From positions 2,400,001 through 2,464,000 of the forward strand of contig OZ242195.1 of assembly GCA_965205975.1 (NCBI GenBank): a DNA stretch of 64,000 nucleotides. The letters are read 5' to 3'. The notes below the pieces were generated by a model that ran no database searches, was not told the DNA's origin, and saw nothing but the letters and a program-made list of their open reading frames with translations. A program made the position numbers and the translations under genes. The first letter of the stretch is position 1. Each line of letters begins with the position of its first letter. This document shows, piece by piece, positions 1 through 64,000 of the stretch. Source of the stretch: Candidatus Latescibacterota bacterium (GTDB lineage Bacteria; Latescibacterota; UBA2968).

Positions 1-229
1 GCCTTATCCCAAGACCGTCAAAAGCGTCAAATATGGCGCGTGCGTCGTGTCTGGGCGTACCTTTAAAAAGAACATCTTCAGCAATGCGCGTAATGCCCAA
101 TCTGTCGTTGAGATCGTCTTTCGCGCCAAAAGTAAAACGGAACGCAACAACAACCGATTGTGCGTCGGGCATAGGTTCGACAACCACGCGAATGCCGTTG
201 TCGAAGGTATAAATTTGTGGCTCGGACAT
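1..229 (-). CDS. M16 (insulinase/pitrilysin) family peptidase subunit, N-terminal part (runs off window), degenerate HxxEH
   Basis: Manual translation from ATG at 229: MSEPQIYTFDNGIRVVVEPMPDAQSVVVAFRFTFGAKDDLNDRLGITRIAEDVLFKGT..., matching the M16 N-terminus (NG.RV...G.ah..eh.lFKGT). GAGG SD upstream. Confidence 0.8.
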   Translation of the reverse strand, partial: MSEPQIYTFDNGIRVVVEPMPDAQSVVVAFRFTFGAKDDLNDRLGITRIAEDVLFKGTPRHDARAIFDAFDGLGIR

Positions 230-362
230 TGTGGTCCTCACATAAAATTTTAGGGGCAGTACCTCTGTGACTGCCCAATTGGTTTTTCTCATATAATAAC
301 ATGAGTATATATTGTCAATAGATATTGTAACACTTATTCCCTTTCAGGAGGTCATCATCTTC

Positions 363-1337
363 ATGAACGTCAAAGTCAAAAATTTGCGTGCGTTATGCCA
401 GTCTATCCTCACCAACCGCGGACTCGACGCGGCTGACGCGCATATTGTGACAGATATTTTGATCGAAGCCGAATTGCGCGGACGCCCAACACATGGGATG
501 ATTCGCCTGCCCGGCATTGCCGAGCGCGTATCTCAAGGTACCCAATTGCCCATGGTCGTAGAAAAAGACGCGCCAGCTTATACCCTCATCAATGGCCGAG
601 ATAATCTGGGCTATCTGGTAGCACATCGGTGTGCGTGCGCCGCGATTGACAAAGCCAAACAGAGTGGCGTAGGCGTTGTGGGTACGCGCGACACGAGCCA
701 TAGTGGGATGCTGGGCTATTACGCCTCTATGATAGCCGATGCGGGCCTGATAGGACTGGTTATGTGCAACACAGGCCCGCGCATTGTCCCCTGGGGCGGA
801 CAGCAACCCGTGCTTGGAACAAATCCCATCGCTGCGGGATTTCCCACAGCAGAAGGCCAGGTACTGGTCGATTTTTCGTGTGCGGCGATTACCAATGGCG
901 AAATATTGATGGCACTCAAAGACGGCAAAGAGATTCCCGCAGGACGCGCATTGGGACCAGATGGCAAACCGACAACTGATCCCGAGCAAGCACGCGCAGG
1001 AGGAGCATTGCCCTTTGGCGAACACAAAGGATACGCTTTGAGCGTAATGATTCAAATCTTCTCTGGTGTATTGCTCAATGCGGCACCCGTACCTGAAATG
1101 GGAAAAAATTACGGGATTTTCATGCTGGCTCTTGATCCCTCAATTTTTTTGGGGATGGACATTTTTCAATCGGGCGTTAGCGAAGTCATCCACACCATTA
1201 AGAATTCAATGCCCGCAGAAGGCATAACCGAAATTTTGATCCCGGGTGAGCGCGCATTTAGGGAACGCTCGACGCGGATACAGTCGGGTGTGGATATCGA
1301 CGATGAATTAATGGAAGAACTCCAGCAATTAGCGTAG
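363..1337 (+). CDS. Ldh_2 family oxidoreductase (malate/L-lactate/ureidoglycolate/sulfolactate dehydrogenase type)
   Basis: Motifs AELRGRPTHG, SHSGMLGYYA, GTNPIA, PFGEHKGYAL, IPGER. Start moved to ATG 363 after the CAGGAGG SD. Confidence 0.9.
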   Translation: MNVKVKNLRALCQSILTNRGLDAADAHIVTDILIEAELRGRPTHGMIRLPGIAERVSQGTQLPMVVEKDAPAYTLINGRDNLGYLVAHRCACAAIDKAKQSGVGVVGTRDTSHSGMLGYYASMIADAGLIGLVMCNTGPRIVPWGGQQPVLGTNPIAAGFPTAEGQVLVDFSCAAITNGEILMALKDGKEIPAGRALGPDGKPTTDPEQARAGGALPFGEHKGYALSVMIQIFSGVLLNAAPVPEMGKNYGIFMLALDPSIFLGMDIFQSGVSEVIHTIKNSMPAEGITEILIPGERAFRERSTRIQSGVDIDDELMEELQQLA

Positions 1338-1354
1338 AGAGCACCTCTTTACCC

Positions 1355-1383
1355 TTGACAGCCCGAATGGGGTTGGCTACCTT
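1355..1383 (+). promoter_or_regulatory. sigma70-type promoter for the riboswitch-dapA transcript
   Basis: TTGACA (1355-1360), 17 bp, TACCTT (1378-1383), about 10 nt before the aptamer. Confidence 0.7.
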
Positions 1384-1392
1384 TCCGTTCCG

Positions 1393-1579
1393 CAAGGGTA
1401 GAGGCGCGAGCCATCATCAGTATGCGGTGCAGGAGGCGAAACGGAGTACTGCTCCACTGTACCGACAAAAAGGGATCGTTCGCCGAAGTCCTGACCTGTT
1501 TCGCCACAGGAAAGGGCTGGTTCAGTGGATAATATCTGCTGAACTGTCACGGGAAAAGTTTCCGTGGAGAGCTCTCTTG
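1393..1579 (+). ncRNA. Lysine riboswitch (L-box) aptamer
   Basis: Conserved elements in order: AGAGGCGCG, AGTA, AAAGG, CGCCGAAG, CTGG, ACTGTCA, TGGAGAGCT. P1 formed by CAAGGGTAG and GCTCTCTTG. Lies upstream of dapA. Confidence 0.9.
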
Positions 1580-1603
1580 TTCGCGAGATTTTCTGCTGCG
1601 TTC

Positions 1604-1642
1604 AGCGTCTGGCGATGCCCTTGAGAAGCCAGCGCTTTTTTT
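1604..1642 (+). terminator. Intrinsic terminator of the riboswitch expression platform
   Basis: AGCGTCTGGC...GCCAGCGCT stem followed by a T run, 30 nt before the dapA ATG. Confidence 0.7.
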
Positions 1643-1671
1643 ATAGCAGAATGCAGAAACTGGAGGTTTTT

Positions 1672-2700
1672 ATGTTAAAAGGATGTCATACGGCGTTAAT
1701 CACCCCCCTGACAGCCAACCATGCCCTGGACCAGGATGGTCTGGAAAAACTGGTAGCATTTCAAATTTCTGAAGGGATTGATGGCCTTTTGGCCTGCGGC
1801 ACGACGGCTGAAAGTCCAACTCTGAGCAATGATGAACAAAGCTTGATCACGCGCGTAGTGTGCAGCCAGGCCAGAGAACAGTGCCGCGCCATTGGAGGAG
1901 CGGGCAGCAACTCTACGGCAAAAACCTTAAAAGCAGCCGAATACGCCGCGCAAGTAGGCGCAGACGCCATCCTGCTCGTCGATCCCTATTACAACGGACC
2001 GAGTTCTCTGGAAATTCGCAAAGAATACGTCGAACCCGTTGCCCGTGCATTTCCCGAATTGGACATGATCCCCTATGTCATACCTGGTCGGTCCGGCACG
2101 AAATTGCTCCCCGAAGACCTCGGCATCTTGTTTTCCGAATACAAGAATGTGAACACTGTGAAAGAGGCTACAGGCGATCTGAACAACATGGCGCGCACCC
2201 GCGAATGTTGTGGCGATGCGTTTTCGATCATGTCCGGAGATGACGACAAAACATTTGACATGATGACCAGTAACCATATTGACGCCGCGGGTGTAATCAG
2301 TGTAATATCTAATGTGGCACCCGGTCCTGTAACAAAAATGGTACACGCCATTCAAAGCGGGAATATGGCCGAAGCAAATCGCCTGCACGCCGCACTAAAA
2401 CCCTTATTTGGTATGGTCGGCGTTGTATCCGAAGAGCAAACACCTCATGGCGTGACAGAAGTCAAGGCGCGCAATCCATTACCGGTAAAAACCCTGATGA
2501 ATATTTTGGGCATGCCAGCCGGGCCGTGTCGCCAGCCATTGGGAAAAATGAACCGCGCTGGACTGGATATCGTGCTGGGCATTGCCCGCGAATTACAGGC
2601 CAATAACCCAGAGGTGTTCGCACCTATAGCATCATTCTTTGATACAGACGTAGCGCAACGCTTGAACGATGATTCGGTACTGGAAGGACTGGCGTATTGA
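1672..2700 (+). CDS. dapA: 4-hydroxy-tetrahydrodipicolinate synthase
   Basis: TALITP, GTTAESPTL, GAGSNST, PYYN, KEATG, SGDD, NPLPVK. GGAGG SD before ATG 1672. Confidence 0.95.
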   Translation: MLKGCHTALITPLTANHALDQDGLEKLVAFQISEGIDGLLACGTTAESPTLSNDEQSLITRVVCSQAREQCRAIGGAGSNSTAKTLKAAEYAAQVGADAILLVDPYYNGPSSLEIRKEYVEPVARAFPELDMIPYVIPGRSGTKLLPEDLGILFSEYKNVNTVKEATGDLNNMARTRECCGDAFSIMSGDDDKTFDMMTSNHIDAAGVISVISNVAPGPVTKMVHAIQSGNMAEANRLHAALKPLFGMVGVVSEEQTPHGVTEVKARNPLPVKTLMNILGMPAGPCRQPLGKMNRAGLDIVLGIARELQANNPEVFAPIASFFDTDVAQRLNDDSVLEGLAY

Positions 2701-2721
2701 TAGCTTTTTTCTGGAGCAATT

Positions 2722-3528
2722 ATGATTAAAGTGGGTATTTGTGGTATTGCCGGACGGATGGGACAGCGAATTTCTCATCTGACCCTCGAAGCCGAAGGAT
2801 TGGATTTGGGCGGTGGAGTCGAGTTTCCAGGTCATCCCGTAATTGGAAAAGACATTGGCGAAGTCATAGGCGTTCCTCCCAAAGGTATATCAGTAATGGA
2901 TACTGTCGAGGCGATGGCGGACAATGTCGATGTAATCACGGCATTCACCGCGCCCCCCGATCCAACAGTTGTTGCAGCAGAAATAGCGGGGCGCGCTGGC
3001 GTGCCGATGGTCATTGGCACAACGGGTTTGTCGCCCGATCAGGTAGAGACCATGACACATGCCCTGAAAGACGTGGCCTGTGTATTCGCACCCAATTTTA
3101 GCGTAGGTGTAACAGTATTAGTCCAACTCGTCGAAGAAGCCGCGCGCATTCTGGGCGGTGATTACGATGCAGAAATCGTCGAAGCGCACCACCGATTTAA
3201 AACCGATGCGCCATCGGGAACGGCTTATGCACTGGCCGAAGCCGCAGCAAGGGGATTGAATCTCAACTTGCAAGAAGTAGGCGTATATGGGCGCTATGGC
3301 GATACGGGCGCGCGAACACGCGAAGAAATCGGCGTACACGCCATTCGCGCTGGCGATATCGTCGGCGAACACACGGTCATGTTCGGGGGCATTGGAGAAA
3401 CCGTCGAACTCGTCCATCGCGCTCAAAGTCGCGATACATTCGCCTCTGGCGTGATTCGGGCCATCCCCTTTGCTTTTGAAGCCACCCCGGGGATGTATGA
3501 CATGCGCGATGTATTGGGGTTGAGATGA
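2722..3528 (+). CDS. dapB: 4-hydroxy-tetrahydrodipicolinate reductase
   Basis: GIAGRMG, IGTTG, APNFSVG, EAHHRFKTDAPSGTA, RAGDIVGEH. Confidence 0.97.
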   Translation: MIKVGICGIAGRMGQRISHLTLEAEGLDLGGGVEFPGHPVIGKDIGEVIGVPPKGISVMDTVEAMADNVDVITAFTAPPDPTVVAAEIAGRAGVPMVIGTTGLSPDQVETMTHALKDVACVFAPNFSVGVTVLVQLVEEAARILGGDYDAEIVEAHHRFKTDAPSGTAYALAEAAARGLNLNLQEVGVYGRYGDTGARTREEIGVHAIRAGDIVGEHTVMFGGIGETVELVHRAQSRDTFASGVIRAIPFAFEATPGMYDMRDVLGLR

Positions 3529-3578
3529 GAAGGTAAGACGTAAAACTAAGATGTAAAACGCAAAAGAGGAGGAAATTC

Positions 3579-5486
3579 ATGAGTGTTGATGTGCATGCGG
3601 CATTTGATGCCGGACAAACCCTTGCTGTGGCAGACCAGATTTTAATTTCACCGCAAGCGGGTTCTTTGCAGAGCCGCGTAGATGAACTCTTAGATGCAAT
3701 TGAGAATAGCGGGGCCTCTGGCGATTTAATTTGCAAGACATTGATTCAGTTGGGCATGAACTTTGTCGGACGCGATGCCGAGATTGTTGGATATGGTGTT
3801 GGGGAAATAGATGTAGCACTCGACAGCGTGTTGAACGCGCTCGATAATTTGGAAGGCGATCACGCCACAGGTGTTGTGGAAGGCTTTTTGGCCGACATGA
3901 AATCCGTAAATCTATCCGATAGTCTTTCGGGATTATTAGCCGAGCGCATTGAGTCAAACCTGGACATGGGCAATCCCGCCCGGTCATTTCTGGAATTGCT
4001 CAAAACCAATATGCGCGGCGGTGTGTATTGGCAGATGATCGGTGAAAATGTCTGTAAATTTGGCAATGACTTTGCGCGCGGTCTGGAGTACTTGCGACAC
4101 TACGGCTTTTGTCAGGTCTCCACAAATCCGGTATTGGCTGCCAAAGCATTTGACGAAGACCCCTCGCTGGACGATGAACTCAAAGCCGAAATCGCCAGGC
4201 ACGACGAATGGAAAGCCGATCCCGAAAAATATGCCGATGACATTGTAATGGCTGCCACACTGATTGCGCTGTGGCCCAATCTTTCAATCTTTCGGCCCCT
4301 GGCGATGCATACGGGACTGAAAGACTACATGGTGAGCTTTCAGCTCAATCCCAATATCGCAGATCAGGCCGATGCCAGCATTGAAGATGCGCACAACGCA
4401 TATCGCATTGCCGATGACTATTTGAAAGGATATGACAAATTATTGGGCGTCAGCGATATAACCCTGGATCCCAATATCGTATTCAAGGTCGGCGGCGGAC
4501 ACGAAGCAGCGCGAAAAATCACCACCGTGCTCAACAGTGAAGGCATTGGTACAAATAATACGGTCGTTTACACAGTGGCACAGGAAGTGCAACTCGTCAT
4601 CGATGCCTTTGAAGGCAAAGCCAGAGCGGCACAGGCGGGCAAGCAAGTGGTGAGAACTTATGAAACGAATATGGGGGGACGGTTTGTAAGCCATTTGCGC
4701 GAGGTAGAAGCCGAAAAGCTATTCGAAGCATTATCAGAAGATCGCGCCAGTGAATTGCTCGCCGAACTCGCTTCTGATCTGGAAGTCGATATACCCGAAG
4801 GGACATTGGCCGAACAAGCGACTGAAATATGTTCTTATGCCTACCTGAAGTCTCTGGATCATCCCATAATCTTAAAAGTTGCCGAAGCGGCCGGTCAATC
4901 TTCAGAAGCAATTGTGCAACTTGAAGCCGATTTAAAAAAAGCGGGGACGGTCGTTGCGCGACGCGTACATTGGATTTTCTACGCGCCTGAAAATCGACCC
5001 AAATGGGTTGCCTACTTGTCAGACACCTACGGTTTGTCAGAAGATCAGGCACAGTGGATTTTGGCGTCAATGGATGTGCTGCCAGCGTCCAAACGCGTTC
5101 CCGATGACACGCTTCACGCACTGGGCGAAAACATGTGCCATACAGAATTTCCCAACCATCAACGCGCCGTTCAACTCGTGTCAGAAGAACCCAATTTTGA
5201 CCTGGACGAACTCAGGGGATCAATCGGTCATGAATACGAACCCGGCGTGACACAGCGACTTTACGAATTACCCGATTTCCAGAAGGGCTACGATCTGACG
5301 CCCTCTCTAAAGGATTTTATCGAGAACGAGGTTCAAATTGATCTGAGTGGCTGGCAAACGCGGGGCATGGAACCCGGCGACTGGCCTGAATTTGGATCGG
5401 TTCAAAAAACCACCACTGAGTTTAAAGTCGCGTATGACACATTTTTGATGCGTTGCGTTGAACTGGCCAAAGAAGTTGCTGGATAA
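3579..5486 (+). CDS. Transaldolase-family protein, long form with N-terminal extension
   Basis: STNPVLAAKA, VSFQLNP, NIVFKV (Schiff-base Lys), GIGTNNTVVYTVAQ, GGRF. 635 aa; GAGGAGG SD. Confidence 0.75.
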   Translation: MSVDVHAAFDAGQTLAVADQILISPQAGSLQSRVDELLDAIENSGASGDLICKTLIQLGMNFVGRDAEIVGYGVGEIDVALDSVLNALDNLEGDHATGVVEGFLADMKSVNLSDSLSGLLAERIESNLDMGNPARSFLELLKTNMRGGVYWQMIGENVCKFGNDFARGLEYLRHYGFCQVSTNPVLAAKAFDEDPSLDDELKAEIARHDEWKADPEKYADDIVMAATLIALWPNLSIFRPLAMHTGLKDYMVSFQLNPNIADQADASIEDAHNAYRIADDYLKGYDKLLGVSDITLDPNIVFKVGGGHEAARKITTVLNSEGIGTNNTVVYTVAQEVQLVIDAFEGKARAAQAGKQVVRTYETNMGGRFVSHLREVEAEKLFEALSEDRASELLAELASDLEVDIPEGTLAEQATEICSYAYLKSLDHPIILKVAEAAGQSSEAIVQLEADLKKAGTVVARRVHWIFYAPENRPKWVAYLSDTYGLSEDQAQWILASMDVLPASKRVPDDTLHALGENMCHTEFPNHQRAVQLVSEEPNFDLDELRGSIGHEYEPGVTQRLYELPDFQKGYDLTPSLKDFIENEVQIDLSGWQTRGMEPGDWPEFGSVQKTTTEFKVAYDTFLMRCVELAKEVAG

Positions 5487-5543
5487 GCGGTTTACAATGC
5501 AGATATCAGCGGGGATGGATGAGGCTGTTACCCAGAACTCGTA

Positions 5544-6113
5544 TCACTTATCCCCGCTTTTCATCTGCGCGTCTAAAATAGTACTTCCCTCCCGATTCTC
5601 TCTCATGCGTGCAAAATACGATTCTTCGTGTCCTTCTGCCGAGAGCACCATCACATCCCACATTTTTTCGCCGCTCTCATCCCCCTGTTGCTCCAATCGC
5701 CACATCATCACATATTCTGTTCCCGGGTCGCGTTGCCAGGGCACCAGAGGATCTACATCAACCAACTTTCGAGGTTCTGCCCCACTAAAATCCACACCTG
5801 TGGAAGTATGCACGGTAAACTTGATCTGCCCATTGCGCATATCGTAAACCACCTGCCCTTTTTCCACAAAATTTCTCTGGATATGGGGCTCCTGCACCGT
5901 CAGTGAATACGTACTATCGCTAAGTACGAGAATTGTAATTTCTCGCTCCAGATCATCTTCTCCACGTATCCCGGTCTCACTCCCTGCATACATAAACCAG
6001 GCGCCCATTGGCGTGTCCAATTTTTGTCGTGTCGCAATCTGCTCTTTCTCTTTTTCCTCCCCAGCGCATCCCGCGATCAGACACAATAATACCACACCCA
6101 ATACCTGTTTCAT
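5544..6113 (-). CDS. Hypothetical lipoprotein
   Basis: Signal peptide with lipobox LIAG-C; GGAGG SD; downstream of dnaJ on the same strand. Confidence 0.7.
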   Translation of the reverse strand: MKQVLGVVLLCLIAGCAGEEKEKEQIATRQKLDTPMGAWFMYAGSETGIRGEDDLEREITILVLSDSTYSLTVQEPHIQRNFVEKGQVVYDMRNGQIKFTVHTSTGVDFSGAEPRKLVDVDPLVPWQRDPGTEYVMMWRLEQQGDESGEKMWDVMVLSAEGHEESYFARMRENREGSTILDAQMKSGDK

Positions 6114-6182
6114 GAACCCTCCATATATAAAAACGGTCCAAAAAGAATTTGGACCGCTCGCCTGTTTTCCGTGTGATGTACA

Positions 6183-7346
6183 CTATCCTCCAAATGCTTC
6201 TTTGAAGCGCTCAAAAAAGCCTTTCCCGCCCTCTGGCGGCTGTATGTTTTCCAATTTGGCCAACTTGGCAAACAACTCCTCTTCTTCCCGGCTCAATTTT
6301 GCCGGCGTCCAGACCGCCACGCGCACGAGTTGATCGCCCGTGCGATATCCATCCAATTCGGGAATGCCCTTGCCGCGCAATCTAAAAATCCGCCCCGACT
6401 GTGTTCCCGCAGGGATCTTCATACTCACGCGACCAGTCAGGGTTGGCACTTCTATATCTGCGCCCAGAGCTGCCTGGCTAAAACTGATGGGCAAATCGTA
6501 CACAATATCGTTACCGTGTCTTTCAAAATATTCGTGTTCTTCTTCTTCCACAAAGACCATACAATCGCCCGCAGGCCCGCCATTTGGCCCGGCATTCCCC
6601 TGCCCCCGCAGCGGAATATAATTGCCTTCGGAAATACCCGCTGGGATATTGACCGAAAGGTCCTTCTGCTTCTTCACTCGTCCTTGTCCGTGGCAACTGT
6701 CACATTGCTCGCGCACCACGTTACCATTGCCATTGCACTGCGGGCAAGTTGTGACATTGACAAACTGCCCAAACAAGGAGCGCGTCGCCTGCCGAATCTG
6801 TCCCACGCCACCACACATATCGCAGGTTACGGGCGCACTTCCCGGCTTTGCCCCAGCACCTCCGCACGTATCACAGGTTTCCAAACGCGATAGCCGAATG
6901 GTTTTTTGAGCACCCTCGGCAATCTCCTCTAAGGTCAAACTGATCGAAATCCTCAAATCCTCACCGCGATTTGACCGCCGTGGGCTGCGCCGACCAAACA
7001 AATCGCCAAAAATGCCCCCACCAACCCCACCAAAGATCTCGTCCAGATTGGAAAAAATATCTTGAAAATCACCGGCATGCGAAAAATCTGACCACTGAAA
7101 GCCACCGCCCCGAAAGGTACTGCTGACGCCTTCGTGCCCAAAACGGTCATACGCCTGTCGTTTTTGTGCATCCATCAGCACTTCATAAGCTTCGGCACCT
7201 TCTTTGAACATTTCCTCTGCTTGTGGATTGTCCTTATTGCGATCCGGGTGATACTTCAGCGCGTGCTTGCGATAAGCTTTCTTAATCTCATCTTCCGAAG
7301 CTCCGCGATCTACCCCCAATATCTCGTAATAATCTCTTTTGGCCAT
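6183..7346 (-). CDS. dnaJ: Chaperone DnaJ
   Basis: J domain with HPD, G/F-rich region, four CxxCxGxG repeats. Confidence 0.98.
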
Positions 7347-7367
7347 TGACCTTTCCCATCAACATGC

Positions 7368-7393
7368 AAAAAGAGCCGCGCTGTTGCGACCCT
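7368..7393 (-). terminator. Terminator-like hairpin between grpE and dnaJ
   Basis: Minus strand AGGGTCGC-AACAGC-GCGGCTCT followed by TTTT. Confidence 0.45.
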
Positions 7394-7408
7394 GTTTATT
7401 TTTTCAAT

Positions 7409-8074
7409 CTAACTTTTATCTGCCTCCGCGTCCTCTTCCTGGACCTCCGGTGCAGGCTTGCCCTGGCTTACCACCACTTTCGCCGGTCGCAGCACCTTAT
7501 CGCCCAGGCTATATCCTTTTTCAATCTCATCTGAGACGATACCGACATCGTAGATTTCAGATGGCATTTGCATCAATGCCTCATGCACATTCGGATCAAA
7601 TGTTTTGCCAACCGTCTCAATTTCTTTCAGATTGCGATTGTAGAGCACGCGCGGAAATTGTTCCATAATCATTTTTATGCCTTCTTGAAATCCCTCCGAC
7701 TCTGTATCCCCATTTTCGCTGTGTGCCAATGCGCGACCAACACCGTCTAAAATGGGCAATAAATCGCGAATCACATCTTCGCTGGCAGATTCTACAAGAA
7801 TCTCAAATTCTCGTGCCCTGCGTTTTTTGTAATTCTCAAACTCAGCGGCAAGACGCATCCACCGCTCTTTGTACATTTCGGCTTCTTCGCGTGCCAAAAA
7901 TAAGGGAGTAGCCTCTATCTTCTCCTTTGGCTCCTCCGATTGATCGGCTTCACCATTAACTTCATCTTTCGCTACCTCTACATCCTCCACCGCCTCATTT
8001 TCCATCACATCTTCAGCTTCCACGACTTCTTCTTCCAGTGATATTTCTTGTTTTTTTTCTTTTTTCTGCGCCAT
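7409..8074 (-). CDS. grpE: Nucleotide exchange factor GrpE
   Basis: RLAAEFENYKKR, LLPILD, FDPNVHEA, GYSLGDKVLRPAKVVV. Confidence 0.97.
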   Translation of the reverse strand: MAQKKEKKQEISLEEEVVEAEDVMENEAVEDVEVAKDEVNGEADQSEEPKEKIEATPLFLAREEAEMYKERWMRLAAEFENYKKRRAREFEILVESASEDVIRDLLPILDGVGRALAHSENGDTESEGFQEGIKMIMEQFPRVLYNRNLKEIETVGKTFDPNVHEALMQMPSEIYDVGIVSDEIEKGYSLGDKVLRPAKVVVSQGKPAPEVQEEDAEADKS

Positions 8075-8092
8075 GATTTTTCAACAACTCCT

Positions 8093-9118
8093 TTATCTGC
8101 GATCCAGCATCTCTTCTGTCAGATTTGCCATATACTGCACCAGGGGAACGAGCCGCCCATAGGGCAATCGCGTTGGCCCAATAATCCCGATAACACCCGA
8201 CACATTGCCCACCGAATACGTAGAAGTCAGCAAACTGCAATCCTTGAGCGCGGGAGATTCGTGTTCGTCGCCAATCGTGATGGAAATACCCGCATCGCGC
8301 GCGCGGTCACTCAACAAATGCGCCACATATTCACGAGCCTCCAGCATGCTAATCAGACCGGCAAGGCGTTCACTGGAAAAATCGGGCTGCCCAAAAAAGT
8401 TGCGCGTGCCATCCATATGCAGATCTGCACTGCTCGGAAATCTGAATAGATGATCGGCACTATTGGCAAGCAAATGCAACAGCTTGGGAGACCCGGACGA
8501 TGCAGACGCAAGCCGTTCTTTGACAGATGCCATAATCTCGCCTATCGTAAGCCCGGAAAGCCGCTGGTTGACCACCCGCCGCGTTTCTTCCAACTCGTCC
8601 TCTTCAATTTCTGAGTCGATTTCGACAACCATCGTCTTGACCAATCCAGACCGAATAGTCATCACCATCAGCAGCTTGGATTCGCTCAACTTGAGCATTT
8701 CTAAACGCTCAAAAATACCCTGGGTGAATTGGGGACCAAGGGCAATGCCCAGATTGTGCGATACATCGGCCAAAACTTTGGACACTTGCACCAATAAATC
8801 ATCGGCGTTGCCTTCTCGCAAACGCTCAACACTATCCCGAATAGACCGCTGTGCAGCCTCGGCGAGTTCCTCCCGATTCATCAGCATATCGACATAGTAC
8901 CGATATCCCTTATCGCTCGGCACCCTACCCGCCGAAGTATGGGGCTGGTACAAATAGCCTTTTTCTTCGAGATCGGCCATCGAGTTTCGAATAGTCGCCG
9001 CGCTGAGTCCCAAATCCATCTTGGAAATTGTGCGCGACCCCACTGGCTCGCCTGTGGTGACATAAGTGCCAATTAAAATGTCGAGAATTGCCTTTTCCCG
9101 AAGTGTTAGTTCGGTCAT
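8093..9118 (-). CDS. hrcA: Heat-inducible transcription repressor HrcA
   Basis: EPVGSRTI, SAATIRNSMADLE, QPHTSAGRVPSDKGYRYYVD, GIIGPTRL. Confidence 0.97.
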   Translation of the reverse strand: MTELTLREKAILDILIGTYVTTGEPVGSRTISKMDLGLSAATIRNSMADLEEKGYLYQPHTSAGRVPSDKGYRYYVDMLMNREELAEAAQRSIRDSVERLREGNADDLLVQVSKVLADVSHNLGIALGPQFTQGIFERLEMLKLSESKLLMVMTIRSGLVKTMVVEIDSEIEEDELEETRRVVNQRLSGLTIGEIMASVKERLASASSGSPKLLHLLANSADHLFRFPSSADLHMDGTRNFFGQPDFSSERLAGLISMLEAREYVAHLLSDRARDAGISITIGDEHESPALKDCSLLTSTYSVGNVSGVIGIIGPTRLPYGRLVPLVQYMANLTEEMLDRR

Positions 9119-9226
9119 AGCATGTCCCTTTCCGTTTAGATGAAAGGGGAAGAAAACGACCTATCCACGTTGATACAGCTTAGTCTATGATATATATAGG
9201 AAGAGCCAGCGATTGTCAAGCCCCAT

Positions 9227-9266
9227 CAAAAAACGGGCTGGCCGACTTATCTGACCAACCCGTTTT
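9227..9266 (-). terminator. Intrinsic terminator after the secreted CXXCH protein gene
   Basis: Minus strand AAAACGGGTTGGTC...GGCCAGCCCGTTTTTT. Confidence 0.7.
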
Positions 9267-9288
9267 CGATCTCAGACCTGCTTATTTT

Positions 9289-10905
9289 TTAACCTCCACT
9301 CACTGGCTTGCCAAAGGCATCGGCAAAGAGCAAAAAGTCTGAAAATGCGACCGTACCATCCCCGTCCAAATCAGCCGCGGCATTGTATCCCGAGGCCCCC
9401 TCGCTTGTGCCAAAAGCAGCGACAAAGAGCAAGAAGTCGGAGAAATCGACAGCTCCATTGCCATCCAGATCAGCACTGCGCGTCTGAGACGGTGCCTGGC
9501 GTATCACGATTAACGCTTGAATTGTGGTCTCGGAAATAGGGAATCCGAGAATAGAGACGGTATCTCCCACCATCAAATCGGAAATGGGAAAAATAAGTTG
9601 GATGAGATCATCAACATTACCAGAAAAGAATATTGCGATAATATCCTCAACACTCTTCTGGTCGAGGGTAATCATCAAAGCCTGTGAGACATCCACGCTC
9701 ACCTGTTGACCATTGCGTTGGATGGAAAACGAATTCGTTTCAGCATTCACACTCTGAACACTGACGTCTCTAATGTCAACGGGCTCCGGCGGCGTTTGCA
9801 GCATAATTTGCAAATCAGTTACACTGGCACCATTGACAACCTGAATCAGTGCCCCGGGATCGACTTCACCTGTAAAGAGATTGAGCCCCATAGAAGCAAC
9901 TAACTCAACCGTATTTCCCTGTGCATCCACCACATCTTGTCCCAGAAATAGCGCGTAAGATCCATCCGGCACATGTTTCAACTCAAACGCCAGTTGTTCT
10001 GGAAAGGATTCTAATACATTGAAATTAGAAATACGAACAATAGCACGCTCAAACGGGTCAGTGTCATCACCTTCCATCAGAGCTTTTGAATACAATTCAG
10101 GATCAATCAGTAATGCTCCACCTGGACCCGGCGTAAAACCCTCGGGCAAAATACCTATGCCGGACACAAAGGCATCTGGCAATTCCACTGTGCCCCAAAA
10201 ATACTGTTGCTGCTCGGCAATAGGAGCCATATCTGAACGGCCGATAAGCATCTGATAGGTCGCACCCTCGGGCAAATTAACAGTACCCGTCAACTTTGTG
10301 CGATCTTCGCTGGCGGTCAAATCGGGTGCGGTTGCAATCGCTTCAATTAACCCAATGGGATAGGAAACAAAATCCAGCCCAATATCTACACCTGCCGCGT
10401 CAATGGTTACAATAGGCATGTTAAATGTAATCTCAAACTGTTGCATCCCACTCGGCACGGGCGGATTCTTCACATCTTCCTGAAGCGTCACACCGCCTAT
10501 AACAAACGAAGTCACAGCGGGCGTAACGGGTTGTTGTGGCACAAAACTATTGGGATCCCCGGGATTTGTCACCTGAATGCTTGCATCTGGTGTACCATCG
10601 CCATCTGGATCACCCAATTCTTGACCATTGGACACGCCATCGCCATCTGAGTCGAGCATTGCGAGCATGGCATTCCACTGAACGACACCAGTGCGACCAC
10701 TCGGCACGAGATAATTGCTGTTGATAGCACTACCAAAAGACGTGAGAGTACCACCGCCACCTGGATTCACATGACACGAAGCACACCCGATCATACTGCC
10801 ATTGGGCAACTGACCAACCCGTGCTGGACGGGCATCTGCCTGTCCCCACCCAACAAAAACAAGGACCAGGACCGTTAGTACTCTGTGAGAGTTCAACCGC
10901 GACAT
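9289..10905 (-). CDS. Secreted protein: N-terminal CXXCH/temptin-like Ca-binding domain, C-terminal duplicated EF-hand/dockerin-like domain
   Basis: Signal peptide ending ADA; CASCH; DSDGDGVSNGQELGDP; C-terminal ADLDGNGAVDFSDFLLFVAAFG...ADLDGDGTVAFSDFLLFADAFG. CAGGAGG SD. Confidence 0.8.
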   Translation of the reverse strand: MSRLNSHRVLTVLVLVFVGWGQADARPARVGQLPNGSMIGCASCHVNPGGGGTLTSFGSAINSNYLVPSGRTGVVQWNAMLAMLDSDGDGVSNGQELGDPDGDGTPDASIQVTNPGDPNSFVPQQPVTPAVTSFVIGGVTLQEDVKNPPVPSGMQQFEITFNMPIVTIDAAGVDIGLDFVSYPIGLIEAIATAPDLTASEDRTKLTGTVNLPEGATYQMLIGRSDMAPIAEQQQYFWGTVELPDAFVSGIGILPEGFTPGPGGALLIDPELYSKALMEGDDTDPFERAIVRISNFNVLESFPEQLAFELKHVPDGSYALFLGQDVVDAQGNTVELVASMGLNLFTGEVDPGALIQVVNGASVTDLQIMLQTPPEPVDIRDVSVQSVNAETNSFSIQRNGQQVSVDVSQALMITLDQKSVEDIIAIFFSGNVDDLIQLIFPISDLMVGDTVSILGFPISETTIQALIVIRQAPSQTRSADLDGNGAVDFSDFLLFVAAFGTSEGASGYNAAADLDGDGTVAFSDFLLFADAFGKPVSGG

Positions 10906-11021
10906 AAACAATCCTCCTGAAGAGGGTGATAATTAGAGACAACACGACGTAGCGTCTCATTTCGGAAAATGTAGAACATGTCCCATTGAAAGGCAACCGC
11001 TTTCTCAATAAAAAAATTAGC

Positions 11022-11049
11022 TTGCAACTTACAGAGAAATGTTTATAAT
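11022..11049 (+). promoter_or_regulatory. Candidate sigma70 promoter for glnA
   Basis: TTGCAA, 16 bp, TATAAT. Confidence 0.45.
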
Positions 11050-11256
11050 TAGATCTTGTTTTTTTCGCATTTTTCTATAATTGAATCTTGTCATAGGGCA
11101 TCATCGCCCGACAGTGTAACACGCATTTAATACATGAGAAATCACGCGGAAACAAACACCATCTATATTTCGTGTCGATATGTTGGGTCGGCAAAACTGT
11201 CGATCCTTTCATTTTTCAATACCAGGCCACTTTTCTCACAATGAAAGGAGCAGAAT

Positions 11257-12675
11257 ATGGCCCAAACGCCACAAGATGTTCTTGCAATGATCGCAGATCA
11301 GGGCATTAAAGTCGTCGATTTTCGCTTTACCGATTTTCCCGGACATTGGCAGCATTTTACTGTCATGGCCTCTGAGGTCGAAGAAGAAACCTTTGAAGAC
11401 GGACTCGGCTTTGACGGATCCAGTATTCGCGGCTGGCAGGCCATCAACGAATCGGACATGCTCGTCATACCCGATGCTGCCACGGCGGTTATCGATCCTT
11501 TCCTCGAAGAACCCACACTCGTGATGATCTGTAATATTGCCGATCCCATCACCAAAAGCGGCTATTCGCGCGATCCGCGTTCGGTCGCTCAAAAAGCCGA
11601 AGCCTATATGCAATCCACGGGCATTGGCGATACGGCATTTTTTGGTCCAGAAGCCGAATTTTTTGTCTTTGACGACGTGCGCTTTGGCGAAGGGGCAAAC
11701 CACGCCTTTCACAGCGTAGATTCAGTTGAAGGCTACTGGAACTCGGGCAGAGATGAAGGTCCCAACCTCGGTTACAAACCCCGCCACAAAGAAGGCTACT
11801 TCCCCGTGCCGCCTCACGACACGCTGCAAAATATACGCACGGAAATGGTACTGACCATGGAAGAAGTCGGCATTGATATAGAAGTTCATCACCACGAAGT
11901 GGCAACCGGCGGTCAGGGCGAAATCGACATCCGATTCTGTCCGATGGTCACATGCGCCGACAGAATGACCCTTTACAAATACATTGTCAAAAACGTGGCG
12001 CACAAACACGGTAAAACCGCCACCTTTATGCCCAAACCCCTCTTTGAAGACAATGGCACAGGCATGCACACACATCAAAGCCTCTGGAAAGGCGGTGAGC
12101 CTCTCTTTGCCGGGTCGGGATACGCGGGCCTGAGCGAAATGGCTCTGCACTATATCGGTGGCATTCTCAAACACGCCGATGCGCTGATCGCATTGACCAA
12201 CCCGACCACCAACTCGTTTAAGCGTCTGGTGCCCGGGTATGAAGCTCCGGTCAATCTGGCCTATTCGCAGCGCAATCGCAGTGCTGCAGTACGCATCCCA
12301 GTGTATTCTCAAAGTCCCAAAGCCAAACGCGTCGAATTTCGATGCCCAGATCCGAGTGCCAATCCCTACCTGGCTTTCGCGGCCATGTTGATGGCTGGCC
12401 TGGACGGCATTCAGAACAAAATTGATCCAGGGGAACCGCTCGACAAAAACCTCTACGATCTGGAACCCGAAGAAGCGGCATCTATCCCGCAGACACCGGG
12501 TTCACTGTCCGATGCCCTCGACTCTCTGGAAGCAGATCACGACTTCTTGCTCAAGGGTGATGTCTTTACCGAAGACGTAATCGAAACCTGGATCGAATAC
12601 AAGCGCGAAAACGAAGTTGACGCCATCAACCAGCGTCCTCATCCACACGAATTCGCACTTTACTTCGATGTGTAA
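11257..12675 (+). CDS. glnA: Glutamine synthetase type I (beta)
   Basis: [49 protein letters not shown], adenylylation motif NLYDL. Confidence 0.98.
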
Positions 12676-12702
12676 TATTGTAAGTCGTTTTTAGAAAAAA
12701 AG

Positions 12703-12740
12703 AAAAGCAGATGGTCATATCCCGACCATCTGCTTTTTTT
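12703..12740. terminator. Bidirectional intrinsic terminator
   Basis: AAAAGCAGATGGTC-ATATCCC-GACCATCTGCTTTTTTT between convergent genes. Confidence 0.85.
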
Positions 12741-12748
12741 ACACCCTC

Positions 12749-13537
12749 TCAATCCCTCAACTTCGTCTTCTCATCCCACCTCACCACATCCAAATATTTT
12801 TGTGAAAAGCCAATTGCATCCCGAACATCGGCACCGCGCATATCGGCATTATCAAACTGGGCTTTGTAGAGATCGGCTTTCTGCATGCGGGCGCGCTGGA
12901 GATTGGCCTGGCGCAAATCCACTTTGACGAGATCGGCATCCTGAAGTCTGGCACTTTGCAGATTAGCTCCCCTCAAATTGGCGTCGGTCAAATCCGATTT
13001 TCGAATATCGGCTGTACGCAATATAGCATTTTCGAAATCCACTTTGACCAATATAGCCTCTGACAAATTGGCCTTGTAAAAATGCGCGTTTTTGCATTTA
13101 GCTCCGCGCAAATTGCATCCCACCAATTTTGCCCCCTCAAAATTTGCGCCTTCCATATTTGCACCGCTGAGATCTGCCAATTCCAAATCAGACGGCGATA
13201 CCTGTGCACCTTTCATATTCGCTCTTGTGAGGGTCGCATTCTGCAAAAACGCCCCACACAGATCGGCACCTTCGAGGTTTGCATCGCGCAAATTGGCCTG
13301 TAAAAGACGCGCGCGCTGTAAGTTCGCACCCGATAAATTGGCACCCCGTAACTGCGCGCCACTGAGAATGGCTTCGCGCATATCGGCACGTTGTAATGCG
13401 GCATTTTGCAATTCCGCTCGGTTTAAATTTGCACCGGCCAGATCAGCGCGCACTCCCGCTGTCCCGTTGGACGCTATCCAGGCTTGATGTTGTGCAAGAA
13501 TCTCGCGCACCTGTGCAGGTGAAAGAGTTATGGGCAT
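12749..13537 (-). CDS. Pentapeptide repeat protein
   Basis: Nearly continuous A(D/N)LxX repeats after an N-terminal H..W...G..G.RADL cap. Confidence 0.92.
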   Translation of the reverse strand: MPITLSPAQVREILAQHQAWIASNGTAGVRADLAGANLNRAELQNAALQRADMREAILSGAQLRGANLSGANLQRARLLQANLRDANLEGADLCGAFLQNATLTRANMKGAQVSPSDLELADLSGANMEGANFEGAKLVGCNLRGAKCKNAHFYKANLSEAILVKVDFENAILRTADIRKSDLTDANLRGANLQSARLQDADLVKVDLRQANLQRARMQKADLYKAQFDNADMRGADVRDAIGFSQKYLDVVRWDEKTKLRD

Positions 13538-13553
13538 TTGATTTTTCCTCTCG

Positions 13554-14120
13554 CTAAATTCTGATAATTTCGTTTTCGGTTATGATCAAATCCATCTTCA
13601 CATCGTGTGGCTCGGCAGGCACGCGATCTATAATCTGAAAACCATAAGATAAACCGATCCGAACAGCTTTAGTCTGTACCAAAAATCGGTCATAATATCC
13701 CCCCCCCGATCCAATCCGATGACCCAGGCGATCAAAAGCGATGCCCGGAATAAGGACGAGGTCAATGGTATGAGGCAATAGAACCATTTCGGGATTTGGA
13801 ACCGGTTCGCGCAAGCCATAACGCACAGGTCGCAGATCACTCAGGCCCAAAATCGCTTGAAAATCCATGCCTCCCTCTTCCCGAGTAACGGGTACGCCCA
13901 CCTGCTTACCACTCCCAATTGTTTTTTGAATCACTGTTCTCGTATCCACTTCACTTTTTATGGACACATAACAGGCAATACGCCGTGCACATTGGTATGC
14001 TGGCATATCGATCAACCGACGATAAATACGCAAACTCTTCTCGCGAACAGCCCGTTCGGACATTTGGATACGCTCTGCGTGAAGGCGATGTTTCAGATCT
14101 AACTTTGTCATAATTACCAT
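13554..14120 (-). CDS. 5-formyltetrahydrofolate cyclo-ligase
   Basis: EVDT, YGLREP, IDLVLIPGIAFDRLGHRIGSGGGYYDRFL, EPHD. Confidence 0.93.
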   Translation of the reverse strand: MVIMTKLDLKHRLHAERIQMSERAVREKSLRIYRRLIDMPAYQCARRIACYVSIKSEVDTRTVIQKTIGSGKQVGVPVTREEGGMDFQAILGLSDLRPVRYGLREPVPNPEMVLLPHTIDLVLIPGIAFDRLGHRIGSGGGYYDRFLVQTKAVRIGLSYGFQIIDRVPAEPHDVKMDLIITENEIIRI

Positions 14121-14172
14121 CGTAAGGAACAGCTTCCGTACCGTCCCGAATGATTCGTTTCTCGCTTCTCGC

Positions 14173-14201
14173 TTGACTTTAATAAATTAAACTGTTAAAA
14201 T
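14173..14201 (+). promoter_or_regulatory. sigma70 promoter for the uppS operon
   Basis: TTGACT, 17 bp, TAAAAT with TGn extended -10. Confidence 0.65.
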
Positions 14202-14270
14202 TTCACAACATTTTTAATGATATTTTATCGGTGTTTGGGCGCGCAAGTTGAATTTTTCATTATTAATAAT

Positions 14271-15110
14271 ATGGAAGACACTCATATAAACAACTCTCGT
14301 GATTGTACTCAGCTTCAAGATAGGCTAAAAGCGCGCGGCAACCTGCCGTCTCACATTGCAATAATAATGGATGGCAATGGACGGTGGGCGCAACAACGAG
14401 ATTTACGCCGCACGGATGGGCATCGGTCTGCCCGTGAAACCGTGCGCGATATTGTGCGTGCCTGTGGCGAACTCGAAATAGATATTCTCACCCTGTTCAC
14501 CTTTGGCACAGATAATTGGCGTCGGCCTTGGTCAGAAGTGTTGTCACTGATGCAATTGTTGCGCGACTGTTCACACGAAGAACTCAATGAGTTGCAGGAA
14601 AACAACGTGCGTCTCATTGCAACCGGCGATATGGAGCGGCTGGTCAAGCACTCGCGTAAAGCACTTAAAAATGCCATTCGCGAAACGGCTAATAATACGG
14701 GACTTACGCTTAATCTCGCATTGAGCTACGACGGTAAGAGCGATATTCTTCAAGCCGTACAAAGCATCGCTGCCGACATCGCACAGGGACGCATTTCGCC
14801 AGACGCTATTGATCCCAATTTATTTTCCAAACGCCTTTATACAGGTGATTTGCCCGATCCCGATTTATTGATTCGCACCAGCGGTGAAGTTCGCTTGAGC
14901 AATTTTATGCTCTGGCAGTGTGCTTATACTGAGTTCTGGTTTACAGATGTACTGTGGCCCGATTTTAAGCGCGAGCACCTCTACAAAGCCATCCGCAGTT
15001 ATCAAAATCGAGAACGGCGGTTTGGCAAAACAGGACTTCAAGTGCGCGATGAAACGCTCGCAAGCGAAACCAATGGGTCTTCGGAGGGCTTGTGGCAAAG
15101 TCCAATCTAA
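14271..15110 (+). CDS. uppS: cis-isoprenyl transferase (undecaprenyl diphosphate synthase)
   Basis: HIAIIMDGNGRWA, PDPDLLIRTSGEVRLSNFMLWQ, RERRFG; uppS-cdsA-dxr-rseP synteny. Confidence 0.93.
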   Translation: MEDTHINNSRDCTQLQDRLKARGNLPSHIAIIMDGNGRWAQQRDLRRTDGHRSARETVRDIVRACGELEIDILTLFTFGTDNWRRPWSEVLSLMQLLRDCSHEELNELQENNVRLIATGDMERLVKHSRKALKNAIRETANNTGLTLNLALSYDGKSDILQAVQSIAADIAQGRISPDAIDPNLFSKRLYTGDLPDPDLLIRTSGEVRLSNFMLWQCAYTEFWFTDVLWPDFKREHLYKAIRSYQNRERRFGKTGLQVRDETLASETNGSSEGLWQSPI

Positions 15111-15910
15111 TCCAGCGCGTATTGGCAGCAGCCGTTTTTGGTCCAGTTTTGGTGGTTTTATTCTGGTTGGGTGACTATTGGCTATTTATACTGTGGTGCG
15201 GTGTGGTCTCTATAGGCACCTGGGAATTTTATCGCATGCTATCTCAGAAAGGACTGCACCCCTGGACGGGATTTGGCATTGTTATATCTCTCTCCTGGTG
15301 TGTTGTAGCTTATGTTATTGAGCAAACTGCTTTCGCATTTTTATTTTTTTTTCTCGTATTATTGCTATTAATGTTCAGCGTAGCCCTGTTTCGAGACACC
15401 ACAGGCTATCGCCTGCTCAATGCAGGAGGCACGCTTTTAGGTGTGCTTTACGTCGGTTTTTTGGGCAGTTTTGTTCTCATAGTGAGAAACTCATTGCCCT
15501 TTGGTGCGTCAGAACAGGGGCAAGTTGCTGTTCTCATCTTACTGGGGATTTGGGCCAATGATACAATGGCCTATTTTTTTGGACGGTGGTTTGGCCGATG
15601 GCATCCCTTTCCTACCATCAGCGCGGCAAAGACCGAAGCCGGATTCATCGGAGGTCTTCTATCCGCGTTTCTCGTCATAGGACTTGGCGCGCAGATACTC
15701 GAATTATTTAATATAACCCAAAGCCTCATACTCGGCCTTCTCATTGGCATCGGGGCATCTTTGGGAGATCTCGTTGAATCCATGATTAAACGAGATATGG
15801 ATGTCAAAGATACGTCGGAACTGATCCCTGGGCACGGTGGCGTGCTGGATCGCTTTGACAGTGTTTTTTTTGTTTTCCCACTTGTTTATATTTATTTTCA
15901 ATTTTTATGA
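15092..15910 (+). CDS. cdsA: Phosphatidate cytidylyltransferase
   Basis: Multi-TM; DTMAYFFG, GDLVESMIKR, KD..IPGHGGVLDRFDS. Confidence 0.95.
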   Translation: MAKSNLIQRVLAAAVFGPVLVVLFWLGDYWLFILWCGVVSIGTWEFYRMLSQKGLHPWTGFGIVISLSWCVVAYVIEQTAFAFLFFFLVLLLLMFSVALFRDTTGYRLLNAGGTLLGVLYVGFLGSFVLIVRNSLPFGASEQGQVAVLILLGIWANDTMAYFFGRWFGRWHPFPTISAAKTEAGFIGGLLSAFLVIGLGAQILELFNITQSLILGLLIGIGASLGDLVESMIKRDMDVKDTSELIPGHGGVLDRFDSVFFVFPLVYIYFQFL

Positions 15911-17061
15911 TAAAACGCGTTGCCCTTCTCGGATCCACAGGCTCTATCGGCACAAACACGCTGCATGTTCTGAATAGCCTATCCGACCGATTTGAACTGG
16001 TGAGTTTATGTGCCGGACGCAATGCCGAGTTGCTGTGTGAACAAGCCGAGCACTGGCGCCCTAAGCGCGTTTGTATTGCCCAGGGAGCAAAAGAGGTGCA
16101 GGCGCGTCTTGCCCCACTGGACATTGAAGTGCTCGAAGGCAGCGCGGGCTTGCAGGACCTGTCTGTCGATCCCGATGTCGATCTGGTCATTAACGGCCTG
16201 GCGGCAGGCGTGGGACTGCGCCCTACGCTATCTGCTGTACGCGCGGGCAAAGATGTGGCAATTGCCAATAAAGAGACACTGGTTGTCGCAGGGCATCTGG
16301 TAACTGCCTGGGCCAAACAGACCGGTGCCACATTATTGCCGATCGACAGTGAGACAACGCCGCTGTGGCAATCGTTTCAAGAGACGAACCGAGACGAGGT
16401 CAAACGCATTTTATTGCCCGCCTCGGGCGGTCCTTTTTTTGACTATACGCAAAAGCAAATGGCGAGTGTTTCACGCGACCAGGCACTAAATCATCCCACC
16501 TGGCAGATGGGACCAAAAATTACGATTGACTCCGCTACATTGATGAATAAAGGCTTTGAAGTGATCGAAGCGCAATGGTTTCTCGATTTACCAATCTCGA
16601 AAATCGATGTGATTATCCATCGGCAGTCTATTGTGCATTGTCTTATCGAATACGTGGATGGCGGCATGATGGCGCACCTGAGCACACCCGATATGCAGTT
16701 GCCCATTCATCAGGCTCTGGTGCATCCCGAAAAGCTGCCCACACAGGTTGAACGCCTGGATCTGACAAAGGTCGGCACATTGAGTTTTTTTCAGCCCGAT
16801 ACCGACCGATTTCCCTGTCTTCAATTGGCATATCAGGCCGTAGAACAGGGCGGAACTGCGCCCGCAGCACTCAATGCTGCCAATGAAGTCGCCGTGTATG
16901 CTTTTCTCGAGGGCCGCATCGGATTTCTCGATATCCCTCGTGTGATTGCACAAACCCTTGATGAACACGAGGCATCTGAAGATACCCTCGAGGCGATCTT
17001 TGACACAGACCGCTGGGGGCGAGTCCGTGCAAATGAGCTGATTTGTTCACTTGAATCATAG
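15907..17061 (+). CDS. dxr: 1-deoxy-D-xylulose-5-phosphate reductoisomerase
   Basis: LGSTGSIG, ANKETLV, SGGPF, HPTWQMGPKITIDSATLMNKGFEVIEA, NAANEVAV. Confidence 0.96.
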   Translation: MIKRVALLGSTGSIGTNTLHVLNSLSDRFELVSLCAGRNAELLCEQAEHWRPKRVCIAQGAKEVQARLAPLDIEVLEGSAGLQDLSVDPDVDLVINGLAAGVGLRPTLSAVRAGKDVAIANKETLVVAGHLVTAWAKQTGATLLPIDSETTPLWQSFQETNRDEVKRILLPASGGPFFDYTQKQMASVSRDQALNHPTWQMGPKITIDSATLMNKGFEVIEAQWFLDLPISKIDVIIHRQSIVHCLIEYVDGGMMAHLSTPDMQLPIHQALVHPEKLPTQVERLDLTKVGTLSFFQPDTDRFPCLQLAYQAVEQGGTAPAALNAANEVAVYAFLEGRIGFLDIPRVIAQTLDEHEASEDTLEAIFDTDRWGRVRANELICSLES

Positions 17062-17075
17062 AAACGAGGTTTCCC

Positions 17076-18401
17076 GTGATCGTCGATCTTCTCTACTTCT
17101 TTTTTGTCCTGGGCGTACTGGTTTTTGTTCACGAACTCGGGCATTTTTTAGTCGCTAAAAAATCGGGCATCCGGGTTGAAACCTTTTCACTTGGCTTTCC
17201 ACCCAAAGCGATAGGCGTGAAAATTGGCGAGACCGAATACTGCCTTTCGTGGTTGCCATTGGGCGGCTATGTGAAGATGGCCGGCATGGAAGATTTTGGT
17301 CACGAAGAGCGCAAGGGTAAGCCATGGGAATTTCAGGCGAAGCCGCGCTGGATACAAATGGCGGTGCTCATCGCTGGTCCAGCAATGAACTTTTTTCTTG
17401 GCTTTTTGCTATTGCTCACTCTGTATATGTCGGCGGGTGAATACGCATTCTTGGACGATTCGCGCGTGGGTGAAGTTAAGACAGACTCGCCCTTCTATAC
17501 AGCAGGCCTAAGACCGGGAGACCGCATTTTGACCGTTGGAAATACAGCGGTAAATGACTGGGAAGAAATGTCAGATGCGTTTCTCCTTCACGCCGGTGAT
17601 GTCGTGCCCGTTGAAATTGAACGCATCCCTACCTATCAAACAGATAGGACTGAGCGATTCACGATTTCTGTCGATTTGACCACCACCCCGCGCGAAGGAC
17701 TGGGACTGGGATATTATATGGCCACAGAGGTCGGAGCCATAATGCCCGGAATGCCAGCCGCAGAGATTGGCCTGCAACCAGGCGATGTAATTACATCGGT
17801 CAATGGTGTCCCGATGACGATGTGGTGGGAGATGAGCCGCGAGATATCTGCGAAACCTGGTGTGGAAATCTCATTGACCTGGCAGCGCAATGGCGAAGAG
17901 ATGACGGCGCAGATTATTCCCGCTTCTCAAACTTTTAATGGCGAGACCGTAGGGCGCATTGGAATTGATTGGGCTTCCAAACGCAATCCCATTCCCTTTT
18001 TTAAGGCCGTGCGCCGCAGTGCAACAGAAACCATCAATTTGTCAACAGCCATTTTTGGATTTGTCAAACGCCTGGTCACAGGACAAGAATCCAGCAAGAA
18101 TTTGGCTGGACCTGTTGGGATTTTCCAGCTGGTGGGCCAAAGTGCTGAGCACGGTTTCTCCTCTCTGCTGTGGTTTATGGCCATGCTAAGCATTAACCTG
18201 GGCGTGCTCAACTTGCTACCCATTCCCATGCTCGATGGCGGCCATCTCACCATTCTTGCGGTTGAAGGCATTATCCGCCGAGATTTATCTGCGCGACACA
18301 AAGCCTGGCTCCAGCAAGCCGGATTTGCATTTTTGCTCTTCCTGATTATTTATGTAACCTTCAACGATATCGGGCGCATTTCCGGATGGTTTGGAAACTA
18401 A
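17076..18401 (+). CDS. rseP: RIP metalloprotease RseP
   Basis: HELGH, two PDZ-like domains, NLLPIPMLDGGH. Confidence 0.95.
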   Translation: MIVDLLYFFFVLGVLVFVHELGHFLVAKKSGIRVETFSLGFPPKAIGVKIGETEYCLSWLPLGGYVKMAGMEDFGHEERKGKPWEFQAKPRWIQMAVLIAGPAMNFFLGFLLLLTLYMSAGEYAFLDDSRVGEVKTDSPFYTAGLRPGDRILTVGNTAVNDWEEMSDAFLLHAGDVVPVEIERIPTYQTDRTERFTISVDLTTTPREGLGLGYYMATEVGAIMPGMPAAEIGLQPGDVITSVNGVPMTMWWEMSREISAKPGVEISLTWQRNGEEMTAQIIPASQTFNGETVGRIGIDWASKRNPIPFFKAVRRSATETINLSTAIFGFVKRLVTGQESSKNLAGPVGIFQLVGQSAEHGFSSLLWFMAMLSINLGVLNLLPIPMLDGGHLTILAVEGIIRRDLSARHKAWLQQAGFAFLLFLIIYVTFNDIGRISGWFGN

Positions 18402-18423
18402 AGCTCCAGCCCATCTGTTAGAT

Positions 18424-18458
18424 AAAATCCCCCACATTTTTTGCGGGGGATTTTTTTA
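18424..18458. terminator. Intrinsic terminator after rseP
   Basis: AAAATCCCCC...GGGGGATTTTTTT. Confidence 0.75.
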
Positions 18459-18475
18459 TCTGCAACCAACCCTCC

Positions 18476-18817
18476 TCACTTTTCATCTTTCTTTTTCGTC
18501 TTTTGAAATGCCCTCATCTCACGCTCTGATGCCTCGCCAAATCGCTGCTGGATCAGGGCAATGAGCGCATCCCATTTTTCGGGGTGATCCCGACGGTCTT
18601 TGAGAAATTTCTCAATATCGGCTTGTGTGATGCCATGGCGTTTGAGCAATTTTTTTCGTTCCACCAGTAGCGAGTCGGGCGTGTGTACATAACGGCGGTG
18701 AAGTTCCATAGCATCTGAAAATATCTCGATAAATTTCTTATCTGATAGCTTTGGCGATGGAGCGATTGCGCATCCAACCACACCGAGCAAAAGGCACCAG
18801 AGGAGCAGTTTTTTCAT
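18476..18817 (-). CDS. Small hypothetical lipoprotein (DUF4296-like, tentative)
   Basis: MKKLLLWCLLLGVVG-C lipobox; helical domain with DSL...LLKRHGIT pattern. Confidence 0.65.
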   Translation of the reverse strand: MKKLLLWCLLLGVVGCAIAPSPKLSDKKFIEIFSDAMELHRRYVHTPDSLLVERKKLLKRHGITQADIEKFLKDRRDHPEKWDALIALIQQRFGEASEREMRAFQKTKKKDEK

Positions 18818-18922
18818 AATAGAGTTCCAGGGGAAATCGCACGGCGGCCCTGCCGTAACACCTTCAAAATATCCCGTAATAATACGTACATATAAATAAC
18901 TTATTTTTTCCATATAAAACAA

Positions 18923-18986
18923 TTGACTTTTGAAACGCGAATTACTAAGTTAAGCCAAGTGGTATATTGTGGTGGATTGTGGTGGA
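18923..18986 (+). promoter_or_regulatory. dcw promoter with MraZ-type direct repeats
   Basis: TTGACT (18923), 17 bp, TAAGTT (18946); GTGG at 18959, 18969 and 18979 (10-bp period). Confidence 0.75.
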
Positions 18987-19045
18987 TTTGAATTTCTTGT
19001 ATATCATTTTGTAAAATAATAATTTATCTCTCTCAGGGTTCTCGG

Positions 19046-19495
19046 ATGTCCGATAACCGATCCACATTTTCTGGCGAATATGAAAATATCCCTATGGATG
19101 CTAAGGGTCGCTTAATCGTTCCCGCAAAATTACGGAACGCGTTGCCCAATGGTGTTGCGTCAATTTTCGTCACGCCGTGGTTTGATGGTTGTTTGGCTGC
19201 GTTTGACCCCGATGAATGGCGGCGAATCATTGATCAACTCCGCAACATGGGACACTCACAAGTCCAATCAAGACAATTAGTTAGAGCAATGGCAGGACGC
19301 GCATCTGAGGTAAATCTCGACCGCCAGGGGCGTGCATTGATCCCCAAAAAGCATCTGGATCTGATTGGTATTACAGATCGCGCAACGCTGGCAGGCGTTG
19401 TTGATCGTATTGAAATTTGGGATCCCGATAAGTATAACGAAGTTCAAAATGCCGTCAAGATGGAAGAGATAGCAGAATTATTAGAACGACAGTGA
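19046..19495 (+). CDS. mraZ: Division/cell wall cluster repressor MraZ
   Basis: DAKGRLIVP and DRQGRALIP duplicate motifs, IEIW. Confidence 0.95.
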   Translation: MSDNRSTFSGEYENIPMDAKGRLIVPAKLRNALPNGVASIFVTPWFDGCLAAFDPDEWRRIIDQLRNMGHSQVQSRQLVRAMAGRASEVNLDRQGRALIPKKHLDLIGITDRATLAGVVDRIEIWDPDKYNEVQNAVKMEEIAELLERQ

Positions 19496-19569
19496 ATATT
19501 CCAAATTTTGGAATAAATATTTGGAATAAATATTCAAACACTCGTCAATCAAATTAAAAACAATAAGTT

Positions 19570-20544
19570 ATGCACCACAAGGCCCCAGAGTATCACATCC
19601 CGATTTTGGGGCCAGATGTGTCAAAATACCTCATAACCGATCCCAATGGAATTTATGTCGATGCCACCTTGGGTGGAGGTGGACACGCTGAAATTGTGCT
19701 CAAGCATCTGGGGCCTGATGGTAAATTGATCGGCATAGACCGCGATCCCAAAGCCATCGAAGTCGCGACAAAACGCCTGATCCCGTTTAAAAATCGCGTT
19801 TATACTGTACAAGCACCGTTTTGGAACCTCCGACATATTTTGGCAGAACAGGACCTTGCGACAATCACAGGCATTTTATTCGATCTGGGTCTTTCGTCTC
19901 ACCAGATTGACAATGCCGACCGGGGATTCAGTTTTCAACAGCGCGGTACACTTGATATGCGTATGGGACCCGATTCAAAATGCACGGCACACGAGGTGGT
20001 CAATTCGTATTCGCAGGAAGATTTGGCCCGCATCATCAAAACTTATGGTGAAGAACGCGCTGCTGCCCGCATCGCCCGAGCAATCTGTGAAAACAGACCA
20101 CTCAATTATACAGATGATCTGGCCGATGTAATTGCGCGGCACAGCTATGGGCCTCGAAAGCAAAAGACGCTTGCGCGGGTATTTCAAGCGATTCGCATTG
20201 AAGTGAACGATGAATTGACACATCTTGAAGACGCGCTCCAAACAGCTATTGATCTACTCAAACCCGGTGGGCGCATTGGCGTCTTGACTTACCATTCGCT
20301 GGAACACCGCGCTGTCAAACGGGTTTTTGAACTGGGTACGCGCGATTGTATTGGGCCTGTTAATCTGCCCATATGTGCCTGTGATCGCCTGTCCGTATTG
20401 ACCTTGCCGGGAAAGCGAGCCATTCGACCAAATCGGGCGGAAATCGCCCAAAATCCACGGGCACGCAGCGCAACACTTCGCGTGGCGCAACGCCTCGGTG
20501 TTTCCGCTCAGCCCTGGTTATGCCATCGAGGTCCTCTGTCGTGA
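19570..20544 (+). CDS. rsmH: 16S rRNA m4C1402 methyltransferase
   Basis: DATLGGGGH, DLGLSSHQ, RGFSF, LDMRM, FQAIRIEVN, NPRARSA. Confidence 0.96.
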   Translation: MHHKAPEYHIPILGPDVSKYLITDPNGIYVDATLGGGGHAEIVLKHLGPDGKLIGIDRDPKAIEVATKRLIPFKNRVYTVQAPFWNLRHILAEQDLATITGILFDLGLSSHQIDNADRGFSFQQRGTLDMRMGPDSKCTAHEVVNSYSQEDLARIIKTYGEERAAARIARAICENRPLNYTDDLADVIARHSYGPRKQKTLARVFQAIRIEVNDELTHLEDALQTAIDLLKPGGRIGVLTYHSLEHRAVKRVFELGTRDCIGPVNLPICACDRLSVLTLPGKRAIRPNRAEIAQNPRARSATLRVAQRLGVSAQPWLCHRGPLS

Positions 20545-20834
20545 CTTCAGAACCGCGCCCGCCCTGGGGAATTTATCGCTCTGGTTTTTTATCGGTTATT
20601 CTTCTCGTTTCGGGATTGCTGATTTATATGTGGGGACATGTGGAAACCCTGAATCAGGGGCGTGAAATTGATCGGCTGCGTGCAGAGAAAAAAAACCTCT
20701 TGCACCAGCAAGAACGACTCCTGGCACGTACAGCGAGTTTGAAGCAGAGCAGTCGCATTCGCGATATTGCCGTTCGAAAATTGGGCATGGTGTTTCCAAG
20801 TGATCCACCAAAAAATTTGTACTTGAGTCGGTAA
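20541..20834 (+). CDS. ftsL: Cell division protein FtsL
   Basis: Single TM plus coiled coil ending RI..IA..KLGMVFP; between rsmH and ftsI. GTG start assumed (4-bp overlap). Confidence 0.8.
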   Translation: MTSEPRPPWGIYRSGFLSVILLVSGLLIYMWGHVETLNQGREIDRLRAEKKNLLHQQERLLARTASLKQSSRIRDIAVRKLGMVFPSDPPKNLYLSR

Positions 20835-22912
20835 TGAATATTCGCTTAAGAATAATCGCGCTTTTCGGTATAGGATTCGCGCTACTTTTGGCGTTTCGGC
20901 TGGTTTCTCTACAGGTCTGGTCTGTAGAGGCGTACACTGACCAGGCGCGCAGTCAGCATGTCAAGAAGCGGGTTTTGCTCGCAGAGAGAGGGCGCATTTT
21001 TGACCGACGCGGCCGGGTGCTGGCGACAAATCTCGAATCCCAATCGTTCTTTCTCAACCAAATATCTGATAGAGACAGCCTGCGTTCGCTCGCCATTCGA
21101 TTCTCTCGACAATCTGGGCGCGATGAAGCAGCTCTCCTGAAGAAGGTTGATCAATCGCGCTCCTTCGTATGGCTCGCCCGTCAAGTCATTGATGCACCTA
21201 CCGGATTGCCAGAAAGTATCGGACGCATTGTCGAGATGCGACGCAATTATCCCATGGGGGCTCTGGCGGGTCAGGTATTGGGATACACCGATACCGATGG
21301 CCTGGGAATTGAAGGCATTGAACGCGCTTTTGATCCAATCTTGAGAGGTGAACCAGGTGAGTTATCCGCACGCGTTGATGCGAGAGGTCAAATGCTCAGC
21401 ACACTCGGTGCAGTTCGGCAGATGCCTAAAAATGGCGATGATATCACCCTCACCATCGATGCCGATTATCAGGCTATTGCAGAAGAAGAGTTGCTAAAAG
21501 GCATGCAGAAATTCGATGCTAAAAGCGGCATTGCTATTGTGATGGAACCCCATACGGGCGAAATTTTAGCACTGGCAAACGCACCCTTTTACGATCCAAA
21601 TGATTTTTCAAAATCAGAACTCTGGATACGGCGCAATCGGGCAGCGACCGATCAGTTCGAGCCGGGATCTACCTTTAAGGTTGTAGCATTTGCCGCCGCG
21701 CTCGAAGCCGGTTTGGTTGAGCCAGAAGATAAAATTTTCTGTGAAAATGGCAGAATGCGTATCGCTGGCGGCAAAATACTTCGAGACTCACATCCCGAAG
21801 GCTGGCTGACCGTGCGAGAAGTAATGGAAGAATCGAGCAATATTGGTACGGCTAAAATCGCGCGTAAAGTGGAAAAAGGTCCCTTATATCGCCAGATGCG
21901 CTTATTTGGCTTTGGCGCAAAAACAGGTGTGGATTTGCCGGGCGAAGTCAGCGGTCAACTTCGCCATCCAGATAAATGGTCGGCACGATCATTGGAAACC
22001 CTTTCCATTGGGCAGGAGATCGCAGTGACCACCCTCCAGGTCGCCGCTGCTTATAGCGCGATTGCCAATGGGGGACGATTGATGACACCGCGTATTTTCT
22101 TAAGAGCTTCTCGCAAAGACTCCACAACGGAAGAAGGATCGCGCAGACCTATTCGACGGGTAATATCGCCCGAAACAGCGCGTACTCTTACCAGTTTTCT
22201 CGAGGGCGTTGTCAGTCATGGTACCGGTAAAAATGCGCGCATACTCGGTTTCCGTGTTGCGGGAAAAACCGGAACAGCGCAGCAAGTGAAAGAAGGGCAA
22301 CCCGGATACGACCCCAATCGCTACATTCCGTCTTTTGTGGGTTTTTTGCCTGTCGAACGCCCCGAACTTCTGTGTCTGGTAGCCATAGATAGTCCTAAAA
22401 GGATCAACTGGGCAAGTCAGGTTGCCGCGCCTGTTTTTAAGCGTATTGTGCAGCGAATTTTGAGCCTGCGACAAGCTCCTCTGCGCCACAGCGCGCCCCT
22501 GCTCGATGAACAGCCGCCTCCGCCTCCACGTGCCGACATTCATCTGGTGGGTCTTTCGCGGAAAGCTGCAACAGATGCTCTGAAACGTCTGGGAATGACC
22601 TATCAAATTGCGGGCGAGGGAGACCGCGTTGTTGGACAGCATATCGACATTGAAGAAAATAATGTCTCGTTGTTTTTAGGTTCTGCGCCTATTGCCACTC
22701 CCGATTACCGCACAGAGGCCAAAGGTTCAGACTCGCTTTACATGCCCGATGTGCGCGGAGCACCCGTGCGGCAGGCGGTTGCACAATTGACACAACTGGG
22801 GTTTCAGATCAAAATTTCGGGTAGTGGGCGGGTAATCGCGCAGTCGCCCGAACCGGGTGTACCCGTAAAACCGGGAATATTATGTACGGTCGAATGTAAA
22901 CGAGAAAGCTGA
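20834..22912 (+). CDS. ftsI: Class B penicillin-binding protein with PASTA domains
   Basis: RGRIFDR, EPGSTFK (SxxK), SSN, KTGTAQ, C-terminal PASTA. Confidence 0.93.
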   Translation: MNIRLRIIALFGIGFALLLAFRLVSLQVWSVEAYTDQARSQHVKKRVLLAERGRIFDRRGRVLATNLESQSFFLNQISDRDSLRSLAIRFSRQSGRDEAALLKKVDQSRSFVWLARQVIDAPTGLPESIGRIVEMRRNYPMGALAGQVLGYTDTDGLGIEGIERAFDPILRGEPGELSARVDARGQMLSTLGAVRQMPKNGDDITLTIDADYQAIAEEELLKGMQKFDAKSGIAIVMEPHTGEILALANAPFYDPNDFSKSELWIRRNRAATDQFEPGSTFKVVAFAAALEAGLVEPEDKIFCENGRMRIAGGKILRDSHPEGWLTVREVMEESSNIGTAKIARKVEKGPLYRQMRLFGFGAKTGVDLPGEVSGQLRHPDKWSARSLETLSIGQEIAVTTLQVAAAYSAIANGGRLMTPRIFLRASRKDSTTEEGSRRPIRRVISPETARTLTSFLEGVVSHGTGKNARILGFRVAGKTGTAQQVKEGQPGYDPNRYIPSFVGFLPVERPELLCLVAIDSPKRINWASQVAAPVFKRIVQRILSLRQAPLRHSAPLLDEQPPPPPRADIHLVGLSRKAATDALKRLGMTYQIAGEGDRVVGQHIDIEENNVSLFLGSAPIATPDYRTEAKGSDSLYMPDVRGAPVRQAVAQLTQLGFQIKISGSGRVIAQSPEPGVPVKPGILCTVECKRES

Positions 22913-22915
22913 GAT

Positions 22916-24370
22916 ATGCGCCTGAGAGAACTGATATCCGACGTGCCAGATGTCGTGAGGACGAGCGGAAATAATCCCGATATTGGGGGTATTGCAACCC
23001 ATTCGGGACGCATCAAAGAAGGTGATGTATTTGTCGCACTCAGTGGCGATGGCAGCATTCCAGATCGACATCCATTTATTTTTCAGGCGGTTCAGGCAGG
23101 TGCTCAAGCCGTTGTTGCCGAACGCGATGTCGATGTAGGAGATACGCCCTTTGTTCAAACGACCAACACGCACCGCGCACTTGCATATATTGCCCACCGC
23201 TTTTACAACAAGCCGAGTAAACAGTTGAAAATGATTGGTGTTACGGGCACTAATGGCAAAACATCGACCGTTTATCTTATCCGCGCGGTGCTTGATGCGG
23301 CTGGTTTGGCACCGGGTTTGATTGGAACTATTGAGCACGACCTCGGCATAACACGCGAAATATCGCATAATTCTACGCCGCAGGCTCACGACTTACACCG
23401 CATGTTTCGCGCTATGGTCGATGCGAGTTGCCAGTCAGCCGTGATGGAAGTGACCTCACACGGGCTGGCGCAAAACCGCGTGTTGGGCATTGATTACGAA
23501 GTTGCAGTATTTACCAACTTGACGCGCGATCATCTGGATTATCACAATACACCTGGCGCCTATTTGGCTGCCAAGGCACGGCTCTTTGACAATCTCAGAT
23601 CGGATGCTTATGCAGTCGTCAATACAGACGACGCGGCATCGAAAATATTGATGCAAAAATGTTCGGCACACTTGTTGAGCTATGGCCGCGCAGAAGGTGC
23701 GACAGTGCGCATTTTAGAGGGTAGCACTTCGCAAGGCGGTACGCGACTTTGCTTGCAAACACCGCGGGGAAAAATAGATCTGGAACTGGCACTTCAAGGT
23801 GATTTTCAATTATACAATGCCACTGCGGCTGTCACTGCTGGCCTCGCATTAGAGGTCGAACCTGATATCATTGCAGGGGCTTTGCGTGAGATTCGAATTC
23901 CCGGTCGTTTTGAAGGCATTGATTGCGGACAAAATTTTGGGGTATTTGTCGATTATGCACACGCCCCAGATGGGCTGAAAAATGTGCTTCAAACCGCACG
24001 CGCATTTGCCCGCGGGCAATTGATTTGCGTATTTGGATGCGGTGGGGATCGCGATAGGGGCAAGCGACCTGTGATGGGCGACTTGTCTGCAAAGTTGGCC
24101 GATCTATCTGTAGTGACATCAGATAATCCACGCACCGAAGACCCGGATGCCATCATTGCCGATATTTTGCCCGGTCTGGGCGATGCTCCGCACATCGTTG
24201 AACCCAATCGCCGGCGGGCAATCGAAAAAGCCATTGCAAAAGCGCGGGCAGGCGACCTCGTACTCATTGCGGGTAAGGGGCACGAAAATTATCAGGAAAT
24301 CAATGGGATTAAAGCCCCTTTTGACGATCGGGAAGTTGCACGGGAAATACTCAAGTGCAAAGTGGGGTGA
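22916..24370 (+). CDS. murE: UDP-MurNAc-L-Ala-D-Glu--meso-DAP ligase
   Basis: GVTGTNGKTS, MEVTSH, NLTRDHLDYH, DYAH, GGDRD, DNPR (DAP-type), AGKGHE. Confidence 0.96.
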   Translation: MRLRELISDVPDVVRTSGNNPDIGGIATHSGRIKEGDVFVALSGDGSIPDRHPFIFQAVQAGAQAVVAERDVDVGDTPFVQTTNTHRALAYIAHRFYNKPSKQLKMIGVTGTNGKTSTVYLIRAVLDAAGLAPGLIGTIEHDLGITREISHNSTPQAHDLHRMFRAMVDASCQSAVMEVTSHGLAQNRVLGIDYEVAVFTNLTRDHLDYHNTPGAYLAAKARLFDNLRSDAYAVVNTDDAASKILMQKCSAHLLSYGRAEGATVRILEGSTSQGGTRLCLQTPRGKIDLELALQGDFQLYNATAAVTAGLALEVEPDIIAGALREIRIPGRFEGIDCGQNFGVFVDYAHAPDGLKNVLQTARAFARGQLICVFGCGGDRDRGKRPVMGDLSAKLADLSVVTSDNPRTEDPDAIIADILPGLGDAPHIVEPNRRRAIEKAIAKARAGDLVLIAGKGHENYQEINGIKAPFDDREVAREILKCKVG

Positions 24371-25752
24371 TGGGTTATATGGAAGGGCTAACACTATCAG
24401 ATGTAATTGAATCGACCCATGGTCATTGGATTGGAAAGAATGATCCTTCCGCTATTGTGCCAACAGGGGTCAGTATTGATACAAGGACGCTCAAACCGGG
24501 CGAAATTTTCTTTGCATTGCCCGGGGAAAAGGTCGATGGTCACCAGTTTTTGGACGCTGCATTTGCCAGAGGAGCCTGTGCTGCGGTAGTCACAAGGTCT
24601 GGTGCTCGGGAATCGCGGCAATCAGAACTGTTGATCGCTGTCGATGCTCCCGATTTGGCCCTGGGCGATCTGGCCCGATCTTATCGCAGGCGTTTCGACA
24701 TTCCCGTTATTGGTATTACGGGTAGCAGTGGCAAAACGACAACTAAAGATATGGTCGCTGCTGTTTTGAGTACGCGGTATCGGGTTTTGGCGACAAAGGG
24801 AAATCTCAATAGCAGACTGGGGGTACCGCTCACCTTATTCAACCTGTCGGCACATTGCGATGTCGCAGTTATTGAAATGGGCATTAGCGAACGCGATGGC
24901 ATGTACTATCTGTGCAAAATTGCTCAACCGACCATCGGCATGATAACCAATATCGGACCAGCACATATCGAGTTTTTCGGCTCTGTAGAGGGTGTGGCAA
25001 AAGCCAAAGGGGAACTTCTGGAATATCTAGACGAGTCTTCTATGACTATCTTGAATCTCGATGACCTGTTTTTGTCCAAGGAGCAAGCAAAAGTTAAGGG
25101 GAGACTCCTGGGCATTGGCATCGAACGGATATGTCAATTTCGTGGGGAGGGACTCAAACTAGATCAGAAGGGTTTTGGTCATTTCTCTCTACAGGGCCAT
25201 TATTTTCACCTGTCAATTCCGGGCAAGCATAATGTGTATAACGCGCTGATGGCCGCAACGGCAGGTTGGGCACTCAATGTGCCCCTACAAGATGCGGCAA
25301 AAGCACTTGAAAATTTCACGTTGACCGAATTGAGAAGTCAGGTGCTGGAACACAATGAGATTCGCATGATCAACGACACTTACAACGCCAATCCCGCATC
25401 GATGCGGGCGGCGCTTGAGACCCTATCGCAAATTGAGGTGGATGGTCGGCGGATTGCAGTAGTGGGGGATATGCGCGAATTGGGAGCAATGACCTACGAC
25501 GCACATCGGGAATTGGGACGAGAAGTGGGCAATCGACAAATTGACGCACTCTTCGCGCTGGGCGACCTGGCGGAGGTGGTCGTTGAAGGGGGGCGCGAAG
25601 CAGGTATAGATCAGGCGTGGGCTTATGCAGACCGAGATGCGTTAACCGGAGCATTGCAGGCTTATTTGAAACCTGGAGACTTGATGCTCATCAAGGGATC
25701 ACGCGGCATTGCAATGGAAAGAATAGTTACAGCACTGGGATTTGAAATGTAA
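24370..25752 (+). CDS. murF: UDP-MurNAc-tripeptide--D-Ala-D-Ala ligase
   Basis: GITGSSGKTTTK, NDTYNANP, GDMRELG, KGSRG. TGATG overlap with murE. Confidence 0.96.
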   Translation: MGYMEGLTLSDVIESTHGHWIGKNDPSAIVPTGVSIDTRTLKPGEIFFALPGEKVDGHQFLDAAFARGACAAVVTRSGARESRQSELLIAVDAPDLALGDLARSYRRRFDIPVIGITGSSGKTTTKDMVAAVLSTRYRVLATKGNLNSRLGVPLTLFNLSAHCDVAVIEMGISERDGMYYLCKIAQPTIGMITNIGPAHIEFFGSVEGVAKAKGELLEYLDESSMTILNLDDLFLSKEQAKVKGRLLGIGIERICQFRGEGLKLDQKGFGHFSLQGHYFHLSIPGKHNVYNALMAATAGWALNVPLQDAAKALENFTLTELRSQVLEHNEIRMINDTYNANPASMRAALETLSQIEVDGRRIAVVGDMRELGAMTYDAHRELGREVGNRQIDALFALGDLAEVVVEGGREAGIDQAWAYADRDALTGALQAYLKPGDLMLIKGSRGIAMERIVTALGFEM

Positions 25753-25804
25753 TTAAGGCACGAAGATGGGGTGGTCTGCTCATCCCTTATCTCTTACGTT
25801 TTTT

Positions 25805-27010
25805 ATGACACTGACAAACGAACAAAGAGATGATCGAACCTGGATTCTATTGCTGCTCATTGTGGTCATGCTGGTGGGCTTTGGTACAGTAATAGTGTAT
25901 AGTGCCAGTTCTGGATTGGCACAACTACAATTTGACAACAGCAATTTTTTTCTCAACCGCTGGGCCATTCGCATGGCCATCAGTTTGGTTGTGATGGTTC
26001 TGCTGATTCACATAGACTATCGCGTCTGGCGCAAAAAGGCGCGTTTGATGCTGGCGATAGCTTTTGCTTTTTTACTCGTGTTGCTCATCCTCAAGCTATT
26101 TGGCATTGGCGGGGTGCGAGGTGCGTATCGCTGGATACCATTGCCAGGTGGGCAATTTCAACCCGCCGACATGATGCGCGTGGTGCTGGTGCTTTACCTG
26201 GCCGATTCCCTGACGCGCCGCCAGGATGTAATTGAAGGTTTCAAATCGGGCTTTTTGCCACATGTAGTGGTAATCGGCACAGCAATGGTGATGATTTTGA
26301 TGCAACCCGATTTGGGTACGGCGATGGCAATTGGCGTGACATGTGCATTGATGCTCTATCTGGGCGGGGTGCGGTTGCGACACCTCATGGCGATATTCGC
26401 AGGTCTTTTGCCTATTCTGTATGTGATTGTTTTTGTTTTTGGGTATCGCCGCGAGCGTGTAATGACGTTTATATTTCCCAGCGACGATGTGCAAAATACG
26501 GGATATCAGATCGCGCAATCCCTTCTCGCCCTGGGCAGTGGTGGATTTTGGGGCACGGGCCTGGGGCAGGGCCAGCAAAAATATTTCTTTTTGCCTGAGC
26601 CCCATACCGATTTTGTATTTAGCATTGTTGGAGAAGAACTCGGTTTGTGGGGCACCCTGCTCGTTTTAATTTTATTTTTAATTTTTGGTCGGTGCGGATT
26701 TCGCATTGCCCGCACAGCCCCTGATACCTTTGGTTTTTTATTCGCTTCTGGCACTACCATTATGATTCTGACTTACGCTCTGATCAACATGGGTGTGGCT
26801 ACCGGATTGCTGCCTGTCACGGGACTTCCCCTTCCCTTTATCAGCTATGGTGGTTCATCCTTGATGTTTACACTCTCCGCGACAGGTGTGCTCATTGGCA
26901 TTGGACGGGCGAGTACTCGAAACAAAACCCGTCACTCACCTGCTGCATCGCAAACCAGTCCCCGGCACGCGATGTACAGACGACACCACCTCATCACTCC
27001 CCGACGTTGA
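25805..27010 (+). CDS. ftsW: SEDS peptidoglycan polymerase FtsW
   Basis: VYSAS, QPDLGT, GYQIAQS, LPEPHTDF, GEELG, LPFISYGGSS. Confidence 0.95.
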   Translation: MTLTNEQRDDRTWILLLLIVVMLVGFGTVIVYSASSGLAQLQFDNSNFFLNRWAIRMAISLVVMVLLIHIDYRVWRKKARLMLAIAFAFLLVLLILKLFGIGGVRGAYRWIPLPGGQFQPADMMRVVLVLYLADSLTRRQDVIEGFKSGFLPHVVVIGTAMVMILMQPDLGTAMAIGVTCALMLYLGGVRLRHLMAIFAGLLPILYVIVFVFGYRRERVMTFIFPSDDVQNTGYQIAQSLLALGSGGFWGTGLGQGQQKYFFLPEPHTDFVFSIVGEELGLWGTLLVLILFLIFGRCGFRIARTAPDTFGFLFASGTTIMILTYALINMGVATGLLPVTGLPLPFISYGGSSLMFTLSATGVLIGIGRASTRNKTRHSPAASQTSPRHAMYRRHHLITPRR

Positions 27011-28383
27011 ACGATCTCAAAATGGTCTCATTCGACGCTGGAACCCGGGTGCATTTTATCGGCATTGGCGGCATAAGCATGAGTGCGTTGGCCGAATTGC
27101 TCGCCACACGAGGATCCCTCATTTCGGGTTCTGACCGGCAAGATTCGCCGCTCATCCGGCGTTTGGAACAACTCGGTATTCCCGTGCGTATTGGACATGC
27201 GCGCGATGCCATTGCTGGAGCCGACTGCGTCGTTTATACATCGGCGACGGATTCTGAGAATCCCGAAAGAAAAGCCGCGCGGGAAAACGGCATCCCTCTG
27301 TTGCGCCGCGCTGAATTGCTCGGTCAACTTGTGAACCCACATCCCGCGATATGCGTGGCGGGTACACACGGCAAGACCACCACGACGGCAATGATCACGA
27401 CCATGCTCATCGCCGCAGGCCATGATCCAACAGCTCTTGTGGGGGGGATTATTTCCGGCTGGGAAACCGCGTTGCACATAGGCAATGGCGCGCTCTGGGT
27501 AGTAGAAGCCGACGAATACGATCGCTCTTTTTTGACATTAAAACCCAAAATTGCCGTGGTAACAGCACTGGAAGCCGACCACCTCGACTGCTATGAAGAT
27601 ATGAATGATATTCGCGCGACTTTTGAACAATTTGTCAATACCCTGCCCGACGATGGCTGCGCTGTGTTGTGTGCCGACTCCCCTGAGATACGCATGCTCA
27701 ATCTCGATGGGCCATATAAAAAAATAACCTATGGCTTGACAGGCGGCGATCTTCGCGCAACGAATATTGAACAAGACGGTTTTGGGGTGGCCTTTGACGT
27801 AGTTAAAAAAAATAAGCGGTTGGGGCGCACGCGCCTTCAAGTGCCAGGCAAACACAATGTGACCAATGCACTATCAGCACTTGGAGTTGGCGTGTATGTC
27901 GGCCTCAATTGGGAAGAAATTTGCAGTGGTATAGAAGCATTTCGAGGTGTTCATCGTCGGTTTGAAATACTCGGCAAAGCACAGGGTATCGCGGTGGTTG
28001 ATGATTACGCTCATCACCCCACAGAAATTGCCGCCACAATTCAGGCTGCGCGGGCGGGATGGTCTGGCCGCCTTGTGGTCGCTTTTCAACCGCATTTGTA
28101 CACCCGCACGCGAGATTTTGCGCCCGATTTTGCCCAGGTGCTACAACGCGCCGATCGCGTTTGGATCACCGATATTTATCCCGCGCGAGAAGAACCCATT
28201 GCGGGTGTTGATGGAAAGTGGCTTGCCAATCAGATTCCCGGCGCAAATTACGCACCTGCGTTAAATGATCTAAAATCGGCATTGTTAAACGACTTGCACG
28301 CTGACGACCTGCTCCTGGTTATGGGTGCTGGAAATATTGAAACAGTTGCCCGCGATATTTACCAAATCCTTAGAGAAATATAA
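27007..28383 (+). CDS. murC: UDP-MurNAc--L-alanine ligase
   Basis: HFIGIGG, AGTHGKTTTT, EADEYD, DDYAHHPTEI, FQPH. Start TTG 27007 or ATG 27022. Confidence 0.96.
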   Translation: MNDLKMVSFDAGTRVHFIGIGGISMSALAELLATRGSLISGSDRQDSPLIRRLEQLGIPVRIGHARDAIAGADCVVYTSATDSENPERKAARENGIPLLRRAELLGQLVNPHPAICVAGTHGKTTTTAMITTMLIAAGHDPTALVGGIISGWETALHIGNGALWVVEADEYDRSFLTLKPKIAVVTALEADHLDCYEDMNDIRATFEQFVNTLPDDGCAVLCADSPEIRMLNLDGPYKKITYGLTGGDLRATNIEQDGFGVAFDVVKKNKRLGRTRLQVPGKHNVTNALSALGVGVYVGLNWEEICSGIEAFRGVHRRFEILGKAQGIAVVDDYAHHPTEIAATIQAARAGWSGRLVVAFQPHLYTRTRDFAPDFAQVLQRADRVWITDIYPAREEPIAGVDGKWLANQIPGANYAPALNDLKSALLNDLHADDLLLVMGAGNIETVARDIYQILREI

Positions 28384-28387
28384 GGCA

Positions 28388-29305
28388 ATGTACGATGCAC
28401 GACGCGATTTGCTCGCGCGAGAGATTCAAAGCCAATGCCGGGGCAAGCTCAAGCGCGATGAACCCCTCGCCAAACACACAACATTTGGGTTAGGCGGCGC
28501 AGCGGACCTCTTTTTTTCACCAGCCGATCTCGGTGACCTGGCCATTGCTGTCCCCCTGATCAAAGACGCCGGGCTTCCAATTTTTCCGCTGGGCGGAGGA
28601 ACCAATACGCTCGTGCGCGACAGCGGATTCCGCGGTCTGGTCATTTCACTTACAACGGGCGCGCGACGCATTGAGATTGGAGATGATGAAGGCGTCATAC
28701 AGGCGGGTGCAAGCACTCAGGTGGTATCTCGGCAATGCCAGCGGGTAGGCAAAACGGGATTGGAATTTGGATGCGGAATTCCCGGCACCATCGGCGGTGC
28801 AATATGGGGCAATGCCGGTGCCTGGGGCGGCGAAACGATGGATTGTGTAAACTGGTTGCGCGGTATTGATCTCAGAACGAGTCGAGAAATTTACCTTGAG
28901 CAATCAGACATCTCTTTTGGATATCGACACACTCACTTGCCCGATGATCTGCTCATTGTCGAAGCTGGATTTCGACTTGCAGAAGGCGATCCCAAAACCA
29001 TTGCCGCCGAGATGGATCGCATGCTGTCAGAGCGCAAGAGCACGCAACCGCTGTCAAACCGCAGTTCAGGGTGTATTTTTAAGAACCCACCAGGACATTC
29101 TGCGGGAGCACTCATCGACAGTGCCGGATGCAAAGGGATGGCGGTAGGGGCAGTGAAAGTGTCGGATGTACACGCCAATTTTATGGTCAACCTCGGCGGG
29201 CATTCCACCGAAGATGTGCTCGCGCTGATCGCACGGGTTCAAAAGCGCGTTTTTCAGGTTCACAAAATTGAATTGGAGACAGAAGTAGGAATATTAGGTG
29301 AATAA
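28388..29305 (+). CDS. murB: UDP-N-acetylenolpyruvoylglucosamine reductase
   Basis: GGGTNTLV, GIPGTIGGA, NAGAWG, FGYR, SGCIFKNP, HANF. Confidence 0.95.
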   Translation: MYDARRDLLAREIQSQCRGKLKRDEPLAKHTTFGLGGAADLFFSPADLGDLAIAVPLIKDAGLPIFPLGGGTNTLVRDSGFRGLVISLTTGARRIEIGDDEGVIQAGASTQVVSRQCQRVGKTGLEFGCGIPGTIGGAIWGNAGAWGGETMDCVNWLRGIDLRTSREIYLEQSDISFGYRHTHLPDDLLIVEAGFRLAEGDPKTIAAEMDRMLSERKSTQPLSNRSSGCIFKNPPGHSAGALIDSAGCKGMAVGAVKVSDVHANFMVNLGGHSTEDVLALIARVQKRVFQVHKIELETEVGILGE

Positions 29306-30144
29306 TGAACTTTTCCCAGGAGGGTTTTATGTCGGGATATAAACCAATCTACATATCTCACAGGTCTAAAAATATACCGGACGCGGTGAACATGACCCTG
29401 GACACAACCCCTACACCGCAGAAGAGCCGGCGAAAGCTCGCGCGCTGGGTAATTGTTATGACGCTGATGAGCCTGCTGGTTGTGGGCATCCAAAATGCCT
29501 ATTCATCTCTGGCAGATTCAGATTTCTTCCTGATGACACATATCCGAGTCCACGGCAATTCCATGATGTCTGAAGCTGAGATCGTGACTCTTTCACAATT
29601 GCAGGTGGGCACAAATCTTTTTGCCTGTGATATAACATCTGCAACGGAACGCGTGACACAACACCCCGTGGTTAAAAAAGTGTTGCTACATAGAGAACCA
29701 CCGGCAACACTGGTCATTAGCATCGAGGAACGCCATCCTGTTGGGCTGTTGAACACGCACAACGGTTTGATGGGGCTGGATGAGTCCGGCAAAATTTTTC
29801 CCCTGCCACCTGCTGCGCAGGTGGATTTGCCCATTCTGACAGGTGTTGATTTGCAAAGGGATAAGGATAGCTCCTGGGCAATTGCTCTGGCGGAATTTGT
29901 GACGGAATTACAAATCCACACGCCGGCATTTTGGCGCGAAATATCAGAAATTTGCACAGACACTCCCCATTCTGCTACGGTTTATCTGGTGGCCGATGAT
30001 CTGGCCCTCAAAATGCGTTTTGAAAACCCCGAAAAGCAGATTCGGAATTTCCGGGCCTACACCCAGGCCTCATCTGGACTTGGCACAGATCTCGCGTATA
30101 TTGACCTGCGCTATCGGGATCAAGTAATCGTGGGAAGGCGGTAG
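29305..30144 (+). CDS. ftsQ: Cell division protein FtsQ
   Basis: Single TM, POTRA-like region, IEER.P, LPILTG, C-terminal YIDLRY; precedes ftsA. Confidence 0.88.
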   Translation: MNFSQEGFMSGYKPIYISHRSKNIPDAVNMTLDTTPTPQKSRRKLARWVIVMTLMSLLVVGIQNAYSSLADSDFFLMTHIRVHGNSMMSEAEIVTLSQLQVGTNLFACDITSATERVTQHPVVKKVLLHREPPATLVISIEERHPVGLLNTHNGLMGLDESGKIFPLPPAAQVDLPILTGVDLQRDKDSSWAIALAEFVTELQIHTPAFWREISEICTDTPHSATVYLVADDLALKMRFENPEKQIRNFRAYTQASSGLGTDLAYIDLRYRDQVIVGRR

Positions 30145-30172
30145 TAGTTCATTAGCGAAAGGGACCCACACG

Positions 30173-31393
30173 ATGGATCGGATTGTTGGACTCGATATTG
30201 GCTCCACTAAGATCTGTGTTGTTGTAGCTGAAGTAGATGATGATGGCACGCTCAAAATCACGGGATTGGGTAGTAGTCCCTCTCAGGGCCTCAAGCGCGG
30301 TGTGGTGATCAATGTGGAAAAGACCGTGCAATCTATCCGCACGGCTATAGAAGAAGCTCAGGAAATGTCGGGGACGCGCATCGGTGCTGTTTATGCGGGC
30401 ATTGCCGGCGATCATATTCGCAGCGTTAATACGCGGGCGGTTGTGGCCGTGTCGGGACCGGACAACGAGATTACGGCCAATGATGAAGAACGCGCAATTG
30501 AAGCAGCCAAAGCGGTTTCTATTCCCATGGATAGGGAAATTGTTCACGTGCTGCCGCAATCTTTTGTCGTTGACGATCAGCCCGGTATTAAAGATCCCAT
30601 TGGCATGTCGGGCGTGAGACTCGAAGTCGATGTACACATCGTAACCGGTGCTGTGACTTCAGCACAGAATATCTGCAAAAGTATCCGACGCGCAGGTGTA
30701 GAAGTGGTGGATCTGGTACTTGAACCCATTGCTTCAAGCTACGCGGTATTGACGCCTGACGAAGAGGAAATGGGCGTGGCATTGGTCGATGTAGGGGGTG
30801 GCACGACCGACCTCGCGGTGTTCTACGACGGTGCTATTCGCCATACAGCCGTTGTGGGATTGGGGGGAACAAATGTGACAAACGATATGGCTATTGGTTT
30901 GCGAACACCCTGGAAACAAGCCGAAGCCATGAAGCGAGAAAGCGGCTGTGCATTACAGTCACTGGTCAGGCCCAACGATATGGTCGATGTGCCGGGTGTT
31001 GCCGGACGACCTTCTCGCGAGGTCTCTCGGGCGAAAATGGCCGCGATTATTGAGGCGCGTATGGAAGAAATTTTTGGACATATAAATCAGGAGATTCGCC
31101 GCACCGAGTATGCCGATCTGCTTGGAGCGGGCATCGTGCTCACAGGTGGAGGTTCAATGCTCCAGGGTTGTGCTGAACTGGCCAAAGAAATTTTTGACTT
31201 GCCCGTGACTATTGGCAAACCCCGGGGGATAACAGGACGGGCCAATGCCGTGAGCGAACCGCTCTATGCCACCGCTGTTGGACTGGTGCAATTTGGTCTG
31301 TTTCACCAAAATCGCGATTTTATATCCGATGACGGCGTTTTTCGCAATTCAATTTTTGGTCGTATGAAAAACTGGGTTCAAAATTTTTTCTAA
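30173..31393 (+). CDS. ftsA: Cell division protein FtsA
   Basis: GLDIGSTKI, DPIGMSGVRLE, DVGGGTTD, VLTGGG, C-terminal amphipathic WVQNFF. Confidence 0.97.
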   Translation: MDRIVGLDIGSTKICVVVAEVDDDGTLKITGLGSSPSQGLKRGVVINVEKTVQSIRTAIEEAQEMSGTRIGAVYAGIAGDHIRSVNTRAVVAVSGPDNEITANDEERAIEAAKAVSIPMDREIVHVLPQSFVVDDQPGIKDPIGMSGVRLEVDVHIVTGAVTSAQNICKSIRRAGVEVVDLVLEPIASSYAVLTPDEEEMGVALVDVGGGTTDLAVFYDGAIRHTAVVGLGGTNVTNDMAIGLRTPWKQAEAMKRESGCALQSLVRPNDMVDVPGVAGRPSREVSRAKMAAIIEARMEEIFGHINQEIRRTEYADLLGAGIVLTGGGSMLQGCAELAKEIFDLPVTIGKPRGITGRANAVSEPLYATAVGLVQFGLFHQNRDFISDDGVFRNSIFGRMKNWVQNFF

Positions 31394-31513
31394 AAAGTTT
31401 CATCTTTACTAATGTTGTGCTCTGCGCCCAACCCCACACTCCCCCGATTGGGGGGTTGGACGAACTGTTAATAGCCTATCATTTTCTACCAGTTGTTCAA
31501 AGAGGGGGTTCTC

Positions 31514-32755
31514 ATGGTTACTTTTTCGATTGTTGACGCCGATAGCCAAGCCAAAATCCGAGTCGTAGGCGTCGGAGGGTCAGGTGGCAATGCAATCAAT
31601 CGCATGATTGAGTCGGGGTTGCAGGGCGTTGAGTTTATCGCCATCAACACCGACGAACAAGATCTCGAACTTTCACAGGCACCTCAGTGCATTCAAATTG
31701 GGCGCGATGCAACAAAAGGGTTGGGCGCAGGTGCCAATCCTGAAATTGGCGCAGAGGCCATTGAAGAAAATCGCGACGAGGTCGCCGAAGCATTGGCCAG
31801 TTCCGATATGGTTTTTGTAACTGCTGGCATGGGAGGCGGCACGGGCACGGGTGCAGCGCCCACCGTCGCCGAAATTGCTCGCGATGCAGGCGCGCTCACT
31901 GTGGGCATTGTGAGTCTGCCTTTTAGAATGGAAGGCATGCCGCGCATGCGCAATGCTCAAGCGGGTATTGATTCCTTGAAAAGAGCTGCGGATACGGTGA
32001 TTATTATTCCCAATCAGCGGCTTTTAGAAATCAGTTCAGAAGATACAACACTGACAGAGGCGTTTCTCATCGCCGATGATATTTTGTTGCAGGCCACGCG
32101 AGGTATTTCCGATTTGATCACCATACCCGGCGAGGTGAATCTCGACTTTAATGACGTGCGTACGGTAATGCAAGCCGGTGGTGATGCGCTGATGGGCACA
32201 GCCGAGGCTTCGGGCGAAGATCGGGCAATTACAGCAGCTGAAAAAGCATTGAATAGCCCATTGCTCGACAATGTATCTGTTGCAGGTGCCCATGGGGTGC
32301 TGGTGAATATTTCGGCCAGCAGTGAACTGAAGCTGTTTGAAATGGATAAAGCTGTGAATCTCATTACCGATGCCGTGGGCCACGAAGCCAATATTATATG
32401 GGGCACGGTGCTCGATGATAACCTCGGGGACGAAATGCGCGTCACAGTTATTGCCACGGGCTTTAATACTGGTTCACCGCCGAAGCCAAATGCGAACATT
32501 TCCTACTCGAAATTCACGCCCGAACCCCCTGTTAGCACAGATATCCCCGCCTTTATACGCAAAATTGAATCTGAGGATACTGGGCCTGCAGATACAGAGG
32601 CAGAAGTCGAGGAAAAAGTCGAGGGAAAACCCGAGAAAACATTCGAGAAAACATTCGAGGAAAAATCCGAGAAAAAATCCAAAATCGACACCATATCCCT
32701 AAACGATCTGCAATATCCCACATTTCTTCGCAGACAAAAGCAGCAAGAAGGGTGA
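31514..32755 (+). CDS. ftsZ: Cell division protein FtsZ
   Basis: GVGGSGGNA, GLGAGANP, GMGGGTGTG, NLDFNDV, C-terminal PTFLRR. Confidence 0.98.
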   Translation: MVTFSIVDADSQAKIRVVGVGGSGGNAINRMIESGLQGVEFIAINTDEQDLELSQAPQCIQIGRDATKGLGAGANPEIGAEAIEENRDEVAEALASSDMVFVTAGMGGGTGTGAAPTVAEIARDAGALTVGIVSLPFRMEGMPRMRNAQAGIDSLKRAADTVIIIPNQRLLEISSEDTTLTEAFLIADDILLQATRGISDLITIPGEVNLDFNDVRTVMQAGGDALMGTAEASGEDRAITAAEKALNSPLLDNVSVAGAHGVLVNISASSELKLFEMDKAVNLITDAVGHEANIIWGTVLDDNLGDEMRVTVIATGFNTGSPPKPNANISYSKFTPEPPVSTDIPAFIRKIESEDTGPADTEAEVEEKVEGKPEKTFEKTFEEKSEKKSKIDTISLNDLQYPTFLRRQKQQEG

Positions 32756-32808
32756 AATAAGACGTGAGACGTAAGACGCAAGATGACGTAAGCTCCCCCT
32801 TGCGTCTC

Positions 32809-33693
32809 ATGCCCCCCCCAAAACAAGCATATATCTACGCAATTTCTGCCGTCTTTCTGTGGTCAACAGCAGCCACGGCATTTAAGTTATCTCTGCGCGT
32901 TTTAGATCCTATCCAACTTTTGTTCTACGCTGTACTTGCGTCGTCCATTGTTCTGGGCCTAATTATAGTGGTTCAAGGCAAATGGTCGGCGATTTTTTTG
33001 TGTACACGACGGCAGTACTTGCAATCCCTCGGATTGGGGTTACTCAATCCGTGTGCCTACTATCTGGTGTTGCTGCGCGCTTACGAACTGCTGCCTGCGC
33101 AGGAAGCACAACCACTGAATTACACCTGGGCAATAGCACTGGCACTATTGTCCATTCCCCTTTTGAAACAGAAATTGACCCTGTGGGATGTGATTGGCGG
33201 GACAGTGAGTTATGCGGGGGTATTTGTGATTTCTACTCGGGGCGATATAATGGGATTTAGATTTTCCAATCCCCTGGGAGTGGGACTGGCTCTTTCCAGC
33301 AGCTTTTTGTGGGCGCTGTACTGGATCTTCAACAAACGGGATACGCGAGACCCGGTTGTGGGAATGTTTTTGAATTTTGTTTTTGCATTGCCCTTTGTGC
33401 TAACAATCTGCATCGTATTTTCAAATATTCAGATCAATATACAGGGGTTATTCGGCGCTATTTATGTCGGATTATTTGAAATGGGCATCACATTTGTCCT
33501 GTGGTTATCGGCGATGAAGCTGACTACTCACACCGCGCGAATCGGGAATTTAATTTTTTTATCCCCATTCTTATCTCTCGTCTTTATCCACTTTTTGGTG
33601 GGAGAAGATATATTTCCTTCCACTTATGTCGGGCTGACGTTGATCATCGCGGGCTTGATTGTACAACAAAGAAAGCCCGAGAGCGTTGCCTGA
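32809..33693 (+). CDS. DMT/EamA family transporter
   Basis: About ten TMs in two halves; WSTAATAFK, AQPLNYTW. Start uncertain (32764 or 32809). Confidence 0.88.
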   Translation: MPPPKQAYIYAISAVFLWSTAATAFKLSLRVLDPIQLLFYAVLASSIVLGLIIVVQGKWSAIFLCTRRQYLQSLGLGLLNPCAYYLVLLRAYELLPAQEAQPLNYTWAIALALLSIPLLKQKLTLWDVIGGTVSYAGVFVISTRGDIMGFRFSNPLGVGLALSSSFLWALYWIFNKRDTRDPVVGMFLNFVFALPFVLTICIVFSNIQINIQGLFGAIYVGLFEMGITFVLWLSAMKLTTHTARIGNLIFLSPFLSLVFIHFLVGEDIFPSTYVGLTLIIAGLIVQQRKPESVA

Positions 33694-33762
33694 ACCGCTT
33701 TACACACCACGCATTTGACATTAGTTTAGTCCGATTCCACAACGATTGATCAAGGAGGGTTT

Positions 33763-35304
33763 ATGTCTCAACGTCCGAATATCCTGATTTTGCACAGTGA
33801 CGAACACAGTTTTCGCTTTTTGTCGGCACGCAGCCGCGAGCGGGGTGGTGAACCCTGTCACACGCCCACCTTGGACGGTTTGATCGCACAAGGCGTCAAT
33901 TTTGACGCGGCCTATTGTCAGATGCCACTGTGTACACCAAGCCGTATTTCGATGCTGACAGGACGGCACGCTCATCGGTGTGGCGCGTGGTCCAATGGGT
34001 CGATTTTAGATCCCGACTTGCCAACTTTTGGCAGTCATTTTCAAGCCAATGGGTATGAAACAGCGGTCGTGGGCAAAACGCATTTGGGCGGATCTTTGCA
34101 ACACGCCGGATTTGGCGCGCGGCCCTATGGCGATTTTGGTGGCCCCTGTTCCCATCAGCCCGACCCATTAAACAAAACAGGAGATGGTTTGCGGACGCGC
34201 ACAGTCGATGCGGGAATCAGCGAGGTACCCGAATCGCTCTTACAAGAAAATATGATTGCGCGCGAGTCGCTTGCGTGGCTGCGCGAACATCGCCATGCCA
34301 ATCCCGACACGCCGTGGCTGGTCTATACGTCATTTAGCCGCCCGCACTTCCCGCTAACTGCGCCGAAGCGGTTTTTCGATCGCTATTATCCCAAAGGGGT
34401 GACCCCTCCCTGGGTGCGCCGCACAGGCGATAGTGCCGACCATCCAATGACAGTGGGCGCAATCAAAGGTTTTCGTACCGAAGAGATTGCCGAAGATGAA
34501 ATGATGAAAGCGCGCGCAGCTTATTTTGCTGCAGTCGATTTTTTGGATGAAATTCTGGGCGATTTTCTGGCCTTACTCGACCGCGATGGATTTTTGGATA
34601 ACACAGTCATTGTATATACATCCGATCACGGAGAACTGGTGGGCGAACACGGGATATGGTGGAAAAATACATGGCACGAAGCCGCCGCCCATGTACCTTT
34701 TATCTTTTCGCTTCCCGAACACCGCAACGGTAGCCTGAACGCGCGAGAAATACGCACACCCGCAAGCCTCGCCGATCTCTTTCCCACACTTTGTGGATTG
34801 GCGGGTCTAAATTGTCCAGATGGAGTAGATGGTGTGGATTTGACAGATGTATTAAAAGGGAAAAGGAGTTCTACTCTCGATGACCGCGCAGGCGTGATTA
34901 CCGAATCGCCAAATCCCCGCTGGGGCAAGGGCACAGAGTTCCGTATGATTCGCTCTAAGCAGTACAAGTATATCGCATTTCGAGATTGTGAAGACCTCGC
35001 CTTCGATATGGAAACCGATCCCGACGAGCAACGCAATTTGCTAAAACATGATCCCGACAATGCCAACTTAAAAGCATTGCGAGAAGCAGTACTGGATGGA
35101 TTTGACTTTGCCGAAGTAGAAGCCCTGCGCGAAAAACAAACCGCTGAATTGCGCGCCAAATATCCAGCGCGGGTTAAAATGCAAACCCCCAATCAAATTC
35201 TGCGGGGCGACGGCAAATTGGTCGAAGTCGATACACCTCTATACGCCCCCAAAGTGATCAGCGATGATCTCGCACGAGACTTTGAAGATTATCCCGGTCA
35301 ATAG
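33763..35304 (+). CDS. Formylglycine-dependent sulfatase (choline-sulfatase-like)
   Basis: RPNILILHSDEH, CTPSRISMLTG, GKTH, PHFP, TSDHGE. Confidence 0.93.
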   Translation: MSQRPNILILHSDEHSFRFLSARSRERGGEPCHTPTLDGLIAQGVNFDAAYCQMPLCTPSRISMLTGRHAHRCGAWSNGSILDPDLPTFGSHFQANGYETAVVGKTHLGGSLQHAGFGARPYGDFGGPCSHQPDPLNKTGDGLRTRTVDAGISEVPESLLQENMIARESLAWLREHRHANPDTPWLVYTSFSRPHFPLTAPKRFFDRYYPKGVTPPWVRRTGDSADHPMTVGAIKGFRTEEIAEDEMMKARAAYFAAVDFLDEILGDFLALLDRDGFLDNTVIVYTSDHGELVGEHGIWWKNTWHEAAAHVPFIFSLPEHRNGSLNAREIRTPASLADLFPTLCGLAGLNCPDGVDGVDLTDVLKGKRSSTLDDRAGVITESPNPRWGKGTEFRMIRSKQYKYIAFRDCEDLAFDMETDPDEQRNLLKHDPDNANLKALREAVLDGFDFAEVEALREKQTAELRAKYPARVKMQTPNQILRGDGKLVEVDTPLYAPKVISDDLARDFEDYPGQ

Positions 35305-35321
35305 AGCGAATAAGTCCGACA

Positions 35322-35360
35322 AAAAAACCAGACGCTACATAGTGTCTGGTTTTTTATTTT
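35322..35360. terminator. Bidirectional intrinsic terminator
   Basis: AAAAAACCAGACGCT-ACAT-AGTGTCTGGTTTTTT between convergent genes. Confidence 0.8.
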
Positions 35361-35383
35361 TACATCATCCATTTTACATTTTT

Positions 35384-36274
35384 TTACGCCATAACAAGCT
35401 CAGATTGAGATTGCCAGAGCACGGTAACCTGCTCGGTAATCGCGCGAATAAGAGATTCTTCAGCGCGTGATTTGTGGTAGGCAAAATTGAGATCGCAAAA
35501 AAAAGATTCTGTTTCCCGTATGGCAATTTGGTCAGACTTTTCTGCAAGACATTTTTCAATGACCGACATGCCAATACCTCCCTTGATCAATTCCAATCGG
35601 GTAGCATCGTCGCTAATAGACATAACCTTATTACACGTAAGTCCACGTTCGGCAAACATATTGTCTGCGATAGCTTGAAACGGACAGTAATAAGGATCGC
35701 ATATCCAGGGCAGAGTTGCCAGAGCCTCCCAGGTCGCACTTTCAATCTGATCAGCCCAGCGCGCGGGACCAGCAATAACGAGTTCGGTCTTCAATAGGCC
35801 GCGCGTTTCAACTGTATCAGATATAGGATCGCCAAAAATATAGCCAACGTCTAAGGTGCGATCTTCCAGCGCTTCTGTGATACGTTGAGTAACCGAAGAA
35901 ATAAATTCGAACGTGACATGTGGATATTTTGCGGTTGTACTTTTAACAAGCCTTGAAATTTGAAGCCATTCGGGCGGGATATTAATTCCAAATCGCACAC
36001 ATCCTGAAGGCTGGTCGCAAAATGCCCGGGCGCTGCGTGTAAAATCTTCTACAGTGCAAAGTGCGTTTTCAGCTTTTTGTTTCAGAAATTCGCCAGCCTG
36101 GGTAAGGCGCATGCCCCTCGGTGTGCGAATAAACAGTTCGACATTGAGTTCTTCCTCAAGTGCTTTGATATGTGCACTGACCGAGGAAGGTGAGATGAAC
36201 AATTTTTGTGCTGCTCGGGTGAGGTTTTGCTCGCTGGCAACCGCGATAAATGTGCGTAAATGATAAAGTTCCAT
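35384..36274 (-). CDS. LysR family transcriptional regulator
   Basis: LRTFIAVA...LTRAAQKLFISPSSVSAHIKALEEELNVELFIRTPRGMRLT. Confidence 0.95.
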   Translation of the reverse strand: MELYHLRTFIAVASEQNLTRAAQKLFISPSSVSAHIKALEEELNVELFIRTPRGMRLTQAGEFLKQKAENALCTVEDFTRSARAFCDQPSGCVRFGINIPPEWLQISRLVKSTTAKYPHVTFEFISSVTQRITEALEDRTLDVGYIFGDPISDTVETRGLLKTELVIAGPARWADQIESATWEALATLPWICDPYYCPFQAIADNMFAERGLTCNKVMSISDDATRLELIKGGIGMSVIEKCLAEKSDQIAIRETESFFCDLNFAYHKSRAEESLIRAITEQVTVLWQSQSELVMA

Positions 36275-36402
36275 TTGTGTTCAGAATTTCTGCATGAAGA
36301 GTTTAGAAAGTGCAAATAGCCGAAAAAATGGATTTTGATTATAATATAAAAATAACACGATATGCGCTTCTTTAATTTTTTACACCTTTCTCGGAGGTTG
36401 CA

Positions 36403-36807
36403 ATGACAGCTTTTTCCCGCGTTTGTGAAACACCACCCGCTTCGCCTGATAAGATACAACAATACTTCTCATATAAGTTGCGATGTGAGACCGATCCGTT
36501 TGATGTGAATGCGGATCTGGAAAATGGGATCGATAGTTTTGAGTTTATTGATGTCCGGGATAAAGAAGCCTATCTCAACGGTCACGCCGCCGGAGCCATT
36601 CACATTGATCACAATGATATGACCGAAGCGCGAATGGCCGAGTTTCCCAAAGACCGCTTGCTCGTGGTGTACTGTTGGGGACCGGGGTGTAACGGCGCGA
36701 CAAAAGCCGCTGTAAAATTGAGTGCCTTAGGATTTTCTGTAAAAGAAATGATCGGCGGGATTACCTATTGGAAAGAGGAAGGATATCCGGTAGTATCAGG
36801 CGTTTAG
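36403..36807 (+). CDS. Rhodanese-like protein
   Basis: IDVR, GHAAGA, YCWGPGCNGA, MIGGITYW; divergent from LysR. Confidence 0.92.
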   Translation: MTAFSRVCETPPASPDKIQQYFSYKLRCETDPFDVNADLENGIDSFEFIDVRDKEAYLNGHAAGAIHIDHNDMTEARMAEFPKDRLLVVYCWGPGCNGATKAAVKLSALGFSVKEMIGGITYWKEEGYPVVSGV

Positions 36808-37502
36808 GGCCTGGCCTGAGCTTGTGTAAGCAAGTGATCAAAGATGTGATCGAAGATCGTATTGGGCATTTTTTCGGGATGAAATTGCACACCGATAATG
36901 CGACCATCTGGCGTTTCGATGCCCTCTATGACTCGATCTTCACTGCGGGCACTTATATTGAGTTCTCCGCCAACCGCCTCGAGCCCTTGCAGGTGAAAGC
37001 TATTGGTCGTACATTCGGTCTCGCCCAGAATAGACGAGAGATGGGAATTGGAATCGAGCGAGACCGCGTGATAAACGGGATCTTCGGTGCGCCCGGGTGA
37101 ATGCGGATCGACATCGCATTGTATTTGAATATCGGCATAGATCGTGCCGCCAAATTGAGCATTGATAAATTGCATGCCATAGCAGATGCCCAAAACGGGC
37201 ATCTGTTTTTTTTGCGCGTAATCAAAAGCGCGAATATCATTTTCATAGCGCGTGGGCGCAACTGCGGGCAGGTCTTTGGGCAACTTGCCAACCAGACCCT
37301 GCGTAATGCCGGGACCGCCTGTAATAATCAAGCCGTTGAGCAGGGCGAACAGCGGCGCGAGCGTTTCCTGTTCCTCTGTCATAGGCAGAATAAGAGGACA
37401 ACCACCCGCGCGTTCTACAGCAATCACATACTCGTGATTTAGCGATTGCTGTTTACTTTTCGAAAGAAAGCTGGTCGTGATACCGATTATCGGACGTGAC
37501 AT
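36804..37502 (-). CDS. Class I glutamine amidotransferase, gamma-glutamyl-GABA hydrolase (peptidase C26) family
   Basis: RPIIGIT, GLIITGG, LGICYGMQ, NSFH, GVQFHPE. Confidence 0.9.
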   Translation of the reverse strand: MSRPIIGITTSFLSKSKQQSLNHEYVIAVERAGGCPLILPMTEEQETLAPLFALLNGLIITGGPGITQGLVGKLPKDLPAVAPTRYENDIRAFDYAQKKQMPVLGICYGMQFINAQFGGTIYADIQIQCDVDPHSPGRTEDPVYHAVSLDSNSHLSSILGETECTTNSFHLQGLEAVGGELNISARSEDRVIEGIETPDGRIIGVQFHPEKMPNTIFDHIFDHLLTQAQARP

Positions 37503-37684
37503 TCTAAAAATTGGTAAAAAAAGGGTGTGAAATTGGCAATGCATTTTTCTACCTTGACGGATGCACAAACATGTAGCATTATTGAATTGAGAACAAGGTC
37601 AAAATGTAATGGAGGAACTGCTGATCTCTGCACGCTCATCGGTGAGTAACAAATAAGTCAATATCAAGGTAGGAGAGTAAAATA

Positions 37685-38251
37685 ATGAATGACAACGTAG
37701 AAGTGCTCAATTCGGTCGGGTTGGACGACATGACCCAAAAAGCGATCAAACTGGTGGCTAACGAGATTGAAGAGAAGATTCGGGGAAACTTGCAAAGGGC
37801 GTTACACGAAGCTGCCGTAAAGGAACTGTCTGAAGTCAAATTTAATGTGCAGATGATTGAGAACAAGATCGCGGAAGTAGGGAAACGCCTATTAGCAGAG
37901 CATAACACTCGAATTGACGAAGTAATTTCCAAGCAAGATGAAGTGGCTACCAAACAACTGAATGACAGTGAGGTGATCAAAAGCACGCTTGCTGAAGTTG
38001 AAAAACATTTGCTATCGGAGTATCGCACTCGGATTGACAAAGTGATTGCCAAACAAGACGAAGTGGTTGCCAAGCATCAGGATGTGCGTGAGTTGATCGA
38101 AAGCACATTTGCAGAAGTTGAGAAACGCTTGCTATCAGAGCAACGCACTCGAATTGACGAAGTGGAAGGGAAGTTAGTAAGAACACAGCAGGCATTATTG
38201 GGGCTGATGGTAGTCACACTATTAGCTACCATCACCGGAATTTTTCTTTAG
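37685..38251 (+). CDS. Hypothetical coiled-coil protein with 40-aa repeats and a C-terminal TM anchor
   Basis: About 2.5 copies of AEVxKxLLxExxTRIDxVIxKQDEV; terminal hydrophobic helix ALLGLMVVTLLATITGIFL. AGGAG SD. Confidence 0.75.
   Translation: MNDNVEVLNSVGLDDMTQKAIKLVANEIEEKIRGNLQRALHEAAVKELSEVKFNVQMIENKIAEVGKRLLAEHNTRIDEVISKQDEVATKQLNDSEVIKSTLAEVEKHLLSEYRTRIDKVIAKQDEVVAKHQDVRELIESTFAEVEKRLLSEQRTRIDEVEGKLVRTQQALLGLMVVTLLATITGIFL
37871..38164 (+). repeat. Degenerate 120-bp tandem coding repeat (~2.5 copies)
   Basis: GCxGAAGT...CACTCGxATTGACxAAGT recurs from 37871, 37991 and 38111. Confidence 0.85.
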
Positions 38252-38276
38252 CAATTTAGGGTTGGGAGATTGAAGG

Positions 38277-40799
38277 ATGCGACATAAACTAACTGGCCAT
38301 GATCATGCGGCACTGCTGATCGCCCATATAGCTTGTACCGACAAACAACTGCATAATAGAGAAATAAAGCAACTGGCGACGTTTCTGAAGAATGACGCTT
38401 CGGATGTGGCAACGCAAGAGATCAATAAGATTTTGGTAGAGGCAGATGACGCTATCGACTTGACCTCGGTACTATCTGCGGTTCCTGTCACGGAGCAAAA
38501 GCGTACGCTTGAAATAGCATTCCGCATGGCATACGCTGATGGACATCTCCATCTGGAAGAATCGACTTTGTTGAAGCAGATCGCCGGAAAATGGAACATT
38601 TCGACAGGAGGAATGAAGGCGATTGACGCCAAAGCGCGCTATGGCACCGCACACGAAGATGCAATAGTAAAGAAACCAACTTCGCCAGAGGCAAAGATCG
38701 TACAAACGCTCGACTTATTGTTTTCCAAAGGGTTGCTGAATGCTGTTGCAAAAGCCGACGGTGGCGTGTGGCAGCGCAAACTCAGGCGGCTACGCCATCA
38801 GGTATTATTTGCCGGACCGGAATATGCGGTAGCTGTGCAGCATTGCCGAGCGGTGGCTAAGCACGATTTCAAACGTATAGAGTCTCATCTGAAGCGGATC
38901 CAAAAAATGTTGGAAAACCTACAAACAAATTTTAGCAAGACAATTGTGAAGATGGATACCGGCTCTCAAAAGACAGGCAACGAAAAAAAGAAAGTATTGG
39001 ATTCCCTGCATGGGTTGCGAAACGATTTGTCCACAACACTTGCCGACAACGTGATCAAAACACGAGAGGGCCTCGCGGCAAAGCATCGTGCGCTACAATA
39101 CTTCACTGTGGCATTCATGGGAAAGACAAAAGCTGGCAAGAGTACCTTGCATGCGGTTATTACCGGCCAAGGATGGGATGAGATCGGCACTGGTAAGCAG
39201 CGTAAGACACGTCATAACCGCGTCTATGAGATTGATCATTTGCGGATCATTGATACGCCCGGTATTGGCGCGCCTGAAGCCGATGGGCGCACTGACGAAG
39301 AGATCGCCCTGAGTATTGTTGACGAGGCAGATATAATCTGTTTTGTCGTAACCAACGACAATCAACAAAAAGAAGAGTTTGAATTCTTGCAAACACTGAA
39401 GACAGCGGGCAAGCCGCTGGTGATTCTACTGAACTGGAAGAGTGGGCTAAATAGTTTAAGAAAATTGCGTGAGTTTATTCGCTATGCGGACGAGATTCTT
39501 TCCCCAAAACCAGTAGCTGATCCTCAATCAAAAAATGCCCGCGACGTAAGTGGACATTTGCGACGCATTCGCCGATACGCGTCCGAGTATTACGAGAACG
39601 ACTTCTTCGACATCATTCCAGTTCATTTCTATGCAGCGCAACTTGCCCGCACAGGTGAAAAGCCGGAGTTTGAGAACGAGTTGTACGATGCGAGCAAGGT
39701 AGAAGATTTTCTAAATTGCATTCGGATGGACATCCTTCGTGACGGTGCCATTCACCGATCGCAGACCCTACTTGGATCCACCGCCGGAAGCGTTGAGACC
39801 GTTAGAGATTGGTTAGAGGATAAAGCGACAGAACTCCATGATATGGCGACCGAATTAGAGAAAAGTCGGGACCGTCTTAAAAAAATTATGAGCAAGGCAG
39901 AATCTGAAGCCAAGCGGGAAATACACGGTCACATCAAGTCGTGTTTTCAACAGTTGCGAGAACAAGAGGTGCCGAAATTTGCCGAGCGTCATTATAATAC
40001 AAGATCTGAGCGATTGGGCAAAGAATGGCAGAATTGGTTAAAGAAAAGTAATCAGATCGATGCGTTGCAATCGGAAATACAGGCGACCTACAGCTACTTT
40101 GAGGACAAAGTGCAAGAGGGACTCGAAGAAGTTGGGAAGGATCTCGAAATGATGGCAAGATTGAAAATGGAACGACTAACATTTGACGGCCCCCTGCTGG
40201 AGTCTTCGTGGCAAAACTATGTTCGTATCGGGAGTGGCCTCGTAGGATTGGCTGGAACAATAATAGTATCATTAGCATTAGCCTCGAATCCAATTGGCTG
40301 GGTACTCATGGGTATTGGTGCTATTGGAGGGATTGTTGCAAGTCGTCTTCAATCTAAAGACACAAAGCGCCGTAAGGCTATAGCCAAGATCAGCGACGAG
40401 TTGTGTAAACAACTCAATTCACAGGAAGGTAAGGTGCTGAAGGCGCAAACCAAAGAATTTGAGAAGTACTCAAAAGAAATACGCCAAGATGTGTTTCAAC
40501 ATTTTGCGTTGCTAAATGAGTCTATAAAAGCAATTGGATCCTTATGTAGAACTGGAAAAGATAATCTTGGCAGAGAGATTGATAGCATTAACCGGGCGTA
40601 TGCCTCGCGCGTGCTGCAATGGTTGACACAGGCTCCTCAGTCAGAGATTACCATGGAAGAGCAGGTGATTGCCGTAAATCGACAGTGTGGCAACCGAATG
40701 GAGATTCGCACATCCCTCGTAAAACAGCAAATACGGCCATGGGAAGATGTGCGTCGCGCTTTGCAAGAAGATTTAGAGATTTCTTGGGGTAGCAAATAA
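38277..40799 (+). CDS. TerB-domain-fused dynamin-like GTPase with C-terminal membrane hairpin
   Basis: N-terminal TerB pattern (IACTDKQLHNRE; MAYADGHLHLEE); coiled coil; G1 GKTKAGKST, G3 DTPG, G4-like NWKS; helical stalk; Gly-rich hydrophobic hairpin GLVGLAGTII...NPIGWVLMGIGAIGGIV. Confidence 0.8.
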   Translation: MRHKLTGHDHAALLIAHIACTDKQLHNREIKQLATFLKNDASDVATQEINKILVEADDAIDLTSVLSAVPVTEQKRTLEIAFRMAYADGHLHLEESTLLKQIAGKWNISTGGMKAIDAKARYGTAHEDAIVKKPTSPEAKIVQTLDLLFSKGLLNAVAKADGGVWQRKLRRLRHQVLFAGPEYAVAVQHCRAVAKHDFKRIESHLKRIQKMLENLQTNFSKTIVKMDTGSQKTGNEKKKVLDSLHGLRNDLSTTLADNVIKTREGLAAKHRALQYFTVAFMGKTKAGKSTLHAVITGQGWDEIGTGKQRKTRHNRVYEIDHLRIIDTPGIGAPEADGRTDEEIALSIVDEADIICFVVTNDNQQKEEFEFLQTLKTAGKPLVILLNWKSGLNSLRKLREFIRYADEILSPKPVADPQSKNARDVSGHLRRIRRYASEYYENDFFDIIPVHFYAAQLARTGEKPEFENELYDASKVEDFLNCIRMDILRDGAIHRSQTLLGSTAGSVETVRDWLEDKATELHDMATELEKSRDRLKKIMSKAESEAKREIHGHIKSCFQQLREQEVPKFAERHYNTRSERLGKEWQNWLKKSNQIDALQSEIQATYSYFEDKVQEGLEEVGKDLEMMARLKMERLTFDGPLLESSWQNYVRIGSGLVGLAGTIIVSLALASNPIGWVLMGIGAIGGIVASRLQSKDTKRRKAIAKISDELCKQLNSQEGKVLKAQTKEFEKYSKEIRQDVFQHFALLNESIKAIGSLCRTGKDNLGREIDSINRAYASRVLQWLTQAPQSEITMEEQVIAVNRQCGNRMEIRTSLVKQQIRPWEDVRRALQEDLEISWGSK

Positions 40800-40827
40800 A
40801 CTAACACCAAAGGAAGAGGGTAGATCA

Positions 40828-42564
40828 ATGGCATTGCAAACCGTGAAATTCACTGTGGCGGAACGAATGGCAGAACTGGAAGCAAAGGCGGAACGTTTTC
40901 GGACCTTAGTTAAGACAGCAGAAAGCATAGATGCGAAGACACTAATCAAGGCATTTGATGAGGAATGGAACCGAGAACGCAACTTATTGTCAGTTGGGTT
41001 TATTGGACCGTACAGTGCTGGTAAATCAACGACGATCGCGGCACTTACGGGACGGGACGACATCGCCATTGATGCCGACATTGCGACGAGCGAAACCACT
41101 GAATATGACTGGAACGGTATCAAGTTAATCGATACTCCCGGGTTGTGGACGGAGCGCAAAAAACACGATCAGATAACCTACGATGCTCTGCGCCAGGCTG
41201 ATTTATTGATATTTACCTTGACCTACATGCTGTTTGATAAGGCGACCGTCGATCACTTCAAGGAGTTGGCATTTGAGGAAGGGTATCAGAACAAAATTCT
41301 GCTGTTAATCAACAAGGTGAATGATGAGGCAGGAAACATAAATGAACGGATCGAAGCCTATCGCGACAGCATTGACATAGCACTTAAGCCACATGATGCA
41401 CAGACGTTCACGCAATGTTACATCGATGCTCGCGATTACTTAGACGGGATTGATGAAAGTGACCAAGAGTTGATTGATGAAAGCCGTTTTAATGCGTTCG
41501 TCAAAACCTTGAACCATTTTGTGGACCGACAAGGAAAGATGGGGCAATTGGAAACACCAGTGCAGATACTAAAGACCCATATTGACCTCGCGTTGCAGCG
41601 ACTGGAGCAAGCCAAAGGAGAGGTAGCCGTATATCCCGAGATCCTCAACCGAGTCACCCGCGAGGTCAGAAATGGTCGTCATCAGTTTCGAGCAAAGGTG
41701 CGCGTGATCATTGCCGATATGGTTGCATCTGTTGCGCGACAGGGAAGCCTGATGGCCTCTGGTGTCGGTACCGAGGATTCGAATGTTAGCGAAGCCGAGA
41801 GTAATAAGGCTATTGAGGAAGCCTGCGAGAAGGCACAGCAGGGGATATCTGAGGTCATTAAAGACATTATCTCTAACCTCCAAGAAGAAGTTAAGGAAAT
41901 TTGTACCAGCAATCTGGCGGATACTTATTTTTCGCCCGCGCTGACACACGACGCGGTATCCAGTCCAAACCTGACCGATACCGAAGGCATTGCGACGCGC
42001 CGCCGGCAATGGGAGAGTCTGTCGCAAATTGCAGAGGGGGTCGGTGTCGAATTAGCGAAATTGGCTCAAGGTGCTGGTGCTATGGGTAAAGGCGGTCTAT
42101 TAGCCGCTGGACAGGTAAGAGGGGCTCCCCTGCATAAAATTGTACTCCAGGGAGGTAAGGCTTTTGGCATGAAGTTTAAGCCGTGGCAGGCCGTCAACGT
42201 AGCAAAAAACATCGGCAATGCAGCAAAATTTCTCGGTCCGGTAGTGCAGGGGGTCGGGATAGGTTTGGACATATTGCAGATGCGCAAGGAAGATAAGCAG
42301 TCAAAGAGGATTTCGGAGGCGAAACTCAAAGTTATGGCTCAGTTCAACGAGATTGGACAGAAACTAAAAAGAGAGTTTGAAGATCAGTTGCGGGAAGTTG
42401 AAAAACAGACCTTTGACCTAATCGCTGATGAGGTAGAAAATGCACAAAATGCCTATCAAAAAGCTAACACGACAAATGATGAAACATCTAAGGCACTCTT
42501 AGAATTGCGCGATGAGTTGAGCGCACTCCTAAAGGCTGACCGCAAGGCTGTAATTTTGGCCTAA
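40828..42564 (+). CDS. LeoA-type dynamin-like GTPase
   Basis: G1 GPYSAGKST, G2 T, G3 DTPG, G4 NKVN; long helical region; KFKPW followed by a Gly-rich amphipathic segment as in the LeoA/HP0731 family. Confidence 0.82.
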   Translation: MALQTVKFTVAERMAELEAKAERFRTLVKTAESIDAKTLIKAFDEEWNRERNLLSVGFIGPYSAGKSTTIAALTGRDDIAIDADIATSETTEYDWNGIKLIDTPGLWTERKKHDQITYDALRQADLLIFTLTYMLFDKATVDHFKELAFEEGYQNKILLLINKVNDEAGNINERIEAYRDSIDIALKPHDAQTFTQCYIDARDYLDGIDESDQELIDESRFNAFVKTLNHFVDRQGKMGQLETPVQILKTHIDLALQRLEQAKGEVAVYPEILNRVTREVRNGRHQFRAKVRVIIADMVASVARQGSLMASGVGTEDSNVSEAESNKAIEEACEKAQQGISEVIKDIISNLQEEVKEICTSNLADTYFSPALTHDAVSSPNLTDTEGIATRRRQWESLSQIAEGVGVELAKLAQGAGAMGKGGLLAAGQVRGAPLHKIVLQGGKAFGMKFKPWQAVNVAKNIGNAAKFLGPVVQGVGIGLDILQMRKEDKQSKRISEAKLKVMAQFNEIGQKLKREFEDQLREVEKQTFDLIADEVENAQNAYQKANTTNDETSKALLELRDELSALLKADRKAVILA

Positions 42565-42645
42565 ATGACTCTGGTTTGAATGCAAATATTACAAATTTTG
42601 TTTCACCAAAGTAGCTGTAAACCGCTTGGAGCAAGGACAAACAAT

Positions 42646-43986
42646 ATGCCATATTTGATGCAAACAAATAAAGGCGAGGAACTCAACAGACTTTATCCAG
42701 AAGATCGCCCTGTAAACGACTGGTATCGTTTTGTTTTGTCATACCCACCACATCTTGTCAGGCATTATATTTCGCGTTTTGAACTCGATGAAAAAAGTTC
42801 TGTTTTAGACCCCTTTTGTGGCACGGGTACAACTTTAGTAGCCTGTAAAAAACGGGGGATAAAGAGTGTTGGTATCGAGGCTAATCCCGTTGTCAAATTC
42901 GCCGCAAGTGTTAAAACTGATTGGAATATAGACCCAGACGTTCTTATTGATCATGCAGAAATGGTTGCGTCAGAAACAATAGAGCTACTTTTGTCGGAGG
43001 GTGTTGAGGACGACCCTCTCTTTCAATCTCTGGATAAAGATGAAACCACAGAGCTTCGGACACTTACCCCAGACCAGGAAAAGTTAATTATTACAAACTC
43101 AATCAGCCCCAAACCTTTACATAAGGCTTTGGCTCTTATAGAAAAAATCCACGAATTAAAGCACAACAGATGTTATGATTATGAACGTTTAGCACTCGCA
43201 AAACAGTTGGTTTATACAGCGAGCAATTTGCGTTTTGGACCAGAAGTTGGCGTAGGCAAAGCAAAACCCGACTCGCCTGTGGTTGGCCCCTGGTTAGCTG
43301 GTATTAGAAGTATGTGTGAGGATTTAATCCAGGTCAGACCCAATGCCCATATTCCCTCAGTCGTTCATTTTGGCGATGCACGCAATATGAGACAGTTTTT
43401 AGAACCTCAATCTATCGATGCTGTGATCACATCGCCGCCGTATCCGAATGAAAAGGATTATACCCGAACAACGCGCCTGGAGTCTGTATTATTGGGATTT
43501 ATGACTGATAGACACGACCTGAGAACTCATAAAAATAACTTAATAAGATCCAATACTCGAGGTGTTTACAAAATAGATAATGACAAAGACTGGGTAGCAA
43601 AATTCGATAGCATACAAAAATTGGCAAAAAAAATAGAAAGGCGTCGGATCGAATTAAACAAAACATCGGGATTCGAAAAATTATACGCTCATGTTGTTCG
43701 ACATTATTTTGGAGGCATGACTCGGCATTTAGAAACCCTGAAACCAATTTTGAAACCAGGTGCTTGTCTTGCCTATGTCGTTGGCGATCAGGCTTCTTAT
43801 TTTCGCATTCTAATCAAAACGGGAAACTTATTGGCAGAGATTGCGGAGCGATTAGGTTATAAAGTCATAGATATCGATTTATTTCGAAAAAGATTCTCGA
43901 CTGCAACTCAGCAATATATCAGGGAAGAGGTTGTTCTACTCCGCTGGGAAGGTCAATCTAAGGGTCAAAAATATGCCACCAAATAA
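42646..43986 (+). CDS. DNA amino-methyltransferase, probably N4-cytosine, alpha motif order
   Basis: DPFCGTGTT (motif I) before ITSPPY (motif IV); YVVGD. AT-richer than its flanks. Confidence 0.88.
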   Translation: MPYLMQTNKGEELNRLYPEDRPVNDWYRFVLSYPPHLVRHYISRFELDEKSSVLDPFCGTGTTLVACKKRGIKSVGIEANPVVKFAASVKTDWNIDPDVLIDHAEMVASETIELLLSEGVEDDPLFQSLDKDETTELRTLTPDQEKLIITNSISPKPLHKALALIEKIHELKHNRCYDYERLALAKQLVYTASNLRFGPEVGVGKAKPDSPVVGPWLAGIRSMCEDLIQVRPNAHIPSVVHFGDARNMRQFLEPQSIDAVITSPPYPNEKDYTRTTRLESVLLGFMTDRHDLRTHKNNLIRSNTRGVYKIDNDKDWVAKFDSIQKLAKKIERRRIELNKTSGFEKLYAHVVRHYFGGMTRHLETLKPILKPGACLAYVVGDQASYFRILIKTGNLLAEIAERLGYKVIDIDLFRKRFSTATQQYIREEVVLLRWEGQSKGQKYATK

Positions 43987-44779
43987 CGATCCACGCTATT
44001 CACAGATTATTGCGAAAATCTTCGAAGCAAAATTTCGAGAAGGTAGAAGAGCAATTCGTTTTGAAAGAACCGAGATTGTCAATGCAGCGAGAGATTTGGG
44101 AATTGAATTACCAAAAAATCTGGGAGATATCATTTATTCATTCAAATTTCGCAACCAACTTCCCGATTCTATAAAAGAAACAGCACCGGACGATAAAGAA
44201 TGGGTGATAGTAAATCGGGGAAGGTCTCAATACGCATTTGAATTGAAAGGAACATCGAGGATTTTGCCAGATCCAATGCTGACAATCACCAAAATACCAG
44301 ACGCAACCCCTGGTATTGTTGCTAAATATTCTTTCGATGATGAACAAGCTCTATTAACCAAACTCCGCTACAATCGAATGCTCGACATTTTTACTGGCAT
44401 CGCCTGCTATTCTTTACAGAATCATTTACGCACAACTGTCCCCGGAGTTGGGCAAATTGAAACGGATGAAATCTACGTTGGAATAGACAAAAAAGGGGTT
44501 CACTATGTCTTTCCCGTTCAGGCAAAAAGTGGTAAAGACACGCTTGGTGTTGTCCAGATTGAACAAGATATAGCATTATGTAATCACCGATTTCCCACTT
44601 TGATTTGCAGAGCAATTGCTGCTCAGTTTTTACAAGAAAATGTGATTGCGCTATTTGAATTAGAGTTAATAGATGGCGAAGTGAAAAAAGCCTCAGAAAG
44701 GCACTATCAGTTGGTCCCTCAAGAATATCTTACGGATGAAGAATTGATGAACTATCGTCTGAGATTTGATGACCCATAG
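43973..44779 (+). CDS. Putative type II restriction endonuclease (PD-(D/E)xK fold, D...QxK variant)
   Basis: Overlaps the MTase stop by 14 bp; EQAL...QIETDEIYVG...PVQAK catalytic-like pattern. Confidence 0.7.
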   Translation: MPPNNDPRYSQIIAKIFEAKFREGRRAIRFERTEIVNAARDLGIELPKNLGDIIYSFKFRNQLPDSIKETAPDDKEWVIVNRGRSQYAFELKGTSRILPDPMLTITKIPDATPGIVAKYSFDDEQALLTKLRYNRMLDIFTGIACYSLQNHLRTTVPGVGQIETDEIYVGIDKKGVHYVFPVQAKSGKDTLGVVQIEQDIALCNHRFPTLICRAIAAQFLQENVIALFELELIDGEVKKASERHYQLVPQEYLTDEELMNYRLRFDDP

Positions 44780-44810
44780 TGCGTCGCGACGTAAGCCATA
44801 CCCCATATGG

Positions 44811-44840
44811 ATTGCGGCTCAAAACCATGCCGCAATGACA
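44811..44840. repeat. REP-like palindrome
   Basis: ATTGCGGC-TCAAAACCAT-GCCGCAAT-GAC; no U-tract. Confidence 0.45.
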
Positions 44841-44902
44841 ATCGCAAAATCGCCTTTTTCAAGATGCATAGTTATTAAGGCCCTGAACAACAGGAGACGA
44901 AA

Positions 44903-45643
44903 ATGGACGCGGGAGACAGAGCGGCTGTTGAAGCCGCATGGAAGAACGGCGTAGGCGTCTTGCACAACTTGCTCTCGCAAGATGAACTGGATACAATCCG
45001 CCGGGAGTTAGAACAGGCGTATCTGGATTTGGATATGGGACCGGGTGAACCCGGCAGCCGGGACAGTCTGCGAGATGAACCACTGTTAAATTATTCGGCT
45101 CTGGGCAGCTTATTTTCCCATCCTCGCATTTTGGGGATCGTATCGGCGATCCTGGATGAGCCGCGGCCTTTTCTCTTGCAAATGAAAACCAACCGGTACA
45201 CGCCAAAACACAAAGGCGTGGGACGGCACTCAGACGGCAGCCCGACGGAACTCGCCGCGCCCTTTCAGTGGCTGGCAACAATGATTTATCTGGACGATAT
45301 CGACGTCAATTCCGGAGCGTTGACCTATGTGCCGGGCACGCATCTGTATCATTTTGCATCTGCGTGCGATCCGGGCCGCGTACTACCCACAAAAGAAGAT
45401 ATTCAGGCGGGTCATTACATCCCAATCGACTTGAAAGCGGGCAGCGTCGTCTTTCGCGTACCAGAGGTCTGGCACGGCGTAGTGCCCATCCATCGGTTGC
45501 GGCGATATATCACGGGATTGTACACATCTCGCAAAAAGGGAAATACGCCGATCAAAGAGCGGATACAGGGGGTTCGGCAAAGCCGAAAGCAAATCCCGGA
45601 GACATCCATACCCGAGCACGTCAGGGAATACTGGCAGTATTAA
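44903..45643 (+). CDS. Phytanoyl-CoA dioxygenase (PhyH) family Fe(II)/2-oxoglutarate dioxygenase
   Basis: HSD...WHG facial triad; YLDD...GALTYVPGTH; LKAGSVVF. Confidence 0.88.
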   Translation: MDAGDRAAVEAAWKNGVGVLHNLLSQDELDTIRRELEQAYLDLDMGPGEPGSRDSLRDEPLLNYSALGSLFSHPRILGIVSAILDEPRPFLLQMKTNRYTPKHKGVGRHSDGSPTELAAPFQWLATMIYLDDIDVNSGALTYVPGTHLYHFASACDPGRVLPTKEDIQAGHYIPIDLKAGSVVFRVPEVWHGVVPIHRLRRYITGLYTSRKKGNTPIKERIQGVRQSRKQIPETSIPEHVREYWQY

Positions 45644-46091
45644 TCAATCGAATGCCGGTCTGCGTATAATCCCCATCCGGCGTAATTTGCATCGTCGCCC
45701 GGGGACCGTGTTCATCGTACCATCCAATTGGACGCACCAACTCTTTCTGCCACCCATACCGCCACAGCGACAGCTTGTACGCCTCCACCGCGTGTACCCT
45801 GAACTCTGACGGCTGTCCAGACTGTACCCACTTTGGCCACATATATCCCAGCAGTCCATCGGTCAACAGCCGGAACTGATAGGGTTCCCTGGTCGGTATC
45901 TTAAGCGGTACTGTTTTGAATCCATAACCCGACTTGTAAAGTGTCACGCTATACTTGCCGGAAGGCAAATCCGCATAAACCGCGCCGGTCGCCCGTGAAC
46001 GCGCCTCAAATGACCCCGCTTCGCCTTCAAACTCCAGCAGCACCTCCGGCACTGCTACATATCGTTCATCGCTCACATATCCAATCAGCAT
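45621..46091 (-). pseudogene. 3'-truncated gene, N-terminus of a N,N-dimethylformamidase-beta-like family protein
   Basis: MLIGYVSDERYVA...GYMWPKWV...LWRYGW...DEHGPRATMQITPDGDYTQTG matches, from recall, the start of much longer proteins. It ends shortly afterwards, overlapping the convergent PhyH gene. Confidence 0.6.
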
Positions 46092-46155
46092 ATTGTTCCC
46101 TTCTGTTCAGCGATCTATCCGGCGTGTGACCCGATGAACAAAGTGTATTTTCCCA

Positions 46156-48234
46156 TCAGGTCAGGTCCTTCAACCTTTCAAAATAGAAAATCCGCCCATC
46201 GTACGTCCCTACAAACAAGCCTTCTTCCACCACACAAGGAGGTGCTGTAATTGGAGACCCAAACGCCGCACGTCCCCGGCATTCGCCGGAAGCGGCATCT
46301 AAAGCGTACAAACACCCATCACATCCACAAATTAGAAGACAGTCCTCAAAAATGATCGGCGCAGCTAAAATACTCCGCACGCCTCTGCGATAGGGCACCA
46401 TATCCAGCAGATCACCCCCCGTCTGGAACCGCCACAGTAGCGCCCCGGAATTGAAATCAAAACAGAGGGCCTCTCCCTCCGGTGTAGTGGCGTAGATCAA
46501 GCCATCCCGCACGAGCAGTCCAGTCGGGTAACTGGACGGGAGAATCGGCTTGTCCCACACCACCTCCCCCGAAATCGCCCGTAACGCGGTTAAATGCGAC
46601 GAGTCTCCCCCACTTACCAGCAGGTCTCCGGACACAATCGGCATTGGATATGGATACTCAACCCCCATCTGCTGTTCCCACACCACATCCCCGCTTTGCC
46701 GGTCCAGGGCCATCAGCCCCCGCCGCTGCACGAACAGGAGAAGCAGATCCCCATAAACCTGAGGACTTGCGTAGCACGCCCAGTTATCGCTGTCTTCAAC
46801 AGGCACATACCACTGTTGCTCTCCCGTTTTGAGATCAAAAGCCGCATAACCGGCCTTCGCCCCTGCGTACAACGCCCCATCTGCAATAACCGGAGACATG
46901 TAAATCCAGCGGTCCGGATACCCGGGCAGATTCGCATGCCACAGCAGGTGGCCCAACGCCTCCTCCAGCGCATGCACCCGCCCGGTAACTGACACAGCCG
47001 CACAGATGCCATCATCTACAGCCACACTGTTCTTCACAGTCGCATCCGTGCGTGCATGCCACACCAGATCTCCACTGCCCACCTCAATACAACAGATCCC
47101 GTCGTGTCCGGGATAACCCTCGTCCCGCAGGCTCAACAGCAGCCGATCTCCCGCCTGCACGGGTGCTGCCCGGTGCAATCCCCCCGGAAGTTGCTGCTCC
47201 CATCGAAGGCGCAACTCCATTCCGTCAAAAGAAATCTCTATCGGCGTATCCTCGGAAGGCAACGAGACGCCAGTGGATTTGTGCGCGCAGAGTTCCAATT
47301 CCGCCCCTTCTTCTCCGAACCGCGCGACGCGGTAGCCCCTCGGCGACGTATCAATCCCACCAAAACAGAACGACGGAGTTGCGGCCACAACCATCTCACC
47401 GTAAGAGAACACCTTGCTGGAATGCCAGTGCCCGTGCAACACCAGGCGGACATTATACCGACTCAACGCCTCCAGAAATGAAATCGGCGGAGGCGTATGA
47501 ACCACCACCACGATCTCTCGATCCGCAGGCTGTAGTGCCAAATCCGCCCAGAACCACACCTCCTTTCGCTCCTGGTCTTCAGGTGAAAAAAACGACTGTT
47601 CATTGGGATAAAACGCAAAATGGCGCCCCCCCCAATCAAAGCTATAATACGAGGGACCGAGCACCGCTTCGAAATTCCGGGTAAACGTATTGTCCGCTAA
47701 GCCCCCCTCGTGGCGCTCCTCGTTCCCATCGTGCCCGCCGAACAGTGGGAACACCGGCGTTGGAACCGTCTCCTGTGCCTCTCGAAAACGGTACAACTCG
47801 GCAAGCTCCCCCCTGTTCGTGAGATCTCCGCTCACCACAATCACATCCGGATCGGCTTCCCGGACAAGTTGCTGTAGTGATTCGGCGAGAACCTCTCCAG
47901 AAGTCAGCACCACTCCTTCTGTCACAACGTGTGTATCGGTAATCTGCACAAGCTTAAACTGCCGTGCAGCCCGCTCAGGCGCAGACGCAAGCCCAAAATC
48001 CACCCCATCTTGCGCGCTCATCCAGTTCCGCGTAGATGAGTAAAACTCCGATGTCGCCCGAAAACCATCTGGAACGGTCACAAATACGAACCGATGCGCC
48101 TCCGGTTCCACCGCAAGCGCGTACCGGCCCTCCTCGTCCGTCTGTACGATCTGCTCCCCATTGGAGACCAAAACACCGCCCAGACCGCGTCCAGACAGAT
48201 CTTCCATCACCCTGCCTCGAACTTCAATCACCAT
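46156..48234 (-). CDS. Calcineurin-like metallophosphoesterase fused to a PQQ-like beta-propeller
   Basis: N-terminal VSNG...TDEEGRY domain; DTH, GDLTNRG, GGHD, GHWH; C-terminal Trp-docking repeats. GC-richer than its flanks. Confidence 0.88.
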   Translation of the reverse strand: MVIEVRGRVMEDLSGRGLGGVLVSNGEQIVQTDEEGRYALAVEPEAHRFVFVTVPDGFRATSEFYSSTRNWMSAQDGVDFGLASAPERAARQFKLVQITDTHVVTEGVVLTSGEVLAESLQQLVREADPDVIVVSGDLTNRGELAELYRFREAQETVPTPVFPLFGGHDGNEERHEGGLADNTFTRNFEAVLGPSYYSFDWGGRHFAFYPNEQSFFSPEDQERKEVWFWADLALQPADREIVVVVHTPPPISFLEALSRYNVRLVLHGHWHSSKVFSYGEMVVAATPSFCFGGIDTSPRGYRVARFGEEGAELELCAHKSTGVSLPSEDTPIEISFDGMELRLRWEQQLPGGLHRAAPVQAGDRLLLSLRDEGYPGHDGICCIEVGSGDLVWHARTDATVKNSVAVDDGICAAVSVTGRVHALEEALGHLLWHANLPGYPDRWIYMSPVIADGALYAGAKAGYAAFDLKTGEQQWYVPVEDSDNWACYASPQVYGDLLLLFVQRRGLMALDRQSGDVVWEQQMGVEYPYPMPIVSGDLLVSGGDSSHLTALRAISGEVVWDKPILPSSYPTGLLVRDGLIYATTPEGEALCFDFNSGALLWRFQTGGDLLDMVPYRRGVRSILAAPIIFEDCLLICGCDGCLYALDAASGECRGRAAFGSPITAPPCVVEEGLFVGTYDGRIFYFERLKDLT

Positions 48235-48373
48235 AGCGTACCTCTTTGTTGTCAGTTATAGGCAAAATACAATATTCACACCATCAGGCAAAACAAACAA
48301 TGATTGCCTGCCACATAAAGATTATGCATAATAGAATCAGAATCCAATATGTAACCTTAACAAAGGATGGAAG

Positions 48374-49963
48374 ATGAGTGATAGACCGAATATTCTGTGG
48401 TTATCCTTAGAAGACACAAGCCCGCGATTTGGGTGTTATGGCGATAAAGTAGCGCGTACGCCAAATCTCGACAAACTGGCGTCCGAGGGATGCCGGTATC
48501 CCAATGCATTTTCAACGGCAGGCGTATGCGCGCCGAGTCGCTCAGCAATTATCACGGGCATGTATCAAACGGCCATTGGCTCGCAGCACATGCGCACGCG
48601 CCACACCAATGCACACGCGCCGCAAATGCCCACGCCCTACGACGCAGTACCGCCGCATTATGTCAAATGTTTTCCAGAATATTTGCGGATGGCCGGGTAT
48701 TACTGTACAAACAACACAAAAACCGATTATCAGTTTGCCCCGCCAATTACTGCATGGGATGAATTGAGCGCAGACGCGCACTGGCGCAATCGCCCAGATG
48801 GCGCGCCCTTTTTTGCGGTATTTAATCGCACCGTAACGCACGAAAGCGGCATGTGGCCAGAGAAACGCCCAGAAGTAGAAACCGATCTAGACTCTGTCAC
48901 ACTACCGCCTTATATCCCCAACACACCCAAAGCGCGGCTGGCATTGGCGCGGCATTACGACAACATCGCCGACAACGATGCGTGGGTTGGTGAGATGTTG
49001 CAACAATTGGAAGACGATGGATTGGCAGACAACACCATTGTATTTATCTGGAGCGACCACGGCGAAGGACTGCCTCGAGCCAAACGCTGGCCCTATGATG
49101 CGGGCATTCGCATACCGTGCATCGTGCGCTGGCCGGGTGAATTGGAACCCGGCAGCGTCAATGAGCGATTGGTCAGCATGATCGATCTGGGTCCGACCGT
49201 ACTATCACTCGCCAGCGTACAAATCCCAGCCCATCTCCAGGGCCAACCCTTTGTGGGACCACAGGAAAAAGACCGGGATTATATATTTGCAACGCGGGAT
49301 CGTTACGACGAATCTTATGACATGATGCGCGCCGTGAGGGATACGCGATTCAAATACATACGAAACTACATGACGGAAAACCCGTATTTATTGTGGATCC
49401 CCTATCGCAATCGGCATCCCGCATTGCAGGAAATGTGGAGACTTCACCTCGCGGGCGAATTGGAAGGTGTACAAAATATAATGTTTCAAAAACGCCCCGT
49501 AGAAGAACTATACGACACGGAGAACGATCCATTTGAAACAAACAATCTCGCGGACGATCCCGCACACGCCGAAACATTGAATCGCTTGCGCGAGGCACTG
49601 GACGACTGGCGCGAAAAATACGACGTATGGGGCGATGTGCCCGAAGATCAGATGGTATTTCGCATGTGGCAGGGCACAGAGCAGCCACAGACCGAATTGC
49701 CGGTTTTTGTGCCAATATGTGAAGAAAGCCCCGGCCGAGAAGCTGCGCCCGAAGGCGGAACCTTCAAGGGACCGATAATCGTACAATTTTACTGTGGCAC
49801 CCAGGGCGCGTCAATGGCGTATCAACTCGCAGGCGATGAACACTGGCGATTGTACACCGGTCCCATTCCTCTGCCAAAAGGCGAGACCACCATTCGCGCC
49901 AAAGCTATTCGAATAGGATACAAAGAGAGTGAAGAAGTTGAAGCGACATTTATCGTAACCTGA
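48374..49963 (+). CDS. Formylglycine-dependent sulfatase with C-terminal FN3-like domain
   Basis: RPNILW, CAPSRSAIITG, SDHG, EELYD..DP.E..NLA; C-terminal W.LYTGPI...IRAKA.RIGY. Confidence 0.93.
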   Translation: MSDRPNILWLSLEDTSPRFGCYGDKVARTPNLDKLASEGCRYPNAFSTAGVCAPSRSAIITGMYQTAIGSQHMRTRHTNAHAPQMPTPYDAVPPHYVKCFPEYLRMAGYYCTNNTKTDYQFAPPITAWDELSADAHWRNRPDGAPFFAVFNRTVTHESGMWPEKRPEVETDLDSVTLPPYIPNTPKARLALARHYDNIADNDAWVGEMLQQLEDDGLADNTIVFIWSDHGEGLPRAKRWPYDAGIRIPCIVRWPGELEPGSVNERLVSMIDLGPTVLSLASVQIPAHLQGQPFVGPQEKDRDYIFATRDRYDESYDMMRAVRDTRFKYIRNYMTENPYLLWIPYRNRHPALQEMWRLHLAGELEGVQNIMFQKRPVEELYDTENDPFETNNLADDPAHAETLNRLREALDDWREKYDVWGDVPEDQMVFRMWQGTEQPQTELPVFVPICEESPGREAAPEGGTFKGPIIVQFYCGTQGASMAYQLAGDEHWRLYTGPIPLPKGETTIRAKAIRIGYKESEEVEATFIVT

Positions 49964-50016
49964 CCGTGAAGGGAGGGCTTGATGGCAGACGAAAAACATG
50001 AAACAGGAGGTACATA

Positions 50017-50754
50017 GTGCGCAGGATGCAAATACTGAATAACAGCATTTCAGCACATGCTTTACTGCTCTTATTGGTGGGAGTGGCGGTGATCTCTACA
50101 TCGCATGCACAAGACCTCATGGAGCGATTGCGAGAACGTATGGTAAGGACACAGATTGAAAATCGAGGAATTAAAGCCCCCGCTGTCCTGGAAGCAATGC
50201 GGAAAGTGGAACGCCACCAGTTTGTGCCCGAGTCTTATGCTTCACGGGCATACGGCGATCATCCATTACCCATCGGCGAGGGACAGACCATTTCTCAACC
50301 GTATATTGTCGCACTAATGACCGAAGTGTTGAACTTGAAGGAATCGGATAAAGTGCTGGAAATCGGAACGGGTTCGGGGTATCAGGCGGCGATTCTGGGC
50401 GAGTTGTGCGACAGCATCTACACCATAGAAATTGTAGAAGTGCTGGGCAAACGCGCCGCAAACTTGCTCAACACATTGGGGTATGAGAACATCAAAGTGA
50501 AAGTTGGCGATGGGTACAAAGGATGGCCAGAACACGCGCCTTTTGATGCGATTATCGTGACGTGTTCACCAACGCAAGTTCCCCAACCCCTTCAAGATCA
50601 ACTCGCCGAAGGTGGACGCATGGTAATCCCGGTCGGAAGACGCGACGCACAAGAACTCGTACTATTGACCAAGCAGGAAGGCAAATTGCAACAAAATCAC
50701 ATTATACCTGTCAGATTCGTGCCAATGGTGGATTCCACCGGCGCGACGTATTAG
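50017..50754 (+). CDS. pcm: Protein-L-isoaspartate O-methyltransferase with N-terminal signal-like peptide
   Basis: GQTISQPYIVA, VLEIGTGSGYQAA, GDGYKGWPEHAPFDAI, VRFVPM. GGAGG SD before GTG. Confidence 0.95.
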   Translation: MRRMQILNNSISAHALLLLLVGVAVISTSHAQDLMERLRERMVRTQIENRGIKAPAVLEAMRKVERHQFVPESYASRAYGDHPLPIGEGQTISQPYIVALMTEVLNLKESDKVLEIGTGSGYQAAILGELCDSIYTIEIVEVLGKRAANLLNTLGYENIKVKVGDGYKGWPEHAPFDAIIVTCSPTQVPQPLQDQLAEGGRMVIPVGRRDAQELVLLTKQEGKLQQNHIIPVRFVPMVDSTGATY

Positions 50755-50756
50755 CC

Positions 50757-51602
50757 TCACCTATCAATCCACTTATACGCAGCTTTTGAATTTTTCCAGA
50801 AGAACTTCTCCATCGCCTCCGGTCCCTTGGTCTCAATATAATGGGTGACAATACTGAGCACCGTCTCATAGGGCGCTGCGCGTTCGCACACGAGCCAATT
50901 GCTGCCATAGACCAGGCGGTCTTCACCAAAAGCATGCCATAACACATCGAGCGTAGGCACATAATAAGCCGGATCGTCGGGGGCGGGTTGTTGTGCTGCG
51001 CGTTCAACCATGCCAGACACCTTGCAATACACATTGGAGTATTTAGCAATGACTTGGATACCCTGAACCCATTCGGGATCGGGCGCTTCACCCGTCACTT
51101 CCACATGTGCAACATGGTCAATAACAATGCGCAGACTGGGAATTTGCTCGGCAATAACAGCATTGATGGGCAACTGTTTGCTATTCGTCATCAAATCGAG
51201 TTGCAAATCGCGGTCAGCCAATTTTTGGAGTTGTGGCATAAGAGCATCTTGATCTTCCAAACTACCCCTCTGAAGTCCCAGACGAATCCCCCGATAGAGC
51301 GGATTGGCTGAAAAGCGGTCGAGATTCTTCTCAAAATCTTCGGTCTGGGGATCCAGACGCCCCACAAACCCGACAATACAGGGATTGTCTGCTGCGAGAT
51401 CCAGGATCCACTGATTGTCTTCAACGAGCTTGCTGGCTTCAACCACAACCGTACCCCTCACCCCCATCTTTTCGGTGCGTTCAACAAAGTGTTGCGGCAA
51501 AATGGGGCGATAGAGCAATTCATTGTCTTCGGGCGGCCAGGGAACGCCACCGGGTCGGGTTGTATCGTAAAAATGAACATGCGTATCAATGATCATGGAC
51601 AT
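50757..51602 (-). CDS. Amidohydrolase_2 family protein (sugar-lactonase-like)
   Basis: IDTHVHFYD, VIDH, CKVSG, FGEDRLVYGSNW. Confidence 0.88.
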   Translation of the reverse strand: MSMIIDTHVHFYDTTRPGGVPWPPEDNELLYRPILPQHFVERTEKMGVRGTVVVEASKLVEDNQWILDLAADNPCIVGFVGRLDPQTEDFEKNLDRFSANPLYRGIRLGLQRGSLEDQDALMPQLQKLADRDLQLDLMTNSKQLPINAVIAEQIPSLRIVIDHVAHVEVTGEAPDPEWVQGIQVIAKYSNVYCKVSGMVERAAQQPAPDDPAYYVPTLDVLWHAFGEDRLVYGSNWLVCERAAPYETVLSIVTHYIETKGPEAMEKFFWKNSKAAYKWIDR

Positions 51603-51619
51603 ATCCTTTCCGATCGAGA

Positions 51620-52492
51620 TTATTTAATTCCCGCCATTTTTCTCAGCACATCGACAATGGCAGAATTGTCCTGTTCTGCAAGACCGAGCGCAACGCCCGT
51701 GCGCAAAAGTTGGGCGTGAAGCCCGGTTACGGGCAAAGGCGTTTCCGTGCGCGCGCCGAGATCGAGGATGAGTTCCACATCTTTTAAGTGCTGATCCAAT
51801 GCGGCCTGAGTGGTAAAATCTCCGGTGATCATTTTTTCGCCTTTAATATCCATCACGCGAGAATACGCGCCACCCATCTTAAAAACATCGAGCAAAACAT
51901 CGATATCCACCCCTGTTTTTTGCGCGAGAACAAGCCCCTCGGCCAGTACGAGACGGTTGAGACCGAGCACGAGATTGACAATGAGTTTGGCTTCCGCACC
52001 TTTGCCCGAAGGCCCCATGTGAAAGGTCCTGAGCGAGAAGGCTTCAAAAATATCTGTACACAGTTCAAAGACAGGTAAAGTACCGCCGACCATCACGAGA
52101 ACATCTGATTCGCGCACCTGCTTGCTGGATCCGAGAATAGTCGCATCGAGAAAGCGAATACTCCTGCTTTCAAGGCGTTTGGCAAGCGCAGTTGACATCT
52201 GCGGATCAGCTGTGGTAGTATCCACAATAATTGCGCCGGGAGATGCCGCAGACAAAACGCCCCTCGCACCTGTAACCACATCGTTGACAACATGGGAGTC
52301 GGGAAGCGAAAGAACGACGCGGCGCGCTTTATCGGCGACATCGGCTGGCGATTTGCAGGGCGAAAAACCATCGCCTTCATGTGCTTTTACTTTTTCGGGA
52401 TCAATATCATACCCCGCAATTTCTAAACCTTTGTCGCGAAAGCGTTCAACAAGTGCGGACCCGACGAGTCCAAGTCCGATAAGACCGAGCAT
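51620..52492 (-). CDS. NAD(P)-dependent beta-hydroxyacid dehydrogenase (3-hydroxyisobutyrate DH family)
   Basis: GLIGLGLVG, FLDATILGS, MVGG, KLIVN, KDV. CAGGAGG SD. Confidence 0.9.
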   Translation of the reverse strand: MLGLIGLGLVGSALVERFRDKGLEIAGYDIDPEKVKAHEGDGFSPCKSPADVADKARRVVLSLPDSHVVNDVVTGARGVLSAASPGAIIVDTTTADPQMSTALAKRLESRSIRFLDATILGSSKQVRESDVLVMVGGTLPVFELCTDIFEAFSLRTFHMGPSGKGAEAKLIVNLVLGLNRLVLAEGLVLAQKTGVDIDVLLDVFKMGGAYSRVMDIKGEKMITGDFTTQAALDQHLKDVELILDLGARTETPLPVTGLHAQLLRTGVALGLAEQDNSAIVDVLRKMAGIK

Positions 52493-52693
52493 GGGACCTC
52501 CTGAAAAAAATAGTAAACCGTCGCACACGGCTTAAGAATATATCAAATCTTAAAACAAATAGGATCAGTACTTACAAAAATACTGTACAATCAGATTCTT
52601 GCCAAATAAGAAAATAGTATTGAATCCCTGCGGGCATTGTTTATCTTAAGACCATAACAATATGTCCGAAAACACTCACAACAGGAGCTATAA

Positions 52694-53446
52694 ATGAGTC
52701 TGGAACCCATTCAAACACCGGATATAGAACGCCCACCAAAAGCATTGATCGACGCGTTATCACATATTGGCAGCGCCACAGCCAGTGGAGAATTATTTAA
52801 GCTGGGCATTCGCAATGCCCAGATCTTGGGACCTCTCCCCCGAACGCCGGGCAAATCAATTTGCGGCCCGGCACTGACGCTGCAATTTATGCCCAAACGA
52901 GAAGATCTGCATTCATCGGGAGAATACCAGGGTCCAGAAAGACAACTGCATCGCCACGTGTTGTATCACACACAACCGGGCGATGTGGTCGTAGTCGATG
53001 CTCGGGGCGACTTGAGTAGTGGCGTTTTTGGCGAGATGATGCTAACCTATTTTTGCGGCCAGGGGGGGCAGGGTGCGATTGTCGATGGCTGTATTCGCGA
53101 TTTTCCCCACGCCAGGGAATTGAACCTCGGCTTATGGCTCAAAGGAACAACGCCCAATTTTCACGCACAAACCAACATCTTCCCCCACGCCGTGAATATC
53201 CCGATAGCGTGTGGTGATACACTTGTAATGCCCGGCGATATTATTATTGCCGACGACGATGGCGCCGTGGTAGTGCCAATTAAACTCGCGCCTGAATTGG
53301 CAGAAAAAGCGACCGAACACGCCGAATGGGAAGTTTTCAGCCGAATGAAACTCGCCGAAGGCGGCGACCTGCGGAAATATTATCCACTCACAGATGAAGC
53401 GCGTATTGAATATGAAGCGTGGCAAAAGGAACAAGGCGAGACATAA
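52694..53446 (+). CDS. RraA-like / HMG aldolase family protein
   Basis: GDVVVVDARG, GVFGEMM, VDGCIRD, VMPGDIIIADDDGAVVVP. Confidence 0.88.
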   Translation: MSLEPIQTPDIERPPKALIDALSHIGSATASGELFKLGIRNAQILGPLPRTPGKSICGPALTLQFMPKREDLHSSGEYQGPERQLHRHVLYHTQPGDVVVVDARGDLSSGVFGEMMLTYFCGQGGQGAIVDGCIRDFPHARELNLGLWLKGTTPNFHAQTNIFPHAVNIPIACGDTLVMPGDIIIADDDGAVVVPIKLAPELAEKATEHAEWEVFSRMKLAEGGDLRKYYPLTDEARIEYEAWQKEQGET

Positions 53447-53481
53447 AACGCAAGCGGTCAGACTTTGCCTGGTGTGAAGCT

Positions 53482-54420
53482 TTACGCCTGCGCGTGTCTG
53501 GCCGCGCCTAAAATCCCCGCATCATCGCCCAGTTCAGCGGAAACAATCTGCACATGTTCTTTTACACCAACAGTACCGCGATCCCAAAAAGTTCGCATCG
53601 CCGGCTCAAAAACCCAATCGCCCGCCTGCGCCAATCCGCCCGTTAGCGCAACGCGATCCACATTTAAAATATTTACCAGACTCACCAACCCCACACCGAG
53701 GAAAAACCCCGTTTCTTCAAACATCTGCATCGCAAAATCATCACTTGCCTCTGCCGCTTGAAAAATAACCTGTGTGGTCAACCCCTCAGCTTTCAGAGAT
53801 GTCTCCGGTTTTTCCCCTTCAAGTCTTTCCAGCGTGCGGCGCACCATGGCCGTCGCCGATGCATACATCTCCAAACATCCAAAATTGCCACACGGACAGC
53901 GCGGCCCATTGTGATCCACTGTAATATGCCCCACCTCGGCCGCATTGCCATTAAACCCGTGCATAACTCGCCCCTCGCTGATCCACCCACCGCCAACCCC
54001 TGTCCCCAGGGTCACGCACAAAAAGTGATCAACACCTCGACCAGCTCCCAGCCATTGCTCGCCATAAGCCGCTAAATTTGCATCATTATCCACCACCACG
54101 CCCAGACCGAGCAATGCCTCCAGGCGATCCTTTAACCGCACACCGTGCATACACTGCAAATTCTCGGGCGATATAATCACACCATCAAACGGATCTAATG
54201 GACCTGGCGCACCAACCCCTACACCCTGTACTTCTCCCAGTGAAATCCCGCCATCCCGCGCAGCCGCACGCGCACATTCGGCAATACCATTTATCACACC
54301 CTCAGCACCCAGATGCAATCGCGTCGGTCCCCGCGCCCTGCCCACAATCTCACCCGACGTTGTCACAAGCCCCGCACGCGTATTGGTGCCCCCTAAATCT
54401 ATGCCAATCGTCAAACTCAT
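53482..54420 (-). CDS. ROK family sugar kinase (glucokinase-like)
   Basis: GIDLGGT, NDAN, TLGTGVGGG, EVGH, CPCG..GCLE. Confidence 0.93.
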   Translation of the reverse strand: MSLTIGIDLGGTNTRAGLVTTSGEIVGRARGPTRLHLGAEGVINGIAECARAAARDGGISLGEVQGVGVGAPGPLDPFDGVIISPENLQCMHGVRLKDRLEALLGLGVVVDNDANLAAYGEQWLGAGRGVDHFLCVTLGTGVGGGWISEGRVMHGFNGNAAEVGHITVDHNGPRCPCGNFGCLEMYASATAMVRRTLERLEGEKPETSLKAEGLTTQVIFQAAEASDDFAMQMFEETGFFLGVGLVSLVNILNVDRVALTGGLAQAGDWVFEPAMRTFWDRGTVGVKEHVQIVSAELGDDAGILGAARHAQA

Positions 54421-55058
54421 TTTTTCACTCGCGCCTGCGCCACAGCATCGACGAAAGATTTTGCCGTTGCCGTCAAAGATGCCCAGTCTTTATTATCCAC
54501 AGCCGCCTTATCGACCATCGCGCTGCCAGCCCCCACAGCCACCGCGCCATTCTTGATAAACTCGGGCGTTGTATTGGCATCCACCCCACCCGTGGGCATG
54601 AGCTTCACCTGCGGCAAAGGACCCAGAATATCCTTAAAATAAGACGGTCCTCCCACGCCAGCGGGAAACACCTTGACCACATCGGCTCCTGCTTGCCATG
54701 CCGTCAAAATTTCTGTGGGCGTAAACCCGGCGGGCATCACGGCCTTGCCATACCGCTTGCTCATCTCGATCACCGCCGTATTCAAAATGGGACTCACCAC
54801 ATATTCTGCGCCGGATAGAATCGCTGCCCGCGCCGTCTCTGGATCGAGCACAGACCCCACCCCAATAATCGTATCTTCCATCTTTGCCGACGCTTCTTCA
54901 ATCACCTTCAGCGCTCCCGGCACCGTCATCGTCACCTCAATCGCCACCACACCGCCTTCGCGCAACGCTTTTGACACATCCATCAACTGCGACGGATTAT
55001 CTGCCCGCAACACGGCAACCACACCGCAGTCAATAATGCGACCTACAGTACTTGACAT
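54417..55058 (-). CDS. eda: KDPG/KHG aldolase
   Basis: VAVLR, IEVT, GVGSV, TPTEI, KVFPA, PTGGV. Confidence 0.93.
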   Translation of the reverse strand: MSSTVGRIIDCGVVAVLRADNPSQLMDVSKALREGGVVAIEVTMTVPGALKVIEEASAKMEDTIIGVGSVLDPETARAAILSGAEYVVSPILNTAVIEMSKRYGKAVMPAGFTPTEILTAWQAGADVVKVFPAGVGGPSYFKDILGPLPQVKLMPTGGVDANTTPEFIKNGAVAVGAGSAMVDKAAVDNKDWASLTATAKSFVDAVAQARVKK

Positions 55059-55132
55059 TTTTCCTCCCCAAAATTAAACCTCTCTCCAAAATAGAGAGAG
55101 GCGTTATGTTATTGGCACATCCATCTCGGATT

Positions 55133-56176
55133 CTATCGTCTAATCCGCGCGCTCTCACCCTTCATCGCACTCTCGGCTTCCGATCGCGTAGCCCAGTTCA
55201 CATCTCCGGGGAACGTATGTGCCAGAGCCGAATAAGCCCCTGCGAAATCCACGATATCCTGAGCTGGCTTGTCCTCGAGTACCCCAGCAATAATACCCGC
55301 TGAAAAATTATCGCCACCCCCTACGCGATCCACCATCTCCAAATTTTCATAAATGCGCGAAAAATAAAACTCACTGCCATCGTAAAGCAGCGTGCGCCAG
55401 TCATTTAGCAATCCGGTCTTCGCTACGCGCAGAGTCGTGCCCACAAGCGTCACATTGGGGTATTGCGATACGGCCTTGCGCGCGACATCTTTATAGCTCT
55501 CCGGATCCAGCGCATCGTAATCACCCGACGTGCCTTCGGCTTTAAGCCCCATCGTCTTTTCAAAATCCTCTTCATTGCCGATAAGCACCTGCACATGCGG
55601 AATACACTTTGCAATCGTCTCCTGCGCTTGTTCTTCACGCCACAATTTAGATCTGAAATTGAGATCAAAACTCGTGGTCACGCCTGCATCGCGGGCTGCT
55701 ACCAGCGCTTCTACCGTGGTCTCTGCCGCACCTTCGGACAACGCGGGTGTAATCCCACTGACGTGAAACCACTTGCTCCCTTCAAAAATAGATGCCCAAT
55801 CCACCATCCCGGGTTTGATATTCATAATCGCGGTATGACCTCTGTCATACGTCACGGCACTCGCTCGCGGTCCCACACCCACTTCCATGTGATAAAATCC
55901 ATTGCGCTCAAGCCCCACACCATCAAAATCCGTCCACAAAATATTGGACATATCCACCCCGTGCTCGCGCCCTTTGTTGCGAATAATCCAACCCGTCCAA
56001 TTATCGACCAAACGGGACACCCACGCCGCCTTCAAACCCAAATGCGCGCAACCGACCGCGACATTGTATTCCCCCCCACCGATCTCGACATCGAGTTTAC
56101 TCGCATTCTCCAATCGGCGGTATTCTGGCGAAGACAACCGAATCATCGCCTCGCCAAAAGTCACGACATCGTACAT
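55133..56176 (-). CDS. kdgK: 2-keto-3-deoxygluconate kinase (PfkB family)
   Basis: TFGEAMIRL, GGGEYNVA, SGITPAL, DLNFRSKLW, DRVGGGDNF; adjacent to eda. Confidence 0.88.
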   Translation of the reverse strand: MYDVVTFGEAMIRLSSPEYRRLENASKLDVEIGGGEYNVAVGCAHLGLKAAWVSRLVDNWTGWIIRNKGREHGVDMSNILWTDFDGVGLERNGFYHMEVGVGPRASAVTYDRGHTAIMNIKPGMVDWASIFEGSKWFHVSGITPALSEGAAETTVEALVAARDAGVTTSFDLNFRSKLWREEQAQETIAKCIPHVQVLIGNEEDFEKTMGLKAEGTSGDYDALDPESYKDVARKAVSQYPNVTLVGTTLRVAKTGLLNDWRTLLYDGSEFYFSRIYENLEMVDRVGGGDNFSAGIIAGVLEDKPAQDIVDFAGAYSALAHTFPGDVNWATRSEAESAMKGESARIRR

Positions 56177-56204
56177 ATAGTCCTCCCTAAAAATTAGCAG
56201 TCAG

Positions 56205-56885
56205 CTACTCATCCGAGCCACCCAGAAAGCCAGCCATCCACAACAGGCGCAACAACTCCAAAATTGCCACCAGTGCCGATGCAACATAAGTCAGCGCAGC
56301 AGCATTCAAAACTTTGCGCGAAGCGGGAATCTCCTCAGGTGTCAAATAGCCCCCATCGGCCAAAATCTGAATAGCCCGACTACTCGCATTAAACTCAACC
56401 GGCAGAGTAACAATACTGAAGATCACAGCCGCAGAAAAGAACACAATGCCCAAAAAAATGAGCTCAAACCAGCTAAAAAGAAACCCGGCAATAAGAAAAA
56501 CCCACGCCATCTTTGACCCAATATTTGCAACTGGAACCAGACTCGTCCGCAGAGACAGGGGCACATATCCCTGTGCGTGTTGAAACGCATGCCCGGCTTC
56601 GTGAGCAGCCACACCAATCGCAGCTAAGGAGCGATTCCCGTACACACTTTCCGACAGACGCAACATGCGATCTCTCGGATCGTAGTGATCTGTCAAATGC
56701 CCCTGCACAGGCTCCACGCCCACGGGCAAACCGCCTTGACGCAAAATATCTCGCGCGACCTGATCTGCAGTCGCACCGCTTCTCGCAACAAACTCATCGT
56801 ATTTGCGAAACGTGCGCTTCACCTTAAATTGCGCCCACAGCGTAATAGCTATTCCCACAAACATCACCATCAGACCTTCCAGCAT
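56205..56885 (-). CDS. YugP-like membrane zinc metallopeptidase
   Basis: LTDHYDP, VAAHEAGHAFQH, TLPVEFNASSRA, LNAAALTYVA. Start after GGAGG SD. Confidence 0.92.
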   Translation of the reverse strand: MLEGLMVMFVGIAITLWAQFKVKRTFRKYDEFVARSGATADQVARDILRQGGLPVGVEPVQGHLTDHYDPRDRMLRLSESVYGNRSLAAIGVAAHEAGHAFQHAQGYVPLSLRTSLVPVANIGSKMAWVFLIAGFLFSWFELIFLGIVFFSAAVIFSIVTLPVEFNASSRAIQILADGGYLTPEEIPASRKVLNAAALTYVASALVAILELLRLLWMAGFLGGSDE

Positions 56886-56934
56886 GACCATCACCTCCTG
56901 AAACAGTTGTCGGCCCATGACCCCGATGTGATTC

Positions 56935-57714
56935 CTAATCGGATTTCGTCGCATCTCTGTAACGGTTCTTCAAAGACGAATCGTTTTCTCTAAGAACACG
57001 AGGTTTAAGATCGGCAGGCTTATGATGATTTTGTCCTGAAGCCTCACCACTATGTTGAGTCTCAGACCTGCGGCTCTGAGAAGACTGCTGAGAGTTATCT
57101 TGTTGCTTTGTCATGTTGATCTCCTTGAGATTTGTTACGTGAACTCGATGGGTTTTCTCGCCTTGAGTCAATAGATAGTAAGGTACGGACGAAATCAAAA
57201 GTGCTACCAACCCACAGGTTATGGCGATTTTTGCTTTGTTGAGATAAGACAACTTCTCTTGATTGTTCTCAAAGTTCTTATGGGCTGACTCTTCGTACTG
57301 ATCCAGAAGATTCCTCTTGATGTCCACCTCTATAAGTTCTTGAATGTTCTCCCTATCATTGTGCTGGTAGTAATCTTCAAGTTGATGAACTTGTTCTCTC
57401 CATTCTAAGGGCGTGCTCAGGTAGTAGTAATCCCACTTGATGTATGCACGAAGCAGAAAGTATATAGCTATCACAATGGCGATGAGGAGGCTACCTGCGG
57501 CGATAACAAATATCGCACCAGCAAAACCAGGCAGACTCTGTGGAACCTTCTCCGCAAACAGGGCAACTACGCCAGCAAGAAGAGCCACTATGCCAGCAGG
57601 AAACGATAAGCTCGCATTGATTCTATCCTTGCGCTCAATCTCCATCTCGTATGTGTGCTGTGCAAAATCGAATAGAGAGTCTTGCAATTCAGTATTTTCC
57701 TTTGTTCTATCCAC
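56935..57714 (-). CDS. Hypothetical 3-TM membrane protein
   Basis: GTG start just after the fmt stop; two N-terminal TMs, charged loop, third TM, polar tail; AT-richer than its neighbours. Confidence 0.7.
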   Translation of the reverse strand: MDRTKENTELQDSLFDFAQHTYEMEIERKDRINASLSFPAGIVALLAGVVALFAEKVPQSLPGFAGAIFVIAAGSLLIAIVIAIYFLLRAYIKWDYYYLSTPLEWREQVHQLEDYYQHNDRENIQELIEVDIKRNLLDQYEESAHKNFENNQEKLSYLNKAKIAITCGLVALLISSVPYYLLTQGEKTHRVHVTNLKEINMTKQQDNSQQSSQSRRSETQHSGEASGQNHHKPADLKPRVLRENDSSLKNRYRDATKSD

Positions 57715-57718
57715 TGCC

Positions 57719-58648
57719 CTACCCCAATCTCTCCCCAACCGCAATGCGATATCCCCGCACAAAATCAGCACCAGACATCCGCTTTTTACCTGCCGGTTGC
57801 ACCTCGTCCAGCACGAGAACGCCTTCGCCCGTTCCCACAACAAGTCCGCGTTTGCCATCTGCACCAATCACAGTACCCGCTTCTCCCATCTCCGTCTCAA
57901 CCGTTGCCCGGTGAACCTTCAGTAATTTATTCTGCCAGAGTGTAAACGCTCCCGGAAAGGGATTGGTTCCCCGAATGAGATTGCGGATATCTCCAGCACC
58001 TTTTGACCAGTCAATCTCGCCATCTTCTTTCTCTAATTTTGGAGCGCGACTCACGCCCTCATCCGTCTGTGGCACGGGAATAACAGAACCATCTGCCAGG
58101 CCATCAATAGCCCGAATGAGCAACTCAGCACCCATCACCTTCAACCGCTCATACAGTTCGCCCGCCGTCTCATCGTCCCCAATCGCCACCTTTTGCTGAA
58201 TTAAAATATCGCCAGCATCCACGCGCGGCGACAATTGAAAAATAGTCACACCCGTCTCGGTCTCACCATTGATAATTGCCCATTGAATCGGTGCTGCCCC
58301 GCGGTATTTTGGCAATAGAGAGGGATGGACATTCACAGAACCCAATTTGGGAATTGCCAGTACAGAACGCGGCAAAATCAGAAAAGCCACCACTGCAAAT
58401 AAATCTGGTTCCAAAGCCTGCAACTGCGCGTAAAAATTCTCATCTCTAAGCGACTCGGGCTGCAAAACCGGCACATCCAACCCCAGCGACACAACCTCAG
58501 CCTTCACATCGGTTGGTTGCATCTGCTGCCCCCGACCGCGTGGCCTATCTGGCCGCGTCACCACGCCTACAAGATCATGACCGCTTTGAGCCACGCTCAC
58601 AAGCGACGGCACCGCAAAATCGGGCGTGCCCATAAACACTACCCTCAT
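57719..58648 (-). CDS. fmt: Methionyl-tRNA formyltransferase
   Basis: FMGTPDFA, PDRPRGRG, NVHPSLLPKYRGAAPIQ, DAGDI. Confidence 0.97.
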   Translation of the reverse strand: MRVVFMGTPDFAVPSLVSVAQSGHDLVGVVTRPDRPRGRGQQMQPTDVKAEVVSLGLDVPVLQPESLRDENFYAQLQALEPDLFAVVAFLILPRSVLAIPKLGSVNVHPSLLPKYRGAAPIQWAIINGETETGVTIFQLSPRVDAGDILIQQKVAIGDDETAGELYERLKVMGAELLIRAIDGLADGSVIPVPQTDEGVSRAPKLEKEDGEIDWSKGAGDIRNLIRGTNPFPGAFTLWQNKLLKVHRATVETEMGEAGTVIGADGKRGLVVGTGEGVLVLDEVQPAGKKRMSGADFVRGYRIAVGERLG

Positions 58649-58668
58649 CGCCAAATTTCACCTTTCTA

Positions 58669-60298
<1,630 letters not shown>

Positions 60299-60325
60299 TC
60301 AATATAACATCTCATCTCTCATGCG

Positions 60326-61555
60326 TCAAGGAACAGAAGTGTGAACTGCTTCTTCCGCCAGGACAAATACAAACCCCTGTTCTGCCAACTCGGGTAACAT
60401 GCGTTGCAATGCCCGTAGCATATTGGGTTTTGCATGCCCAATGCCAATCGCCGTACCTTCATGCCGTGCGTGTGCAGCGAGCCTGTACAATCGCTTGACC
60501 ACCGCGTCCTCGTCTTCGACGATATCCAAAAATAACGCATTGCGACCACTGGGAATACCCATATCCCGCGCGATTGCATAAGCCACCGATTGGGGTGACG
60601 TGACACTATCGATAAAAAAGAAATTCCATCGTTGCACGACTCGCAACACCGCTCTCATCGCTTCAAAATTTTGTGTTAAGCGAGACCCCATGTGATTGTT
60701 TATCCCCTTCGCATAGGGCACGGACGCAAGGGCATCCTGGGTCAACTCAGCAATCTTTTCCGGCGCGTAATCCAAAAAAATCGCATTGGGACCTGGATCG
60801 CGCTCTGGATAGTCTATCGGTTCCATAGGCAAATGAACCATCACGCCGTGATTTTTCTCAATAGCCTGTTGCGCTATCCATGCCGTATGCTTCTCGCCGG
60901 GAAAAATCGAAAATGTAATCGGCTGTGGCAACTCACAAAAAGACAGAATTAAATTCTGATCCTGATATCCAAAATCATCGATCACAATGGCAATACGCCC
61001 CGCGAGGCGCTCGAGTTCTTTATTCTGCTCAAACCTGAACAAATTGGTCTGCTTATCATTCAAACCCACGCGAAGCCACAATACATTACCCTGTCGGTCT
61101 TCGCTACCTTCAATGACTGCCCCACCCAATTCATGCGCCAGATGGGTCAAAGACAGATTGCAAACAGCCAGTGGCAGAGCATCGGGCACTTTCGACTGCA
61201 CTTCCCAACGCACTTCGCCTTTGGACAAACGCACTTCTTTAATCACCTCAGGAGGAACGCCCAGCCCGATCAACACCTCTTTTGCTCTCACAACCATTGT
61301 ATCGGCAAATGCGACAATATCTTCTGGGCCAGCTTTCCATCTTGGTGTCTCTTCGAGGGGAAGTACATATTCGACCGACTGTGGTCGCCAAAAATGTGAC
61401 CGCAGTCGCCAAAAATACGATCGCGGCAGCCAAAAATAGGCGGCCAATCCACCGGCGATCAGAATTACTATAACACAGGACACAACCCATAACCGAGGAG
61501 ATCGCCGCTTGCGAGCCATTTCCAATGGTCTTTTTTCGGACAAACGTTTCGCCAT
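60326..61555 (-). CDS. Divergent polysaccharide deacetylase family protein (YibQ-like)
   Basis: IAIVIDDFG, HLPMEP, GINNHMGS, FIDS.T, AIGIGH; N-terminal TM. Confidence 0.92.
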   Translation of the reverse strand: MAKRLSEKRPLEMARKRRSPRLWVVSCVIVILIAGGLAAYFWLPRSYFWRLRSHFWRPQSVEYVLPLEETPRWKAGPEDIVAFADTMVVRAKEVLIGLGVPPEVIKEVRLSKGEVRWEVQSKVPDALPLAVCNLSLTHLAHELGGAVIEGSEDRQGNVLWLRVGLNDKQTNLFRFEQNKELERLAGRIAIVIDDFGYQDQNLILSFCELPQPITFSIFPGEKHTAWIAQQAIEKNHGVMVHLPMEPIDYPERDPGPNAIFLDYAPEKIAELTQDALASVPYAKGINNHMGSRLTQNFEAMRAVLRVVQRWNFFFIDSVTSPQSVAYAIARDMGIPSGRNALFLDIVEDEDAVVKRLYRLAAHARHEGTAIGIGHAKPNMLRALQRMLPELAEQGFVFVLAEEAVHTSVP

Positions 61556-61564
61556 TTTGAAGAC

Positions 61565-62545
61565 TCAATAAATCTGAATTGGATCGGGAATAAAACACAA
61601 TACAAAAATAGCCAGCGACGCGTACCCAATCCATCGCCGGACGGGATCCAATTCAACATCGGGATTTACAGGCGGCGGATGATGCCGTCCCATCAGCGCA
61701 GCCAACCCCAACCACACCAGCCAACCGATCCAGCGGGAATCATACCAGGCCCTGAACATAGATTGTGCATCCCACCAGTGGTAAGGCGGCGCGAATAACC
61801 ACATCAATGCCAATCCCACCATTGTCGCCCGAGAAATTAACCGGTGTTTCCCGCCAAAAATCGCATAGACAATATGCCCACCATCAAATTGTCCCATCGG
61901 CAACAAATTCAACACCGTTACAAACAACCCCAACCAGCCCGCAAAAGCCACCGGATGCAGCATCACATCATAACCCTCGGGCAGATCACCAATAACGCTT
62001 ATGCCCAACCAACCCGACAAGAGAGAATCACCCAGAGTAAGTGCGCCTTCCGGTATATCTCGTACCTCAATTACTTCCGACATGTGCAGACCAGCACTCA
62101 ACGCGATCACAGACATCACAAACCCGGCAATAGGCCCAGATGCGCCAATATCGATAAGCGCCCGCCGGTTCGGAATCTGAGATCGCAATTTGATCACTGC
62201 GCCCAGGGTACCAATAAAAGAGGGGAAGGGAATAAAATAGGGCAATGACGCGCGCACACCCCAGCGGCGCGAAGTCACATAATGCCCCATCTCGTGTATG
62301 CCCAAAATGATCAGCAACGTCGCAGAAAACGGCAAGCCATAGACCAAATAGCGAGGATCAATCAAAATATGCCAGTTATCGGGCATTGATGCCCATGTGG
62401 AAGACATGGGCATCCCCGCGACCGTCGTCGTGTACACAGTTGCCAAAAACAGCCCAACATGCAATCTCAAATTCTCCTGCGTCCTGGGCAAGGCCGTCTG
62501 CGTGGGAAAATACCGATTACCATTCAAATCGTCTGACACAATCAC
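61565..62545 (-). CDS. Site-2 protease (M50) family protein
   Basis: HEMGH, PYFIP, GPIAG, NLLPMGQFDGGH. Confidence 0.92.
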   Translation of the reverse strand: MIVSDDLNGNRYFPTQTALPRTQENLRLHVGLFLATVYTTTVAGMPMSSTWASMPDNWHILIDPRYLVYGLPFSATLLIILGIHEMGHYVTSRRWGVRASLPYFIPFPSFIGTLGAVIKLRSQIPNRRALIDIGASGPIAGFVMSVIALSAGLHMSEVIEVRDIPEGALTLGDSLLSGWLGISVIGDLPEGYDVMLHPVAFAGWLGLFVTVLNLLPMGQFDGGHIVYAIFGGKHRLISRATMVGLALMWLFAPPYHWWDAQSMFRAWYDSRWIGWLVWLGLAALMGRHHPPPVNPDVELDPVRRWIGYASLAIFVLCFIPDPIQIY

Positions 62546-62564
62546 TCCTTATCCTTTTCACCTC

Positions 62565-63449
62565 TCACCTTATTCCCACTGCAATGCGATGCGAATCGCC
62601 CAAACCATGCGATGCAGGCACAAAAGCGTAATCCACCCGCCAGTTGCGCCGCGTGATCCCCAATCCAAACGACAACATACGCGTATCGTGCCCGGTTTGA
62701 ATCCCACCGCGCAAAAACAACCTGTCCATCACCCCGTATTCCAAACCAAAATTTGCCCCTCTGTTGCCAGCTGCTGGCAGACGAAAATCGGCTGTTGCTA
62801 TCCACGGGCGCCAGGACCACGCCGCCCCTACGCGAAACACCCGGGGCAAAGGGATGCGCTCTCGGTCTAACTGTGCCATCCGTCCCAAATTTCGATACGC
62901 CGCCCCCAGCATCACGTTCTCAGACAAGCGGTACAATACCCCTCCATCTACACTCATCCCCCACGCACTCTCTGGCCCGATATTTTCATGCAATGCCCGA
63001 ACTGAAAACCCCACATAAATTCGCTGCCCTATCCTCTGTGCATAAGACAGTCCTGCATTGAGATCGTAAACGCTAAACGTGCCCGCAGGCGTCGCGGTCG
63101 GTTCCCGCCGCGCTTCCAATCCACCAACCCCATAAACGCCCAAACTCAGTGCAAGACCGCGTCTATCATTGCCATAAGCCCACCCGCCATACCCCTGCTT
63201 GATCCCCTGGAACGATCGGTGGTGCGCCAGAATAAAATGTTTGCCCTGCATAGCCGCCACACCTGCCGGATTCCAAAACGCCGCAGTCTGTTCACCTACC
63301 ACAGCGGTCTGCGCTTCACCCATCGCAGCAGCACGCGCGCCCACTCCCTCACGCAGCAACACAAAACCAGCCTTGCGTGCCGCAGTACTGGCCTCAGTGG
63401 AAAACAGACAAAATGTCGCAATAAAAATACCGTAAACAACTTGTTTCAC
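62565..63449 (-). CDS. PorV/PorQ (UPF0164) family outer-membrane beta-barrel
   Basis: Signal peptide; GARAAAMGEA, FWNPAG, alternating beta strands, VDYAF...HRIAV C-terminus. GTG after GGAGG. Confidence 0.82.
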   Translation of the reverse strand: MKQVVYGIFIATFCLFSTEASTAARKAGFVLLREGVGARAAAMGEAQTAVVGEQTAAFWNPAGVAAMQGKHFILAHHRSFQGIKQGYGGWAYGNDRRGLALSLGVYGVGGLEARREPTATPAGTFSVYDLNAGLSYAQRIGQRIYVGFSVRALHENIGPESAWGMSVDGGVLYRLSENVMLGAAYRNLGRMAQLDRERIPLPRVFRVGAAWSWRPWIATADFRLPAAGNRGANFGLEYGVMDRLFLRGGIQTGHDTRMLSFGLGITRRNWRVDYAFVPASHGLGDSHRIAVGIR

Positions 63450-63497
63450 AAAAACCTCCTGCATATGTGTAATACCCAAAACCCAGTGCATTTTACA

Positions 63498-63590
63498 AGA
63501 TTAAGCAAACGGGCAAAATGTGTCAACCACCCATTAGTAAAATGGACCATCTCAAGCACAATTGACAGTCTCTTATTTCCTGTTTAAATT
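63498..63590. promoter_or_regulatory. Back-to-back sigma70 promoters
   Basis: Minus: TTGACA (63526-63521), 17 bp, TAATCT. Plus: TTGACA (63562), 17 bp, TAAATT. Confidence 0.6.
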
Positions 63591-63614
63591 GTGCAGACAC
63601 TCATAGGGGGCACC

Positions 63615-64000
63615 ATGGCACAAGCAGAAATTGGCGATCGCGTATTGATTTATTACAAGGGAATCCTGGAAGACGGAACCATAGCCGAAGGCACACCAGA
63701 GAATGAACCATTTGAATTTACCGTGGGAGACGAATCTGTAAAAGACATATTCACGCGCCTTGTAAATGGCCTGGAAGAAGGCGATTCTCGCACGGTCATC
63801 CTATCCCCAGAAGATGCATTTGGTCCCTATAATCCCGACTTTGTAATCGAAGTCGCGCGATCGAAATTTCCCCCTGATGCACTTCTCGAAAAGGGAATGC
63901 GCATGGAAGTACAGTCCGACCCCACTGGTACACCCATCGAAGTATCGGTAAAAGAAATAACATCCCAAACCGTGACATTAGACGGCAACCATCCCTTTGC
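63615..64000 (+). CDS. FKBP-type peptidyl-prolyl isomerase, SlyD/FkpB-like (runs off window)
   Basis: Manual translation MAQAEIGDRVLIYYKGILEDGT...PFEFTVG...PEDAFGPY...VTLDGNHP. Confidence 0.88.
   Translation, partial: MAQAEIGDRVLIYYKGILEDGTIAEGTPENEPFEFTVGDESVKDIFTRLVNGLEEGDSRTVILSPEDAFGPYNPDFVIEVARSKFPPDALLEKGMRMEVQSDPTGTPIEVSVKEITSQTVTLDGNHPF

Follow-up and report, generated by a model that had tools for sequence, protein, structure and literature searches.

A TerB-fused dynamin pair of the Eleos family and a candidate accessory tether at a site of cassette exchange

The window analysed here, a stretch of 64,000 nucleotides from a Candidatus Latescibacterota bacterium (contig OZ242195.1), harbours between unrelated metabolic genes a set of five genes which raises the question whether a new defence system or a known one with separable neighbours is encoded. 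In the initial annotation the set was read as a three-component relative of Eleos with a TerB sensor and a dedicated membrane tether, coupled to a restriction-modification (R-M) pair and of unrecognised architecture.

All five ORFs (A, B, C, M and R) lie on the + strand as described earlier, with gaps of 25 bp (A/B), 28 bp (B/C) and 81 bp (C/M) and an overlap of 14 bp between M and R, for which the ATGs downstream of a ribosome-binding-like stretch were taken as starts. To the left lies a peptidase C26 gene on the - strand, and to the right a PhyH gene on the + strand, co-oriented with the set. Order, spacing and unrelated flanks are thereby confirmed. The five genes are likely transcribed together. 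Contigs from an RNA library (run X19) map onto B, C, M and R, which as contigs cannot show transcription.

Two dynamin-like GTPases and a TerB domain

Gene B (38277..40799, + strand, 840 aa) matches the PADLOC model LeoBC with residues 182-806 (E 1.7e-94, profile positions 6-582 of 601), and gene C (40828..42564, + strand, 578 aa) matches the model LeoA (E 8.1e-93, 8-552 of 559). The two proteins cover 96-97% of these profiles and are encoded in the canonical order. With the NCBIfam LeoA model C scores 89.9 bits, far under the cut-off of 325 bits. The only PDB match of C is LeoA itself (4aur).

The GTPase domain of B was located by Pfam at residues 277-386. Its P-loop is intact (G282-K288-S289) and invariant in the family alignment; G1, G2 (Thr311) and G3 are the same in all 56 aligned homologues. 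A membrane hairpin or paddle is predicted at residues 648-691 (40218..40349, + strand) from hydropathy and the family profile, in which it is paired with BDLP residues 544-668 (2j68, E 0.0016); a dynamin fold of B is suggested by these profile matches. In C no membrane-spanning segment was found. Its P-loop is also intact (G60-K66-S67), G1-G4 are invariant in 46 of 46 rows, and the motif KFKPW, already noticed before, is situated at residues 449-453 in a stretch aligned to the LeoA paddle region. A LeoBC match, an adjacent LeoA match, both P-loops and the membrane paddle are thus all present, and by sequence B and C belong to the Eleos anti-phage family as a dynamin pair already known from bacteria. 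An assignment to the DO-GTPase system was rejected, as both GTPases have DTPG and not the Walker B glutamate; an adjacent GAP1 or three-domain partner gene is absent from the cassette, and the main text of the DO-GTPase paper (PMC7159879) mentions neither TerB nor dynamin.

The N-terminus of B carries a TerB domain (PF05099, residues 9-112; 38301..38612, + strand), which reaches 39.8 bits at a Pfam cut-off of 24.4, so that the proposed combination of TerB, GTPase and membrane hairpin holds. The B family profile also matches the TerB structure 2ou3 (E 4.6e-4), aligning to both of its halves. The acidic residues D22, E29, D88 and E95, arranged in paired D-x(6)-E motifs, are invariant in 56 of 56 rows. 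TerB domains are known for metal binding. They have further been described as predicted small-molecule binders (10.64898/2026.10.19.760177).

Homologues were found by an alignment-based scan of genome contigs, while a scan with the single B protein gave no match. The TerB fusion is present in 78 of 80 cyanobacterial loci of the family and represents a widespread branch of LeoBC. Because the fusion is common and B and C match known models nearly over their full length, the novelty of the core was overstated. LeoA follows TerB-LeoBC in 71 of these 80 loci, and the other nine end no more than about 0.9 kb from leoBC; in two genomes LeoBC and LeoA are fused into one chain, giving three such proteins of 1398-1711 aa. 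The TerB form occurs in one of 168 genomes of its own phylum and, among 301 genomes of cyanobacteria, in at least 13; it is missing from most genomes of its own genus. Several copies are interrupted by stops. Such a patchy spread is typical of accessory systems.

Alleles of the site and the R-M genes

Comparison of 20 genomes of the same genus reveals that the site is empty in eleven and holds a methylase gene with or without the nuclease, and no dynamin, in another five. The whole variable interval (37605..44888, without strand) is missing from the empty allele, in which the left flank joins phyH directly; a contig of run X5 joins 37514 to 44889. In genomes with only the R-M genes the flank match ends at about 37632-37638 and restarts at 42613, and a contig of run X20 which lacks the dynamin cassette joins 37618 to 42632. 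These breakpoints give the approximate limits of a swappable cassette A-B-C (37640..42612, + strand). In total the site has as alleles the empty form, the R-M-only form and two different dynamin cassettes. Recombination in the conserved left flank on one side and in the methylase gene on the other would have swapped the cassettes, each coming to lie downstream of a host promoter.

A promoter-like site (TTGACG-17-CATTAT; 37554..37582, + strand) in the host flank is common to all occupied versions and was kept in an alignment of seven site versions, with variants in two empty ones; in insert-free genomes phyH directly follows the promoter region that otherwise precedes gene A. A scan with the promoter consensus gave seven matches where chance alone would give 12.7, and by itself is therefore no evidence; the site was retained only for its conservation. 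It likely drives whichever cassette is present.

Gene M (42646..43986, + strand, 446 aa) encodes a Type II DNA methyltransferase (PADLOC MTase_II, E 1.7e-42; Pfam N6_N4_Mtase) with motif I at residue 55 and the reported SPPY at residue 263. Gene R (43973..44779, + strand, 268 aa) encodes a Type II restriction endonuclease (PADLOC REase_II, E 1.4e-119, profile positions 4-259 of 260). As both adjacent genes match Type II models, they represent a Type II R-M pair. Relatives of R with 56% identity are found on enterobacterial plasmids of 4-6 kb.

Gene A, a tail-anchored coiled coil

Gene A (37685..38251, + strand, 188 aa) is the only unfamiliar part of the locus. It consists of a conserved head (about residues 1-58), a stalk of 33- or 40-residue units which varies in length among the copies, and a C-terminal membrane helix. 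The reading as a tail-anchored 40-residue-repeat protein was borne out by self-comparison (at lag 40 the protein matches itself in 43 of 148 residues, the next best being lag 20), by a 120-bp tandem repeat in the DNA (37906..38164, + strand; 2.2 copies, 79% match) and by hydropathy, in which the single hydrophobic segment, residues 170-188, is the very end of the protein. The predicted structure is one helix from residue 15 to 187 (mean pLDDT 89.6, pTM 0.37). The hydrophobic period is 3.64-3.67, and length changes of 7, 33 and 40 residues stay in the coiled-coil register.

Profile searches including PADLOC and Pfam gave no family match for A. The PADLOC search, which identified B and C, yielded for A only weak matches to ZorA, AbiEi, SngA and LeoBC (E 0.005-0.04), which we consider coiled-coil noise. 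Look-alikes in the Atlas had scores below 0.9 with low recognition and gave no lead, and metagenome contigs scanned with the gene A alignment contained no match. We regard A as a tail-anchored coiled coil confined to this lineage, the stalk differing in length between copies.

The distribution of A shows that it is an optional component. Among 17 contigs of the lineage that carry B and measure at least 9 kb, it is recorded on eight and unrecorded on the other nine, and it is found in none of the 80 cyanobacterial TerB-pair loci, none of the eleven empty and five methylase-only alleles and none of ten other loci of the three-dynamin cassette. An anchored coiled coil therefore does precede the pair here, but A does not accompany B-C across independent lineages, and an obligate three-component system is not supported. 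Wherever its neighbours are known, A accompanies dynamins: in three assemblies its accession and that of B are consecutive, and it shares a contig with B in eight of nine long contigs, as judged from matching contig sizes, and lies with B on one contig of run X6. One genome (G004) has, at this site too, a diverged A that is embedded in an unrelated cassette of three dynamins. This copy forms a separate clade with 100/100 support, the bootstrap being not fully settled, and is 53-63% identical in the non-repeat parts; M and R of that genome are 94% and 99% identical. All copies of known context occupy one site and are consequently not independent.

In a few cyanobacteria unrelated small membrane genes are located in or beside the LeoBC-LeoA pair. 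Tail-anchored genes are nominally in excess among the flanking slots (4 of 161 versus 3 of 779 control slots, p 0.019). We rejected this excess, because one genome contributes two of the four as duplicates and another, when inspected, lacks a tail anchor; after correction two independent cases of 161 slots remain. L038 and L171, the two tail-anchored neighbours in cyanobacteria, could not be aligned. A may possibly tether the dynamins to the membrane and is a candidate accessory tether.

Proposed function and comparison with known systems

With slightly better than even confidence, we propose that B and C are an Eleos-family pair for GTP-driven membrane remodelling or patching in phage infection, with A as an optional membrane-anchored rod which may help in recruiting them and the R-M genes independent. 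Family membership, intact GTPase motifs and a membrane hairpin on B and none on C are the observed part. The pair would likely assemble on the inner membrane and use GTP to remodel or patch it, and fused homologues and published mutants suggest that B and C act as one unit, B giving the membrane grip. TerB would bind a metal or small ligand via its four invariant acidic residues and gate the assembly upon membrane leak. As in Eleos and DynA, assembly could then block large phages or delay lysis; the two-gene system is reported to guard B. subtilis from the jumbo phages AR9 and PBS1 and to require both P-loops (10.1101/2022.05.11.491447). More speculatively, and with well under even confidence, the conserved head of A might bind a dynamin, with the length of the repeat stalk fixing how far from the membrane it is held.

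A different main role, namely surveillance and repair of the membrane under metal, oxidative or antibiotic stress, with any phage protection as a by-product and the R-M genes adjacent only since the site accepts cargo, seems unlikely to us but is still a live rival, because in cyanobacteria the TerB pairs show no enrichment in the vicinity of defence genes. By one rule, defence neighbours occur at 6 of 30 such loci versus 4 of 16 control windows, in a small test covering about 13 kb per locus and only one Microcoleus locus; in this genus 15 loci have a nearby NB-ARC gene in common. The value is far under the 60% published for the family. For TerB-less Eleos pairs in the genus of the present bacterium, defence genes are the neighbours in three of five genomes, and the present pair likewise adjoins its R-M genes. 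Several cyanobacterial groups keep the TerB pair at one site amid housekeeping genes, and the alternative three-dynamin cassette has a defence-like neighbour at only one of its ten other loci. DynA, too, is described as a membrane surveillance protein that acts against both phage and antibiotics (PMC8844932). However, the TerB pair is rare, patchy and often broken, which together with its close membership in a family of shown anti-phage activity speaks for the phage-related function.

That all five genes form one coupled system, with the dynamins backing up or regulated by R-M, is very improbable and already largely refuted. The same gene order in two further assemblies (by accession) and run X6, the likely common transcript and a nuclease that is whole in this genome and disrupted or missing in several alleles without dynamins would fit it, but the common order goes back to inheritance of one site. 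R-M occurs at the site without dynamins (G006), as does the methylase with a broken or unseen nuclease (G012, G013, G001, G011), and homologues of M or R are found in none of the 80 cyanobacterial loci, so that the R-M genes are separable, independent neighbours of the dynamin pair. Relatives of the nuclease on 4-kb plasmids and the difference in base composition (GC3 0.33-0.35 against 0.48-0.51) point in the same direction. Rather doubtful is the idea that A serves as a general tail-anchored adaptor for the two unrelated dynamin systems of this site, A-B-C being a three-component lineage variant. The constant company of dynamins, the diverged copy in G004, the register-keeping length changes and the small membrane genes of some cyanobacteria are in its favour. 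Yet both systems mostly lack A, B has its own membrane hairpin, the corrected count of tail-anchored neighbours is low, and G004 also fits a loss of B-C with the triplet inserted upstream of a left-over A. Quite unlikely, and drawn by analogy, is the further view of A as a bacterial dynamin receptor comparable to the DRP1 adaptors, tuned in 33- or 40-residue steps and present in two versions in two mutually replacing systems.

For the favoured Eleos-type function the locus offers several starting points. The TerB branch provides four invariant residues as mutation targets for the question of how Eleos detects an infection and responds to it. Purification of LeoB and LeoC is reported to have failed (PMC4159319), which the natural single-chain TerB-LeoBC-LeoA fusions would get round. 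Should the dynamins be bound by A, a bacterial dynamin would have a membrane receptor of its own, of which our literature searches found no description. The site with its empty, R-M-only and two dynamin alleles is a clean natural experiment.

Among known dynamins, DynA of Bacillus subtilis (PMC8844932) likewise has two cooperating units, fused in DynA and in three cyanobacterial B-C homologues, and the hydrophobic paddle of B aligns with that of Nostoc BDLP (2j68). Both belong to other sequence families than B-C, and DynA is described as a housekeeping gene, whereas the pair is patchy and accessory. The dynamin-like genes of the cyanobacterial "HSR1 clade" with a downstream HSR1-related gene (PMC5827413) could, compared by description only, correspond to the cyanobacterial B-C pairs. 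Shango and Bunzi share a TerB in a putative membrane-surveillance role, which in the account of Millman et al. (10.1101/2022.05.11.491447) is not on a dynamin. Their components have no convincing match at this locus, the SngA match of A (E 0.015) being a weak coiled-coil one. Of the tail-anchored dynamin adaptors of eukaryotes, MFF contains a coiled coil and repeats. The likeness of A to MFF and FIS1 (PMC9377713) concerns only the anatomy, in which a tail-anchored protein is combined with a soluble dynamin; no sequence relation was found, and binding of A to dynamin is putative.

ETEC LeoABC (Michie et al. 2014, PMC4159319; 4aur) has the same gene order, and C aligns with its LeoA including the KFKPW paddle. 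There LeoBC is reported to be split into LeoC and LeoB, LeoC ending in its own membrane anchor, whereas here LeoBC is whole and fused to TerB and a separate gene provides the extra anchor. Closest is the "Dynamins" system of LeoBC and LeoA (Millman et al., 10.1101/2022.05.11.491447), named Eleos in 10.1101/2022.12.12.520048, with which the pair shares the tandem order, near full-length PADLOC matches, intact P-loops and, here, a position beside R-M genes. It differs in about 180 extra N-terminal residues with TerB outside the LeoBC model, in the tail-anchored gene upstream and in the cyanobacterial neighbourhood of its branch, for which the literature searched contained no phage test. The core of the locus is a known system, and the whole is an Eleos variant, with a candidate tether as accessory, at a site where cassettes are swapped.

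Eleos identity of the dynamin pair and its TerB branch

All five genes lie on the forward strand, and their sizes, gaps and motifs agree with the initial annotation: A (37685-38251, 188 aa, a tail-anchored coiled coil), B (38277-40799, 840 aa, TerB-LeoBC), C (40828-42564, 578 aa, LeoA), M (42646-43986, Type II methyltransferase) and R (43973-44779, Type II endonuclease). The proposed Eleos-related dynamin pair is borne out, as B and C match the PADLOC models nearly end to end (LeoBC, E 1.7e-94, profile positions 6-582 of 601; LeoA, E 8.1e-93, positions 8-552 of 559). These two therefore represent a known core, but for A no PADLOC match better than E 0.005 was found. LeoA (4aur) is the sole solved structure matched by C, and the family profile of B matches GTPase domains of the Era type, the TerB structure 2ou3 and the BDLP paddle region. 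The P-loop, the switch threonine and the DTPG motif are unchanged in 56 of 56 rows of the B family alignment and in 46 of 46 rows for C. The locus is a TerB-type Eleos in a cassette-swapping site, with an R-M pair that is not coupled to it and one candidate tether restricted to the lineage.

The fusion to TerB is a common branch of the LeoBC family. Scoring 8000 candidates gave 163 B homologues at E ≤ 0.001. Of the 120 listed, 108 fit a TerB profile taken from the B family alignment, a count which is partly circular because 56 of them built the profile. Proteins labelled Marinobacter and Exiguobacterium are among them, and the ESM Atlas holds clusters of the same architecture. Of the 313 genome loci confirmed for B, the best 80 are cyanobacterial wherever a taxon is stated; a B homologue was called in 79 of these 80, with the start inside the TerB domain in 78. 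LeoA lies behind it in 71, and the remaining nine loci stop within about 0.9 kb. The TerB form is present in 13 or more of 301 cyanobacterial genomes (the centre genome counted). Four acidic TerB residues, D22, E29, D88 and E95, are invariant in the B family alignment and presumably have a metal-binding role.

Two genomes hold single-chain LeoBC-LeoA fusions, three in all, of which two include TerB (1415 and 1398 aa) and the third lacks it (1711 aa). These fusions support the view that B and C act as one unit. All are cyanobacterial (L170:5458-9705, L171:5060-9256, L172:4520-9655), and the TerB-less chain has about 450 other N-terminal residues with TPR-like repeats, as judged by eye. Further LeoBC fusions, among proteins P0090, P0093, P0097 and P0120, have an actin-like domain at the C-terminus, a second dynamin domain at the N-terminus, or ankyrin repeats before TerB.

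The three-component architecture with its TerB domain had been put forward as one not recognised as described. The TerB fusion itself is common, and we found no description of it in the literature covered, to which Anantharaman et al. 2012 and Table S5 of Millman et al. do not belong. The passages and supplement 1 of PMC5827413 do not mention TerB, and the HSR1 clade described there might cover pairs of the TerB-LeoBC/LeoA type.

A cassette-swapping site with a separable R-M pair

Among 20 genomes of the same genus, 11 have an empty allele in which the left flank runs directly into phyH, the right-flank gene, five have the methylase right after the promoter region without dynamin genes, one (G004) has another cassette, and three are rearranged or unresolved. 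In the methylase-only type the nuclease is intact in G006 and broken or lost in G012, G001 and G011; G013 ends at a contig edge. Full, R-M-only and empty states are all represented in contigs from public sequencing runs, and a single 76.6-kb contig from a sponge metagenome (run X6) covers the whole set of five genes. At the site in the window there are neither integrase nor transposase genes. The dynamin cassette begins just after a conserved promoter-like region and ends just before the methylase start, and these edges suggest that cassettes are exchanged by recombination through the flanks.

The supposed coupling of the R-M pair to the dynamins is not supported: besides the five dynamin-free alleles, none of the 80 cyanobacterial TerB-pair loci has an M or R homologue, and the pair is separable from the dynamin cassette. 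M and R fit the PADLOC models for a Type II methyltransferase and a Type II nuclease, their GC3 is below that of A-C, and relatives of R with 56% identity reside on 4-6 kb plasmids. Several dynamin-free alleles (loci L145, L146, L150, L151, L153) lack the nuclease or carry a broken copy, with the methylase mostly whole. Loss of the nuclease with the methylase kept is the usual pattern of R-M decay.

The G004 cassette comprises three dynamin-like genes (596, 746 and 587 aa; Pfam Dynamin_N), the second of which matches PDB 5owv; matches to the Eleos models are weak or absent. This unnamed triplet, found at L024:10253-16067 (G004) and at loci L134-L143, also matches PADLOC weakly or not at all and lies mostly away from defence genes. 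For the middle gene of the triplet, 15 of the phylum's 168 genomes give matches at E ≤ 1e-8, and the third gene carries variable extra domains (ankyrin repeats, helix-hairpin-helix, FGE-sulfatase-like).

TerB-less Eleos pairs occur in five other genomes of the genus, at different sites and without A. One of them (L026:9934-13819, G016) is placed within a type III CRISPR-Cas locus, with a CARF-HEPN gene and a group II intron on one side and PrimPol-cas1 on the other. Between R and phyH (44808-44847) the window has a short hairpin-forming REP-like repeat (fold z-score -2.6) with many copies across the genomes of the genus. After phyH (45646-45650) relatives hold about 1.15 kb of extra DNA, and the minus-strand ORF at 45621-46091 encodes 156 aa, compared with 530 aa in G004; the window genome apparently has a deletion which truncates this ORF.

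Gene A as a candidate tether

A is predicted as one 173-residue helix (monomer model, shallow alignment, pTM 0.37) with a hydrophobic period of 3.64-3.67. Its homologues range from 141 to 228 aa in steps of mostly 7, 33 or 40 residues, the head and membrane tail being kept, as expected of a coiled-coil stalk that holds its register. The family is small: 13 clusters, five matches among 1.84 billion representatives, and two of 168 genomes of the phylum.

Whether A completes a three-component system, as initially proposed, finds evidence on both sides. The accessions of A and B are consecutive in three assemblies, in two of which M and R follow in the same order, and eight of nine other A-bearing contigs of at least 9 kb equal a B-bearing contig in size, which is circumstantial for co-location. 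For nine of 17 lineage contigs of at least 9 kb with B, no equal-sized A-bearing contig is recorded among the 13 A clusters, all of which were read, with only the longest contig per protein shown. A homologues are missing from the 80 cyanobacterial loci, as they are from 10 other loci that hold all or most of the triplet, and the known copies all lie at one inherited site. In G004 an A homologue stands between the triplet and the same R-M pair. It is far more diverged than M and R are, and falls in a separate three-member clade (100/100, with repeats left out and bootstrap not fully settled), whose other two members share contig sizes with nuclease-bearing contigs. That A is a functional partner of the dynamins seems to us possible but somewhat doubtful. 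In anatomy A resembles the tail-anchored dynamin adaptors MFF and FIS1 of eukaryotes (PMC9377713), to which we found no sequence relation.

Four of the 80 cyanobacterial loci have a small membrane gene, distinct from A, between leoBC and leoA, and it occurs nowhere else within those 80 (L045:11607-11981, L066:10491-10781, L070:11493-12002, L071:11590-11907); its products start with F-C-G-R-W-G-C, and the two members scanned have no Pfam match. Two tail-anchored repeat proteins, unrelated to A and to each other, flank the dynamin pair in two genomes (L038:13286-13975, L176:11229-11918, L171:4619-5020), 34-39 bp from the dynamin genes. L038 and L176 are two copies in one genome, with leoA split by a stop in both. 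The link of these genes to the pair is suggestive and, once de-duplicated, not above chance.

Possible defence role and proposed mechanism

Enrichment near defence genes had been suggested as a check. We scanned 243 neighbouring proteins, from ORFs of at least 170 aa within about 13 kb of flank, at 30 of the 80 loci (a final batch of two Microcoleus loci was left out) against 102 proteins from 16 hand-picked 14-kb windows of five of the same genomes, counting PADLOC matches at E ≤ 1e-15 whose best stretch covers at least half of the profile and excluding FtsH, PolA, TnpB, intron RT, ABC ATPase, kinase and cyclase paralogues. In this small test the cyanobacterial TerB pairs show no enrichment, with defence neighbours at six of 30 loci (L047, L054, L061, L062, L066, L090; seven with the TIR-NACHT gene of L036, seen by Pfam) versus four of 16 controls. 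The same rule gave three of five genomes for the TerB-less Eleos of the window's genus and one of 10 loci for the triplet. A nearby NB-ARC gene is common to 15 mostly Microcoleus loci, largely outside the neighbour sample. Despite the small size of the test, its outcome lowers our confidence that the TerB branch serves purely in phage defence.

What is observed is the family to which the proteins belong, their motifs, the order of the genes and their distribution, and from this we infer the following function. The hairpin of B would hold the inner membrane and C would join the membrane-held B, whose GTP-driven assembly with C would remodel or patch the membrane during infection. TerB likely gates this assembly through binding of a metal or small ligand, and one preprint (10.64898/2026.10.19.760177) describes TerB as a predicted small-molecule binder. 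A would give the soluble partner a second anchor of greater length.

DO-GTPases, as far as described in the parts of PMC7159879 consulted, do not match the dynamin pair. According to the sections consulted of Michie et al. (PMC4159319), LeoA alone shows neither lipid binding nor nucleotide turnover and heterodimers were proposed, which fits C joining B. For Eleos, a name taken from bioRxiv 10.1101/2022.12.12.520048 (seen in part), the portions of Millman et al. (bioRxiv 10.1101/2022.05.11.491447) available to us report a two-gene operon, 60% of whose occurrences lie close to defence genes, protection limited to the jumbo phages AR9 and PBS1 with both P-loops required, and a mechanism that is not known. 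DynA, in the part of PMC8844932 consulted, acts both in membrane surveillance and in phage defence.
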